Shown: piece by piece, positions 1 through 64,000 of the stretch
Numbering within the stretch: position 1 is the stretch's first letter
How the letters are laid out: every line of letters begins with the position of its first letter
NCBI GenBank assembly: GCA_963665235.2
Contig: CAXXLX010000001.1
Span: 2,592,001-2,656,000 of the forward strand
Direction of reading: 5' to 3'
From: Candidatus Poribacteria bacterium
GTDB taxonomy: Bacteria; Poribacteria; WGA-4E; WGA-3G
DNA: 64,000 bases
Program-made: the position numbers and the translations under genes
Notes under the pieces: model-generated
Databases searched by the model: none
What the model saw: only the letters and a program-made list of their open reading frames with translations
What the model was told of the DNA's origin: nothing

Positions 1-2
1 AC

Positions 3-1081
3 AAGGATGGCAACGCCTTGGCGGTCACGAAACGGAACGCCAACGTTGTTGTGAGACAATTGCTACCGACAGATATCAATAGAGATGGCAGAGTGAACGT
101 GCAAGACCTCGTCTTAGTTGCGCGCGATCTCGGGAAGACAGGTACTCTCTCGACAGATCTGAACAGTGATAACAGAGTGAACGTGCAGGACCTTGTGTTA
201 GTCGCACGCGACCTCGGGAAGACAACAAATAGTGGGGGGACCACGCCACCAGATGATGGCGGAACCACCACGCCGCCAGACGACGGCGGAACCACCACGC
301 CACCGACCACTGACCCGTATGCAGGCATGGCACTAATCCCTGCTGGCGAATTTCGGATGGGAGGCAACGATGCACAGGCCCGGAGCAATGAAAAACCGGT
401 GCATTCTGTCTATGTAGATGCATTTTACATGGATAAATATGAGGTTACCAATGCCCAATATGCAGCGTTCCTGAATGCGAAAGGCAAACACGCTGAGGGT
501 GGTATCACCTGGTATCGCATTGGTCAAGATCGTTCTCGTATTGAGCTGGCATCTGGTAAGTATCGTGCGAAAACCGGGTATGAAAATCACCCTGTGACAT
601 ACGTGAGTTGGTATGGTGCGATGGCTTATGCGGCGTGGAAGGGCAAACGTCTGCCGACAGAAGCGGAGTGGGAAAAAGCTGCACGTGGCGGTTTAGCCGG
701 TCTAAAATACCCGTGGGGTAACACCATAAATTCCACCAAGGCAAATTACAATAATCATATTAAGGATACCACTGCAGTAGGTAAGTATACTGCAAATGGT
801 TACGGTTTATTCGATATGGCAGGGAATGTGTGGGAGTGGTGCTTAGACGAGTATAACGGAGGTTTCTATTCGGTTTCGCCAGCTCGGAATCCGTTGTCGG
901 GTGCAAATAGTGTTGAATGGTTAATAAATAATTATAAAGGTGTTAAAAGTTCCCGCGTTTTGCGTGGTGGCTCCTGGAGCGGTACGGACAGGACGTGCGG
1001 GTCGCCTTTCGCGGCAGCAAGACGCCGCCGTACTCGAACGACTACTTCGGTTTTCGTTGTGCGAGGGCTGTAACCCCTTAA
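3..1081 (+). CDS. DGR target protein (5'-partial): two dockerin/EF-hand-like repeats, Thr/Pro linker, FGE-sulfatase (C-type-lectin-fold) domain; 1-nt deletion in the VR frameshifts the C-terminus
   Basis: Frame is open to the window start. TDINRDGRVNVQDLVLVARDLG occurs twice, then TTPPDDGG repeats and FGE motifs (EVTNAQY, RLPTEAEWEKAARGG, YGLFDMAGNVWEW, RVLRGGSW). The canonical GFRCA ending lies in another frame and stops at 1081; the ORF as read stops at 1073. Confidence 0.9.
947..1064 (+). repeat. DGR variable repeat (VR)
   Basis: Aligns to 1530-1648. By eye: 17 substitutions at TR adenines, one deleted TR adenine, one non-A change (AAT to AAG). Confidence 0.93.
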
Positions 1082-1103
1082 ATCTTTACGTCTTTACCTC
1101 TTA

Positions 1104-1135
1104 CGTCTCCAATCTGCTTTAGCAGATTGGAGACG
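1104..1135 (+). promoter_or_regulatory. Perfect inverted repeat downstream of VR (DGR target-recognition hairpin and/or terminator)
   Basis: CGTCTCCAATCTGCT-TT-AGCAGATTGGAGACG, about 20 bp after the target stop, where DGR hairpins usually lie. Confidence 0.8.
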
Positions 1136-1191
1136 CGGCTCAAAATTTTAAAAATACTAGTAAATAATTAATTAACATATTGTAATTATTT

Positions 1192-1659
1192 ATGGCAGCA
1201 TCAACAGTTCAAGCGGTTCCAAAACTATACGATGTAATTGTGTGGTTGATGGGGCGCGTTGAAAAATTTCCGCGTTCCCAAAAGTTCACCCTCGGTGACC
1301 GAACTGTCAACCTTGCTCTGGATACACTAGAGTTGCTTATTGAAGCTACCTATACGCGGGACCGCTTGGTTTTGCTACGTAAAGCCAATGTGCAACTGGA
1401 AAAACTGCGTTTTATGATTCGGTTATGCGATTTTTGCGCAAACCATTTTCCGGAAATCATAAAAGATATATTCAAAAAGCGTGTCGCTCTCGATGCCTTT
1501 GCGTCGGGAGTTCACGAGGTTTCAAGCCGAAGTTCCCGCGTTTTGCGTGGTGGCTCCTGGAACAATACAGAACAAAACGTGCGGGTCGCCTTTCGCAACA
1601 ACAATACGCCAACGAACACGAACAACAACAACGGTTTTCGTTGTGCGAAGACACTTTAG
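1192..1659 (+). CDS. avd: Avd (accessory variability determinant)-like four-helix protein, C-terminally truncated and reading in frame through TR
   Basis: KLYDVIVWL..KFPRSQKFTLGDR..LELLIEA..ANVQLEKLRFMIRL matches Avd-family motifs. The final EIG.MLGGW helix was not found in any frame. The ORF ends in RVLRGGSWNN..NNNNGFRCA. Confidence 0.8.
   Translation: MAASTVQAVPKLYDVIVWLMGRVEKFPRSQKFTLGDRTVNLALDTLELLIEATYTRDRLVLLRKANVQLEKLRFMIRLCDFCANHFPEIIKDIFKKRVALDAFASGVHEVSSRSSRVLRGGSWNNTEQNVRVAFRNNNTPTNTNNNNGFRCAKTL
1530..1648 (+). ncRNA. DGR template repeat (TR)
   Basis: AAC-rich (AACAATACAGAACAAAAC; AACAACAACAAC) copy of the VR, directly after avd. Confidence 0.92.
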
Positions 1660-1809
1660 AGGGTCCACCGTGACTACAAGTCACTATAAGGGGTTGCCAG
1701 AGTTGGTATGCCTCCGATGTAGGTGAGTCATATCAAGTGTGCATCAATGAAGAGTCCAAGGTTTGGGACCTGTGTTAGTCTCTTTAGAGATGAGCCGAAG
1801 ATAAAAACT

Positions 1810-1861
1810 GAGGTGTGATGGTAAGTAGGCTTCCTGCCGAATGCTATCACACCTCTTTTTT
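1810..1861 (+). terminator. Hairpin plus T-run closing the TR-downstream spacer
   Basis: GAGGTGTGAT...ATCACACCTC followed by TTTTTT. Confidence 0.6.
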
Positions 1862-1969
1862 ATGCTACTATAGGGCGGGGTTTCATGTCTCGCCTTTTCA
1901 TAATTTTTCGTTGTTTTAATTAGAAAAATTCTGTCGCGCGCGTAATAGAACGCGCACGCCCGAGGACTT

Positions 1970-3739
1970 ATGATGAACGCTGTAAAGATTGCCCCTGAGC
2001 TGCTGTTAGCCTTCCAAGACTACGTGGAGACAGCAGGCTACGAGGAGGCAGAATCAACAGATTTACCCTTAGATAATAGAACCTTGAGCCCTCAAGGCAG
2101 TGTGGTCAGGCCGGAAGCACCGCAGGTAAACGTTTTTCTACACTGTGACGAGGCAGCAGCACTTGACCATTTAGAGGAGAAAGGTATTCAAATCAATACC
2201 CGGAAAGGGTGTATCAGAACAGCCCGCTTATCCTTGGAAAATCTGGAACGCCTTTATGAGGAACCCAACCTTATGCATGTTGAGGCATCACACAAGCTGC
2301 ATCCACTGATGGACGTAGCTTTTGCCAGAGTGCAGTTTCCGGAATTTCGGAACAAAACTGATTTGACAGGTAAAGGGGTAATCATTGGTGTTGTTGACAG
2401 CGGCATTGATTCTAACCATCCCGCCTTCCAAGGACGAATTTTGCGGATCTGGGACCAAGAAATTAAACAGAAGTTGACACGTGAAAATTTCTCTCTCTCC
2501 CGGGATACCGATGGGCATGGCACGCATGTCGCCGGCATCGCAGCGGGTAACGATAATCAATACGGTGGGGTTGCTCCCGAAGCGGAATTGGTCATCGTCA
2601 AGAGTACCTTGTGGGATACAGATATCTTAGAAGGTATTCGCTATATCTTTGAATTTGCGGATGAACTCGGCAAACCGGCAGTAGTGAATCTTAGTCTTGG
2701 CGGACACCACGATCCTCACGATGGCAGTGATAGTTTGTCAAGAGAGATTGATAGGTTATCTGGTGAAGGCAAAATTGTTTGTTGTTCGGCTGGCAATGAG
2801 GGAAATTATAATATTCATGCACAAGCGCACCTTGCTCAAAGCGGGGATTCACGCAGCATGCGTTTCTTGGTGCCGGAGACTTCAGGCAGCAACGCTATTC
2901 GGAAGGTTACACTAAATGGGTGGTATTCAGTAAGGGGCCATATTGAGGTAGCTATCCAATCACCGAGTGGAGCTCGGACAGATTATCAAGGTATTCTATC
3001 CGAAAATGCCTTGGTCCCTCACGATTTGCCAGATGCCCGTATCTACACTGTCACGCCTGAAATTGATTCGACAAACCAAGACCGTTCATTCACCATTACA
3101 GTGAACGCTGGCGGCTCTGATGGAGTCGTTACGCCGGGAATATGGAAACTCTGGTTGCATGGTAGAGATGTTAGCAATACTCAAGTGGACGTGTGGGTAT
3201 TAGATGGTAAAAAGCTTCCACAGGTGGTTTTCACCGGGAGAAGTGTTTCTGACTCAATGAAGATTGGATCTCCAGGGGCAGCCCATCGGGCGGTTCCTGT
3301 CGCTTCCTACACAACTAAGGCCGAATGGCAGGATATTGATGGGAGGACATGGACGGTAGGATTGTCTCCAAACGATATTTCTGATTTCAGTAGTGAGGGG
3401 CCTTTACGTAACGGAGTCCAAAAACCGGATGTGACCGCACCGGGGGCGTATATCGCCAGTTGCCTGTCATCTGATGTGGACCAGCCGCCACGCTGGAGGC
3501 AAATAAACTCTCATTATACCATGATGGCGGGCACAAGTATGTCTGCCCCCTTTATCAGCGGTATCATCGCTCTCTTGCTCCAACACGATTCTACATTTTC
3601 ACCCGAACGCATCAAGGCCTTTTTACAAGCGAGCAGTTCCATCCTTGGAAACCGACCTGGCCGTTTCCATCCAAAATGGGGGTATGGACTGATAGATGCC
3701 GATGCACTCGCGGATGCTCTTTTCTCTCTAACTTCGTAA
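1970..3739 (+). CDS. S8 subtilase-family serine protease with N-terminal prodomain and inserted domain
   Basis: Catalytic motifs GVVDSGID, HGTHVAGIA, SAGNEG, MAGTSMSAP. Confidence 0.93.
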   Translation: MMNAVKIAPELLLAFQDYVETAGYEEAESTDLPLDNRTLSPQGSVVRPEAPQVNVFLHCDEAAALDHLEEKGIQINTRKGCIRTARLSLENLERLYEEPNLMHVEASHKLHPLMDVAFARVQFPEFRNKTDLTGKGVIIGVVDSGIDSNHPAFQGRILRIWDQEIKQKLTRENFSLSRDTDGHGTHVAGIAAGNDNQYGGVAPEAELVIVKSTLWDTDILEGIRYIFEFADELGKPAVVNLSLGGHHDPHDGSDSLSREIDRLSGEGKIVCCSAGNEGNYNIHAQAHLAQSGDSRSMRFLVPETSGSNAIRKVTLNGWYSVRGHIEVAIQSPSGARTDYQGILSENALVPHDLPDARIYTVTPEIDSTNQDRSFTITVNAGGSDGVVTPGIWKLWLHGRDVSNTQVDVWVLDGKKLPQVVFTGRSVSDSMKIGSPGAAHRAVPVASYTTKAEWQDIDGRTWTVGLSPNDISDFSSEGPLRNGVQKPDVTAPGAYIASCLSSDVDQPPRWRQINSHYTMMAGTSMSAPFISGIIALLLQHDSTFSPERIKAFLQASSSILGNRPGRFHPKWGYGLIDADALADALFSLTS

Positions 3740-3828
3740 CCGAAAAAAGTACCAATTCTCTTGAGAATATGTTATCATATAGAGTGTTTATTAAATAGCA
3801 TTTTCACTTCTGTAAAGGAGATATTTTT

Positions 3829-4104
3829 ATGAACTATCAGAAACTTGGTATTGCACTTGCTATGGCCGTTACTGACGCTGAAACATTAGATGAAGAGGGA
3901 GGCGCATTCAACGTTTTTATCCACACGACTCGTGCCCTTGGTATTAACGAGGTTACCTACCTTGAAGGATTGGGGGTTTCGTGTGAGCCTGCGGATCGAC
4001 AGGTATTTACAGCAACACTCTCGGCTGAGGCGGTTGATGAGTTGTCTAAACAGCCCTGGGTGAGTTCCCTTGAACTTTCGCAGAAACTGCAGTTGCACAG
4101 ATAA
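3829..4104 (+). CDS. Small protein resembling the prodomain of the adjacent subtilase
   Basis: SD AAGGAG. Shares the NVF.H / LE..G / TA.LS / S.KL pattern with residues ~50-112 of 1970..3739. Confidence 0.7.
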   Translation: MNYQKLGIALAMAVTDAETLDEEGGAFNVFIHTTRALGINEVTYLEGLGVSCEPADRQVFTATLSAEAVDELSKQPWVSSLELSQKLQLHR

Positions 4105-4167
4105 ATATATGAAGATAGGTTTTGTCCAGTCAGGATGAAACGCTTCCTGCTGCTGCCCGATTGTTAG

Positions 4168-4401
4168 TTGATTATCTACAAAAACATTCGCGCCCGATGG
4201 CTTATGATGAGGGGTAAACGCCTGAAAACAATTTTTGAGGCGAAGAAACGCTTCTCAACCCATTATTTGTCTGAAGAAGGTTTTGTAGGAGTCGGCATTG
4301 GTCGTCATAAAAATGCTGATGCCTTGCTGGTTTACGTAGAGAGTGTGGATTGCATCATCGCGCAGCAATTCAAAGTTAAGGTTCGGGAGATAAAGGCTTG
4401 A
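4168..4401 (+). CDS. Small hypothetical protein (FVGVGIG motif), possibly truncated
   Basis: Co-oriented after the protease pair; overlaps the 3' end of the convergent gene. Confidence 0.4.
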   Translation: MIIYKNIRARWLMMRGKRLKTIFEAKKRFSTHYLSEEGFVGVGIGRHKNADALLVYVESVDCIIAQQFKVKVREIKA

Positions 4402-6004
4402 GCGTGTTCGGGCCTGCTTCATACAGATAAGCATCCCTACCGGTAAAATATTGCGCGTATACCGCTTTCCAATCGCTGTTTGTCAATTTCCACTGGGGGG
4501 CAGGACCAAGTTTAAAGTAGACGATATCCGCCTCTTTCAGACTCTGAAACGGATAATCGCCAATCGGTGCGTCTCGGGTGCCGGGTATGAAAATAACAGC
4601 ATTGTGAATATCTGTCTCCTTAACCAGCGGAGGCAATTTCTGATATACCGAGCTCCAATTTTGATACACCTTCCCGATACGGACATAACTCCACACAGTG
4701 TTGACACTTAACAACAGCAGGCAGAGTCCAGCCACATAGACAAGCCTATTTTCCCAAATCGGTCTTTTGAGCTGTTCATAGAGAATAAACATCCCCCTGG
4801 CTACCAATGGAATGAAACCTATAAATATGGCTTCAGTGTAATAACGCGCATTGACCGGTGTAAATCCCCATGTGGAGCCTTCAAAATAGAAGAAGGCATA
4901 GAGCAACAGGCTTCCGACAATTAACGCGATAGATAGCATATCATATCTGTTTCGTGACGGGTGAAAGAGCGGGAGGAGCGCGAGGGCCCACGGTAGAAGT
5001 AGCGGCAAAAAGTCAAGGAGGAAACCGGGGGACACTTTCGGCTCTACAAGCAGGTTGGGTCGATAGTTGCCCCACCCGAGTGCGTTGAAACTGATACACG
5101 GGAGGATATGTCGCCATGTCCTTTTGACTGCCCACTCCGGCTTGAATTCAAAGGCATGTGCTATGTTTGGGTCGTAGCCTTCCATGCGTTTGCCGAACCC
5201 AATTTTATCGTAAGGTTGGGCGGCGGTATGTGTGAACGTGAAGACATCCTCCGTAAAATGATAGTTCCACGCCATACAGACAATAATCATCACTGCAAAC
5301 GGAATTAAGAAAACGCCTAACCGAGCAATTAACCGTCTTCGTAGGTCTTGTGCACCTGTCCCATCGGATTCGTCTGGCATTCGGGGTTTGTAGAGATGGT
5401 AAAGCGCGAAACCCGCACCGACAACACCAAAGACAATGGCGGAGAGCGGGCGCGTATTGAATGCGTACCCTAACGCAAATCCTGAGAGGAGCGGATAGAG
5501 GATATTGCCTGTTCCGTTTAGTGTGCGGACCAGCGTAAATAGATATAGCGTGAGGTAAAATCGGCTTACCGGTTCACTAAACCATGTCGAGCCCATACCT
5601 GCTGTCGCAGGTGAGATGAGTGCAATTATCGCAGCGATGAGCGCAATAGGTTTTCCATAGGTCTGTTTGACAAGGAGGAATAGCAGGAACAACGCGCCGC
5701 CTGTCGCAAGGGCAGGAATAAGCCACGGGGCGTTCACAAACACACCAAACATCAACATCAAGGCGTTTCCGAACGGATATTTGGAATACCATTTGTCGTT
5801 GAGAATGTTAATATGTGGCGAAGACGAGAACCCGTGTTCAGGGGGAGTAGGTATTGAGATTTTACCTTCCGCAAACAGCTTCGCCTGAAATAGATACGAT
5901 ACGGTGTCAGGCTCGAAGTAGGAGAAGCTGAGATAAATGCCGCTTAGGATTATTGAGAGCAGCACACCGAGTATAGCGATGATGAGAATAACTCTGTTTT
6001 TCAT
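4376..6004 (-). CDS. Multi-pass membrane glycosyltransferase (GT-C, ArnT/PMT-like)
   Basis: Many TM segments; PDTVSYLFQAKLFAEG, WYSKYPFG, FNTRP motifs. Confidence 0.7.
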   Translation of the reverse strand: MKNRVILIIAILGVLLSIILSGIYLSFSYFEPDTVSYLFQAKLFAEGKISIPTPPEHGFSSSPHINILNDKWYSKYPFGNALMLMFGVFVNAPWLIPALATGGALFLLFLLVKQTYGKPIALIAAIIALISPATAGMGSTWFSEPVSRFYLTLYLFTLVRTLNGTGNILYPLLSGFALGYAFNTRPLSAIVFGVVGAGFALYHLYKPRMPDESDGTGAQDLRRRLIARLGVFLIPFAVMIIVCMAWNYHFTEDVFTFTHTAAQPYDKIGFGKRMEGYDPNIAHAFEFKPEWAVKRTWRHILPCISFNALGWGNYRPNLLVEPKVSPGFLLDFLPLLLPWALALLPLFHPSRNRYDMLSIALIVGSLLLYAFFYFEGSTWGFTPVNARYYTEAIFIGFIPLVARGMFILYEQLKRPIWENRLVYVAGLCLLLLSVNTVWSYVRIGKVYQNWSSVYQKLPPLVKETDIHNAVIFIPGTRDAPIGDYPFQSLKEADIVYFKLGPAPQWKLTNSDWKAVYAQYFTGRDAYLYEAGPNTLKPLSPEP

Positions 6005-6630
6005 TTTTTATCCTGTAAGCCCCATGTCCCCTTGAGAAAAGGGGACATGGGGAAATGCGTAAACTCTAGGTATTATAACATGAGTCGCAAAAATTGTGCA
6101 TAAAAAATTAAGAATAACAGTTCCCCGCTCCTCTAACTGGCGTGAAACCCCGCTCCTTTAGTCCAGTATGGACGATATGTTTATAGAGGCACAAAACCCC
6201 ACGCCTCTTAGTCCCATCGGGACGGTATGTTTATAGGCACCTGGGTTTCTGTCCACCTCAAAAAAACTAAACCTATAATCCCAAAACTTTGATTGTTACG
6301 CATGTTAAACTCCGCGCCCTCTGCGCCCTCTGTGTAATCCGCGATTTGCGGCGTACTCGCCCAGATGCGACGTGCATTCAGACAAAAAAACACAACATCA
6401 CTTAATCACAAAACCTTGAGGCACACACCTCTTAAAATCCGCGTAATCCGATAAATCCGCGATAATCCGCGATTCAGACGAAAACACACGAAATCCATCC
6501 TTCCAATCTTCCATCCTTCCATCTATCCTTTGTACAAAAACTTTACACACCCTTCCGAATATTTGTTGTTGATTTTCTCTGCGAAATTTGCTAAAATAAC
6601 GAAAAAATTCTTTTGAGGGGAGAAATTTAA

Positions 6631-7038
6631 ATGGCGTGCATCTTTTGTGAAATTGTTGCGGGTAGGATTCCCTCTGCCACAGTGTATGAGGATAAGCATG
6701 TTTTTGCTTTTATGGATATTGCCCCTGCGAACCCGGGGCATCTTCTCATCATACCGAAGCAGCATTATAGAAATATCTTTGATATGCCTGCGGAAGTGGG
6801 CAGTAAAATTATGGAAGCAGCGGTACCGCTTGCGGGAGCGATTCGGAAAGCGTTAGACCCAGATGGACTTAACCTATTCCAGTCCAACGAAGCGGCGGCA
6901 TTTCAGACCGTTTTCCATTTTCATCTCCACCTTATCCCTCGGTGGAAAACCGACCCGTTGCGGCTGCCGTGGCAACCGAGCGAGGGGGATATAGAGGAAA
7001 TCGGTGAGATTGCGTCGAAAATTCGTGAAGTTTTATAG
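6631..7038 (+). CDS. HIT family protein
   Basis: N-terminal CIFCEI; histidine triad HFHLHLIPR. Confidence 0.92.
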   Translation: MACIFCEIVAGRIPSATVYEDKHVFAFMDIAPANPGHLLIIPKQHYRNIFDMPAEVGSKIMEAAVPLAGAIRKALDPDGLNLFQSNEAAAFQTVFHFHLHLIPRWKTDPLRLPWQPSEGDIEEIGEIASKIREVL

Positions 7039-7077
7039 ACCCCATCTAAACAGACTAAACAGATAAAGGCATCTCTT

Positions 7078-7797
7078 ATGAACGTTTTAATTACCTCGGC
7101 AGGTTCCGAATTGGCGCGCAGCTTAGCTGAGGCTGTAGCGGAATCACACACGCTCCGCCTAACGGAGCTTGAACCTGTTGATACCGAGTTTGAATTTGTG
7201 CAGAGTGCGTTGGGACATGACGAGTCAACGGACGAATTGGTGGCAGGCATGGACGCTATCGTTCATATTGCCGAAATACCGCCAAATGTTTTGGCAGCGT
7301 CGGACCAACCCGGGAATTTTGAAATTGATTATCAGACGCGTTGTACCTATAACCTGATGATGGCAGCAGCGGCAGCAGATGTGAAACATTTCATCTATGC
7401 CAGCACGCTCCGCCTGTTTGAACAGCACGGTGAGGACTGGACAGTTGGCGAGAATTGGCGACCGCGCCCCACTGTGGATAGTTTTGTGCTTGCAAAACAC
7501 CTGGGTGAGTTCACATGCAGGGAATTCGCGCGGGAGCGGAAGCTGCATGTGACGTGCCTACGGCTCGGTGTTCTTACCACAGCCGAAGCGGCAGCGGCGG
7601 AGCCGTTTAATTCCATGTGGCTTGAAATGAACGATGCCGTCACCGCTTTTCAAGGGGCATTGGAAGCCCCCTCGCGATGGGGTATCTTTCACGTCCAATC
7701 AGAGTTCCCCGGCTCCCGTTTTGCTGTTGACAACGCCAAGGGGCATCTGAAGTTCACCCCACAATTCGTACCACCTCACAAACAGGAGGCGAAATAG
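7078..7797 (+). CDS. NAD-dependent epimerase/dehydratase-fold protein with degenerate motifs
   Basis: Paralogous to the next gene, but lacks the Gly-rich loop (TSAGSELA) and the Tyr of YxxxK (FVLAK). Confidence 0.75.
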   Translation: MNVLITSAGSELARSLAEAVAESHTLRLTELEPVDTEFEFVQSALGHDESTDELVAGMDAIVHIAEIPPNVLAASDQPGNFEIDYQTRCTYNLMMAAAAADVKHFIYASTLRLFEQHGEDWTVGENWRPRPTVDSFVLAKHLGEFTCREFARERKLHVTCLRLGVLTTAEAAAAEPFNSMWLEMNDAVTAFQGALEAPSRWGIFHVQSEFPGSRFAVDNAKGHLKFTPQFVPPHKQEAK

Positions 7798-7799
7798 CG

Positions 7800-8525
7800 A
7801 TGAAAGTTCTCATTTTAGGCGGTAACGGTTACCTCGGCCCGCATGTCGTTAAGGCGTTAGAGTCGGACTATACTTTGCGCGTAACGGACATTAACGATAT
7901 TGAAACGAAGCATGAATCCATGCACATTGATGTCGGTTCACTAACACAGGTCATGCGTGCTGCGGAGGGGATGGACGCTATCATCAACTGTTCCGTGCTA
8001 CGACACGACCGGCAGTTGGCGTTTGATGTTAGTACGCGTGGATGCTATAACACAATGCGTGCCGCCGTCGAACACGGTATACGACGCGTTATTAACACCG
8101 GCCCACATTTCACGGTGCAAGGCGATGATTACACCTCTTACGATTTTGAGATTAACCCCGATGTGCCGCCACACACCAGCACGGGACTCTATCCGTTGAC
8201 GAAGGGGCTCGGGCAAGAAATCTGTAAAGTCTTCACCGAGCATTACGACATCTATGTCCTCTGTTACCTATTTCTCAGTTTCCGGGAACACGACGACGCG
8301 GCAGCGGGCAGCGACCTCAACCCATTTTCGGTCAGTTGGCGGGACGCAGGTGAGGCATTCCGGCTCGGTTTGGAAATTGACCTTGCCGAACTTCCATCGC
8401 GCTGTGAGGTTTTCAATATTTTCGCTGACCTACCGCATCAGCAGTTCTCAAATGTCAAAACGAAACGAATTTTAGGATTTCAACCGCAGGATAACTTTGA
8501 GCGGATGTGGCACAAGAAGAGGTAA
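7800..8525 (+). CDS. NAD-dependent epimerase/dehydratase
   Basis: ILGGNGYLG Rossmann motif; YPLTK. Confidence 0.85.
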   Translation: MKVLILGGNGYLGPHVVKALESDYTLRVTDINDIETKHESMHIDVGSLTQVMRAAEGMDAIINCSVLRHDRQLAFDVSTRGCYNTMRAAVEHGIRRVINTGPHFTVQGDDYTSYDFEINPDVPPHTSTGLYPLTKGLGQEICKVFTEHYDIYVLCYLFLSFREHDDAAAGSDLNPFSVSWRDAGEAFRLGLEIDLAELPSRCEVFNIFADLPHQQFSNVKTKRILGFQPQDNFERMWHKKR

Positions 8526-8585
8526 TTGTCTATCAATATCTTTGCCAAAAAACTAGTTGTCGATCACATTTGACCTCGAGCTCCT

Positions 8586-10300
8586 CTAATCGTCCCTTTG
8601 CGCCGCGGAGGACGATTGCTCAAGATGGGCTTGATAGAGTCGATTCTTGAAATCCGCATTGATTTCAGATTTTGACAATTTATTGTAAAGTTCCAGCTTG
8701 TTATTGACAAAATCCAATAAAATATCATCAACTACTTGTTCAAACTTATACCGTTTGTTGGTTTCCGCTGAAACGCTGCTTGGAGCTGTTCTGGTTCATT
8801 CACGAAGTCAAGCACTAGCGTATCGGTTTTACCAGTAGCGACACGGTTCAGACGGCTCAAGGTTTGGACACATTGTAACCCATCCAATCGCTTATCAACG
8901 TACATCGTCTGCAGCAGCGGCTCATCGAAACCTGTCTGGAACTTGTTCGCGACAATCAGAATCCGATATTCAGGACTCTTGAAACTGTCCTCGACGGAAG
9001 TGCTCGGCGGCAACAGATTCATCCCGCTTTCCGTGTATTCCTGCCCGTTATCGGTGTCTTGCACTGTGTTGCTGAACGCTACCAAACACCCGTAGGGAAG
9101 TCCCATCTCCTTCATCTGCCGATCAAACTCCTGCTTGTATCTGACGCAGTGCAGTCGGGAGGGTGTAACCAACATCGCTCGTCCCTTCCCTTCAATCGTT
9201 TTTGCCGTGTGTTCGGTGAAGTGTTCAAGGATAATCCGGGTTTTGGTCTCAATACTATGGGGTTGCAGGTCAACGTAATTGGTCAGTGCTCGAAGCGTTC
9301 GCGCCTTCTCGTACTCTCTATCCTCCTGTGCACTTTTAACCAATTGGAAGTATCTCTTAAAGGTGGTATAGTTCTGCAGCACGTCCAGTGTGAAACCTTC
9401 GCTGATACTTTGGCGCATGGAATAGACATGAAACGGGACAAATTTTCCTTCTGCGTCCTTCTGTCCAAAGAGTTCTAAGGTCTTGTTTTTCGGGGTGCCG
9501 CTGAAACCGAAATAGGAGATATGCTCTTGCATTCTGCGTTGTTCCATCTGTTCAAGGATTTTAGCGTCTATATCCGATACTTCATCGGCATCATGTTCCG
9601 TTTCCCCCTCTTCTATCCCCTTTGAGAGTGAAGCCCTGAGATTTCTCTCCGACTCCCCGCTCTGTGAGGAGTGCGCTTCGTCAATAATCACGGCGAAGGT
9701 CTTGCTTTTGAGTTTGCCTATCTCCTCGGCAATCACGCTGAACTTCTGAATCGTTGAGATGATGATGTCTTTGCCGGATTCGAGGAAACCTCTGAGTTGC
9801 GCTGAGGTCTTATCAACGGCATGGACTACCCCCTCGACCTGTGCTACCTGCTTGATTGTGTTCTGCAGCTGCTTGTCAAGGACGCGCCGGTCTGTTACGA
9901 CAATAATGGAGTCAAAGATGCGATTGGTATCGCTCTCCGACCGATACAGATGCGTGAGTAGGTGCGCCAACCACGCGATGGAGTTCGACTTCCCACTCCC
10001 TGTGGTGTGTTGGATGAGATATTTATGTCCAACCCCCTCTTTCTCGATAGCCGCTTGCAATTGACGAATCACATCCAGCTGATGATACCGTGGAAAAATA
10101 AGGACGCGGCGTTTCTCATCTGTCACAATTTTACTTCACGATTCTTTCCATTCAACAAAGGTATTGAAAACCCTCCAAACCCGCATGGGCACAAGACCGC
10201 CTACCTTTGGGAAGACATCCTGCAGCCCGATAATCTGATGACGTTAATCAACAACTTTATCTACGAGCAGGAAACCACAGAAAAGGTTTACAATCTGACA
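8586..10300 (-). pseudogene. hsdR: Type I restriction subunit HsdR remnant (N-terminus lost, internal inversion, large C-terminal deletion)
   Basis: 8732..10126 carries IFPRYHQL, HTTGSGKS, IIDEAHSSQ, FSGTPK, QTGFDEP, QTLSRLNR. A C-terminal-like piece (ETNKRYKFEQVVDDILLDFV..) lies in another frame ending at 8586. The upstream piece is on the + strand at ~10126-10300. Confidence 0.85.
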
Positions 10301-10304
10301 AGTA

Positions 10305-10419
10305 CAGGACTTACGCAGCGCGTTGATAAAGTCCATAGATAATAGGATTTAGAGAGAGATCTAGCGGGCGAGGGGACCTCGCCCCTACGAGGATATCGCC
10401 TAAATTTGCGTAAACCCTG
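10305..10419. mobile_element. MITE with TIR CAGGACTTACGCA and an internal GTAG-type palindrome
   Basis: Reverse-complement homologue of 22212-22322. Confidence 0.8.
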
Positions 10420-10427
10420 GCAAACAA

Positions 10428-10649
10428 TTAATTTTGGGGGTTGGGTGTTTCTGGTTTAGGTGCTTCTGGTTTGGGTGTTTCTGGTGTAACAACTGGTCTA
10501 TCGTCAGGCTTAGTCTCTGGTTGAACTGGCTTAGGTTCAATAGGAGTTACAGGCCTAACTTTAGCGGGTGGTTTGGGACCTGTCCAAGACTCCACATGTT
10601 TTGGCTTTTTTGGCTTAGCAGACCGATTTTGACTATTTTTGCGTGCCAT
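10428..10649 (-). CDS. Small basic Pro-rich protein (PETPKP repeats)
   Basis: ATG at 10649 preceded by GGAGG, immediately after the stop of the interrupted membrane gene. Confidence 0.5.
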   Translation of the reverse strand: MARKNSQNRSAKPKKPKHVESWTGPKPPAKVRPVTPIEPKPVQPETKPDDRPVVTPETPKPEAPKPETPNPQN

Positions 10650-10650
10650 T

Positions 10651-11227
10651 TTATTCACCTCCTTTTACCTCTAAAATACCAAATATCATTAATAGTGCAA
10701 TTGCCAATATCCCTACAATAAATAAAATTATAGAAGTGACAATTAGAAATGTACCTATTTTATTTGCTGTACTCCTCTTAGTGGCTGCTTCCTCTATATT
10801 ATACCATTTCTAATTGAAAATGTCTCTTTCTTGTAGCATAAACTTCCAGTTTGTGCCGTTCTCCGTTTCATTTCTAACAACTGGTAATGGTAGAATAATT
10901 AATAAAAATGGTATTATATAGGTAATATTGTTCGTTAAATTCCCTCTGTTTATGTAAAGCCCTTTGGATAAACAAATAGGAAATTACACCCAGGATAATG
11001 GAAAAAACAAATGGCGCATAACTAATTAGCATGATCCATGTTCTATGATTAATGTCCCAATTGATATACGCAGTCAATAGTATCAATATAACGCCAGAAA
11101 AATATCTCATAGACTTATTGAGTTCCACATCGTTACTCATCAGGCTATCAAATATAGTTTTTTCTTCAGCGAGATATTGTGCGTACCTTTCTTTTTGCAA
11201 TTCTTCTTCATTTGACATAATATACAC
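10651..11227 (-). pseudogene. Low-GC ~3-TM membrane protein interrupted by a MITE
   Basis: Removing 10802-10913 and one TTA restores ..EQYYLYNIEEAATKRSTANKIGTFLIVTSIILFIVGILAIALLMIFGILEVKGGE*. Confidence 0.75.
10802..10913. mobile_element. MITE (TIR TACCATTT/AAATGGTA, 3-bp TTA duplication) carrying one REP-like palindrome
   Basis: Same ends at 48487-48902 and 61637-61785; TTA on both sides. Confidence 0.85.
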
Positions 11228-11593
11228 CGATTTCTGTTGATTACATCAACATTAACAGTATAATCAGTATTGGCAAAGTCCTGAAACTACCCCCTTAAAT
11301 CATACTACATTCCAGAAACTTTGTCATAAAATCCACTGAGCCTCCGGCAGTCACAATTTTGCGAATACGGTCGGGTTACCGAAAAACTCGACAGCAAACG
11401 ATCTTAGCGTCCCTAAAACCGATTACTTGCCAAGCAGAAAATTGTCGGCACGCTCACAGGGAGAAATTGTTCAACCCTGCCTCTTTTCTAACCGTAGAGG
11501 CAGGATTGGCAAAGTTTCCAAAGCTACGTCTTAATTATACCACATTCCAGAAACTTTATCAAATTAAAATTAACTGAATATTTGGAAAAGAAC

Positions 11594-11622
11594 TTGACTT
11601 ATCTTGGGTTAAATGTTATAAT
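11594..11622 (+). promoter_or_regulatory. Sigma70-type promoter
   Basis: TTGACT-17-TATAAT with extended -10 TG. Confidence 0.75.
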
Positions 11623-11627
11623 ATTAT

Positions 11628-12101
11628 CAAGTCTTCCGCTACAAAACCCCCGTGCTTTAGCTGGGGGATGTAGTAGCGGCGCATGAGCTAAAATTTTAAT
11701 TTGACTTTTGCATTAAAATGTGGTATAATATATATATCATCAGTGGTTCGGATTACCACCTTCAACGCCACCAATGTTGAAGTTCCGAACCTCAACCTAT
11801 GGTAGGGTTGTGTGCTGATGTTCTGGCGATACCCAGTCAATATCCACATTTTTGTGCAATGCTTTCGGTATCCAAAAGACGGGTCATGCTGCATTGGATA
11901 CCAAAGCACTGATTCACAAGCATAAAGAAGGTGCGAAGCACGAGGGCAGGGCATTGTCCTTTGAGTTAGGGGCAGTAAGACTTGGAACAGCCCAAGCATC
12001 TCCGTTGACGTTCACACGTCTGAAAACCACAATCCAATAGCTAACGCGTAGCGGAACTTTTTAAAAGAATCTCCCTTGCTTTAGCTGGGAGAGTATGTCA
12101 A
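11628..12101 (+). mobile_element. Non-autonomous IS200/IS605-family element with internal promoter and structured non-coding cargo
   Basis: Subterminal hairpins CCCCCGTGCTTTAGCTGGGGG and CTCCCTTGCTTTAGCTGGGAG; right end ..TATGTCAA; inserted after TTAT with no duplication; internal TTGACT-17-TATAAT at 11701-11729; no credible ORF. Confidence 0.75.
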
Positions 12102-12153
12102 TGTGCAGGACTGAACCCTCCCTCGGTGGGGGATGTAGGCCCTGCTTTTTTTT
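12102..12153 (+). ncRNA. Candidate small hairpin RNA convergent with the DUF3800 gene (may also be a terminator)
   Basis: GCAGG...CCTGC plus T8; becomes contiguous with promoter 11594-11622 once the IS element is removed. Confidence 0.45.
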
Positions 12154-12167
12154 ATGCTATTTTTTAT

Positions 12168-12815
12168 TCAGGAAGTTGGTCGTATAATTCCTTCAGATAT
12201 TGGTTCTAACAAATTAAATGCCTGGTCGAGACCATACTTCGTTTTAGAAGCGATCGGACGTTCTTGACGAAGCAACGCATAAGCGCAAAAATCAGACAAC
12301 TGAATGAAATATGACTGATCGGATTTCTTAAAAAACGGATCTTCAATAATACGATCAATTGCACCATTTTTTGAAGTTTGCATGCGTCTAACTAATCTTG
12401 TATAGATAGCATCTTTTCCTTCATCACAGATTAAGATCGCATGACTATTCCACCTTTGTAAAGTCCGATTGATATCCTCGAGTAAAGCTGCATAAGCGTG
12501 CTTGCTCGCTTTAGCTGGGAACACGCTGCTAAAAAGTCGTGTTTCTGGCAAGGTTGCCACCATTTGAAGTGTCTGTTTGAAAATTTGGCATCGCCGCCCT
12601 TTGGGAACTACGCCATCAGCAATTCTTCCGCGCCCTGAAACAAATTTCCACGCATGGAATTCAGTGTAAACAGAGATGCTGTCACTCGTCTGTATATCGT
12701 GACGAAAGTCTTTTATTTTCTTAAGACAAGAGTTCCATTTATCATCACGAATCGTTAAGGCTGAAAATATACATAGTTTCTCATCTCCAGAGTCGTCAAT
12801 GTAAATTAGGTGCAT
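12168..12815 (-). CDS. DUF3800-family protein (RNase H-like fold)
   Basis: LIYIDDSG, EFHA, LICDEG, F.KS..SYFIQLSDFCAY motifs. Confidence 0.85.
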   Translation of the reverse strand: MHLIYIDDSGDEKLCIFSALTIRDDKWNSCLKKIKDFRHDIQTSDSISVYTEFHAWKFVSGRGRIADGVVPKGRRCQIFKQTLQMVATLPETRLFSSVFPAKASKHAYAALLEDINRTLQRWNSHAILICDEGKDAIYTRLVRRMQTSKNGAIDRIIEDPFFKKSDQSYFIQLSDFCAYALLRQERPIASKTKYGLDQAFNLLEPISEGIIRPTS

Positions 12816-12842
12816 CCTGTCTCCTATGTAAAATACATATCT

Positions 12843-13015
12843 AACGCGGGCTTGATAATAAATGTCCGTTTGTGCTAGCCTCTATAAACATATCGTCCTT
12901 GAGGAGCGGGAAACCGTTTGCCCGAATACTGGGACTAAGAGGCGGTGGGGAGACGGCTGCTTCTATAAACATATCGTCCCTACGGGACTAAAGAAACTTT
13001 TTTCAAACTCACGTT
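12843..13015. mobile_element. MITE with TIR ~AACGTGAG(C/T)TTGA carrying REP-like palindromes
   Basis: Shared ends (GCTTGATAATAAAT..; AAACTTTTTTCAAACTC) with 21910-22123 and 46463-46616. Confidence 0.65.
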
Positions 13016-13065
13016 ATCTAACACAATTATATTTCTATCACCACGTGTAACGCGTCGACTGCCAG

Positions 13066-13155
13066 CTAGTCGAAAAGGGTAGTTAATGGTGCAAACTGTA
13101 GAGGCCCCGTATCTTGCCATGATTTGAAATTTTGTGCTCTGAGTTCGGTAATCAT
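13066..13155 (-). pseudogene. N-terminal stub of an AAA/ABC-type ATPase
   Basis: MITELRAQNFKSWQDTGPLQFAPLTTLFD*, which stops just before the expected Walker A; starts 12 nt after hsdM. Confidence 0.65.
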
Positions 13156-13167
13156 AATTTATCCCTT

Positions 13168-14895
13168 TTATAAACCCAACACCTCATTCAGCAAACCTGC
13201 ACTTCTCCGTTCCAATGCCAATATTTCATCGGCAATCTCCTTCAGTGAGCGCAGCGGCGTGTACTGATAGAAATACCGATTGAAGTTAATCTCGTACCCT
13301 ACCTTATCCCTCTTCCTATCTATCCAACTGTCGGGCACATGCGGTTTCACTTCTCGCTGGTAGGAAGCGTCAACATCCTCTGTGATGGGCACCCGTTCAT
13401 AGTCTCGCAGCTTGGTATCCGGTTTCGGATTGCCCTGTTTGTCCGTGACGATATCCCCTGTCTCCGCGTCAATGAGCGGTCTCTCAACCGTTACCTTTGT
13501 ATAACCGAAAAAGTCGTTTGGATAAATTTTTGAGTGTTCGGTCTCCTCAAAGTTGGTGTAGAGTTGTATCAGCTGACGGATATGGTTATCGGAAACGAGA
13601 ACGTTCTTGTCTCCGAGGTTTCTTTTCAGCTCGTCGCGGAAGTCAACGGCGTTGATGAGTTGGACCTTCCCTTGTCGTGCCTCCGATTTTTTGTTCGTTA
13701 GTATCCAGATATAGGTGGCAATATTGGTGTTAAAGAACAGCTTTTCAGGCAGTGCGATAATACACTCCAACCAGTCGTTCTCGATGATCCAACGTCGGAT
13801 TTCACTTTCACCGCTGCCGGCATCCCCTGTAAAGAGCGGTGACCCGTTAAAGACGATTCCAATCCGACTCCCGCGGGCCTCCATTTTGGAGAGCATGTGT
13901 TGCAAGAACAGCAATGCGCCATCGGAGGAGCGAGGCGTGCCTGCTGAGAATCTGCCGGTAGCGGTTTGCGCTTCTGCCTTCACCGCAGGTTCGTCAGATT
14001 TCCAACTGACACCGAAGGGCGGATTCGTAATCATATAATCGAACCGTTCTCCTCGGAATTGGTCCTCGGAGAGACTGGAGCCGTGTCGTATATTGTTGGG
14101 CTCCTCTCCGGTAATGAGCATATCCGACTTACAGATAGCGTAGGTCTGCGCGTTCAGTTCCTGACCCAACAACCGAATGTCAGCATTCGGATTAATCTGC
14201 TCACGGAAGTACTCCTTCCCAACGGTCAACATGCCGCCTGTCCCGCAGCAGGGATCAAAGATACTGCGGACGACCCCTTTTCCGTGCAGGTCTTCGTGAT
14301 GTTCCGCAAATAGCAGTGAGACCAATAATCGCACGACATCCCGCGGCGTGTAGTGTTCTCCGCTGGTCTCGTTGGACATTTCCGAGAATCGGCGGAGCAG
14401 CTCTTCAAAGACCGAGCCCATCGTGTGGTTATCCACCTTATCGGGATGTAAATCGATTTCGGTAAATTTATCGCAAAAGATGAACAGTCGGTTGTTTTTG
14501 TCCAGTCGCTCAATAAACCCATCGAGATTGAAGTTTTCGATGATGTCGCGCACGTCTTGACTGAATCCGCCGATGTAGTTTTCAAAGTTGAGGTGGATAT
14601 TGTTTGCATCTTCTTTCAGTCGGGAGAGGTCGTATTGTGAGATGTTGTAGAAATTAGTTTTTGTCTCTTTTAGAATAATCCGAGGTAGCATTTCTTCGGA
14701 CACTTTATCCTTAAACTCGTTATAGGTATGAATGGCTTTCTCTTTTCGTCCATCCTCGTCTAGGAGACAGTCTAATCGGCGTAACACCAGAAACGGAAGG
14801 GTGATGTCGCCGTATTCGTGTGGTTTGAACAGTCCTCTGAGCACATCATCCGCCACGTTCCAAACCAGATTTGCCAGTTCTTGATAATTTGCCAT
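13168..14895 (-). CDS. hsdM: Type I restriction-modification N6-adenine methyltransferase subunit
   Basis: GEHYTPRDVV, DPCCGTGGML, GQELN, NPPFG motifs. Confidence 0.95.
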   Translation of the reverse strand: MANYQELANLVWNVADDVLRGLFKPHEYGDITLPFLVLRRLDCLLDEDGRKEKAIHTYNEFKDKVSEEMLPRIILKETKTNFYNISQYDLSRLKEDANNIHLNFENYIGGFSQDVRDIIENFNLDGFIERLDKNNRLFIFCDKFTEIDLHPDKVDNHTMGSVFEELLRRFSEMSNETSGEHYTPRDVVRLLVSLLFAEHHEDLHGKGVVRSIFDPCCGTGGMLTVGKEYFREQINPNADIRLLGQELNAQTYAICKSDMLITGEEPNNIRHGSSLSEDQFRGERFDYMITNPPFGVSWKSDEPAVKAEAQTATGRFSAGTPRSSDGALLFLQHMLSKMEARGSRIGIVFNGSPLFTGDAGSGESEIRRWIIENDWLECIIALPEKLFFNTNIATYIWILTNKKSEARQGKVQLINAVDFRDELKRNLGDKNVLVSDNHIRQLIQLYTNFEETEHSKIYPNDFFGYTKVTVERPLIDAETGDIVTDKQGNPKPDTKLRDYERVPITEDVDASYQREVKPHVPDSWIDRKRDKVGYEINFNRYFYQYTPLRSLKEIADEILALERRSAGLLNEVLGL

Positions 14896-15104
14896 GCGTT
14901 TCCTTCTCTTTGTAGTCCTATCAATAGGTAAAAATAATAGCAGATTTCAGCCAAAACATTCAAACGGGTGGAGCCATTCAATCCGCAATTTAGACAATTC
15001 CCATTATAACACAAAGTTTCGCAAAAGTCAAATGAAAAATCAATACCTTTGCACCTTTGCAAAAAAATAGTTGACGAAATAGTGGATATATATTAAAATG
15101 GGGG

Positions 15105-15533
15105 GTGAGTACAAATAAACTATCAAATAACGTTCAACAGTTATCACCGGCGGAATTGGACGAATTCACGCAGAAGTTCACCGAATGGCAACATCAACGC
15201 GAAACGTCAATAGACGAGAAGGTCGATAAGGATGCATCGGATGCCGAAGTGTTGGCATTCATTCGGAAAAATTCCCAATTGCCTGAAAAAGAGAATAGAC
15301 GCTATTGGGAACTCCGCCGCATGTCTGACGATGAAACTTTAAGCGATGAAGACCTGCCAGAATACCGCGAACTAGTACGCTGCTTGACAGTTATGACCGC
15401 CAAACGGCTTGAGGCACTCGCTATCTTAGTGCAACGTTGGGAAAAACCTGTCGAAGATATCATGGCAGAATTGGGACTTGTTATCTCCCACTTTGACGAA
15501 CTCGGACTGGCAGAGCCACAGTTGAGGCGTTAA
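15105..15533 (+). CDS. Hypothetical helical protein, antitoxin-like
   Basis: Acidic 142-aa ORF ending KRLEALAILVQRWEKPVEDIMAELGL; no toxin partner adjacent. Confidence 0.55.
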   Translation: MSTNKLSNNVQQLSPAELDEFTQKFTEWQHQRETSIDEKVDKDASDAEVLAFIRKNSQLPEKENRRYWELRRMSDDETLSDEDLPEYRELVRCLTVMTAKRLEALAILVQRWEKPVEDIMAELGLVISHFDELGLAEPQLRR

Positions 15534-15650
15534 AAAAATATCCAAACGAAATTGACAGCTTTAACGAGTTGTGCTAAATGACTTTTTGTACAACATTATT
15601 TCACACGAACAGAACGTTTTGCCCGTGTTTCTCATTGGTTTGGACAATCT

Positions 15651-15725
15651 TCAGTCCCGTAGGGACGATATATTTATAGCTAAACGTTCCACCTTTCTCT
15701 TTAGTCCCGTAGGGACGATATGTTT
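15651..15725. repeat. Two copies of REP-like TAGTCCCGTAGGGACGATATGTTT
   Basis: Same family at ~6160-6235, 12880-12990, 51180-51255, 51652-51728 and 55581-55660. Confidence 0.75.
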
Positions 15726-15815
15726 GTCCGACAACATCCAATATCTGTGAGAAAAACAAAAACAATCAGTTAACTGGCACAAGTCGTAGCTTTAACAACA
15801 ATTGAGTACTGTGTT

Positions 15816-16579
15816 ATGAAAATTCAGTTTTTAGCCCATCGTGGTGGAATGGGGCGCGCCCCCGAAAATACAGTCGCCGCCTTTCAGCAAGCTCTGGCAG
15901 ATGGCGCGGATGGATATGAATGTGATGTCTGCCTCACCCAAGACAAACAACCCGTACTAATCCATGTCGACTTCAACCGAGACGATATTCGAGAAGCCAC
16001 CGGATGCACAGTACCCCTCAGCGAGCTCACGTGGAAAGAGGTACAGCAGCTCACAATGGAAACCTCTGACGAACCCGTGGCACACCTCGACGACGCACTC
16101 CGATTTACACGAGAAAACCGGATGCCGTGTTTTGTTGAACCGAAGTCCGACACGCCGGAACTGCTTTCGTGCATTATAGAACGCATTCAGCACTTTGAGG
16201 TGGCGCATCTTGTTAGCATACTCACGTTTTACTACCGGAAACATCTGCTTATAGCAACGAAAACTTTAGAGCCGAAGCTACAGACCAGCGCAATTCTCAT
16301 CAACCCGATGGCGAACTTCCTTAAAGCCGCCACTGCTATTGATGCAGACCGAATTATCTTGGGCTGGAGTGGCATAAATCACTTCAAACTCTATAATGCC
16401 CTCACGCGCACCGTAACCTCGCGCGTTAAACAACTCCAAACAATTCAGGTTATTGTGGAAGCTGGGTTTATTTTGACAGCCAAGGATGTCGCCTGGGCAG
16501 TGAAAAATGGCATCCAAGGGTTGTGGGTAGATGATGTGCCTTACATCAAACGTTGTGTTCAAGATATTGAAGAGAAAGC

Positions 16580-16583
<4 letters not shown>
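15816..16583 (+). CDS. Glycerophosphodiester phosphodiesterase family protein
   Basis: AHRGG..APENT..AF..A...GADGYECDV.LT.D..PVLIH. Confidence 0.88.
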
Positions 16584-18996
<2,413 letters not shown>

Positions 18997-19072
18997 TGTT
19001 AGTTGGGGACAGCAGTATTGTGCTATCAGCACTCCCGCTGGCTAGGCGTTTTACCACACAATGTGTTTCGCC

Positions 19073-21808
19073 TTATTTGTCCACACCGACTAAATCCCAT
19101 AATAGCACCGTGCCATCCTCGCTGCCACTGGCAAGAAAAAACTGACCTTTAGGATTAAACGCCACGCTATCGACCGAATCTGTATGTCCACTCAAGGGAA
19201 ACAGGAAATTGCCTGTGTTGACATCCCACAAACGGATTGTGGTATCAGTGCTGCCACTGGCAAGTACTCTACTATCCGGACTAAATGCTACGCTCCTGAT
19301 CCAACCGGTATGCCCCTTTAACGTGTGGAGCAGTTCATTTGTGCTTGCATCCCATAAACAGATTGTCCTGTCCCTACCGCCACTGGCAAGCAATTGTCCA
19401 TCCGGACTAAATGCTATGCTGTTGACACCCCCCGTATGTGCATTTAGGGTGTGCAGTTGCTCACCTGTGTTGACATCCCACAAACGGATTGTTTTATCGG
19501 TGCTGCCACTGGCAAGCGTCCCACTATCAGGACTGAAAAATATGCTCATGACAGAACCGGTATGCTCACTTAGCGTTCGGCGCAGCTCGCCTGTGCTGAT
19601 ATCCCATAAGCAGATTGTGTTATTGGTGCTGCCACTGGCAAGCAGCCGCCCATCGGGACTAAACGCTACGCTCCTGATCCAACCCTTCTGTTCACTTAGC
19701 GTGTGGAGCAGTTCACCTGTGCTGACACTCCATAAGCGAATTGCTCCGTCCATGCTGCCACTCATAAGCACCCGACTGTCAGGACTAAATGCTACGGTAA
19801 AGACATCAGAGCTATCATTCATCAGTGTGTGCAAGTGCCTACCCGTGCTGGCATCCCATAAACGGATCATGTTATCGTCGCCGCCACTAGCAAGCAGTTT
19901 GCCATCGGGACTAAACGCCACACCAAAAACCCAATTTGTATGTTCACTTAGCGTGTGGCGTAGCTCACCCGTACTCACATCCCATATATCCCCAGCTCCA
20001 GTGGCAAGCGTCTGTCCATCGGGACTAAATGCCACGCTAAAAAGCCAAGAGGTATGCTCATTCAGTGTGCGGCGCAGCGCACCTGTGTTGACATCATAGA
20101 AATGGATTCTATTGTACGACCCAGTGGCAAGCAGTTTTCCATCGGGACTAAACGCTACACTATTAACATCCGCCGTATGCTCATCGAGGCTATGGCGCAG
20201 TGCACCTGTGCTTGCATCCCATAAATAGATTGTCCTGTCCCTACTGCCACTGGCAAGCAGCAGCCCCTTTCGACTAAACGCTACGCTGTTGACCTCGGCC
20301 GTATGTTCAATTAGGGTGCGCAGTCGCTCACCTGTGCTGACATCCCACAAACGGATTGTTCTATCGGTGCTGCCACTGGCAAGCAGTTTTCCATCTGAAC
20401 TAAATGATACGCTATTAACCTCACCCATCATATCCTTTTTAACCTCACCCGTCATATCCTTCAAGGTGTGCTGTTGTTCGCCTGTGTTGATATCCCACAA
20501 ACGGATTGTTCTATCGGTGCTGCCACTGGCAAGCGTCTGTCCATCAGGACTAAATGCTACACTATTAACATCCGACGTATGTCCGCTCAAGGTGCGCAAA
20601 TGTATACCTGTGTTGCCATCCCATAAACGAATTGTTTTATCGGTGCTGCCACTGGCAAGCATTCTACCCTCAGGACTAAACGCTACGCTATTAACACCCG
20701 CCGTATGTCCTGTGAGTAGTTCAGATACTTCGCCGCTTTCCGCGTCGTAGAGCCAGATGCCAATACTACTTGCAACTGCTAAACGTGTGCTATTTGGAGA
20801 GTAGGCTACCTCTGCTATTCCGCCTTTACCGAAACGGACTTTTGCCTCTTTTGGCAATTCCCATTGTGTATAGTCTTTGAGAAATTCATCTTCTGCTGTG
20901 GGACCATTATTAATTTGCTGCGCAGGATTATTATTTCGCTTATCCCCCGCGTTGACGTTTCCTATCTGTGTGCGTATATCGGGTGTAAATTCCAGGTTTA
21001 CAACTATAGGTGCGTCAACAATATCGACCGTCATCTCGGACTGCGCGTCTAAACTATAAGGGGGTTGGAAACGCGATAGGTATTGGCTGCCTATTCCGAG
21101 CATCAGGACAATCAAAACGACACTTGACGCGCTCAACGCCCACGGTAACAACGGTTTGCTGCCTGATGGTGCCGCCGGTTTGATGCGGGAAATTTTTCGC
21201 ATAATCTGCTCTGTTAGATTTGTGGATAGCTGGAAATTGCGAAGCGTTTCTCGAATCATCGGTTCCTCCTTTTTGAGTCGCTGCCGGGCCCTGTGTAGTC
21301 GCTGCTTAACCGCGCTTGTAGATATGCCTAAGAACTGACTAATCTCTTCACACGTCATTTCGCCGAAGTAGTGGAGTGTCATCACCGTGCGTTCACTCTC
21401 TTTCAGTTTTGCGAGCAGCTTTTTAACCACCTCGCGCTGTGTTTCAACTGTAGCTTTCGCCTGTTCCGCTGCGATATATTGGGAATATGCCGTATCTGCT
21501 GCCACCTCAATAGTAGTATCATCTAGCGATTCAATTTCAATCCGTTTTTTTCGGAGCCAGGCGTGACATTGCCGATTCGCGATGACGTAAAGCCATCCCG
21601 AGAACTGCTTTGCATCTCTCAGCGTTGTCAGTTTTTGATAGACTTTGAGGAAGGTGTCTTGTGTAATTTCTTCAGCGATGTGAAAGTCGCCAATTTTCCG
21701 CCATGCAAGTGCATGAACCTGCTTTTGATATTTTTTTACCAACGTCTCGAAGGCGGTTTCATCGCCCTCCAAGATGCGGTGTATCAGTTCAACATCGTCG
21801 TTTTTCAT
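19073..21808 (-). CDS. ECF sigma-70 factor fused via a TM segment to a WD40 beta-propeller region
   Basis: AEEITQDTFLK / FSGWLYVIA (sigma2), EISQFLGISTSAVKQRLHRARQRL (sigma4), a hydrophobic helix, then roughly 13 WD40 repeats. Confidence 0.9.
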   Translation of the reverse strand: MKNDDVELIHRILEGDETAFETLVKKYQKQVHALAWRKIGDFHIAEEITQDTFLKVYQKLTTLRDAKQFSGWLYVIANRQCHAWLRKKRIEIESLDDTTIEVAADTAYSQYIAAEQAKATVETQREVVKKLLAKLKESERTVMTLHYFGEMTCEEISQFLGISTSAVKQRLHRARQRLKKEEPMIRETLRNFQLSTNLTEQIMRKISRIKPAAPSGSKPLLPWALSASSVVLIVLMLGIGSQYLSRFQPPYSLDAQSEMTVDIVDAPIVVNLEFTPDIRTQIGNVNAGDKRNNNPAQQINNGPTAEDEFLKDYTQWELPKEAKVRFGKGGIAEVAYSPNSTRLAVASSIGIWLYDAESGEVSELLTGHTAGVNSVAFSPEGRMLASGSTDKTIRLWDGNTGIHLRTLSGHTSDVNSVAFSPDGQTLASGSTDRTIRLWDINTGEQQHTLKDMTGEVKKDMMGEVNSVSFSSDGKLLASGSTDRTIRLWDVSTGERLRTLIEHTAEVNSVAFSRKGLLLASGSRDRTIYLWDASTGALRHSLDEHTADVNSVAFSPDGKLLATGSYNRIHFYDVNTGALRRTLNEHTSWLFSVAFSPDGQTLATGAGDIWDVSTGELRHTLSEHTNWVFGVAFSPDGKLLASGGDDNMIRLWDASTGRHLHTLMNDSSDVFTVAFSPDSRVLMSGSMDGAIRLWSVSTGELLHTLSEQKGWIRSVAFSPDGRLLASGSTNNTICLWDISTGELRRTLSEHTGSVMSIFFSPDSGTLASGSTDKTIRLWDVNTGEQLHTLNAHTGGVNSIAFSPDGQLLASGGRDRTICLWDASTNELLHTLKGHTGWIRSVAFSPDSRVLASGSTDTTIRLWDVNTGNFLFPLSGHTDSVDSVAFNPKGQFFLASGSEDGTVLLWDLVGVDK

Positions 21809-21909
21809 CAAATACCTCCAGAAAATTGATTCATCGTAAACCAATATATAATGACGCGAGCTAGCGGCAAAATGGTTACATAATTCTGGAAAAAGATGGA
21901 TTTCGAGGT

Positions 21910-22123
21910 AACGTGAGCTTGATAATAAATATCCGTTTTCTCTAAACCTTTTTCATCGCGAAAAAAGCGGTATAATTGTAGCATAAACTTCCTAGTTTGT
22001 GCTCTAAACCTTTTTCATCGCGAAAAAAGCGGTATAATTGTAGCATAAACTTCCTAGTTTGTGCTGTTTTTTGCTAAAACTACCACAGAACGCTCTAGGT
22101 CAAAACTTTTTTCAAACTCGCGT
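21910..22123. mobile_element. MITE (AACGTGAGCTTGA family) with an internal ~62-bp tandem duplication
   Basis: Near-identical to 46463-46616 plus a duplicated CTCTAAACC..GTTTGTG unit. Confidence 0.75.
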
Positions 22124-22211
22124 GAGGTAATAAAATATGTGAACACCTCCTGATAGGCGTGGTTTCCTAACCCACCATTTATCCAAGCCTAGTAGGCGCG
22201 CTTTTATGAAT

Positions 22212-22322
22212 CAGGACTTACGCAAATTTAGCACATAGTCTCGTAGGGGCGAGGTCACCTCGCCCGCTATACCCTTAAATCCCATTATCTATGGACTTTA
22301 TCAAAGCACTGCGTAAGTCCTG
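22212..22322. mobile_element. MITE with perfect 13-bp TIR and 5-bp target duplication
   Basis: CAGGACTTACGCA..TGCGTAAGTCCTG flanked by TGAAT on both sides. Confidence 0.85.
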
Positions 22323-22328
22323 TGAATA

Positions 22329-24223
22329 TTAATTTTTTAATAAGGAGGTGAGGTCCCATAGAAGTATTGTGCCATCTATACTTCCACTTGCGAGCGTTTT
22401 ATGATTTGGGGTTAAGACAATACTAGAAACACCTGCCGTATGTTCAATGAGCTTTCGGAAGAGCGTACCCGAATCCGTATTCCAAAAACGGATTGAATTG
22501 TCATAACCTCCGCTAACTATTGTGTTTCCATCGGGGTAAATATGAGAGCCGTGACTCCGGAAGTGTGTCCAATCAGCGTATTTTTATGTTGACCGGAGGG
22601 AACATTCCATAAACGAATTGTTTTGTCATAGCTCCCACTAGCGAGCGTACTGCCATCCGGATTGAATGCCAGCGTCTCGACACGGTCCGTATGTCCAGTA
22701 AATTTCTGAATTTGTGTTCCTGAAATCCAATTCCATATACGGATAGTATTGTCATCACTTCCACTAGCGAGCGTACTGCCATCCGGACTGAAAGCTATGC
22801 TAAGGACAGCAGCGGTATGCCCTCTAATTTTCCTTTGTTTACCTGTGTTTGTATCCCATAATCGGATAATATTATCACTCCCAGCACTTGCCAGTATACT
22901 GCCATCTGGACTGAACGCAACACTATTAATGCCTCCGCCGATTATACTCTGGAGAGTTTGCTTGTGCGCTCCCGAAACTGAATCCCAAAGATGGATAGTC
23001 GCATCGTATCCCCCACTCGCGAGTATCGCGCCATCCGGACTGAAGGCGAGGGTATTAATTTGAAATCTATGTCCAGTGAGAGTTTGCTTAGGTGCGCTTG
23101 AATCCCAATCCCATAGTCGAATGTCTGATGTATGTGCACTTGCGAGTATGTGTCCATCTGGACTGAAAGCAATCTCCCAAATTGCTGCGTGGGCATATCC
23201 AGTGAATATTTGCTTTTGTTCACCCGAAATCACCTCCCAAATACGGATGGAACCGTCTCCGCTTGCACTTGCTAGTGTTCGCATATCCGGACTGAAGGCA
23301 ACACTTGCTATATATCCCTCGTGTCCTCTGAGAACTTTCTTTGGCCTACCTGTGTTTGCATCCCACAAGCGGATAGTCATGTCCCCACTACCGGTAGCAA
23401 TTAGACTTCCATCCGGACTGAAGGTAACACAGGTAATATATTTGCTATGTCTTTTGAGGAGTCCTCCGAGGATTTTCTTTTGTTTGCCTGTGTTTGTGTC
23501 CCATATACGAGCAGTTTTTTCATCACCGCCACTTACTAGTAAACTGCCATCTGGATTGAACGCAATACTTCTGACACGCTTCTTATGTCCAAGGAGTGTC
23601 AGTTTATGCACGCCAGAAACCCAATCCCATATACGGATAGTATTATCCCTACTTCCACTTGCAAGCAGTGTTCCCTCCGGACTGAAGGTAAGACTTTCGA
23701 TACCTTTTGTATGTCCTTTGAAGGTATTCTTGTGCCGCCCCGTGTTTGCATCCCACAAGTGGATGTTTCTGGCCCTGCCACCCCCTGCAATAGTAGTTCC
23801 ATCCGCGCTAAAGGCGATGCTTGTAATACCACCGAAAACATCCTCAACCAGTTTCCGTTTTTCTTTTCCTGTAGTAGAGTCCCAAAGACGAATAGTGTCG
23901 TCTTCACCCCCACTTGCGATAGTAGTTCCATCCGCGCTAAAGGCAATGCATTCAACAAAGTCTTTATGTCCTGAGAGCAAGGCGATTTCTTTATAGGTTA
24001 TTGCATCATAGAGTCTAATCCCAATAGAGCTTGCCACTGCTAGACGTGTACCATCTGGAGAATAAACGAGATTTCCAGTTATCACCCCTTTACCGAGACG
24101 TTGTGGTTTGGCACCTTTAGGTCCATTCCATTCTGTATAGTCTTGTGCAAAAATATTGAGTGGCAAAAATATTGAAATGAAAAATAATGCCCAGAGAATT
24201 GCGAAAAATTGTGATTTTTTCAT
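22329..24223 (-). pseudogene. Secreted WD40-repeat protein, frameshifted near the C-terminus
   Basis: Signal peptide plus WD40 repeats. At ~22533 a C-run is 1 nt short; the shifted frame continues PDGNTIVSGGYDNSIRFWN..GTILLWDLTSLLKN* to 22329. Confidence 0.8.
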
Positions 24224-24249
24224 GTTTTTTTCCCACAAGAGAGGAATAT

Positions 24250-25179
24250 CTATCCTACCAAATACTTAAAGACAGCGGATAAATTGTCGTCAGGGGAATA
24301 GAGTTGAGAAATGTTCAATTCGTTTTCAATCAGAATTTGGGGCAGCCGCGCGTAAAAAGCGTCCGGCTTTGCCGTTTCAATGACAACATCCCCCACCTCA
24401 TTGCCGAAGGTGACGCTAAGAATATCCTCAAACGGCAGACAGATTTGTGCCAAGCGGCGCGGTTCGACAGCCCGCATGTAGACCTTATGCGGGTGTTCAT
24501 CGATAAGTTCACGGATGTCGGAGATAGTCCCTTCCGCGAGGATGCGTCCTTGATGAATGAGCAGAATCGTCTCTGTCATCGCTTCTATCTCATAAAGAAT
24601 ATGGCTTGAGACAACCATGCTGATACCCTGTTCCACAAGTTCCGCGAGTAGTGCTAAGATATGCCGTCTGCCAATAGGGTCAAGTCCGGTGAGCGGTTCA
24701 TCCAGGAAAAGAAGCTCCGGTTCATGGACAAGGGCTTGGGCAAGCTTGATACGTTGGCGCATCCCCTTGCTGTAGGAGCCGATAGGTTTGTCTTTTGCCG
24801 AAAGCATGTCCACCGTTTCAAGCACTTTCAAGCTCCGAGATTCTACGTCCGCTTTGTCGTATCCGCTTAACGTCGCAAAAAAGGCGATAAACTCAAAACC
24901 GCTCATAAATTGATAGGCTAATTCTATATCCGGGCAGTAGCCGATTCGGCGGGTGAGTTGAACGTTATTCCATACCGGTTGGTCTAGGACAGTGATGTGC
25001 CCCTGATTCGGTTTGAGTTGACCGGTCATTAATTTAAGTAGACTTGTTTTGCCTGCCCCGTTAGGGCCTAACAGTCCGGTGATGCCGGGGTGGATTGTCA
25101 ACGTTACGTCATTTACACCTAGGACTTCGCCGTACCATTTGGACAAGTTTTCAGTTTGAACGATTGGTGTGTTATTCAT
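24250..25179 (-). CDS. ABC transporter ATP-binding protein
   Basis: GPNGAGKT, YSKGMRQR, LFLDEP, SSH. Confidence 0.93.
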   Translation of the reverse strand: MNNTPIVQTENLSKWYGEVLGVNDVTLTIHPGITGLLGPNGAGKTSLLKLMTGQLKPNQGHITVLDQPVWNNVQLTRRIGYCPDIELAYQFMSGFEFIAFFATLSGYDKADVESRSLKVLETVDMLSAKDKPIGSYSKGMRQRIKLAQALVHEPELLFLDEPLTGLDPIGRRHILALLAELVEQGISMVVSSHILYEIEAMTETILLIHQGRILAEGTISDIRELIDEHPHKVYMRAVEPRRLAQICLPFEDILSVTFGNEVGDVVIETAKPDAFYARLPQILIENELNISQLYSPDDNLSAVFKYLVG

Positions 25180-26122
25180 AGTTAGCTTTCAACTGTTTAC
25201 AGATTTTGAGGGTTTCTTCAAGATTTTGGATGCCTGCCGTGGTCCCAATAGCAGTTACACATGCTGCGCCTGTTGCGGACGCTAATTCCGCTGTCGCTTT
25301 GAGCTCCCATTCCATCACTGTCCCAGCGAGGAAGCCGGCGGCATAAGCATCACCTGCCCCGGTGGCATCAATGACCTCTACACAGTATGCTGGAATAGAA
25401 AGTTCTTCAGTATCGGTAGCGACGTAGCTCCCGCGGGCTCCCATTTTGATACCAACGGTGCTAATGCCGTAGTTTCTGAAAAATTGTGCAATTTCGGGCA
25501 GCTCGGATGTACCGGTCAGGTGTTCGGCTTCTGTTAAACTTGGCAGAAAGATGTCAACGAACGGCAAACAAGGTTCCAACGTTTCCAACCACTTTCCTGT
25601 AGCGTCCCAGGCTGTGTCGAGTGAGGTAGTTATGCCCAACGCCTTCGCTTTTCGGAGCACGTTCGCCATAGGGTGTCCATCAAATTTCGGCATCACAAGC
25701 GCGCCCGCGATATGCAGAATCTTCGCGGTTTTAAGAAGTTCCCAATTGATGTCCGCTTCGCAAAGCTCTCCGTTTGCACCGATGTAGTGGCAGAAACTTC
25801 GTTCCCCATCGGAGGCAATTGCGACAAATGTAAAGGAGGTGTTGACGTTAGCATCCTGTTGTATACCGGTGGTATCAACGCCATTTTCGGTGAGCGTTTG
25901 TAAAACGACATTGCCAAAATGGTCGCTGCCGATTTTTCCCATCCCGCCAACGGAGATGCCTAACCGCGAAAGCGCAATCGCTGTGTTATTTGCACAGCCC
26001 CCGGTATGGATTTCTAGTTCATCAAAAAGCTCTAATTTCCCTTTTTCGGGAAAACGGTCTATGGGTCGTCCGAGCACATCGACGACAAAAATTCCGAGCG
26101 ATAGCACGTCCATCCGTTTCAC
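25172..26122 (-). CDS. PfkB-family carbohydrate kinase
   Basis: GGCANNTAIALSRLG; DATGAGDAY. Confidence 0.93.
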   Translation of the reverse strand: MKRMDVLSLGIFVVDVLGRPIDRFPEKGKLELFDELEIHTGGCANNTAIALSRLGISVGGMGKIGSDHFGNVVLQTLTENGVDTTGIQQDANVNTSFTFVAIASDGERSFCHYIGANGELCEADINWELLKTAKILHIAGALVMPKFDGHPMANVLRKAKALGITTSLDTAWDATGKWLETLEPCLPFVDIFLPSLTEAEHLTGTSELPEIAQFFRNYGISTVGIKMGARGSYVATDTEELSIPAYCVEVIDATGAGDAYAAGFLAGTVMEWELKATAELASATGAACVTAIGTTAGIQNLEETLKICKQLKANYE

Positions 26123-26157
26123 CTCTTTATCTCCGCTGGTTGTGTATTGAGACTACA

Positions 26158-28113
26158 TCACTGTTTCTCCTCATGGAGATACAAAATCACTAACGTTTCA
26201 TCATTTAACGTAACGTTTCCATCTGTTGCCGTGAGCGGAATTGCTTCTGAAAACTGCTTCGGTTGCGCCATCCACCCAAGACACACCGCCCGCTTAGAAA
26301 TATCGGTTGCGGCGGTGTAGTTCTTTATCTCGGTTGTTAAGTATTGTAACACACCTTCCCGTTGTAAGATTTGCGCGAACGGTTTCCGAGCGACGTTCAA
26401 ACCTTCAGCAGGGGGCATCTTTTCTGCTAGCTTACCGGAGGTGCCAGATGCCAGTATGTCCCTCTCACCGAGTGTGACATTTCCCAAATAGGTTGCTTCT
26501 TCGCCTATAAATCGCCATGCGTCTTCTAATTCTAGAGCCGGTTGTTGCCAATCCAAAAATGCCGTTTTCAGATATGTGCTGGGGCTCCACGGTTCCACAT
26601 AAGCTGCTTGTACCTGAAACAGTGACCCTTGTGTGAGCTTTGGCAACGCTGCGCCGCTCGCTGTTTTTTCTGGTGCCAAAGGACGAATAAAGGTGTCTTG
26701 TGTCAGCACAATTGACGTTTCGGTATGGGCAGTCGCGCGTAGTGACACGTAACTTTGGTAGTGTGCGCGGGCCCGTTCCGGATAGACAGATAAAATCGAA
26801 AACCGGTCCGCCGTGAGACTTTTCGGCAGCACAGTTCGTGCTACACCGATAGTACTGATGGAAATAAGCACGAGAACCGCTCCGCCAAGCCAATAGCTCC
26901 TCGCTTTTTTTTGTGGGTACCGCCTGCCTCTGCTAAAATAGCGGAGGAAACCGCCAAAGCTGAGTAGATATACCGGTAATACTATCGATAGCAGTTTAAT
27001 GAGCGGAACCTGTGTCGGCATTTTTGACAGAAACTGTTCATAAATTTTTTCATCGTGTTTACGATACTGTGCATATCGCGTCGCCAGGAGCCGGGGTGAT
27101 TTACCGTGCGTTTTGAGTAATCCACTCCAAAAGGATTCTGCTGCATGCTGTCCGGAAAATGGAGGGGCGTTGTAATCAAACGAGAGACACAGAATCTGCC
27201 CACTCCCTAAAAGCCGTTTGGCGACGTAAATCTGTTCATTTGTACCAATTACGGTATGGCATCCGGGGTGCGGTGCAAACTGGATATGCTTAAACGGTGT
27301 CCTGATATGCTCCGACATGCCCCCCTCCGACTTAAAGCCGAATTGTTGTTGCAAGACAGGGGGTATAACGTCAAGTGTCTGCTCACGTATCAGTTGAACC
27401 GGCAAAAACTGTTCAATAAAACTCCCTTTCAGGTAACGAAAGTTGCTGCCCCCCGATACAATCAGCGTGCCCCCCCGTTGTATCCAATCTAATAGTGCTG
27501 TTTGTCGTGATTTAGAAATGCGCGTCGGCGTTAGTGCTATCTCACGGATAACGAGCACATCTATGCTGCTATAACCTATCCACTGTGTCGGCATCGCGTC
27601 CGAATTTGGAAGGTATTTGACCTGTATCTGTGTGCCTTCGGCATCTAGTTGTTTTTTGTCAATTAATTTTTGTAGCTTGTCCCCACTCGGCACTAATCCA
27701 AGCACGAAATAGTCGACGTTTTCTATCGATGTTGGCGGTAAAATCTCTTGCATCGCCCTCGGTGCTAATTGCTGCCCCGATTTTTCTATTTGTGCAAGTT
27801 TTATAACAAATTTTGCAGCTGTCTTGGGACAGTAGACATAGAGTTGTTTACGTTGCCAATCGGTTGTGCTGAGCTGCAGCGGCGTAGTGTGTCGCTGAAT
27901 AGGCACATCTGAAATCCGATTGCGAACCTCAACCGTGAGTTCTCCGTTAAACGACGTAGCTTCATTCTGGCTTCGCACGATGACATTCAGGGGCACCCAT
28001 GTTCCCGCTTTGTAGCCGTCGTTGAACCCAAAGGTTACCTCCTCAAAATTCACCGCGCAGAGGGCAGAAGATGCAGCAAAAAATGCTAATAAAAGTGTCG
28101 CTTTTGTTCTCAT
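26158..28113 (-). CDS. Hypothetical membrane protein with a glutamine-amidotransferase-like domain
   Basis: Signal peptide, GFNDGYKAGTWVPL, ALLDWIQRGGTLIVSGG, two TM helices. Confidence 0.65.
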   Translation of the reverse strand: MRTKATLLLAFFAASSALCAVNFEEVTFGFNDGYKAGTWVPLNVIVRSQNEATSFNGELTVEVRNRISDVPIQRHTTPLQLSTTDWQRKQLYVYCPKTAAKFVIKLAQIEKSGQQLAPRAMQEILPPTSIENVDYFVLGLVPSGDKLQKLIDKKQLDAEGTQIQVKYLPNSDAMPTQWIGYSSIDVLVIREIALTPTRISKSRQTALLDWIQRGGTLIVSGGSNFRYLKGSFIEQFLPVQLIREQTLDVIPPVLQQQFGFKSEGGMSEHIRTPFKHIQFAPHPGCHTVIGTNEQIYVAKRLLGSGQILCLSFDYNAPPFSGQHAAESFWSGLLKTHGKSPRLLATRYAQYRKHDEKIYEQFLSKMPTQVPLIKLLSIVLPVYLLSFGGFLRYFSRGRRYPQKKARSYWLGGAVLVLISISTIGVARTVLPKSLTADRFSILSVYPERARAHYQSYVSLRATAHTETSIVLTQDTFIRPLAPEKTASGAALPKLTQGSLFQVQAAYVEPWSPSTYLKTAFLDWQQPALELEDAWRFIGEEATYLGNVTLGERDILASGTSGKLAEKMPPAEGLNVARKPFAQILQREGVLQYLTTEIKNYTAATDISKRAVCLGWMAQPKQFSEAIPLTATDGNVTLNDETLVILYLHEEKQ

Positions 28114-28167
28114 CGCAACGCCATCTCCACGAAATGCGTCTTTATATAAGACGTAAAAACTATGTTT

Positions 28168-29001
28168 TTAGATGAGGCGCGCTGGATTTTTAGAGAGCCG
28201 TGTCTCCGTCGCGCCATCAAAAGGGGATGTGCTAAAAACCCCGTTCCCTAACATAATCATGGAGGCAACACCCCCTGCCGCCTCAATTTGTGAGATTGTC
28301 TCTATCACCCGTGCATCGCGCAGCAAACCGCTCTCCACTGAAAATTGTTTTGCGACTGCAAAACATTCGGTAAAAAGTGCCTGCTCTTTCACAGCATCTG
28401 TGAGCGATTGCAAAGCAGCTAAGGCGGTATCCGCAGCACGATTGATTCGTCTTGTCTGCTCCGGGTTTCCAAGCACCTCGCTCGTCCGAATCGGGCCGAA
28501 GTACCGATAATAGATAGGTTGTTCAGCAATCGGCAGCCTGTCAGCGACTAACGGCGCGCCCTCCTTCAACTTGACGAGACAACCGCCGTGGTATTGCGAA
28601 CAGACATCGCCTAGCCCAGTGCGATTTTCAACTTCGGCAACGTGTGCTATCATTGCAAGCTCCGCAACGGATTTACGGCGTTGCAGCAGTTCGTTAAGGG
28701 AATATGCTGTTGACAACGCAGCAGCACCGCTCAACCCGAAACCGCAACCGAGCGGCAGCGGGGAGGTAATGTCTACCTTTATGTCTACTTCAGTGAGCTG
28801 ATTGACGACATGCCGAACCGTTGGAAAATTGATACCCTCTCCGTTAAATAGGACTATTGTCTCGTCATGCACAGAGACGGTGACTTCTACACCCTCTTTG
28901 ACTGTAAACCCCATGCCGAGTGAATGCATGCGGGCTGCATCAGGATGCGGAATAACCTTGAAAACACACGAAATGTTGCCAGGGGCAAATGCGCTTGCCA
29001 T
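28168..29001 (-). CDS. GHMP kinase resembling archaeal pantoate kinase
   Basis: AFAPGNISCVF, PLGCGFGLSGA, AHVAEVENRTGLGDV, SMIMLGNGVF. Confidence 0.75.
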   Translation of the reverse strand: MASAFAPGNISCVFKVIPHPDAARMHSLGMGFTVKEGVEVTVSVHDETIVLFNGEGINFPTVRHVVNQLTEVDIKVDITSPLPLGCGFGLSGAAALSTAYSLNELLQRRKSVAELAMIAHVAEVENRTGLGDVCSQYHGGCLVKLKEGAPLVADRLPIAEQPIYYRYFGPIRTSEVLGNPEQTRRINRAADTALAALQSLTDAVKEQALFTECFAVAKQFSVESGLLRDARVIETISQIEAAGGVASMIMLGNGVFSTSPFDGATETRLSKNPARLI

Positions 29002-29024
29002 GTCGCTCCTTTCTTTTTAAGATG

Positions 29025-29571
29025 AAGAGACTCCCTTAACAATCCCAAGTCTTTAGCTTTGGGTCCAACCCGCGTCTCTTGTGCGACCGCAAATCAAAAG
29101 AAGAACTTTGACTTTTGCACTTGATTCGTGGTATAATATTAGCATAACCCGTGGCAACCTATGTCTCTCTAATACTTGTTAGAGTGGTTGCCCATCCTAA
29201 AGACATAATGGGTTAAGGTTATGGGTTTATTCCGATTTTAAACAACTTCCGTTATCCTGCTATAAGCGAAGGTTAACGGTGCAGGAATTGTAAAACAATG
29301 CTTTGCCACGAAGATAGTGAGTCAGAAAGCGTATCAGGAGGCTGCCCAAACCATTGGTCTCCTGTAGTAGCGTCTGTGGAGCGCGCCGCCTTTGTCATAA
29401 AAGGTCAAGCATTCGTGAACTGCGAATGTCGTAACTTCGGTTTTTCAGGTCACCCGAAGGGGACTTACACCGATGGAGCCGCCGATGAGCGGTAAAATGC
29501 TGCCCGTATGTCTGTAGGGAGACGGGCCTTCTTTATGAGGTCCCACTGCTTTAGCTGTGGGAGTGCTTCAC
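29025..29571 (+). mobile_element. Second non-autonomous IS200/IS605-type element with promoter and structured cargo (left boundary approximate)
   Basis: Hairpins CCCAAGTCTTTAGCTTTGGG and TCCCACTGCTTTAGCTGTGGGA; right end ..GCTTCAC; TTGACT-18-TATAAT at 29108-29137. Confidence 0.7.
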
Positions 29572-29632
29572 TAGCCTTAAACGCCTTGCATGTCTACAAA
29601 GTTTATCTAAGGTAGGCTCGGGATGTCCGTGT

Positions 29633-30199
29633 CTATTGAACGCGTTTATAGATGTGCCCCAAAGACAGTTCGCAGCGAATTGAATCCACAGAAAGTACAT
29701 CCGCAAGTTCCGATAATTCGATCACTCTCCACTGCGTTCCTAAGCGAAAATGGCGTTCAACGTTTACCCTGTCTTGCGAAACAAGGATGTACTCTTGCAA
29801 GGACACAATCTGCTTATAGGATTCAAATTTTTCACCTCTGTCATACGCTGCTGTTGAGCGGAAAAGCACCTCTACAATAACAGTTGGATTGAGAAGCGTA
29901 TCAAACATATCATCTTCAAAACGGGGTTCATCACAGACCACAACAACATCCGGATAGAAGTAAGATGGTATTGGCCTCGCCTTCACGCGCATCTCGCTAG
30001 CGTAGACCTCACAATCCCGATTTACCAGTTGATTGTAAAAACCATTAAGTATATTTCCTGTGAGGAGGTTATGTGCGCGACTTGCCCCGGACATCGCGAA
30101 TATCTGTCCGCTGAGATATTCATTTTTGAAGGGTGCTTTGCGTTCCCAAGCAAGGTATTCCTCAGGTGTCAGTTGGGTTTGCACAGCAATGACAGTCAT
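29633..30199 (-). CDS. Uma2-family PD-(D/E)xK endonuclease-like protein
   Basis: LTPEEYLAWER, AMSGASRAHN, YPDVVVVC, EYILVSQD. Confidence 0.88.
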   Translation of the reverse strand: MTVIAVQTQLTPEEYLAWERKAPFKNEYLSGQIFAMSGASRAHNLLTGNILNGFYNQLVNRDCEVYASEMRVKARPIPSYFYPDVVVVCDEPRFEDDMFDTLLNPTVIVEVLFRSTAAYDRGEKFESYKQIVSLQEYILVSQDRVNVERHFRLGTQWRVIELSELADVLSVDSIRCELSLGHIYKRVQ

Positions 30200-30218
30200 G
30201 ATTTCCTCCTTCAATTTC

Positions 30219-31622
30219 CTACACATTTCGTCGAGGCGGTGCATATCTCGGATGGAAAGAATCTTCACCATATTGCCCATCCGTAATCTTCGCCGCTTGG
30301 CCGCCCCCGGTAACGGAACATCGGGCACCGTCTAATTCTGGGAGAACGTATCGTTCGAACCATGCCCCCATCTGTCGTCGCATGTCAGATATTAGGGCGT
30401 TATGCGACTTGTCATCTATTAGATTTTTCCGCTCACGTGGGTCATTCACAAGATTATAGAGTTCGTGCGGTCCGTAAGGATAGCGGTGGACGTACTTCCA
30501 CTCCTGTGTCCGAATCATGCGTACCGGCCCGTATTCATCAAAGATAACGATTTCATCTTTGGCATCGTTTGTCTCCCCAGAAAGCGCGGGCACGAAACTT
30601 CTACCGGGTGACATGTCGTCATTCGGGTCGGGTAAACCGAGGTAATCGAGAAGTGTCGGCATAAAGTCGTATTGGCTCACCATCGCTTCGCTGACGCGTC
30701 CCGCCGGTATTCTGCCCGGATGACTTACAACAAACGGCACTTTAACAGAGTTCTCGTACATATTCAGCGGAAATGTACCGTTCCCTTTATGCCAAAAACC
30801 GTTATGTCCGCATGAATAGCCGTTGTCACTGCTGAACACAACCACCGTGTTTTCACGGATGCCCAATTGCGTAAGCCGTTCTAAAATTCGACCGACATTC
30901 AAATCAAGGGCAGTAATTGCTGCGAAATAACCTTTCAACGATTCGCGGTTTCCCATGTGTGCTGCCGCACCTTGGACCGCCCACGGATGCAACGCCTCTT
31001 GTGGACACGTCTTGAAGGGACAATCGTCGTAAGAGTCGACAATATCCTGCGGATGTCCTGTAAACGGCGTATGCGGTGCATTGTAGTTCACGCTCAAGTA
31101 AAACGGCCCTTCGCTATTTGCCGAGATAAAATCTAACGCGTCATCGGTGATTACGTCTGTCAGATAGCCGGGTTGCATTTCAACTTCGCCATCCCGAATC
31201 ATATTCGCATCGTTGTATTTGCTCCCCCCGGTCGGTAATGCGAACCAGTGGCTAAACCCGTGTTGCGGTGTTAGGCTATCCCCGAGGTGCCACTTTCCGC
31301 TCAATCCCACGGTGTAATCGTTCTCGGCGAGGACATCGGTATAGCAGGTGAGTCCATCGAGGTATTGAGAGGGGTCGGGGGGCATATTTCCATCCCGAAT
31401 CCAGTCGTGTACGCCGTGTGCTGAGGGAATACGGCCTGTCATAAGACTTGCGCGTGCTGGCGAGCAGACAGGACTTGTGCAGAAGAAATTGGGAAACCGT
31501 GTGCCTTCTGATGCCAATTGGTCGATATAGGGTGTCCGAACTTCATCGTTGCCGGCACAGCCTGCCGCCCACGGTCCCTGGTCATCTGTTAAAATAAAAA
31601 TCACATTCGGTCTGTTTTCCAT
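30219..31622 (-). CDS. Sulfatase (Cys-type, formylglycine-dependent)
   Basis: PNVIFILTDDQG, CSPARASLMTG, GKWHLG, SSDNG. Confidence 0.93.
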   Translation of the reverse strand: MENRPNVIFILTDDQGPWAAGCAGNDEVRTPYIDQLASEGTRFPNFFCTSPVCSPARASLMTGRIPSAHGVHDWIRDGNMPPDPSQYLDGLTCYTDVLAENDYTVGLSGKWHLGDSLTPQHGFSHWFALPTGGSKYNDANMIRDGEVEMQPGYLTDVITDDALDFISANSEGPFYLSVNYNAPHTPFTGHPQDIVDSYDDCPFKTCPQEALHPWAVQGAAAHMGNRESLKGYFAAITALDLNVGRILERLTQLGIRENTVVVFSSDNGYSCGHNGFWHKGNGTFPLNMYENSVKVPFVVSHPGRIPAGRVSEAMVSQYDFMPTLLDYLGLPDPNDDMSPGRSFVPALSGETNDAKDEIVIFDEYGPVRMIRTQEWKYVHRYPYGPHELYNLVNDPRERKNLIDDKSHNALISDMRRQMGAWFERYVLPELDGARCSVTGGGQAAKITDGQYGEDSFHPRYAPPRRNV

Positions 31623-31670
31623 ATTATATCCTCCGTTTTCATTGGTAAGATTGTTTTTCCTTAGAACGGT

Positions 31671-32270
31671 TCATTCACTTTGCAATTCTCCGAGGAGACG
31701 GACGATGTCGCGATAGCACTTGTCAAACGAATCTGCTTGACGTGCTTGTTCAAGGTCGAAGAGGGCAGTGAAAGCGGGCTGATCGTTCTTAGCACGATAT
31801 TTTTTGCCTTGCACCATCTGCTGACTCAACCACTCCTTTGCCCCACGGATTGCCTCCGGGTTATTCGGAGGTTGAATCTCGTTTTTTAACCCTCTTTGGC
31901 CACGGAGTGACTCGGCTGCTGCAAGAAACCATGCTTCGAACTCCTGCTTGGCAAGCACAACGGCAATCGGTAAATTGCCTTGGGCTTGTGTTGCCCTGCG
32001 AAGTAGTTCTGGTCCCAGTTGTGCTGGACAGTCTCTATCGCTGTCAAGAATGATAAATATAGCACCTTGCCCGCCAATCTGGTGAGCGGCTAATTCGACC
32101 TTTCGCTCAAGTTCATTTGACTCAACAACCTGATTTCTCTTAACACGAATTGGACGCGGCAGGTCAATCACCAATTCTGGATAAAGCTCCGCCGCGATGC
32201 GACGAATCAAGATTGGAACAGCTGCCACCTCACCCTGGCCCTCAACAATGCAACCGATTTTAACTAGCAT
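31671..32270 (-). CDS. DUF4276-like (TOPRIM-related) protein, copy 3
   Basis: IVEGQGE, ILDSD.DCP, EFEAWFLA. Confidence 0.85.
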   Translation of the reverse strand: MLVKIGCIVEGQGEVAAVPILIRRIAAELYPELVIDLPRPIRVKRNQVVESNELERKVELAAHQIGGQGAIFIILDSDRDCPAQLGPELLRRATQAQGNLPIAVVLAKQEFEAWFLAAAESLRGQRGLKNEIQPPNNPEAIRGAKEWLSQQMVQGKKYRAKNDQPAFTALFDLEQARQADSFDKCYRDIVRLLGELQSE

Positions 32271-33504
32271 CTCCGCTTTCCCTTATGCTTTGTTGACTAG
32301 AATTTCTTCTCTCAAAATTGAAAAAGCGGAGTTGTTTTGCCTCTTCAGCGGAAACGACAGATGCCGGCTCGGGTTGAAGCTGATCACAGCGTAGGAGTTC
32401 GCCTATTGTAAACAGTTTTTTACGGACCACAGACCTGCTTACAGCATCCACAGGAGCAATCACTGTCCCACCATCAAGGACTTCAGCAACAAGAAGTGTT
32501 TCTATATCCACCCTCTTTTCATCAAGCAGAGCTGCACTGTGGGTAGGGACAATAACCTGCAAGTTTTGGGAGGCGTGTTGAAGTTCAGGCAACAACGTTC
32601 CCACTACCATAGGATGTATCCCGCTTCCTGGTTCCTCAATCCCTACAAGTGACAAGTGCCCTGGGGTCTCGTGATTTGTCTGAAACAGTGCCACCATAAT
32701 TCCCAATATACGGAAAGCACTATCAGCCATATTTTTGGCAAAAAATCGCAGAGGGGGTTTGCCCTCTCCTACATCCTGCCTGAACACCAACATCTCCTTG
32801 GGCCCAAACTTTTCAACTTCTACGCTACTAACCCCCGGCACAACTATTGTGAGATATTCCTCAATACTCTGCTTCACGATAGGGGGAAGTCTATTGAAGA
32901 CACTCGTAAAATTGCTACCATCGCGAGCAAGCACATCGCGCGAATCTGGCGTTTGCAAATCTCGAATTTTATCGGGGTTGAGGTTATAGAATCCCATCCG
33001 AGAAAGGGCATCGTAGACAGGTCTAAATTCAGGTAAACCGGAAGCATTTACCAAGTAAAGCCGCTCGGTTGTAGCCGCTGGGGCAACTTCTACACTACTA
33101 TCGGTCACAGTTCCGTTATCCACACGGAAGTATACCTCACCCTCATTCAGTATTTTACACTCTTCTGTCTGAACCTCATAGCCTCCGGGTGAACGGGTGC
33201 CGATCCGGAAGGCATAATGGCCTGTTGAACCATCGGGCAGAACGAACTCAAGCCGAACACTAAAATGGGTTGGCGGTTCGCAGGAGCGACGGTGGACATC
33301 GTTAATACCGCCTCGGTCACGAATTGCATGCTCCAGCGAGGTATTTAACGCATCCGAAACGAATCGCAGCGCATCCAGAAAATTGCTTTTCCCCGTACCG
33401 TTACGACCGACGATGAACGTCAACGGGCCTAGCTGCACATCACACGCAGCAATGCTTTTATAGTTTTTCAAAATAACTCTTGTAATAAACGTTGAATCTT
33501 TCAT
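32260..33504 (-). CDS. AAA_21/ABC-type ATPase, copy 3 (degenerate signature and D-loop)
   Basis: GRNGTGKSN; MADSAFR; IEEPGSGIHP; PTHSA. Confidence 0.88.
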   Translation of the reverse strand: MKDSTFITRVILKNYKSIAACDVQLGPLTFIVGRNGTGKSNFLDALRFVSDALNTSLEHAIRDRGGINDVHRRSCEPPTHFSVRLEFVLPDGSTGHYAFRIGTRSPGGYEVQTEECKILNEGEVYFRVDNGTVTDSSVEVAPAATTERLYLVNASGLPEFRPVYDALSRMGFYNLNPDKIRDLQTPDSRDVLARDGSNFTSVFNRLPPIVKQSIEEYLTIVVPGVSSVEVEKFGPKEMLVFRQDVGEGKPPLRFFAKNMADSAFRILGIMVALFQTNHETPGHLSLVGIEEPGSGIHPMVVGTLLPELQHASQNLQVIVPTHSAALLDEKRVDIETLLVAEVLDGGTVIAPVDAVSRSVVRKKLFTIGELLRCDQLQPEPASVVSAEEAKQLRFFNFERRNSSQQSIRESGDAS

Positions 33505-33582
33505 GACATCTTTTAAACCTTGTTGCGCTCCGGGAAATCTGTCTCCGATTTCGTTGGTAAGATTGTTTTTCCTTAGAGCGGT

Positions 33583-34182
33583 TCACTCATTTTGCAATTC
33601 TCCGAGGAGACGGACGATATCTCGATAGCACTTGTCAAACGAATCTGCTTGCCGTGCTTGTTCAAGGTCGAAGAGGGCAGTGAAAGCGGGCTGGTCCTCC
33701 TTAGCACTATATTTTTTGCCTTGCACCATGTGCTGACTCAACCACTCCTTTGCCCCACGGATTGCCTCTGGGTCATTCGGCGGATGAATATCGTTTTTTA
33801 ATCCTCTTTGGCCACGGAGCGACTCGGCTGCTGCAAGAAACCATGCTTCGAACTCGTGCTTGGCAAGCACAACGGCAATCGGCAAATTGCCTTGTGCTTG
33901 TGTTGCCCTATGAAGTAGTTCTGGTCCCAGTTGTGCTGGACAGTCTTTATCGCTGTCAAGAATGATAAATATAGCACCTTGTCCGCCAATCTGGTGAGCT
34001 ACGAATTCAACTGCTCTTTCAAGTTCGTTCTCTTTAACAACCTTATTCCGGGGACGGCGAATAGGTGGTGGCACAACAATCGGCAATTCTGGATAAAGAT
34101 TCGCAGCGATTCGGCGAATCAGAAGGGGGACAGTTGCTACCTCGCTTTCCCCTTCGACAATGCAACCGATTTTGACTGTCAT
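33583..34182 (-). CDS. DUF4276-like protein, copy 2
   Basis: IVEGESE, ILDSD, EFEAWFLA. Confidence 0.85.
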   Translation of the reverse strand: MTVKIGCIVEGESEVATVPLLIRRIAANLYPELPIVVPPPIRRPRNKVVKENELERAVEFVAHQIGGQGAIFIILDSDKDCPAQLGPELLHRATQAQGNLPIAVVLAKHEFEAWFLAAAESLRGQRGLKNDIHPPNDPEAIRGAKEWLSQHMVQGKKYSAKEDQPAFTALFDLEQARQADSFDKCYRDIVRLLGELQNE

Positions 34183-35414
34183 TCGTGCTTTCCTTTACTC
34201 CTTGCTTTGGCAGACTTTGACTTATCAAAGATAGGCAGAAGCAGTTGTTTCTCCTTTGCCGCAGGAAGAGCTGCCGGATCTGGTTGCAATTGATTACTCC
34301 GTAAAAGTTCTCCGGCCGTAAACAACCGATCTTGTACCGCAGCTCTGCTTACAGCATCCACAGGAGCGATCACTGTCCCACCATCATCCGCTTTAACTGC
34401 AAGGATTGACTCCACGTCCACCCTCTTTTCATCAAGCAGAGCTGCACTGTGGGTAGGGACAATAACCTGCAAGTTTTGGGAGGCGTGTTGAAGTTCAGGC
34501 AACAACGTTCCCACTACCATAGGATGTATCCCGCTTCCTGGTTCCTCAATCCCTACAAGTGACAAGTGCCCTGGGGTCTCGTGATTTGTCTGAAACAGTG
34601 CCACCATAATTCCCAATATACGGAAAGCACTATCAGCCATATTTTTGGCAAAAAATCGCAGAGGGGGTTTGCCCTCTCCTGCATCCTGCCTGAACACCAA
34701 CATCTCCTTGGGACCAAACTTTTCAACTTCTACACTACTAACCCCCGGCACAACTATTGTGAGATATTCCTCAATACTCTGCTTCACGATAGGGGGAAGT
34801 CTATTGAAGACACTCGTAAAATTGCTACCATCGCGAGCAAGCACATCGCGCGAATCTGGCGTTTGCAAATCTCGAATTTTATCGGGGTTGAGGTTATAGA
34901 ATCCCATCCGAGAAAGGGCATCGTAGACAGGTCTAAATTCAGGTAAACCGGAAGCATTTACCAAGTAAAGCCGCTCGGTTGTAGCCGCTGGGGCAACTTC
35001 TACACTACTATCTGTCACAGTTCCATTGTCCACACGGAAGTATACCTCACTCTCATTCAGTATTTTACACTCTTCTGTCTGAACCTCATAGCCTCCGGGT
35101 GAACGGGTGTCGATCCGGAAGGCATAATGGCCTGTTGAACCATCGGGTAGAATGAACTCAAGCCGAACACTGAAGTGGGTTGGAGGTTCGCAGGAGCGAC
35201 GACAGACATCGTTAATACCCCCTCGGTCACGAATCGCATGGTCCAACGAGGTATTTAACGCATCCGAGACGAATCGCAGCGCATCCAGAAAATTGCTTTT
35301 CCCCGTACCGTTGCGACCAACGATGAACGTCAACGGGCCTAGCCGCACATCACAAGCAGCAATGCTCTTATAGTTTTTCAGAATAACTCTTGTAATAAAC
35401 GTTGAATCTTTCAT
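34179..35414 (-). CDS. AAA_21/ABC-type ATPase, copy 2 (degenerate signature and D-loop)
   Basis: Near-identical to copy 3 except the last ~75 aa. Confidence 0.88.
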   Translation of the reverse strand: MKDSTFITRVILKNYKSIAACDVRLGPLTFIVGRNGTGKSNFLDALRFVSDALNTSLDHAIRDRGGINDVCRRSCEPPTHFSVRLEFILPDGSTGHYAFRIDTRSPGGYEVQTEECKILNESEVYFRVDNGTVTDSSVEVAPAATTERLYLVNASGLPEFRPVYDALSRMGFYNLNPDKIRDLQTPDSRDVLARDGSNFTSVFNRLPPIVKQSIEEYLTIVVPGVSSVEVEKFGPKEMLVFRQDAGEGKPPLRFFAKNMADSAFRILGIMVALFQTNHETPGHLSLVGIEEPGSGIHPMVVGTLLPELQHASQNLQVIVPTHSAALLDEKRVDVESILAVKADDGGTVIAPVDAVSRAAVQDRLFTAGELLRSNQLQPDPAALPAAKEKQLLLPIFDKSKSAKARSKGKHE

Positions 35415-35492
35415 GACATCTTTTAAACCTTGTTGCGCTCCGGGAAATCTGTCTCCGATTTCGTTGGTAAGATTGTTTTTCCTTAGAGCGGT

Positions 35493-36092
35493 TCACTCAT
35501 TTTGCAATTCTCCGAGGAGACGGACGATATCTCGATAGCACTTGTCAAACGAATCTGCTTGACGTGCTTGTTCTATATCAAAAAGTGCTGCAAGTGCAGG
35601 TTGGTCTTGTGTTTCAGTATACGTTCTACTGCTCTCCATTTGATGCCTCAACCATTCCTTTGCCCCACGAATCCCCTCTGGATTATCTGGTGGATTAAGA
35701 TCATTTCTTAATCCTCTTCGACCGCGAAGTGACTCGGCTGCTGCGAGAAACCATGCCTCAAACTCATGCTTGGCAAGCACAACGGCAATGGGCACATTCC
35801 TAAAAACTTGTGAAACCCGATGAAGTAGTGCCGGTCCTACTTCTGCCGGACAATCATCATCACTGTCAAGGATAATGAATATAGCACCTTGCTTCCCAAT
35901 ATTCTGATATGCCAAACCGACTGCTCGTTCAAGTTCACCTATCTTAAAAACCTTATTCCTGGGAATGCGGATAGGGACTGGAATAACAGGTTCCAATTCA
36001 GGATGATGGATGGCTGCTACGCGTCGAATCAAAATTGGCACCGATGCTACCTCGCTTTTTCCCTCAACAACACATCCAATTTTGACTGTCAT
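35493..36092 (-). CDS. DUF4276-like protein, copy 1
   Basis: VVEGKSE, ILDSDDDCP, EFEAWFLA. Confidence 0.85.
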   Translation of the reverse strand: MTVKIGCVVEGKSEVASVPILIRRVAAIHHPELEPVIPVPIRIPRNKVFKIGELERAVGLAYQNIGKQGAIFIILDSDDDCPAEVGPALLHRVSQVFRNVPIAVVLAKHEFEAWFLAAAESLRGRRGLRNDLNPPDNPEGIRGAKEWLRHQMESSRTYTETQDQPALAALFDIEQARQADSFDKCYRDIVRLLGELQNE

Positions 36093-37339
36093 TCATACAT
36101 CCCTTTATTCTTGGTTCCAGCAGAGCTTATCTTGTTGAAATCAAACAAGTTAGGTTGTGTTACCTTTTTAGCATGATCCACGGATGCCTGATTTGGATCA
36201 GGTTGCAATTGATCACAGCGTAAGAGTTCGCCTATTGTAAACATTTTGTCATGTACCACAGATCTGCTTACAGCATCAACAGGAGCAATCACCGTATTCC
36301 CTTTATTTGCTTCAACTGCAAGAATCGAGTCCACATCCAGATGCTTGTCCTCAAGCAGCTCTGGGCTGTGAGTAGTGACGATAACCTGCGTTCTGTGGGC
36401 AGCAGCTTGAAGTCCATCAAGCAACACGCCCGCTGCTGCAGGATGAAGTGCTATCTCTGGTTCCTCAATTCCCACAAGTGGTACGCGTTTTTGTTCACCC
36501 TGAGTTCCTTGAAACAGTGCGACAAGAATTGCCAACGCGCGGAGGGTACCATCGGACATATTGTTTGCCAAAAATCGCCAATAGTGCTTATCTCCTGCGA
36601 CATCCTGCCTGAATTCTAATGTCTCTTTGGGACCTAGATTTTTGACTTCTACTTTGTGCACCCCAGGTACAACCACAGCTAGAAACTCTTGAACGCGTTC
36701 CTTCATAGCAGTAGAAAATTGACCAAAAACACTCGTAAGATTACTACCGTCACGAGCAAGCACATCACGCGGATCCGGTGCTTGCAAATCTCGAATCTGA
36801 TCGGGATTTAGATTGTAAAATCCCATCCGGGAAAATGCATCGTAAACAGGACGAAATTCAGGTAAACCGGAAGTATTTACCAAGTAAAGTCGATCGGTTG
36901 CAGCCGCTGGAGCGACTTTTACACTACTAGTCACAGTCCCGTTATCCACACGGAAGTATACCTCAGGTGCGAGAATCTCATTCAGTATTTTACACTCTTC
37001 TGTCTGAACCTCATAGCCTCCGGGTGAACGGGTGCCGATCCGGAAGGCATAATGGCCTGTTGAACCATCGGGTAGAATGAACTCGAGTCGAACACTGAAG
37101 TGGTTCGGGTGCCCGCGGGAGCGACGGCGGACATCGTTAATACCGCCTCGGTCACGTATTGCATGGTCCAGCGAGGTATTTAACGCATCCGCAACAAATC
37201 GCAGCGCATCCAGAAAATTGCTTTTGCCTGACCCATTGCGCCCTACGATGAACGTCAACGGGCCTAGCCGCACATCACAAGCAGCAATGCTCTTATAGTT
37301 TTTCAGAATAACTCTTGTAATAAACGTTGAATCTTTCAT
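36089..37339 (-). CDS. AAA_21/ABC-type ATPase, copy 1 (canonical motifs)
   Basis: GRNGSGKSN; MSDGTLR; IEEPEIALHP; TTHSP. Confidence 0.92.
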   Translation of the reverse strand: MKDSTFITRVILKNYKSIAACDVRLGPLTFIVGRNGSGKSNFLDALRFVADALNTSLDHAIRDRGGINDVRRRSRGHPNHFSVRLEFILPDGSTGHYAFRIGTRSPGGYEVQTEECKILNEILAPEVYFRVDNGTVTSSVKVAPAAATDRLYLVNTSGLPEFRPVYDAFSRMGFYNLNPDQIRDLQAPDPRDVLARDGSNLTSVFGQFSTAMKERVQEFLAVVVPGVHKVEVKNLGPKETLEFRQDVAGDKHYWRFLANNMSDGTLRALAILVALFQGTQGEQKRVPLVGIEEPEIALHPAAAGVLLDGLQAAAHRTQVIVTTHSPELLEDKHLDVDSILAVEANKGNTVIAPVDAVSRSVVHDKMFTIGELLRCDQLQPDPNQASVDHAKKVTQPNLFDFNKISSAGTKNKGMYE

Positions 37340-37357
37340 GACATCTTTTAAACCTTG

Positions 37358-38209
37358 TTACGCTACGGGAAATCCGTCTCCGACAAGCGGCTCACCATCG
37401 GCAACCTCAATCGTGGGAACGAGTATGTGCCCAGGGGATTGCGCGTTGTTATAGCAGACATCCTGCGCCATAAAAATCATCACGAAGGCACGACGCTGCT
37501 GCTCTGTAACGTTTGGGGGTGTGCCGTGCCAGTTCAGGCAGTGATGGAACATACACTCACCCGCTTTCAATTCCACCGGAATGCCGTGGCTGATGTCTAG
37601 ACCTCGTCTTTCTGCCCAGGGGTTCGGCGGGGGTTCGCGACCCTCTTCGCGCGCTTTGGCGGTTTCTGCGTCAAATGCCGCTTTCGCTGCGACAGAAAAA
37701 CGTTCATCTTTGTGGCTCTTCGGCATAACGTGCATGCAACCGCTATCCACCGTGGCATCATCCAGCGCAAGCCAGCAACTGACAATGTTCGGCGGGCTGA
37801 GGGGCCAGAAGAAAAAGTCGTGGTGAAACCCAAAATGACCGTTATCGTGTGGCGGTTTGGAAATAATCTGATCGTGCCAGAGGCGCACTTCAGGCGTATC
37901 CAGTAAAGCGCGGACTGTCCCCGCAATCAGCGGGTGATGGATAGCCGCCTCATAGTGCAGCTCGCGTTTCCACATATTGACGTATTGATGAATTGCACGA
38001 GGATGTCCGCTACCCCGCTTGAGACGGTCTTCCTTCCGATCATGTCCGTATTTGAATTCTGGTGATGAATCATCGCCTTCGTTGAGTTCCACTTCGATGA
38101 TAGTGTCTAACCCGGCGCGCATGGCTTCAACGCCGTCGCTATCTAAAACTCGCCCGAATTTGAGGTATCCGTTCTCCTGAAAAAAATCGATCTGCTCCTG
38201 TGTTACCAT
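37358..38209 (-). CDS. Phytanoyl-CoA dioxygenase (PhyH) family protein
   Basis: FFQENGY, HHD, SCWLALDDA..GC, FHH...HG..PN..RRA. Confidence 0.9.
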   Translation of the reverse strand: MVTQEQIDFFQENGYLKFGRVLDSDGVEAMRAGLDTIIEVELNEGDDSSPEFKYGHDRKEDRLKRGSGHPRAIHQYVNMWKRELHYEAAIHHPLIAGTVRALLDTPEVRLWHDQIISKPPHDNGHFGFHHDFFFWPLSPPNIVSCWLALDDATVDSGCMHVMPKSHKDERFSVAAKAAFDAETAKAREEGREPPPNPWAERRGLDISHGIPVELKAGECMFHHCLNWHGTPPNVTEQQRRAFVMIFMAQDVCYNNAQSPGHILVPTIEVADGEPLVGDGFPVA

Positions 38210-38254
38210 TCTGTTTCTCCTTCGAAATTTGATAAAATTTCTGCTGTTGCTTTT

Positions 38255-39013
38255 TTAAATCGGAAACTGATGATTTCCCGCAGTTAACCCACCATCAATC
38301 ACAAAAACCGCACCTGTTGCAAAACTCGCCTCATCCGAAGCGAGGAAAAGCGCAGCATTCGCTATGTCCACCGGCTTACCGATACGACCAAGCGGATACC
38401 ACGGCGTAATCTCGTCCAAGATATGTGGGTTGCGTGCAAGCATCGGCTCCCAAACCTCCGTTTGCACAGTGCCGGGACAGATACAATTGATACGGATATT
38501 GTCTTTGCCGTGCGAAACTGCCATTGAACGGGTTAGCGCAATAACGCCACCTTTCGCTGCTGAATAGGCGTGAATACCCTGCAACCCGATAAGCGCATTG
38601 ACAGACGCAATATTGACAATGCTGCCGCCCCCGGCCTGCTGCATCACCGGGACCACCGCTTCGGCGCACTGACTCGTGCCGCGAAGAGCTACCGCCAAGT
38701 TTGCCTCCCAGTTATTGTTCAGCACATCCGCTGTAGAACAGATAGCATTGTTCACAAGAATGTCAACTGTGCTGTAGGTATCAACCGTTTCAGCGATAAG
38801 CCTTTCCGCATCAGTAGCATCGGAAACATCCGCGTTGACGAACAGTGCTTCTCCGCCTGCATCCGTAATGACAGAAACGGTATCCCCTCCGAGGGCATCG
38901 TTCACGTCATCAACGACGACCTTTGCCCCCTCTTCGGCGAACCGAATCGCAATTGCTCTTCCGATACCGCGTCCGGCCCCAGTGACAATGGCAATTTTGT
39001 TATTTAACCGCAC
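38255..39013 (-). CDS. Short-chain dehydrogenase/reductase
   Basis: TGAGRGIG, NNA, YSAAKGG, ICPG. Confidence 0.93.
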   Translation of the reverse strand: MRLNNKIAIVTGAGRGIGRAIAIRFAEEGAKVVVDDVNDALGGDTVSVITDAGGEALFVNADVSDATDAERLIAETVDTYSTVDILVNNAICSTADVLNNNWEANLAVALRGTSQCAEAVVPVMQQAGGGSIVNIASVNALIGLQGIHAYSAAKGGVIALTRSMAVSHGKDNIRINCICPGTVQTEVWEPMLARNPHILDEITPWYPLGRIGKPVDIANAALFLASDEASFATGAVFVIDGGLTAGNHQFPI

Positions 39014-39078
39014 TTTATTTCTCCACTGCATTTATTCTTTACTAAACTTTGGACGATTTCTTGTAGCAATCACCATCA

Positions 39079-39654
39079 TTAATCAGGAAATGCGACGCGT
39101 GCGTAAATATCCTCTAAAGACAACTTGCATTCAATTGAATTGAGCAACAGAACATCTTCGGACGCGTGAAACGTTTTCCCGACCCACTGTGGCTCAATAA
39201 TCCGATAATGATCGACCTGAACCCTATCCTGTGAAACAAGGATATATTCTCACAAGGAGGCAAGCTCTTGATAGTGTGCAAATTTCTCACCCCTGTCGGA
39301 CACTTCGGTTGATAGGGAAAACACCTCTACGATAAGGGTGGGGTTGAGAAGCGTATCAAAAACGTTATCCTCAAAACGGGGTTTCTCACAAACAACAACG
39401 ACATCCGGGTAGAAGTAGGAGCCTGTTGGGCTAGTACGAACGCGCATATCGCCGCTGTAGATTTCACAACCGTGTCTGCGCAATTGGATATTCAGTTCAG
39501 TAGTTATATCCACCGTGATTATGTTATGTGCGCGACTTGCCCCGGACATCGCGAGGATTTCTCCGTGGATGTATTCGCTTTTGTATTTTGCCCGGCGTTC
39601 CGAAGCGAGATATGCCTCAGGGGTGATGTACGCCTCCGCTGCAGCTGATGACAT
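39079..39654 (-). pseudogene. Uma2-family endonuclease with an in-frame premature TGA
   Basis: Stop at 39250-39252; the same frame continues EYILVSQDRVQV.. to a stop at 39079. Confidence 0.8.
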
Positions 39655-39764
39655 GTTTTCGCCTCTCCTGAATGGGATTTATCAAATTATAGCACCTTAC
39701 AAGCAAAATTGCAACGAGCGAGCGCGTAATAGGTGTGTAAAGTTTTTGTACAAACAGTCCGATG

Positions 39765-39993
39765 TCTTCTGTAGAAGCCTGCTTCGCACGCGACCTAAAA
39801 AACGCGTACGCATATTATGATAAAGCGATGTCTTCTGTAGGAGCGTGCTTCGTACGCGACACAGTAGTGTTGTGGAAGCATGCTGCTCTTGGAAGATCTT
39901 CTGTAGGAGCGTGCTTCGCACGCGACGTGTACTGTAACGGTTGCTCGTCAACCTCTTGCACGCTCTTCTGTAGGAGCGTGCTTCGCACGCGAC
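39765..39993. repeat. Four 30-bp GTAG-REP-like direct repeats with unique 36/36/37-bp spacers (CRISPR-like geometry, no cas)
   Basis: TCTTCTGTAGGAGCGTGCTTCGCACGCGAC (or 1-2 nt variants) at 39765, 39831, 39897 and 39964. Confidence 0.85.
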
Positions 39994-40428
39994 CCCCCTA
40001 ACACAACTTGAGGGCAACAGTCCGCGTACGTCTCGTTTGCACCCGGCGAACATGCGACAGGCATCGAATTGACTTCCCACATTTTGCTGCGTCTCAATAA
40101 ACAGGAGCGTAGAGCTGTTGGTTTGACTTTTTTAGAGTACTCTTTGCTTTCCCAGAAGACCGACATGGGGCCCCGAAGTTTTCCCCTCACCCGCTTAGCC
40201 GAATTATCTGCGGACCTCCGGACCCTTGTCTTGGATATTCTTCAACGTCCACCGGTCAGTGATGTGCTTTTGCTTTCATCGTATACACCCTCAATTTCCG
40301 AGACGATTCCGATTACACTCCTACAGACGGTTCGCTAAGCAAACCTGCTTGCAGATTTTACGCTATCCTTTGCAGGCGTACTGACAAAGCACGCCTACAA
40401 AGGTTACAGAAAACCTGCTTGGTTGCTA

Positions 40429-41037
40429 CTACAGCGATTTGATTTTGATGTTTCGGCACCAGATTTTTCCACCATGGTCCTGGATACCGATATGTCCGTT
40501 ACGTGGAAAATCTTTGAGGGCAACACCGAATTTGTTCCGGCTCCCATCAGGATTCTGGTGGGGTGTATCCCACAAATCCAAATCGGCGCGAACAATTTCC
40601 TCACCGTTCATCTCCACGATAACAAGACTTTCGTCACACGTGATACGCATTTCGTTCCACTCGCCTGCGGGTTTAGAAACGTTGCGTGTCGGTTCAAGTG
40701 CATCGTAAAGCGCGCCGCAGTCATGTTTCGTAGCAGGCTCCTTACCGTGCGTATCCAATATCTGGATTTCCAGCCCGGTTTGCACCGGACGATTTAGGTC
40801 TGCCCACCGGATGAAAATTCCGCTGTTGACGTTGGGTTCGGTTTTGAAATCTAGTGCCAACGTGAAGTTATCAAATTGCTCTTCAGTGTAGAGATATTGT
40901 CCCCCCTGTACGGTGCAGAGAATACTGCCATCATCTACAACCCATCCTTCGTCATTTCCGGTGGCACCCCATCCGGTTAACGTTTCGCCATCAAAAAGAG
41001 AAATCCAACCATCAGCCTGTTCTTTTGCTGTTAACAT
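40429..41037 (-). CDS. DUF1080 / 3-keto-disaccharide hydrolase-like protein
   Basis: GWISLFDG, NSGIF, EIQILD, GEWN, GHIGIQDHG, RNIKIK. Confidence 0.9.
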   Translation of the reverse strand: MLTAKEQADGWISLFDGETLTGWGATGNDEGWVVDDGSILCTVQGGQYLYTEEQFDNFTLALDFKTEPNVNSGIFIRWADLNRPVQTGLEIQILDTHGKEPATKHDCGALYDALEPTRNVSKPAGEWNEMRITCDESLVIVEMNGEEIVRADLDLWDTPHQNPDGSRNKFGVALKDFPRNGHIGIQDHGGKIWCRNIKIKSL

Positions 41038-41083
41038 TATATTTTCCTTTCGCGTGGGCAACTTAGGAATCAGTGCCCGTGTG

Positions 41084-42202
41084 TTAATTCGCTTCGTGCA
41101 AACTCTTCAGAAAAAGCCTGCCGACATCAAGATTATAGTCAAAATCGGTTGCTGCCCAAGGGCTGTTATACCCGATAATAGGCACATAACTTTCATGCCG
41201 CGAGCCGTGTGAACGGACAGAAGCCGGTTCCACTGCCGTGTCCAATTCGCCGAAGACCGTGTTTTTATCTGCAAGCACAAAAATGTCGCCAATCCGCTCA
41301 GGGTGAAGACGAAATGTGTTTGCGGCATCTTCAGCCGTGTATACCTCTTCAACACCGGGGGTATTCAGCAGCCGCTGCACTGCTTGTTCGGTATCCGTTC
41401 GGTTTTCCAGAAAAATGTATGCCGCGCCGCCCAAGTTGCTGTGATGTGCGACATATCGGTCTTTGATAATCGGGATAGCGTTTGCAGGTATACCGTGCTG
41501 TGTTAGCACACACCCCGGGTCAATAGCAGTTGTTTTGGGTAGCATACCGTGGTCAGCGGTGATGTATATCTCGCGTTCCGGGTCATCATCAACGATATCC
41601 CCGATGATTCGGTCAAGTTCTGCAGTATGCTGCTGTGCCAGTTCCGCCTCCGGTGGATATTTATGCTGAACCCAATCCGTTGTTGAACAGTAGACCAGCT
41701 CCGGATTATACACTCGTAACGTATACCGCACAGCACGTAGTAGCCACCAATTGATTTCAACGGAGTAAATCGGCTCCGCTGCCCCAACCGCTTTGACGTA
41801 TTCAGTGGGAGGGGCTTCAGCGGCAACTGCAATATCAGCACCCGCTGCTAGCATCCGTAACAACTTTTCCTTAGTGACAAATAGGGCAGTTTTATCGGCA
41901 AATTTTGTGGATTTAGCAACCTCAAACAGTGTTGGGGCGAGGAGAAAACGGTTATCCTCAATGAATTCCCCCTTTCCGGTGCGTCTATCCACGTGATAAT
42001 TTGTCGTAATACCGTGCGTCATCGGAAACGTTCCCGTTGCAATGCTGACGTTATTGACATTCGTCACAGATGGAATAACGGCGTTAGCGTGCCGATAGAA
42101 ACCGGCTGCTGCCAGCTTTCGGATGTTAGGAATTTCGCTCGCTGCCAGGTAGTCGTGGCTACCCGCATCAATACAGAGGATGAGAATTTTCCGTTTTTTC
42201 AT
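41084..42202 (-). CDS. Alkaline-phosphatase-superfamily hydrolase, phosphonoacetate hydrolase-like
   Basis: PSVTNVNNVSIATG, TTDWVQHKY, TADHGM, RSHG. Confidence 0.8.
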   Translation of the reverse strand: MKKRKILILCIDAGSHDYLAASEIPNIRKLAAAGFYRHANAVIPSVTNVNNVSIATGTFPMTHGITTNYHVDRRTGKGEFIEDNRFLLAPTLFEVAKSTKFADKTALFVTKEKLLRMLAAGADIAVAAEAPPTEYVKAVGAAEPIYSVEINWWLLRAVRYTLRVYNPELVYCSTTDWVQHKYPPEAELAQQHTAELDRIIGDIVDDDPEREIYITADHGMLPKTTAIDPGCVLTQHGIPANAIPIIKDRYVAHHSNLGGAAYIFLENRTDTEQAVQRLLNTPGVEEVYTAEDAANTFRLHPERIGDIFVLADKNTVFGELDTAVEPASVRSHGSRHESYVPIIGYNSPWAATDFDYNLDVGRLFLKSLHEAN

Positions 42203-42498
42203 GCGATGTGTGTGCTCCGTTATCCCTTTTTTCTGCCCATTTGTCCTACCTGCCTTCTGAAAAAAATTATAGCACAATTCTTTTTAATTGCCAATTGATA
42301 TTGTGTTGTGGGTGGAAGAGGGGAAGGATGGAAAATTGAAAGGCAGAAGAGTGGAAGCCGCAATATCCTTGCAATATATCACTACGGTATCAGCATTTTA
42401 CAAAGCACGGCAAAGTTGCCTGCAATGAACGTGTAGAAATACACGTCACCGTGACCAATTCACCCGCTTGGTTCTTACCCACCCAATACGCACCACGT

Positions 42499-43340
42499 CT
42501 AAGGTTCAAGTTCCCACAAAAGAATAGTGCCATCATCACTCCCACTAGCGATGGTATTCCCATCCGGACTAAACGACACACTATTGACCCAACCCGTATG
42601 TCCTTTGAGTGTTGTGATAATTTTTCCAGTGTTTGTGTTCCATAGCCGAATAGTCTTGTCCCCACTCCCACTAGCGATGGTATTCCCATCCGGACTAAAC
42701 GACACGTTACTGACTCCTGCCGTATGTCCCGTGAGTGTTGTGATAAGTTGTCTAGTGTTTGTGTTCCATAGCCGAATAGTCTTGTCCATACTCCCACTAG
42801 CGATGGTATTCCCATCCGGACTAAACGACACGCTAAGGACCGGTCTTGTATGTCCTATGAATATTGTGATAAGTTCTCCAGTGTTTGTGTCCCATAGGTG
42901 AATGGTAGCGTCAAGACTCCCACTAACTATAGTGTTCCCATCCGGGCTAAACGACACGCTTTCGACATTATACTTATCTTCTAGTAGCGTTCTGATAATT
43001 TTTCCAGTGTTTGTGTCCCATAGGCGAATAGTTCCATCATCACTCCCACTAACGACGGTATGACCATCCGGGCTAAACGACACGCTATTGACATCACCCA
43101 TACCTCCTTTGAGTGTTCTGATGAGTTCACCTGTGCTTAGGCTCCATAAACGAATAGTTTTGTCCACGCTTCCACTAACGATGGTATTCCCATCCGGACT
43201 AAACGACACGCTTTCGACTATATGCATATCTCCAGTGAGTGTTGTGATAAGTTGTCTTGTGTTTGTATCCCATAGGTGAATGAGACCGTAACGGTTAGAA
43301 GCGCAAACAAAATCGTTAGCGTCAAAAACCCGTTTTTCAT
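42499..43340 (-). pseudogene. WD40-repeat gene whose signal peptide is out of frame with the repeats (internal deletion)
   Basis: ATG at 43340 gives MKNGFLTLTILFALLTVTVSF; about 6 WD40 repeats follow in another frame from ~43285. Confidence 0.7.
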
Positions 43341-43588
43341 GAGGGGTGTCTCCTTTTATCTTCTTATGCGCATCTTTCGTGTCGTGGTAAAGTTGCCTGT
43401 GGTAAGCACTCTGATAGATACCCATAGACTTATGCCCAAATCTAACAAGCGAACCAACTATATAGGAAATAGTACAACACCTTTGACAGATATTGTCAAG
43501 GAAAAAGAACGGACACCGAATCAGGATAGTCCTATCTTGCGGATGGAAGGATGGAAGATTGGTAAGGGTGAAGGAGTGAAAGAACCGT

Positions 43589-44662
43589 TCACGTTGACAG
43601 ATAGTATTGCAGTTCATCCAACACAACTGTCGCATAGCCGCCCGGGGGCAACGTAAAACAGATACCTAATCCCAAGTCAACAGTCGTAACCTGATGCAGT
43701 TCCATAGGCATACGCAGTGAGCGGCGCGTTCCCGGCAACCGGATTCCCACAGCTTCGCGAAACGCTTCGAGCTCAACGCCTTCCGCTGCGAGGCATTCCG
43801 CCTCTAACGCCTCCACTACACCGACCGGTTGACGCATCTTGTAACCGAAAATGGGGCCCGAAGGACTAATCTCAAACGCATCTGCCCGCGGCTGCTCCAG
43901 GGCAGCGTTTTCGACAAGAAACGGCGCACCGTTGCTGTGTTTCACCGCAATGTCGCCAGGGAGAAGGTTCCCCAAGTTAGGCAGTCGCTTCTCCAAAACA
44001 GCGTTAAACAGATATGCCTGATATGCCGACAGAAACAGTTTCCGCAGCCGATGTGGAATGCGGGTGACCGCTTTCTCGAAAGCTCCCCGCTTCGCTTTTC
44101 GCTCCACCTGGCTTGCGAATCCGCTGAACTGTACGGGGTCATCAGCAAGCAGATAACGCACGGCTGTCTCCCATTCCGCTTTCAGCAACGCCTTCCCAAT
44201 CAGGTGTGTGTTCTGCTTATTCCCGAACCGTTGTGCACCGAATCGATTCGGCACACCTTCAGTTGCTAAGCGCGTCATCGCCTTTTTAACAGGCAGCAGG
44301 ACCCTTGGAGAGACATCACACACTGTTATCTCGAACCGGTTGCCCCGGAGCTGTCCTACCCGTAATTTGCGCAGGTGCCGTTCCGCCCACAAAACTTCAA
44401 TATTAGGGAGTGCCAATGCCAAAACCTGTTCAGGCGAGACATCCTCTACGGACAAAACCTGTGTTGTCACAGCGTTTTTATCCTTTAGACCTGCGTATCC
44501 AAACTGACGTGTATTCACCTGCAATGCTTCTGCAAGCTGGTTAATCGCCTTCAACGTGTCCAGATTGCGTTTCCGGATAGCAAAAAACGTGTGTTTGCCT
44601 GTTCCGGAAGGTTCATAAAGTGGTAGTTCTTCAACGATGAAATGTTCAGGTTCAAACTTCAT
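43589..44662 (-). CDS. truD: tRNA pseudouridine(13) synthase
   Basis: YAGLKDKNAVTTQ, LRGNRF, PNRFGAQRFG, FTLPPGGYAT. Confidence 0.93.
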   Translation of the reverse strand: MKFEPEHFIVEELPLYEPSGTGKHTFFAIRKRNLDTLKAINQLAEALQVNTRQFGYAGLKDKNAVTTQVLSVEDVSPEQVLALALPNIEVLWAERHLRKLRVGQLRGNRFEITVCDVSPRVLLPVKKAMTRLATEGVPNRFGAQRFGNKQNTHLIGKALLKAEWETAVRYLLADDPVQFSGFASQVERKAKRGAFEKAVTRIPHRLRKLFLSAYQAYLFNAVLEKRLPNLGNLLPGDIAVKHSNGAPFLVENAALEQPRADAFEISPSGPIFGYKMRQPVGVVEALEAECLAAEGVELEAFREAVGIRLPGTRRSLRMPMELHQVTTVDLGLGICFTLPPGGYATVVLDELQYYLST

Positions 44663-44703
44663 ACTCCGTTTGCTCCTTGTGATACCGAACTTATAGGTAT
44701 CGT

Positions 44704-46440
44704 TTACGGTTTTTTGGACGCGCCCCTATCTTTCGACGATGGAACCGCTGGCTCCACATACAACGTCTTCTCGCGTGAGTAATGCACATACCCCGGCGCG
44801 CTGCCCTTCCGCTTGATAACGTACCGCACCCACGTATAATCCACGGGGACATTACCCGCGTGATGCGCTTTACTGAAATAGGCCGCAAGTTGCGCCGCTT
44901 CCAATAAGGTCGGCATCGGAATATCGGGACGGTTTTCAGGGTTCCGGACAATAACGTGTGACCCTTGCGCCTGCTTCGCGTGGAGCCACATATCGCGCGG
45001 CTTAGCAACTTGGCGCAGAAGCAGGTCGTTGGACTCACTGTTGCGACCGACATAAATCTGAAATCCGTTGGAAGAAATATATTTTCGGAAGGGGCCCTCA
45101 CTCAGCTCCTGCTGTTTTTTACCCCGTTTTTGTGCCTTGATATACCCCTTTTCAATAAACTCGGTATGAAGGCGACGCAGCACGTCCAGTGTATCAGCCG
45201 CCTCAACCCTCAATTCATAAGCGTGGAGGACCGCCTGCGTTGCCTCAAGTTCAGCGAGCCGCTGTTGAATTTGTGAATGCCCGCGTTTCGCCTTGCTGTA
45301 TTTTTTGAAATAGGTTTGCGCGTTTTGGGAAGGGGTCAATTGCGGGTCAAGCGGAATTGAAATCGTCTCGAGTTCTGGACTGTAGTAATTTTGCAATTCG
45401 ACCTGTTTCTGCCCGCGTTTCATAGTGTGTAGGTTTGCAAGGAGCAGCTCCCCCTGAATTCGGAAATCTTCCGCTTTCTCTGCCTGTTCCAAGTCTTTCC
45501 ATAGAGCGTTCACCGTTCGCTGGCATAAACGTTGCTGTTTTTGCAGGGCTTGCGTCAGGGTACGTTGTTGCGATGCAATTTTCTCCTTTAGGTTGATAGC
45601 ATCGTAATAAGCCGTGAGTGCCTCGCTCATCGTTTCAAACGTTTGTGCGGTGGCATTCGGAAATTGCTGCAACGGCATAGAGGACGCGGCTATCGGGGTG
45701 TCGTTTTCTGTGAGCAGTTGAGGCCTAGCATGCATCGGTTCAAAATAGTCGATAACCTGCTGATAGGCATTCCACATATCTGTCTGCTCTGCCCTCGCCA
45801 CAATTTCCTTTGCAAGCATCGGACTCAGCCCATCAATTTGACTAAAGAGCGATTTCCAGCGCACAGTTTCAACGTTAGACGACAGGAAAAGCTCTCTAAA
45901 CGTTTCCCTATCTAATGCCAACGGGTCCAATTTTTCCTGTTGCGGAGGCAAACGGTATATTTCGTCCGGGAGCACTACCCGGTGGCGGCTCATCGTGTCA
46001 TCAATGTGTTTCAGACACTCCAGAATTCTGTCATCTGCTGTGTCAATCAGGATAAGATTGCTGTGTTTCCCCATAAATTCAGCGATAATTGATTTTGGTG
46101 ATGCTGGAGGTGAGTCATTCGCTTCGGGCTGGACAGTTATTTTTAGGATTCTATCATAACCTATCTGCTCAATTTCAACAATCGTTCCCTGTTTAAGATG
46201 TGTCCCTATAAAATCCGCTATATAGGACTGCTTTTGCCTGGGCGGCGGTTTCTGAATGAGGTGGGCACGGGCATGCACGGGATGTGCAGATACGGTGAGC
46301 CAATAGGTTTGAGCATCGCGAACCACCTTAAATGAAAAGGTGTTCGCGTTCGCTTGTTCAATATGCCGAATTGTACCATGCAGCAACGTTTGACGCAATT
46401 CGTCTGTGACAAGCCGTAAAGCTAAACTATCATAAGACAT
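44704..46440 (-). CDS. rqcH: Ribosome quality control factor RqcH / NFACT (FbpA-like)
   Basis: IEQIGYDRI, EFMGKHSNLIL, VGRNSESND, WLHA..GSHVI, VPVDYT. Confidence 0.88.
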   Translation of the reverse strand: MSYDSLALRLVTDELRQTLLHGTIRHIEQANANTFSFKVVRDAQTYWLTVSAHPVHARAHLIQKPPPRQKQSYIADFIGTHLKQGTIVEIEQIGYDRILKITVQPEANDSPPASPKSIIAEFMGKHSNLILIDTADDRILECLKHIDDTMSRHRVVLPDEIYRLPPQQEKLDPLALDRETFRELFLSSNVETVRWKSLFSQIDGLSPMLAKEIVARAEQTDMWNAYQQVIDYFEPMHARPQLLTENDTPIAASSMPLQQFPNATAQTFETMSEALTAYYDAINLKEKIASQQRTLTQALQKQQRLCQRTVNALWKDLEQAEKAEDFRIQGELLLANLHTMKRGQKQVELQNYYSPELETISIPLDPQLTPSQNAQTYFKKYSKAKRGHSQIQQRLAELEATQAVLHAYELRVEAADTLDVLRRLHTEFIEKGYIKAQKRGKKQQELSEGPFRKYISSNGFQIYVGRNSESNDLLLRQVAKPRDMWLHAKQAQGSHVIVRNPENRPDIPMPTLLEAAQLAAYFSKAHHAGNVPVDYTWVRYVIKRKGSAPGYVHYSREKTLYVEPAVPSSKDRGASKKP

Positions 46441-46462
46441 GGCATCGGTTTTCCTTAACAAA

Positions 46463-46616
46463 AACGTGAGCTTGATAATAAATATCCGTTTGCTCTAAAC
46501 CTTTTTTCATCGCGAAAAAAGCGGTATAATTGTAGCATAAACTTCCTAGTTTGTGCTGTTTTTTGCTAAAACTACCAGAGAACGCTGTAGGTCAAAACTT
46601 TTTTTCAAACTCGCAT
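46463..46616. mobile_element. MITE (AACGTGAGCTTGA family)
   Basis: Near-identical to 21910-22123. Confidence 0.75.
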
Positions 46617-46656
46617 TAACAAAACGGACAGTTAACGGGCCGTTTATCCTATCCGC

Positions 46657-47595
46657 TTAATGATATTTTTTCAATTTTTGCGTTGCCTTGAGAATTTTTT
46701 CCCGAATTTCGGAGGGTACACGTGGGTTAAATGGACCCCCAGTGCCCGCCTCAATATCGTCAAATTCGTTTAAAATTATTGCCTCTACCACGGCAGAATA
46801 GTTGTAAATCCGCTCATTCATAAAACGGATTTCTTCAAAGGGGGAAAGCTCTGCTTCAATGTTTGCAGCAGCGTCGTAATCGCCGCGTCGGTGGGCATTG
46901 TTAATTTCGTCCGAAGCGCGGGCATAAGCGATAGCTATGCCCGAAGTGTGCCCTTTCGTGCCTAAGACTGCGGGATACGTACACCGGTCACCGATACCCC
47001 ATATAACCAAACCGTTATCGCCAATACCCTCCACAAGTGGGGTTACATCTTCGTTATCGGTCCCAACTTTCACAGCGATGAAATGCGGTGAATCGTTTAG
47101 CAATCGGATGACAGCAGCCAGGTCGCGCTTTTGTCGAAAATAGTAGATAAACTTGGCGTTGCTGTTTTCGCCGTAACGTTCACCAAATTTCATATACTGT
47201 TCATAAACGCCTTGTGGGCAGGATATACCCGCCAGCGGCATCAACAGATATGCATCGGGGGGTTTGCGAAGTTCAGCTTGTGCCGCAATCAGTTGTCCAG
47301 CCTGATTGATTGGGTTCGGCACGATACCCGATATGAGGATACCGTCTTCCCCTATCTGCTGTTTTGTTTCTTTGATGAGGCGAAGTTGCTCTGTAGCATT
47401 GATATGATGAATGAGGCTCGTTCCCGCAATAGCGATAACCCGTTTACGACCCCCATCTAGGACGTTAGTCCGCATCAAATAGTCAATGTTTTTTGCGTGC
47501 CCTGCGTAATCGATTTTGTCCCCGTTGAAAGGGATAATAGGTATTGCTGTGACAGAGTTAAGTGCATCCAAAAGCGATTGTGTCTCTAGTGCCAT
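46657..47595 (-). CDS. DapA-like aldolase/dehydratase family protein
   Basis: TAIPIIPF..IDY; IYY; IAVKVG Schiff-base Lys. Confidence 0.78.
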   Translation of the reverse strand: MALETQSLLDALNSVTAIPIIPFNGDKIDYAGHAKNIDYLMRTNVLDGGRKRVIAIAGTSLIHHINATEQLRLIKETKQQIGEDGILISGIVPNPINQAGQLIAAQAELRKPPDAYLLMPLAGISCPQGVYEQYMKFGERYGENSNAKFIYYFRQKRDLAAVIRLLNDSPHFIAVKVGTDNEDVTPLVEGIGDNGLVIWGIGDRCTYPAVLGTKGHTSGIAIAYARASDEINNAHRRGDYDAAANIEAELSPFEEIRFMNERIYNYSAVVEAIILNEFDDIEAGTGGPFNPRVPSEIREKILKATQKLKKYH

Positions 47596-47606
47596 AATTT
47601 CTCCAA

Positions 47607-48474
47607 CTAAAATCTTTTTCGGAAAAGGAGTGTGCTTACCAAAGCACCCGCGGTGACGTTGGTTTGCACATCTATCTCAAAAGCGTTGAATCGTCCCTGT
47701 TTTAAATTACCGACCTGCTCAGCTTGCTGGCGCACCGTGTTGGAACGTTTTGTTGTGATACGGGCTTCAACTGCACTAATAGCGTGATTTAAAATTACCA
47801 ACCCCAACAAAGTGCGAGCGCGTTCAAAGGTATTATTGGCTTTCTCGCGCAAATCGAAAGCCTCCAGACGCAGTTTTGACCTTGAACCAACAGGAATGTC
47901 GATATCCTTTTCATCTTTTAACGCAGGGTCAAGATCAGCCCAATACCACTCTCCGGTGCGAGCGCGGGTCGCCTCCGAGTCATAGACGTGGTTCCAGTTT
48001 TCATATTGCGTGGCATGTTCAAAATCTTCAACCGGATCCCAATCATCGAACGAACCGAGGCCATCGAATATAACATTTTTCCTCACAAGAGCCCGGTAGT
48101 CGTCCCGTGTATTTGCAGCGGTATGTCGGAGGATGAAGTATGTTGTGAGCAGTCCGACTTCAGCGGCAGCATATAGATAACCGCGCTTTGCCCCTGTATA
48201 GAGTTGTCCTGCTCCGGGCAGGATCAGGCGGCAGCGAATAGAGAAACGCTTCGTTCGGTGATTTCCGAGCTGAATCAGGCGGCATTGCGGGACGCAGGTC
48301 AGCTGTATCCACACCGGAATTAGGAGTTTCATTTGCCATGAAACGTTTTCCCAGTGCAGAGTCAAGATAGAAGGTCGTCAAAGGATTCGGCCCGGAAGCG
48401 TGAGACGCAACGGACAAGCAGAATGATATGCAGCAGACTGTTACGACCGTCAAAATTTGTGTTTTCAGTATCAT
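47607..48474 (-). pseudogene. Exported/membrane protein split by a 7-bp insertion
   Basis: KSPNEAFLYS plus LILPGAGQLY is restored by removing CTGCCGC near 48230. Confidence 0.65.
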
Positions 48475-48486
48475 TTCTTTTCCTTA

Positions 48487-48902
48487 TACCATTTCTAATT
48501 GAAAATGTCTCTTTCTAGTAGCATAAACTTCCAGTTTGTGTTCTTTCTAGTAGCATAAACTTCCAGTTTGTGTGCTTTGTTGTAGCATAAACTTCCAGTT
48601 TGTGTTCTTTCTTGTAGCATAAACTTCCAGTTTGTGTTCTTTCTAGTAGCATTAAACTTCCAGTTTGTGTGCTTTGTTGTAGCATAAACTTCCAGTTTGT
48701 GTGCTTTGTTGTAGCATAAACTTCCAGTTTGTGTGCTTTGTTGTAATAAACTTCCAGTTTGTGTTCTTTTAGTAGCATAAACTTTTGTGTTCTTTCTAGT
48801 AGCATAAACAGTTTGTGTTCCAGCATAAACTTTTAGTTTGTCTTCCGTTCTCCGTTTCATTTCTAACAACCGGTAATGATAGAATAATTAATAAAAATGG
48901 TA
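48487..48902. mobile_element. TACCATTT-MITE containing ~11 tandem 32-bp REP-like units
   Basis: TTA duplication; units GTAGCATAAACTTCCAGTTTGTG plus linker, degenerating rightwards. Confidence 0.85.
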
Positions 48903-50030
48903 TTAGAAGACGACGCTTCCTGTTGCTTCAAGAAGTTGTTCCCGATTTGGACCAAGTGACGGCCTGTATGTCAAATCCAATTTGAATATGTAGGCGTGTA
49001 CGCCGATGCCGTAAGTGAGATGGTCTGTGAAGCCTGGGAGGATAATCCCGGGCTCAATTTTGTAGCCTATCCGGAGGGAGAGTAGGTTGCCGAGCAGATA
49101 TTCCACGCCGAGGTTTTTCTGTAGATGTCGCCATTCAAAAGCGCGGATACCGACTCCCCTGTCGGAGAGAAGTTGTTCCCGCGTCAGTTTCTCCGCTTCC
49201 CCTCTTTCAGCGTTGAGCCGTTCCAAATCCGAGACAAGCACCTCTTCATCTTCTGCTAGCTTATCAATGTATGCGGTGATACCGCTAACGAGAAGAAGGT
49301 GGTTAAATCTATCTCGGTAAATGCTCGTTGACGTGCCGAGTCGAAGCAACCGCGGCAACGGATCCGCTTGATTTTCATCAATAAAGGAGATGCTGGGACC
49401 GACATTCTGTATCGCTGCACCGATAGTCGTCGGGGTTAGATGGAACGGCAACAAGTACTGCACACCAAGGTCTATGGCGTAGGAGCTTCCGCTTTCTCGG
49501 CCGAGGACCATGCGAATCATTTTACCATTAATTCCTGCTGACAGAGAGTCAGTAATTTTGTCCGCATAAGATAATGTTAATGCGAAGTTTGTGCCGAGGC
49601 TCTCTTCTCGGATTATCTCCGGGGAGTCCGCTGTTACAGCAATTGTGCCTTGGCCCTGGATTTGAAGTGTCGCGCCGATAGTTCCGGCAGTGCCGAGGGG
49701 CATCGCGCCAGAAAGGAAGGTATAATATAATCCCGCGCCTGCCTCACCAAAGAGTCCGCTATAATCTGCGTAGAACATTGACGCTTGCCAAGCCTTTTGA
49801 CCTGAACGGATTTTACTGTCAGGCATATCTGCTAAACCGCTTGGGTTCCAGAGCGATGCCGTTACGTCCCCAGACATGGCGGAGAAGGCATCCCCAAGGG
49901 CCCTTGCACGCGCCCCACCACCTAAACTCAAAATTTGTGCACCTGTACGCCCCGGCCCCGCCAAACCTGTGGCAGGTAAAAATGTAACTAGCCATAAAAG
50001 AAGTAAAGTGAAAAATCTAATCCTAATCAT
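48903..50030 (-). CDS. PorV/PorQ-like outer-membrane beta-barrel protein
   Basis: Signal peptide; LSLGGGARARALGDAF..DVTASLWNPSGL; DLGVQY; QNVGP; C-terminal F. Confidence 0.8.
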   Translation of the reverse strand: MIRIRFFTLLLLWLVTFLPATGLAGPGRTGAQILSLGGGARARALGDAFSAMSGDVTASLWNPSGLADMPDSKIRSGQKAWQASMFYADYSGLFGEAGAGLYYTFLSGAMPLGTAGTIGATLQIQGQGTIAVTADSPEIIREESLGTNFALTLSYADKITDSLSAGINGKMIRMVLGRESGSSYAIDLGVQYLLPFHLTPTTIGAAIQNVGPSISFIDENQADPLPRLLRLGTSTSIYRDRFNHLLLVSGITAYIDKLAEDEEVLVSDLERLNAERGEAEKLTREQLLSDRGVGIRAFEWRHLQKNLGVEYLLGNLLSLRIGYKIEPGIILPGFTDHLTYGIGVHAYIFKLDLTYRPSLGPNREQLLEATGSVVF

Positions 50031-50237
50031 GGAAAAAGCCTGCTGATATATCGTAGCTGTAATGAGTATCCTGCTACGAAAAATCGCTTCTCCTCCTTGC
50101 TTACCTGAATTCAATATTTATTTAACATTTATAATAACGTAAATTGCCCTAATTAAGTTTACTTTTATTGGGAGATGAGGTCTATATAGGGCAAATTCTT
50201 GAAGGGTGTGTGAAGAATATTTTATAGTAAATGGTTC

Positions 50238-50374
50238 GAGGGTTTTCGTTGAAATAATGATGAGGTGAGTGCCCTCATACCCCTCTATTCCATCTCCGTT
50301 TTAAGATAGAAGGGTCTCATCACGATTTTGTCCACTTATCCTAAAGTGTATCACAAGTGTGCAAAAATGTCAAG
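50238..50374 (-). promoter_or_regulatory. Promoter (TTGACA-17-TACACT) plus structured leader, copy 1
   Basis: Inverted homologue at 51475-51507 plus 51847-51960. Confidence 0.7.
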
Positions 50375-50506
50375 TCCCAATCAAAAAAGGGTGTGTAAAG
50401 TTTTTGTACACCTGTTTGTAGTAGGGCGATTCATCGCCCGTCGTGTCCGATCGTTTCTCTATTCGTCCACCGTTTATAGTCCAGCATATACTTATTGGGA
50501 CCTTTT

Positions 50507-51036
50507 GTAGCACATACTTCCCAGTTTGTGTGTTTTTTGTAGCACATACTTCCTAGTTTGTGCAGGTTTGTAGTAGCATAAACTTCCTAGTTTGTGCGTA
50601 TCTTTTGTAGCACATACTTCCCAGTTTGTGTGTGTTTTTTGTAGCACATACTTCCCAGTTTGTGCAGGTTTGTAGTAGCACATACTTCCTAGTTTGTGCA
50701 GGTTTGTAGTAGCATAAACTTCCTAGTTTGTGCGTATCTTTTGTAGCACATACTTCCCAGTTTGTGTGTGTTTTTTGTAGCACATACTTCCCAGTTTGTG
50801 CAGGTTTGTAGTAGCACATACTTCCCAGTTTGTGCAGGTTTGTAGTAGCATAAACTTCCTAGTTTGTGCGTATCTTTTGTAGCACATACTTCCCAGTTTG
50901 TGTGTGTTTTTTGTAGCACATACTTCCCAGTTTGTGTGTGTTTTTTGTAGCACATACTTCCCAGTTTGTGTGTGTTTTTTGTAGCACATACTTCCCAGTT
51001 TGTGCAGGTTTTTTGTAGCACATACTTCCCAGTTTG
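50507..51036. repeat. 16 tandem ~34-bp REP-like units with three linker types
   Basis: Core GTAGCA(C/T)A(T/A)ACTTCC(C/T)AGTTTGTG; lies between GGGTGTGTAAAGTTTTTGTAC inverted ends at 50389 and 51474. Confidence 0.9.
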
Positions 51037-51507
51037 GGCAGATGCGGACACAAACCAAATGAAGATTAAAGAAGTGATCCGGTAATTGCCCAACCCTAGA
51101 CATCTGCTCTAATGTTTCTCGGGTGTTCTGAATCACGGAAGGCACGGAGAACGCGGAGAACGCGGAGTATGTTGTTCTTTCTATAAAGATATCGCCCCGA
51201 TGGGGCTAGGTTGTGGGATGTTTGGGTTTTCTATAAAGATACCGCCCCGATGGGGAAACCGCGCTTCTGTCCAAGCGTATTCGCCCAAATGCAACGGGCA
51301 TTCTGACAAAAAAACGCACAGATGTTAACAAAAAACCTCTGCTTTCCGCGTTCTCCGCGTTCTCCGTGCCTCCCGCGATTTGCAGCGTATTCGCCCAAAT
51401 GCAACGGGCATTCTGACAACACACGCGCGAAATCCATCCTGCCCTCTATTATAGTACAAAAACTTTACACACCCCTTGACATTTTTGCCCGCTTGTGTTA
51501 CACTTTA

Positions 51508-51846
51508 CTAAACTTTGGACAATTTTATGTTAGTCATTAGCAATTGGCGATTTGGCAATTGGAAACTAGATGTTGTGATTCCAATACGCGGTTTGATGCG
51601 CGTGGATCTCCCTCTTCCTCTTGCTAAATGCTAACAACCATAAGCCAACCTGCTATAAAGATATCGCCCCGCTGGGGCTTGTTTGTGGGGGCTCACCTTT
51701 GCTATAAACATTCCGCCCCGCTGGGGCTGCGTTTTCGCACATTGGAGCCTATTTTCTACTGTTTGTCCTTGTGTGAGGACCTTAGAGAAAAATCAGAAAT
51801 GCTTTGAAATCGGGCATCAACCGGACAGATATTGTCCAAACTATAG
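51508..51846. mobile_element. MITE inserted in a promoter -10 box, 9-bp target duplication
   Basis: TIR CTA..TTTGGACAAT / ATTGTCCAAA..TAG; TACACTTTA at 51499-51507 and 51847-51855. Confidence 0.75.
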
Positions 51847-51960
51847 TACACTTTAGGATAAGTGGACAAAATCGTGATGAGACCCTTCTATCTTAAAACG
51901 GAGATAGAATAGCGGGGTATGAGGGACCTCCCTCTCATCATTATTTCAACGAAAACCCTC
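51847..51960 (+). promoter_or_regulatory. Structured leader, copy 2
   Basis: Near-identical reverse complement of 50238-50350. Confidence 0.7.
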
Positions 51961-52001
51961 AACGATAAGTATAGAAGAAAAATGTGAGGGAACATTTAAA
52001 T

Positions 52002-53168
52002 ATGAGTATAGGCAAAGAACGCGGTGGCATTCTTTTCGGTTTTGTTGCGGCAACATTTCTTTTTCTCCTCACGCTCTTGGTGTTGAGTGGGTGCGATGAG
52101 GGAATGAATATGATGCCGCCACCACCGGTGGTGGAAGAGCCGACGGATCCGGTAGGTCCGACGACCGAGCCGACAACCAACGGCGAGGTCAAGAAGCCGG
52201 ATGACGAGAAACCAACGGAGCCAGAGGAGCCGGCGCCGCAGCCGACAGTAACGATTAGCGCAGCGGTGCAGACAGACGATGGCTCCATTGTTGTTGCTGG
52301 AGAGAGTTCTAACTTGCCGGAAGGGACAACAGTAACGGTAACACTTGGTGAAACCATTACAGCAACCGCAACGACTGATGCCGCGGGTGCATGGACAGTA
52401 ACCGTGCCATCCACGGAAACGAAAAAACTGTCCGCAAGGACGGTGGCGATAACCGCTGCGGCGACAGGTGCGACTACTGGCACTGGCAGTGTGGAGTACA
52501 TGCCGGTACCTCAGCCGATGGTGACGATTAGTTCGGCGACCCAGAATGAAGATGGGTCTGTTACGGTGTCCGGGGTGAGTACTGATTTGTCGGAAGGAAC
52601 GCCTGTTACTGTTACCTTGGGTTCCGGTATCACTGTAACGACGACAGTTGATGCCACGGGTGCGTGGACGGTAACCGTCCCCGTCACAAGAGCGAGGAAA
52701 CTTGGTGCTGGGATTTCTTCTGTTACGGCAAGCGCAGTAAATACCACCGTCAGTACTGGCACGATTGAATATGTGCCGTTGACAATAGAGGAAGAGGTTG
52801 TGCGGGAATATGCGCAATACAACTTTTCTGATGAGGTGGTGCAACGACTGGTTGAACGATTGGTTGAAATGCAGAAGAATTGGGATGAGTACGATGCTGG
52901 CAAAATTACTGCCCAGGAGATATCCAGAAGGGCTGATGTATTGTATGAGAAAGCATACGGTATCTCTGACGCTGAAGCATATGAGCTTTTACAAATTTAC
53001 ATTGAAGAAAATCCGGAAGAAGAGTACTTATTTGGTGGGTGGAATGGAGATGATGTCGGTCTCGCCTACCTTATTATCAAACGAGATCATCCGGATACCA
53101 CCTGGGAAGAGGTTAAGGAACTGTTCCGGCAAGGTTCCAGAGACGGCAGTATCACCATTTCCGGTTAA
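52002..53168 (+). CDS. Lipoprotein with Pro/Glu linker, two Ig-like repeats and an acidic helical C-terminus
   Basis: Lipobox LSGC; repeated PQP.VTIS.A..DGS..V.G..EGT.VTVTLG..GAWTVTVP. Confidence 0.82.
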   Translation: MSIGKERGGILFGFVAATFLFLLTLLVLSGCDEGMNMMPPPPVVEEPTDPVGPTTEPTTNGEVKKPDDEKPTEPEEPAPQPTVTISAAVQTDDGSIVVAGESSNLPEGTTVTVTLGETITATATTDAAGAWTVTVPSTETKKLSARTVAITAAATGATTGTGSVEYMPVPQPMVTISSATQNEDGSVTVSGVSTDLSEGTPVTVTLGSGITVTTTVDATGAWTVTVPVTRARKLGAGISSVTASAVNTTVSTGTIEYVPLTIEEEVVREYAQYNFSDEVVQRLVERLVEMQKNWDEYDAGKITAQEISRRADVLYEKAYGISDAEAYELLQIYIEENPEEEYLFGGWNGDDVGLAYLIIKRDHPDTTWEEVKELFRQGSRDGSITISG

Positions 53169-53176
53169 GATCTTTT

Positions 53177-53208
53177 AAAAACCGACCTACAATAGTAGGT
53201 CGGTTTTT
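53177..53208. terminator. Bidirectional intrinsic terminator
   Basis: AAAAACCGACCTAC-AATA-GTAGGTCGGTTTTT between convergent genes. Confidence 0.88.
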
Positions 53209-53212
53209 CTGT

Positions 53213-55579
53213 TTAAGAGCATTGTCCACTGGAGCAGGTTTGTCCGGATGGACAGTATTTTATTTCATACCTTCTGACTGTGCCACCAGCGTCACAATCT
53301 TCCTTATTACTACTTGAAGAGCAGTACCAAGCTCTACAATTTCTTCTTGCTCTGTCGTTTTTATTTTTAGGACAATACCACCCTTTCCATGTGCAACTTT
53401 GGCAGGACCCAGCACCCTTGCAACCGTTTTGATTGCCGGAAGTGTGGCAGCTAGTGCAGTATTCGTTGGCACCACAATCACTGTGAGAGGTGCAAGGGGT
53501 GCAGCTTCTGTGTACCCATTTTTTATCTCCGTTACAGGTATACCACCCTTGTGTGTGTACAGCATCGGTACCAGTGTGGGTGTGTCCTGGACCTTTTCCG
53601 GCACCTGTATGTTCGTGTGTGTTGTCACAGAATGAGACCCAACTTATTTCTGAATCGTCCGGGATTGGGCAGTTAACGCATCTGTTGCTGCTGGAGCAGA
53701 TTTTTCCGGGGAAGCAGTGGGAATCTTCTGCGCAGACGACACAGGCGGTTCTGTTGGTGTTGCAATATGATTTGCTACTGTCGATGTCTGAACAGAGTTT
53801 TCCTGATTCCACATCCTTTCTACAGGAAATACCAACAGAGTACACTGTGTCAACCTCACAAACTGTTCCAGCAGTACATTTATACGGATCATCAGTAGTT
53901 TCGTTAGTGCTACCGCCCCAAGTACCTTTGCAGGTCCATTTGATGTCTTTGTCATATTCGTGAGCAGGGGCGGTGTAGATATTGTCGTTTGTGCCGGAGG
54001 AGCAGCCGTCAGTGTTGTCGGAGCGGCTGTTGATACCTACCACGACGGTCTTGGTTTGTGGTGAGTCGCCGCTGTAGCCGCATTCGTTTGGTGTGCAGGT
54101 GAATGACACGGTTGCGCCGTCGTAGGTCTTTGTTAGTAGGTAGTTTTTGTGCGGCGTTGTGGTCTTATCTATGTGTGGAGCGGTGTTTTGCCGGAGTATT
54201 GGTGTTGTGCTTGTTACTTTAGTGGGGGTGATTTTATACTTATACCCACAATAACTGTAGCAATACTTCTTATAGGTGTAAGAGTAGTTTTGGTATTCTG
54301 AATAAATTCTGTCATAGGTATACTGCTGTGTATCTGCCGGACATTTTTGCGTATTTGGCACCGATGGACAAGAGTCGTTGTAATTTTCTGCTGTTGAGGT
54401 GTGGTAGAGGGATCCGTGGCTTTTCTGAGAGTGAATGGTGCTTCTCACATCATCACTTGTTGTTTCAGTGAAGTCCGTTGCGGTGCCACTGCTGTCTTTG
54501 TAGTAGTAATGCACCTCCTTTGCCACTGAATAGTCATTACACCAGTCGGTGGCAGTGTCGCTGTATGTGGACATTGCTCCCGCATAACCAAAAACAAGAG
54601 AGGTGCAGGATGTGCAGTTGCCGTTGTAACATACATTACCATAGCCGCATTGTGTGCCATTCACAGATTGAGCGACACCGGAGCAGTATGAACCACCACA
54701 AGAGGGGGTGGGGTTGTTGCATTCGGTGTATTGCGTGATACCGCAGGCGATGGTGGATGCATCAGGAAGGGTACTCCATCCGCCGTCCACGGCGGTGCAA
54801 CAAGTGCTGGTGGATGGGGTGCTTGCCCAAGTGCCATTGCTGTTGCAGCTATAGGTCGCTGAACCGGTTGGTGAACCTGTGCTGTCGTTTACGGTGGTGG
54901 AGCTGCCGGCGTTGGTTGTCGCGCGCTTGCCATAGCAGGTGTTTGAGCCGACGGTCCAGCTGATGTCGGTGGTGTCTGCGGGGCATTGGGGGGAGGTGCA
55001 GGTCGCGCCTGAGTTGAGTGTCCAGCTGCCGGAGGTAGTGCAGGTGTATCTGGCTGTGCCGGTGGTACCGGTGCTGTCTGTGAGAGAGCGGGCTTGTCCT
55101 GGGTAGCCGACAGTGAGGGAGGCGGTGCAGGAACTGGAGTTGACTGTCCATGTGGCGGTCTTGGCGGCACACTTGGTGCCGCAGACACCGGACTGTTTGG
55201 TGAAGGTGCCGTCGTAGCAGCGGTACTGCGCGGTGCCGGTGTGAGGGTCGGTTGAGTCAACAACATTCTTGTATCCTCTATGGTTGGTTGTGGTCAGGGG
55301 TGCGGTGCAAGAGGGAATGCCGTAGGTCCATGTGGCGGTGGTGGCAGCGCATCTTTGTCCGGCGACACATTGACCACCTTTACAGACATCGCTGCTGGAA
55401 CAGGAGAGGGTCTGGGTCTTTTTGATGGTACCGTCGGAGAGGCGGCAGTGTCTGATGCGTCTTCCTTGTTGGTTACAGGTGTAGGTGGTGTCCCAGACAC
55501 AGGTCTCACACTTGTTGAGGTCAGTGCGGCAGTAGTCATCGGCACCGGAGCAGTGGCTGTCTCTGGTGCATTGGACACA
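53213..55579 (-). pseudogene. 5'-truncated Cys/Thr-rich repeat protein (~790 open codons)
   Basis: The frame of ORF 53213..54790 stays open and Cys-rich up to 55579 with no start codon and abuts a REP-like element at 55581; in-frame stop at 55604-55606. Confidence 0.78.
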
Positions 55580-56621
55580 ATTAGCCCAGTATGGGCGATA
55601 TGTTTATAGAAGCCGAGCCCCCCCACACCTTAGTCCCATCGGGACGATATGTTTAGAGAAGCCGAGACCCCCCGCTAGTATATTTCTGGTTGCCACTTGC
55701 TAATAACGATATGTTTAGAGAAGCTAGAGAAAAAACGGGTGCGTTTCTTAAGAGGGGTAATACTTCCCCCAAAACAACACCATATTTTTTGTGAAGGAAA
55801 ATTAAACATTTAGCAACTAACCTAACAGAACCCCGAACCCTTTTTCGGAGGAAAGCGGTGCGTTTTGCCACTCCCCTGCTTATCCCCCGATAGCGAAAGT
55901 GTGACATTTCACTTTTTTCGAAATCGTCCAAGGCAGGTGCAAACTGCTTACAAAGATAGACGTGGCGGGCGTTTAGGCGAATGCAGAACCGAAAACCCAA
56001 TGTTACACTTTGTGTCAAAAGTGTAATATTTACACCGGTTTTGGACAAAAATGTTACACACCCCAGCGCCCAGGGCCATTTAGTTTTAAGAATTATCAAT
56101 TAATGTGTATTACTAACGTTATATTGTAGGTCGGGTTGAACGGCAGTGAAACCCGCCAAATGCCATACGCGCATTTGGCGTTGATTTGGACAAACCCCAA
56201 CGTGTCGGGTATCGCTTCGCTCAACCCGACCTACAGGAGTCTCCTGTCCGATTAACGATAGAGATAAAATTTGGTAGAAATATGGAAAACTAAATAGTCC
56301 TGCCCCAGCGCCTACATTCCGTTGAAATCGAGGCGTATTGTACGGTATCATTAGACATTATGCCGGTTTAATTGTAGTCCTTCTGTTTCGTTAGGAGGTG
56401 CGGTGCGTAGGGGCGGGGAAACCCCGCCCGATTTGAAGTTTGCCGTGTTTACAAGGCGAGGTCCCCTCGCCCCTACAATGTTCGCGGGCATCCTTCTGAT
56501 TAAATCATTATAATGTCTAATTCTTAAAACTAAATGGCCCTGCCATTCTTGAATTTTAGATTGACACCCTCCAAGAAAACATGTTAATATATACCTAAAC
56601 ATGTACATTTGTTGTTTGTCG

Positions 56622-58226
56622 ATGGTAAACATTTTGAATTTTGTGAAACGTTACCAAAATTGGATACTTGCTGTAGGCTCAGCAGGTCTGTTGTTTTGTA
56701 GTTTTCCGAACGTTAATTTCTTTCCATTTGCGTGGTTTGCGCTGGTTCCGTTATTGGTTGCATTGAAACGTGCCTCAAGTTGGAAATCGGCGTTTTGGAG
56801 CGGTTATTTAACAGGCGGGCTCTTTTTCGCGGGACTACTTCTCGCAATTGCACGCCTCTATCCGTACGCTAACATTTTTGTAACCCTCCTCGGCTATCTG
56901 CTTTTGGTTGGATATACAGCACTTTATTTTGCTATTTTTAGCGTGATTGTCTATCGGTTACGGGAGCAGCAATCCGGTATACTCTTTGCGTTAGTCGCTG
57001 CATCTGTCTGGGTTGGCTTAGAATGGGTGCGAAGTTGGCTGCTAACGGGATTTCCGTGGGGCAATATCGGCTACTCACAGTGGAACAATCCGCCTGCAAT
57101 ACAAATTGCTTCGCTTACAGGGGTTTACGGTGTTAGTTTTGTGATAGTTTTTCTCAATGCTGGCATTGCAACGTTAATTTGTAAGGGACGTGAGTGGCGG
57201 AAGGAATGGGTCGCTGTGGCAGTGCCGTTGCTCTTAACAATTATCTGTTTGAGTTACGGATTTATCGCATTAAGGCGGGTTCAACCCGTTTCCGAGAAAC
57301 ATTTGAAGGTTGCCCTTATCCCTGGGAACATTCCGCAAATAGAAAAATGGCAGCAGGCGAGTTTTCCGGGTATATTTAGACGTTACCTGACACTGACGCG
57401 CGCTGCTGCGCTTGAACAGCCAGACGTGATTGTTTGGCCAGAAACGACTGTCCGAGGCGAGATATTGTCGGGCAAATATCCGGAATACCACAAAGCGTTC
57501 AAAAAGATGCTGCAGGACATCAATTTACCGATGCTGCTCGGGGCAACCGATCCGGATGCGTTCGGGGATATCTATAACCGCGTTTTGTCGGTGTCCCCGC
57601 AGGGTGAAATTTTAGACAAGTATGCGAAAATGCATCTGGTGCCGTTTGGCGAATACGTGCCTTTGGCAAGTTTTCTCCCCAGCTTTGTGCAATTTAAACC
57701 GTTTGAACATGGAAAAACAGTAAACCTTTTACCTATTGCTAACGTTGAAACTGTAGAATCAGGTATTGAGAAAATAGAGGTTGGAACTTCAATCTGCTTT
57801 GAGTCCGCTTTTCCGAATCATTTTCGGCAGTTTGTGAAAAAAGGCGCGGCGGCGATGGGTATCCTGACGAACGATGCATGGTTTGAAGGCTCCGCCTTTC
57901 CAGAATTGCATTTAGCCATGGCACCGCTTCGGGCGGTAGAAAATCGGATCACTGTGTTTCGATGTGCAAATGGCGGATTTTCATGTGTGATTGATAGAGG
58001 CGGACGAATTGCAACAGCAGCGGTTACACCTGATACCGAAACGGAATTTCTCATTGCACGGGTACCATTATCGGATGGAAACCGCACGCTTTACACCCGA
58101 TACGGAGATTGGTTCTCAATACTTTGCACGCTGCTCAGCATCGCATGGATAGGCGGCGGAATTGTAGGACAACGTACCGGTAACGTTTTTCGTGTACGTC
58201 CTGAAACTGAAACTGAGGAGGAATAG
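56622..58226 (+). CDS. lnt: Apolipoprotein N-acyltransferase
   Basis: GFPWG.IGYSQ, VWPET, K.HLVPFGEYVP, ICFES, TNDAWF. Confidence 0.95.
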   Translation: MVNILNFVKRYQNWILAVGSAGLLFCSFPNVNFFPFAWFALVPLLVALKRASSWKSAFWSGYLTGGLFFAGLLLAIARLYPYANIFVTLLGYLLLVGYTALYFAIFSVIVYRLREQQSGILFALVAASVWVGLEWVRSWLLTGFPWGNIGYSQWNNPPAIQIASLTGVYGVSFVIVFLNAGIATLICKGREWRKEWVAVAVPLLLTIICLSYGFIALRRVQPVSEKHLKVALIPGNIPQIEKWQQASFPGIFRRYLTLTRAAALEQPDVIVWPETTVRGEILSGKYPEYHKAFKKMLQDINLPMLLGATDPDAFGDIYNRVLSVSPQGEILDKYAKMHLVPFGEYVPLASFLPSFVQFKPFEHGKTVNLLPIANVETVESGIEKIEVGTSICFESAFPNHFRQFVKKGAAAMGILTNDAWFEGSAFPELHLAMAPLRAVENRITVFRCANGGFSCVIDRGGRIATAAVTPDTETEFLIARVPLSDGNRTLYTRYGDWFSILCTLLSIAWIGGGIVGQRTGNVFRVRPETETEEE

Positions 58227-59331
58227 ATGTTAGTTGATTTAAAAACACAAGTTGATGATATGGTTACACGGCTCCTTGAACTCTGGGGGTATCTTTGACC
58301 TTACCGATAAACAGAAGGAGTTGGCTGGACTTGAAAAGGAGATAGCCGCCCCCGATTTTTGGCAAAATCCGCAGCAGGTTCAAAAGGTCAATCAGCGAAT
58401 CGCTGCACTCAAAAATGAAGTTGAGGATTATGGGAGCTTGCAAGCGGATATTGAGGACCTACAGGTCCTCGTCGAACTTGCTATTGAAGAAGATGAAACC
58501 GGGCTGCAAACGGAAATAGAAAACGGATTGGAAACGATTAAGACCCGATTCGATAAAATAGAACTCCGATTAATGCTCAACGGGGAGTTCGATGCGAACA
58601 ATGCAATTCTTAGCATACACCCCGGAGCAGGCGGTGTTGATGCCCAAGATTGGGCTGGCATGTTAATGCGGATGTACCTCCGCTGGTGCGACCAGCGCGA
58701 GTATACAACTGAAATCATTGACTTAACCCCCGGCGACGAAGCTGGCATTAAAGGGGCAACGATTTTGGTGAAAGGCACATCAGCCTACGGTTATCTGAAA
58801 GCGGAATCAGGGGTACATCGACTCATTCGGTTATCGCCGTACGATTATAACAAGCGGCGGCATACGGCCTTCGCTGCGGTGAGTGCTATGCCTGAAATAG
58901 ATGAGACTGTCAATGTCGATATTCATACTGAAGATTTACGAATAGAATGTTACCGCGCAAGCGGTGCAGGCGGACAACACGTTAATGTCACGGACTCGGC
59001 TGTCCGTATTATGCACAAACCGACAGGGATTATGGCGCAGTGTCAAAATGAACGCTCCCAGCACAGAAACCGGGAAATCGCTATGAAGATATTGCGCTCC
59101 CGATTGTATAACCATTATCAGGCACAACGCGACGAAGAACTCGCGAAACTACAGCCTGAAAGACGAAATATCGACTTCGGAAACCAAATCCGCTCCTATG
59201 TACTGCACCCGTACCAACGTGTTAAGGATACACGGACGAACGTTGAGACCGGCAATGTCAATGCGGTCCTGGATGGTGCTATAGATATGTTCATTGAAAG
59301 TTATTTGAAAATGAAACCTGCGGAGAAGTGA
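58227..59331 (+). CDS. prfB: Peptide chain release factor 2 with programmed +1 frameshift
   Basis: ATG at 58227, 23 codons, then GGGGG-TAT-CTT-TGA-C at 58285-58299; GGQ and SPY motifs. Confidence 0.96.
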
Positions 59332-59434
59332 TAGTAACACCCAAGTTGCTACTTATAAGTTTTTAGACCTGGAAACACCGTCTTTAATGAAAATATGCTG
59401 ATAATTAGCTAATATTTGTCCCGTTCACTTCCAA

Positions 59435-60094
59435 TTTGCACACAAATATGCACAATCTGGAAGATTATGCTACTATGTGGCAACTTAGGTTAGTAACGCG
59501 AGCTTGATAGTGAATGTCCGTTTGTTCCAACCCGTATGTTGAAACAAGCGTTGTGATTGTGTGTAGTAGGGAAACCATTCATTGCCCGTCGGTCGAACTA
59601 TTTGTTTAAGCTTCATTATGCGTAAACTCTGAGGATGGTGAAATATGCAACATTTTTGCACACAAATATGCACAATCTGGAAGATTATGCTACTATGTGG
59701 CAACTTAGGTTAGTAACGCGAGCTTGATAGTGAATGTCCGTTTGTTCCAACCCGTATGTTGAAACAAGCGTTGTGATTGTGTGTAGTAGGGAAACCATTC
59801 ATTGCCCGTCGGTCGAACTATTTGTTTAAGCTTCATTATGCGTAAACTCTGAGGATGGTGAAATATGCAACATTTTTGCACACAAATATGCACAATCTGG
59901 AAGATTATGCTACTATGTGGCAACTTAGGTTAGTAACGCGAGCTTGATAGTGAATGTCCGTTTGTTCCAACCCGTATGTTGAAACAAGCGTTGTGATTGT
60001 GTGTAGTAGGGAAACCATTCATTGCCCGTCGGTCGAACTATTTGTTTAAGCTTCATTATGCGTAAACTCTGAGGATGGTGAAATATGCAACATT
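59435..60094 (+). repeat. Three apparently exact tandem copies of a 220-bp upstream region including RBS and first codons
   Basis: 220-bp periodicity, identical ORF-track peptides; each unit ends GAGGATGGTGAAATATGCAACATT. Confidence 0.92.
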
Positions 60095-61479
60095 ATAAAT
60101 TACAGGTGTATCTGACGTTGATTCTGGGGCTACTTTTTCTGAACACGTTAGTATTTGCCAAAACGATTCATGTCCCCGCAGCGCAGCCTACAATCCAAGC
60201 CGGTATTGACGCTGCAAAAGATGGCGACACGGTCTTAGTGGCAGATGGAATCTATAAAGGTGACGGAAATGTCAACATCGATTTTAGCGGAAAGCGGATT
60301 ACCGTTAAATCGCGCAATGGGGCAGAAGCAACACTCATCGACTGTGAGGAAAACCCAGATACCCGAGGCTTCATCTTTCAAAACCAAGAATCGAATGATT
60401 CGGTGTTGGATGGATTTACGATAAAAAATGGTATCCATACACTCGGAGCTGGAATTTACTGCAATGGGGCTTCACCGACAATTAAAAATTGTGTCGTTAC
60501 GAAAAACCGAGCCGGGAATCCAGCGAACTTCACAGGGAAAGGTGGCGGAATTTATTGCAAAAATTCTAGCGCGTTGATAGAAGAATGCACAATTACGCAC
60601 AACTTTGTAGGTTCAAAGTTCGGCGGTGGGGTTCATTTAACAGGAGAATGGAGTGGAGAACTCCCCACCCGAGCTAAACCGCGCCTAATCAATTGCACGA
60701 TTTCAGAAAATACGGGCAGCGGTATTTATAGTGAGGGACGGACCACTACCGTTATAAAAGGTTGCACGATTTCTAAAAACACGAGCCGAGGGGTAGTGTG
60801 TACCGGCAATTATTCGTGGGATAGTAATCTTATTATCAATTCCCGTATTGAGCAAAATGCAGATGGCGGTATTGAGGTCTCTCAAGAAACAGCTATAGAT
60901 ATTACTGAGTCTATTATCAGGCAAAATACAGCCGACTCAGGGGGCGGAATTTCCTGTAGTCGAACATCAACGCTTAACGTTTCTGAGTGTATCATCGCGG
61001 AAAATACAGCGACCAAATGGGGCGGCGGATTAGATATTGAATCTTGGTCAGGGAAAGCAACTATTACACATTCTACAATAACACGGAATACGGCTGGTAA
61101 GTGGGGCGGTGGAATCTTTTTCAGTTCTACGCCAGCATCTAATATCCACCTTACGTTGACCAATTCAATCGTTTGGGGAAATACATCCGAGGGCAGCTTC
61201 GATGAGGCTGCATTAGGCGGTAATAAGATAGTTATCAGAACTTGCGATATCGGAGGGGGACTTGAAGGCCTCAAGCGGGAGGCACATCCGGATGAGTTAA
61301 TTTATGAAGACAACATTGATGAAGACCCACGCTTCGTTAATGCGGACAGCGGCGACTATAGACTGAAACCTGGAAGTCCTGCTGCTGCAATGGGCCCACA
61401 ATCGTCACTTGGGGGTTTACTCAGTGTCGCTGCGGTTGGAAAACGTCTTGTAAAGTGGGCAGAACTGAAACGCAGATAG
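60085..61479 (+). CDS. Secreted right-handed beta-helix (pectin-lyase-like) protein
   Basis: Signal peptide; TIQAGIDAA.DGDTVLVADGIY; GGGI repeats; DPRFV..DYRL..SP. Confidence 0.88.
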   Translation: MQHYKLQVYLTLILGLLFLNTLVFAKTIHVPAAQPTIQAGIDAAKDGDTVLVADGIYKGDGNVNIDFSGKRITVKSRNGAEATLIDCEENPDTRGFIFQNQESNDSVLDGFTIKNGIHTLGAGIYCNGASPTIKNCVVTKNRAGNPANFTGKGGGIYCKNSSALIEECTITHNFVGSKFGGGVHLTGEWSGELPTRAKPRLINCTISENTGSGIYSEGRTTTVIKGCTISKNTSRGVVCTGNYSWDSNLIINSRIEQNADGGIEVSQETAIDITESIIRQNTADSGGGISCSRTSTLNVSECIIAENTATKWGGGLDIESWSGKATITHSTITRNTAGKWGGGIFFSSTPASNIHLTLTNSIVWGNTSEGSFDEAALGGNKIVIRTCDIGGGLEGLKREAHPDELIYEDNIDEDPRFVNADSGDYRLKPGSPAAAMGPQSSLGGLLSVAAVGKRLVKWAELKRR

Positions 61480-61514
61480 CTCTGATACAGAAACTTTACA
61501 CACTCCTACGAACA

Positions 61515-62133
61515 GGGTGTGTAAAGTTTTTGTACAAGTTGTTCAGTATTAGTGGTTTAATCGCTAAACATAGCCAATGGTTTCCAACGCGCCAATACTA
61601 TTTTTTATGAAGAAAAATCAAACAGTTCGCAACTAATACCATTTCTAATTGAAAATGTCTCTTTATCGTAGCATAAACTTCCAGTTTGTGCGTGTATTTT
61701 GTAGCATAAACTTCCAGTTTGTGTCTTCCGTTCTCCGTTTCATTTCTAACAACCGGTAATGATAGAATCATTAATAAAAATGGTATAATATAACAGCACC
61801 CCAAAACATTTTTGGGAGGCAAGCGGTGCGTTTTGCAACTCACCGGATTGGACACCGATAGCGTTTGTGTCGAAAGTGTAACTTATGCACTGGAGCCGCA
61901 CAAAAAAATATGAGGCAGAATGGTCCGAAAAGTAGGCGGAACTGATACCCGAAAACCGGCGGTTGAAATGACACATTTTGTTTTTTTTGTGTTGCGAAAA
62001 AGATAGGGGTAAATCGCTTGAAAACATAGACGTGGTATGAGTTTGTGCGACTGCAGCACTGAGAAGTAAATGTTACACTTTGTGTCAAAAGTGTAACTTA
62101 TGCACCGGTTTTGTACAAAAACTTTACACACCC
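61515..62133. mobile_element. Non-autonomous element with TIR GGGTGTGTAAAGTTTTTGTACAA, 9-bp duplication and a nested MITE at 61637-61785
   Basis: CTACGAACA on both sides; the nested TACCATTT-MITE has a TAA duplication; related sequence at ~55780-56063. Confidence 0.82.
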
Positions 62134-62204
62134 CTACGAACATAACGGTTTGCATATAATCGGATATAAGGGTATAATTAAAAGTGGAGAAAGGAGAAGA
62201 ACGC

Positions 62205-63680
62205 ATGGAAGAAGCAAATGACTTAATACGACAACGTAAAGAAAAATTAAAAGAAATTCGCGAGGCGGGTATTGAACCGTATCCGCATAAATACGCCCCG
62301 ACACATACGACATCAACGATTCATGAGGAGTTTGAAGAAAATGTTTCGGAAACGCCTGACGAGGCACATCGTGTCGTTATTGCGGGCAGAATTATGACGA
62401 AGCGTGACCACGGCAAAAGCAGCTTTGCACATTTGCAAGATGGCGAAGGACGCATCCAAATCTATGTGCGTCGAGACGACATCGGCGCGGAGGTCTACCG
62501 AGTTTATCGACGGTTTGATATCGGTGATATTATCGGTGTGAGCGGGGTTGTCTTCCGTACCCGTACAGGGGAACTCACTGTGCTTGCGGATGAGGTTCAA
62601 CTGCTCTGTAAGTCCATCCGGCCGCTTCCCGAAAAATGGCACGGTTTACAAGATAAACAGACCCGATATAGGCAGCGTTACGCGGATCTAATTATGAATC
62701 CTGAGGTGAAAGCGGTCTTTATCAAACGAACGCAAATTGTCAAAGCCATTCGGGACATGCTCGACGCGGATGGTTTTATTGAGGTTGAAACGCCAGTGCT
62801 TCAACCTATCTATGGTGGGGCGAGTGCGCGTCCCTTCACGACCTATCACAACACTTTGGATCAGCCGCTTTATCTGCGTATTGCCAATGAATTGTATCTC
62901 AAGCGATTGATAGTCGGTGGGTTCGACCGGGTTTACGAATTTTCGCGTGACTTTCGGAACGAAGGCATGGATCGTGATCACAATCCCGAGTTCACGATGC
63001 TTGAACTTTATCAGGCTTACGCAGACTATCGCCAGATAATGGAGCTCACGGAAACCCTCATCACGAAGACAGTGGAAGCTATCCATAAGACAACGAAAAT
63101 TAGTTATCAAGAAAAAGAGATTGATTTTACCCTGCCCTGGTGCAGACTTTCCATGGTTGAAGCGGTTCATGAGTACAGCGGTATTAATCCGGAGGCGTTG
63201 TCAGCCGATGAGCTTTACGCCGCGGCAGTTAGTGCGGACGTTTCATTGGCTGGCGATGAGTCTAAGGGTGAAATTATCGTGGAGCTTTTTGACGAATTCG
63301 TTGAGCCGAAATTAGTCCAACCGACCTTTATCTATGATTACCCGATAGAGGTATCCCCCTTCGCGAAGAAGAAACCGGAGGATCCGGAGTTTGTAGAACG
63401 TTTTGAATTTTTCATTTGCGGGATGGAAATCGGCAACGCCTTCAGCGAGCTCAATGACCCACTCGATCAGCGGCAACGTTTTCTCGAACAAGCAAGCAGT
63501 TTAGAAGCGGGAAATGAGGAAGCCTTCATGGTAGACGAAGATTATCTACGTGCGTTAGAATACGGCATGCCACCCACAGGCGGCCTCGGCATAGGGATTG
63601 ATAGGTTGACAATGCTGTTGACCGATCAGTATTCTATTCGCGATGTTATCCTATTTCCGCAGATGCGTCAGGAGAATTAA
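62205..63680 (+). CDS. lysS: Lysine--tRNA ligase (class II)
   Basis: RYRQRYADL, EVETPVL, YLRIANELYLKRL, FRNEG, GLGIGIDRL. Confidence 0.97.
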   Translation: MEEANDLIRQRKEKLKEIREAGIEPYPHKYAPTHTTSTIHEEFEENVSETPDEAHRVVIAGRIMTKRDHGKSSFAHLQDGEGRIQIYVRRDDIGAEVYRVYRRFDIGDIIGVSGVVFRTRTGELTVLADEVQLLCKSIRPLPEKWHGLQDKQTRYRQRYADLIMNPEVKAVFIKRTQIVKAIRDMLDADGFIEVETPVLQPIYGGASARPFTTYHNTLDQPLYLRIANELYLKRLIVGGFDRVYEFSRDFRNEGMDRDHNPEFTMLELYQAYADYRQIMELTETLITKTVEAIHKTTKISYQEKEIDFTLPWCRLSMVEAVHEYSGINPEALSADELYAAAVSADVSLAGDESKGEIIVELFDEFVEPKLVQPTFIYDYPIEVSPFAKKKPEDPEFVERFEFFICGMEIGNAFSELNDPLDQRQRFLEQASSLEAGNEEAFMVDEDYLRALEYGMPPTGGLGIGIDRLTMLLTDQYSIRDVILFPQMRQEN

Positions 63681-63681
63681 T

Positions 63682-64000
63682 ATGGAAACTGCACCGATAC
63701 TCCGGACAGAAAGATTGATACTCCGTTCCTTTACACTTTCGGATGCCCCGGAGGTACAACGGCTTGCTAGCGACCCCGATGTGGCATTGATGACAGCAAG
63801 GGTACCGCATCCTTATGAAGATGGAATGGCGGAGGCGTGGATTAGTGGAAACGCAGCAAAATTTGAAGAGGGAGCCGGCCTCTATTTCGCAATTACCAGC
63901 AGAACCGAACAAACGGCACAAGCCCTCCCTTTGATTGGAACAATCAGTTTAGAAATTGACCACGCTGAAAAAACGGCTGAACTCGGTTATTGGCTGGGTA
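63682..64000 (+). CDS. RimJ/RimL-type GNAT acetyltransferase (3'-partial)
   Basis: METAPILRTERLILRSF..VPHPY..AELGYWLG; runs off the window. Confidence 0.88.
   Translation, partial: METAPILRTERLILRSFTLSDAPEVQRLASDPDVALMTARVPHPYEDGMAEAWISGNAAKFEEGAGLYFAITSRTEQTAQALPLIGTISLEIDHAEKTAELGYWLG

What the first reader, a model, noticed from the sequence alone, without database searches (positions are those of the whole stretch)
3..1861. Diversity-generating retroelement cassette with no reverse transcriptase in the window
Seen: VR (947-1064) and TR (1530-1648) differ almost only at TR adenines (17 A-to-N substitutions, one A deletion, one T-to-G); a perfect 15-bp hairpin follows VR; avd precedes TR; a ~200-nt spacer and a terminal hairpin follow TR. 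Established: this is the signature of DGR mutagenic retrohoming, and RT normally follows TR. Here a subtilase gene occupies that position and no RT is recognisable in the 64 kb. Inference: either a satellite module with its own template, served by an RT in trans, or a DGR frozen by RT loss.
Basis: partly seen in the sequence, partly recalled or inferred. Interest (0 to 1): 0.85.

Follow-up and report, generated by a model that had tools for sequence, protein, structure and literature searches.

The report
DGR that lost its reverse transcriptase
This is a real targeted-hypermutation cassette (a diversity-generating retroelement) whose reverse transcriptase gene and the end of its helper gene were cut out by one deletion of about 1.1 kb, so it is most likely a recently switched-off, ordinary relic.

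Summary
The VR/TR pair is real. VR 947-1064 and TR 1530-1648 differ at 19 places, 18 of them at TR adenines (P about 4e-9). A second VR, 1.7 Mb away in an intact paralogue, differs at 18 of 18 adenines.

Three related genomes carry the same cassette in the order avd-RT-TR-spacer-terminator, which is architecture B2 of Wu et al. 2018.

In the window one deletion joins avd codon 79 to the last 11 codons of the RT (1427-1462, AIFAQTIFRKS*). It removed about 1.1 kb. Short-read contigs from two runs bridge the junction.

No DGR-type RT or second Avd was found in the 4-contig assembly. The only RT lies beside Cas1 and a CRISPR array.

The one-base "A deletion" in VR is absent from contigs of three runs, so the target gene is probably intact. 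VR reads the same in all three samples.

Other relatives hold other deletion remnants. Degenerate DGR loci are already in print, and this scan has noted several on other DNA.

Verdict: a decayed DGR. Service in trans is unsupported but not excluded.

The parts
3..1081 (+). 3' part of the DGR target gene. It is a secreted cohesin-dockerin-FGE-sulfatase/C-type-lectin-fold protein; the intact paralogue is 503 aa. As assembled, the frame breaks near 987 and stops at 1073. With the extra A seen in read contigs it ends at 1081.
   Evidence: Pfam hits on the paralogue: FGE-sulfatase 1.1e-67, Cohesin 1.9e-13, Dockerin_1 2.6e-6. Extra A behind 987 in X1, X2 and X3. Alternative frame 995-1081.
947..1064 (+). 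Variable repeat (VR).
   Evidence: 18 of 19 differences from the TR lie at TR adenines. Identical in contigs of three samples apart from the extra A.
1061..1075 (+). IMH-like end of VR (GCGAGGGCTGT...). It is conserved in the VRs of relatives and differs from the TR end (GCGAAGAC...).
   Evidence: VR/TR alignments in the window and in G024, G003 and G008. The IMH/IMH* concept comes from the introduction of Wu et al. 2018, read.
1104..1135 (+). Hairpin after VR: 14-bp perfect stem, 4-nt loop, no T-run behind it.
   Evidence: z -8.1. Not picked up as terminator-like. Degenerate copies lie behind the paralogous VRs.
1192..1427 (+). avd stub: codons 1-79 of about 115. The ORF then runs on out of frame through the RT remnant and the TR to 1659.
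   Evidence: NF033474 positions 4-74 of 104, below cut-off. 86% identical to G024 Avd residues 1-79. Alignment A2.
1427..1428 (.). Deletion junction. About 1.1 kb is missing (avd codons 80-115 and RT codons 1 to about 340). There is 2-3 nt of microhomology (TG/TGC).
   Evidence: Relatives have 1127-1298 bp between the two matching pieces. Alignments A2 and A3. The junction is bridged by X1 record 6 and X2 record 13. A roughly 97%-alike RNA-library contig runs on from 1427 into intact avd.
1427..1462 (+). Remnant of the RT gene: its last 11 codons and stop (AIFAQTIFRKS*).
   Evidence: The G024 RT ends ...AIFSQTVFRRSE* and the G003 RT ends ...AIFSDLFFHRS*.
1530..1648 (+). Template repeat (TR): 35 A in 119 nt, rich in AAC codons.
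   Evidence: It is the only A-rich copy among the 7 related repeats in the genome.
1649..1809 (+). Conserved non-coding spacer after the TR, presumed to be the 3' part of the DGR RNA.
   Evidence: About 80-93% identical to G024, G003, G008, G014 and L024, with long invariant blocks. No Rfam family matches. Consensus fold gives 57 pairs, only 2 of them compensatory, from 4 sequences.
1810..1861 (+). Terminal hairpin plus T-run: an intrinsic-terminator-like end of the cassette.
   Evidence: (z -6.7), followed by TTTTTT. Conserved in relatives. A 93% copy lies at C1:880185-880319, and further copies are dispersed in relatives.

Best explanation
This is a chromosomal diversity-generating retroelement of the avd-RT-TR type (architecture B2 of Wu et al. 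2018) in an uncultured bacterium. The database titles of its nearest matching records name Candidatus Poribacteria.

How it worked (inferred). When intact, its RT and Avd copied the TR-spacer RNA with errors at adenines. The cDNA was written into the 3' end of at least two paralogous genes for secreted cohesin-dockerin-lectin-fold proteins: the adjacent one (VR 947-1064) and a remote one at C1:881705-881823.

What happened (shown). One deletion of about 1.1 kb between short microhomologies then removed the last 36 or so codons of avd and all but the last 11 codons of the RT. The assembly holds no other DGR RT or Avd.

Consequence (inferred). The cassette can no longer make cDNA, and both variable regions are frozen at their last written sequences. 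The loss is recent. Both VRs still differ from the TR almost only at adenines. The TR, spacer, terminator and VR hairpin are undamaged. The two target paralogues are identical over 723 nt up to the VR and then differ only at adenine positions.
For: (a) A-specific VR/TR pattern: window VR 18 of 19 differences, remote VR 18 of 18.

(b) Relatives G024, G003 and G008 have avd (115-120 aa), an RT (353-361 aa with IGNLTSQ and YxDD; PF00078 87.8 bits), TR, spacer and terminator in that order. Their own VR/TR pairs are A-specific too.

(c) The window matches their avd up to 1427/1428 and their RT 3' end onward from there. They have 1127-1298 bp in between. The RT tail AIFAQTIFRKS* is preserved.

(d) The junction is bridged by contigs of two runs, one of which carries two further SNPs (1485, 1492). 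The deletion is therefore shared by more than one haplotype.

(e) Whole-genome searches:
- PF00078 finds one RT only, on C2.
- tblastn with two intact relatives' RTs finds only that one, at 28-29% identity over its N-terminal part.
- A motif scan finds no SQ-motif RT (motifs recalled).
- The C2 RT is group-II-like (TIGR04416, 275 bits) and lies next to Cas1 and a 45-repeat CRISPR array.
- The only other Avd-like hit is a 23S_rRNA_IVP protein.

(f) VR is identical in contigs of three samples dated 2023-2025.

(g) The paralogues have no difference in window 255-977, then differences at 978-1044 only.

(h) Avd and its binding to the RT are required for retrohoming in the Bordetella phage system (introduction of Wu et al. 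2018, passages seen).
Against: The assembly is a 4-contig genome scored 92.6% complete, so an RT on unassembled DNA cannot be excluded. Single-contig relatives score only 94-96%, though, so little is likely to be missing.

In X1 and X3 the contigs coming from the left stop exactly at 1427 (records 5 and 22). That implies a branch in the assembly graph there, which could be a co-occurring undeleted allele.

The VR-specific contig has about half the depth of the unique flank in all three runs: 19.7 vs 37, 13 vs 24-30, 13.6 vs 35. This could mean other VR variants exist in the population. Contigs drop rare variants, so 'monomorphic' is shown only at contig level.

The three DNA runs come from one study, and one of them may be the source of the assembly.
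Confidence: 0.8

Rival explanations
1. The RT-less cassette is still in use. Its TR-spacer RNA would be served in trans by RT and Avd from elsewhere: an undeleted allele in co-resident cells of the same population, or a DGR on DNA that was not assembled. The assembled genome would then show only the majority, degraded structural variant.
For: Contigs end exactly at 1427 in two runs, and the VR contig has about half the depth of its flank. The TR, spacer, terminator, IMH and VR hairpin are all intact. Two VRs fit the TR at all or nearly all non-A sites. Trans service and coexisting intact and degraded variants are documented for Thiohalocapsa PB-PSB1 (Dore et al. 2024, PMC10907252, passages seen). 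avd, TR and brt work from a plasmid (Wu et al. 2018, passage).
Against: No DGR RT and no second Avd in 5.3 Mb. The VR contig sequence is the same in three samples across three years. The junction-bearing form occurs on at least two haplotypes. An RT in another cell cannot act on this cell's DNA, so a co-resident allele would explain standing diversity but not activity of this cassette.
Confidence: 0.13
2. The deletion is an assembly artefact, for example a collapse or mis-join, and the real genome has the full avd-RT-TR cassette.
For: The same assembly has at least one consensus error 440 nt away: the missing A at 987.
Against: Independent short contigs of X1 (1398-1559) and X2 (1398-1484) bridge the junction with 30 nt on the left side and 57-131 nt on the right. 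The RT is absent from all four contigs. Other relatives show comparable deletions at other breakpoints.
Confidence: 0.03
3. The resident CRISPR-associated, group-II-like RT on contig C2 substitutes for the lost DGR RT.
For: It is the only RT in the assembly, and its ORF is open (478 aa).
Against: It lacks the DGR-type SQ motif and has GSPLSPLL instead (motif definitions are recalled). It is 28-29% identical to the lineage's DGR RTs, and only over their N-terminal part. It lies beside Cas1 and a CRISPR array. Avd, which must bind the RT in the studied system, is truncated.
Confidence: 0.02

Closest known systems
Architecture B2 DGRs (avd-RT-TR) in the classification of Wu et al. 2018, NAR 46:11 (PMC5758913; section 'Architectural variations' read)
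   Same: The gene order of the intact relatives is target(VR)-avd-RT-TR. The accessory gene is Avd. The target is a C-type-lectin/FGE fold with the VR at its C-terminus. Mismatches are A-specific. There is a remote second target.
   Different: In the window the RT and the Avd C-terminus are deleted. A strongly conserved spacer of about 160 nt plus a terminator follows the TR. I did not check whether this spacer is described for B2 elements.
'Degenerate' and incomplete DGR loci of Thiohalocapsa sp. PB-PSB1 (Dore et al. 2024, PNAS, PMC10907252; passages seen)
   Same: Loci keep VR and/or TR but have lost or broken the RT. The authors raise the same two readings, served in trans or diversified before disruption. 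They also report coexisting intact and degraded variants.
   Different: There the damage comes from transposons and MITE-like arrays, and each class keeps one complete locus in the same genome that can act in trans. Here the damage is a clean microhomology deletion, and no complete locus was found in the genome.
[quoted passage not shown] 2016, PMC4891356; passages seen)
   Same: Remnants of a DGR are left after the RT is lost. There are repeated gains and losses among close relatives.
   Different: Those isolates lost the TR as well. Here the TR, spacer and avd stub remain, so the deletion scar can be read directly.
Bordetella phage BPP-1 DGR (mtd-avd-TR-brt), the prototype (as described in Wu et al. 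2018)
   Same: VR with IMH and a downstream inverted repeat. TR with IMH*. Avd plus RT are required. Mutagenesis is A-to-N.
   Different: The gene order differs (the TR precedes the RT there). It is a phage tail-fibre target there and a chromosomal gene for a secreted protein here. The BPP-1 element is active.

Membership tests
Diversity-generating retroelement (DGR) | TR/VR repeat pair whose differences fall at TR adenines | tested here: met
   18 of 19 differences (window VR) and 18 of 18 (remote VR) at TR adenines; P = 3.7e-9 and 2.7e-10.
Diversity-generating retroelement (DGR) | A DGR-clade reverse transcriptase encoded in the cassette or genome | tested here: not met
   Only the last 11 codons remain. 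There is no DGR RT in the 4 contigs by PF00078, tblastn or motif scan. As a positive control, a relative's RT scores 87.8 bits on PF00078.
Diversity-generating retroelement (DGR) | Accessory protein Avd, full length | tested here: not met
   Codons 1-79 only. NF033474 scores 63.9 bits against a cut-off of 80; PF22296 scores 37.8 against 40. The relatives' Avd scores 77.4 bits.
Diversity-generating retroelement (DGR) | IMH at the VR end versus IMH* at the TR end, and an inverted repeat downstream of VR | tested here: met
   The VR ends GCGAGGGCTGT and the TR ends GCGAAGAC, and the same contrast holds in three relatives. A 14-bp hairpin lies 40 nt after the VR. This is shown at sequence level only.
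Diversity-generating retroelement (DGR) | Target protein with a C-type-lectin/FGE-type fold carrying the VR at its C-terminus | tested here: met
   PF03781 at 1.1e-67, covering residues 251-499 of the 503 aa of the paralogue.
Diversity-generating retroelement (DGR) | Ongoing diversification of the VR with an invariant TR | tested here: inconclusive
   The VR contigs are identical in three samples, but only contigs were available, not raw reads. VR contig depth is about half that of the flank.
Architecture B2 (avd-RT-TR) of Wu et al. 2018 | Order avd, RT, TR on one strand | tested here: met
   Met in relatives G024, G003 and G008. In the window the order of the remnants (avd stub, RT tail, TR) is the same.

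The most novel reading that the evidence does not exclude
The TR-spacer RNA module outlives its enzyme on purpose. In this lineage, RT-less cassettes that keep the conserved spacer would persist as templates. The window, G014 and L024 all retain part of the spacer. Such templates could be re-armed whenever an RT-Avd pair of the same lineage is present, either in a subpopulation carrying the undeleted allele or after horizontal transfer. Hypermutation would then be switched off and on at population level by deletion and re-acquisition, not simply lost.
Probability: 0.08. Interest if true: 0.55.

Novelty: new member of a known kind. Interest (0 to 1): 0.2.

Why it matters
The practical value is mainly in annotation.

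- It shows that an 'RT-less DGR' here is a deletion relic whose scar can be read to the base.
- It corrects a frameshift in the assembly.
- It shows that RT-based DGR surveys would miss this cassette and several other remnants among its relatives. Of 60 relatives searched, 3 have the full cassette and at least 4 genomes hold remnants.

For the organism, two secreted cohesin-dockerin-lectin proteins were diversified until recently and are now probably fixed. This does not open a new mechanism. Degenerate DGR loci, and the question of trans service versus frozen state, are already in print (PMC10907252, PMC4891356).

Tried and rejected
- Genome-wide self-BLAST for other A-patterned repeat pairs. 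I did not repeat it, so other TR families are excluded only indirectly, by the absence of any DGR RT.
- Rfam scan of 900-2000. The only hit is a chance-level miRNA match (E 0.24), so the spacer belongs to no curated RNA family.
- Rfam scan of the C2 RT locus at gathering threshold. No group II intron RNA was found.
- Scans for a 36-nt spacer pattern. There were 0 matches in metagenome contigs and 0 in viral contigs, so these gave no near-identical undeleted allele and no phage link.
- Simple promoter and terminator scan of 900-2100. It found nothing useful. It misses the terminal hairpin because that loop exceeds its limit.
- Avd-like tblastn hit at C2:252258-252575 (E 0.025). I rejected it as Avd: it is a 23S_rRNA_IVP protein (7.6e-40).
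- Four further VR-like copies, at C1:1926397, 3107640, 3511495 and 3701770. They have 5, 7, 9 and 18 non-A differences. I treat them as older or unrelated paralogue ends and not as current targets. Their reading frames were not all checked.
- Literature searches. One search returned nothing relevant. One search failed on a term that was too long. I found no paper on DGRs of this bacterial group, but I did not search for it by name.
- Our-findings look-up for this genome returned nothing.
- RNA-library contigs of run X7 come from a relative about 95-97% alike, not from this organism. Their depths (avd 4; TR-spacer 34-106) cannot rank expression.

Full report
**1. Observation**

The window is G000:C1:2592001-2656000. 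VR 947-1064 and TR 1530-1648 align over 119 nt with 19 differences: 17 A-to-N substitutions, one missing A and one T-to-G at 1021. The TR has 35 A in 119 nt, so 18 or more of 19 differences at A has P = 3.7e-9.

- The VR lies at the 3' end of an ORF that runs off the window start (3..1073).
- A hairpin with a 14-bp stem and 4-nt loop follows at 1104-1135 (z -8.1).
- An avd-like ORF starts at 1192.
- After the TR come about 160 nt of spacer and a long hairpin with a T-run at 1810-1861 (z -6.7).
- A subtilase gene follows at 1970-3739 (PF00082, 2.2e-48).

Three corrections are given in sections 2 and 3.

**2. Where the RT went**

A DNA search of 60 relatives with window 1100-1970 split the query into two pieces in G024, G003 and G008. 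The avd 5' part (window 1189-1428) and the TR-spacer part (window about 1426-1872) lie 1127-1298 bp apart in those genomes.

The intervening DNA encodes the rest of Avd (115-120 aa) and a 353-361-aa RT with IGNLTSQFFANIYL and Y(M/V)DD. The RT scores 87.8 bits on PF00078 and the Avd 77.4 bits on PF22296. The order is therefore target(VR)-avd-RT-TR-spacer-terminator.

In the window, avd matches only profile positions 4-74 of 104 of NF033474 (63.9 bits, cut-off 80). Alignments A2 and A3 put the break at 1427/1428. To the left is avd codon 79. To the right, in the RT frame, is AIFAQTIFRKS* (1427-1462). Compare ...AIFSQTVFRRSE* in G024 and ...AIFSDLFFHRS* in G003.

The two sides share TG(C). One microhomology-flanked deletion of about 1.1 kb therefore removed avd codons 80-115 and RT codons 1 to about 340. 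The 155-aa ORF 1192-1659 is a chance read-through of the scar into the TR.

**3. Is the deletion real, and is the VR frameshift real?**

I laid Logan contigs of three DNA runs (X1-X3; one study, three samples, 2023-2025) and one RNA-library run (X7; another study, 2015) on window 1-2100.

- *Junction.* X1 record 6 (1398-1559, depth 23) and X2 record 13 (1398-1484, depth 24) bridge it. The X1 record also carries C>T at 1485 and G>A at 1492, so the deletion sits on more than one haplotype.
- *Polarity.* An X7 contig matches 1268-1427 with 5 differences and then runs on unlike the window. Read in frame, the continuation is the next avd codons (LCHDFKAISSKQ). An undeleted, roughly 97%-alike relative therefore exists, which fixes the direction of the event as a deletion.
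- *Frameshift.* All three DNA runs have an extra A behind 987 in contigs that otherwise equal the window's VR (records 12 and 21: 0 other letters, 1 gap). The 'A deletion' is thus most likely an assembly consensus error, and the target gene is intact. From 995 it reads VRVAFRGSKTPPYSNDYFGFRCARAVTP*, like its paralogue.

**4. Is there an RT or Avd elsewhere?**

- PF00078 over the whole 5.31-Mb, 4-contig assembly finds one RT, on C2.
- tblastn with the G024 and G003 RTs finds only that gene, at 28-29% identity over its N-terminal 170 or so residues. The G024 Avd finds only the window stub and a weak C2 hit.
- The C2 RT (478 aa, GSPLSPLL, YADD) scores 275 bits on TIGR04416 (cut-off 300). It lies beside Cas1 (8.4e-94) and a 45-repeat CRISPR array, so it is CRISPR-associated.
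- The weak Avd-like hit is a 23S_rRNA_IVP protein.
- Completeness is 92.6%, but single-contig relatives score only 94-96%, so little seems to be missing.

**5. Targets and timing**

The TR is the only A-rich member of seven related repeats in the genome.

A second VR at C1:881705-881823 (minus strand) differs from the TR at 18 of 18 adenines. It ends an intact 503-aa protein with a hydrophobic, signal-peptide-like N-terminus (by eye), cohesin, dockerin and an FGE-sulfatase/lectin-fold domain.

The two loci are a segmental duplication running from about -3510 to 1132 in window coordinates. There is no difference at all in 255-977, and then differences at 978-1044 only. The element therefore rewrote at least one of the two VRs after they were last homogenised.

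Four more copies have 5-18 non-A differences and look older.

With one non-A change in the window VR, none in the remote VR, and an undamaged TR, spacer and hairpins, the RT loss looks recent. This is an inference and has no calibration.

**6. Points against a simple 'dead relic'**

- In X1 and X3 the contigs from the left stop exactly at 1427 (records 5 and 22), implying a graph branch there.
- The VR contig has about half the depth of the unique flank in all three runs.

Both would fit a minority of cells with another allele or other VR variants, as Dore et al. 2024 saw for Thiohalocapsa (PMC10907252, passages). I could not look at raw reads because the single read-laying run was used, so this stays open. 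I give it 0.13.

**7. Context**

*Relatives.* Among the 60 relatives searched:

- The full RT of this lineage is in 3: G003, G008 and G024. The other matches in that call are weak (at most 33% identity) and fall in longer RT ORFs that I did not examine.
- Full-length Avd is in 4, the same three plus G001.
- In G001 (2 contigs, 94% complete) no RT was found with this query, and nothing RT-like follows avd.
- G014 has avd residues 85-106, RT residues 173-202 and the 3' spacer abutting each other.
- G020 has avd residues 50-87.
- G024 has a second avd copy with a TAG inside it.

*Pattern scan of species genomes.* The spacer pattern found four records. Three are the intact relatives, and their titles name Candidatus Poribacteria. 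The fourth, L024, is a target gene followed by the last 10 or so nt of a TR and about 130 nt of spacer, with no avd, RT or TR body.

Deletional decay of this cassette is thus recurrent in the group. The intact relatives keep A-specific VR/TR pairs.

*Spacer.* It has long invariant blocks and a plausible fold, but only 2 of 57 pairs are compensatory with 4 sequences. No Rfam family matches it.

**8. Comparison and novelty**

It works, or worked, like a B2 DGR. As a member of the DGR family it fails two defining features tested here, the RT and a full Avd, because they were deleted. 'Decayed DGR' is the accurate label.

RT-less or otherwise degenerate DGR loci are in print (PMC10907252; PMC4891356). 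This scan has filed at least eight similar notes on other DNA.

What is particular here is the clean, base-resolved scar; the survival of the TR, spacer and two well-matched VRs; and the absence of any complete locus in the genome.

Interest 0.2; a new member of a known kind.

Noticed in passing
window 987/988: The assembly lacks one A that is present in contigs of three runs. This puts an artificial frameshift in the DGR target gene (stop at 1073 where the true stop is 1081).
   Followed up: yes
G000:C2:250000-264000 (L023): A CRISPR array of about 45 repeats (37-nt repeat, L023 4245 to about 7600). Cas1 lies at L023 8064-9050 (-). A 478-aa group-II-like RT lies at 9716-11152 (-), with a 33-nt tandem repeat array next to it (9080-9576). 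This is an RT-associated CRISPR adaptation module and the only RT in the genome.
   Followed up: partly
run X7, contigs laid at window 1694 (table 7): In an RNA-library contig of a close relative, the letters just before the spacer position 1694 translate to SQFFANIY, which is RT motif 4. The middle of an RT gene is therefore joined directly to the spacer. This is either another deletion variant lacking the RT 3' half and the TR, or an assembly chimera.
   Followed up: no
L015 (G014:C282:1-2113), 321-613: A compact DGR remnant: an Avd C-terminal fragment, 26-30 RT codons (…EGDDLLTALNRRRGIPIGN) and the 3' 150 nt of the spacer abut each other.
   Followed up: partly
L024 (CAZQIP010000192.1:1-2778), 150-460 minus strand: An FGE-type target gene with a VR-like end and its hairpin, followed by the last 10 or so nt of a TR and about 130 nt of spacer. 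There is no avd, RT or TR body. An acetyl-CoA carboxylase biotin carboxylase gene lies upstream.
   Followed up: partly
L016 (G001:C1:5269910-5273085): A target gene with VR, followed by an intact 122-aa avd. Nothing RT-like lies behind it, and no RT of this lineage was found in that 2-contig genome with the query used.
   Followed up: partly
window 1805-1934 and C1:880185-880319; several places in G008, G003, G005, G026: The terminator-like hairpin that ends the cassette is a dispersed repeat (86-94% identical copies). In the paralogous locus it follows a 74-aa ORF homologous to window ORF 4168-4401.
   Followed up: no
C1:2589230-2590680 (2.8-1.3 kb upstream of the window start) and C1:884089-885256: Arrays of tandem repeats of about 116-154 bp lie upstream of both target-gene paralogues. 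Copy number differs between the two loci.
   Followed up: no
window 1970-4401 versus C1:880331-881567: Downstream of the two paralogous targets the gene content differs. The window has an S8 subtilase (589 aa), a 91-aa ORF and a 77-aa ORF. The paralogous locus has a 308-aa protein with a Nal1_C-type serine-protease-like domain and a 74-aa ORF. The small ORFs are 88% identical at DNA level.
   Followed up: no
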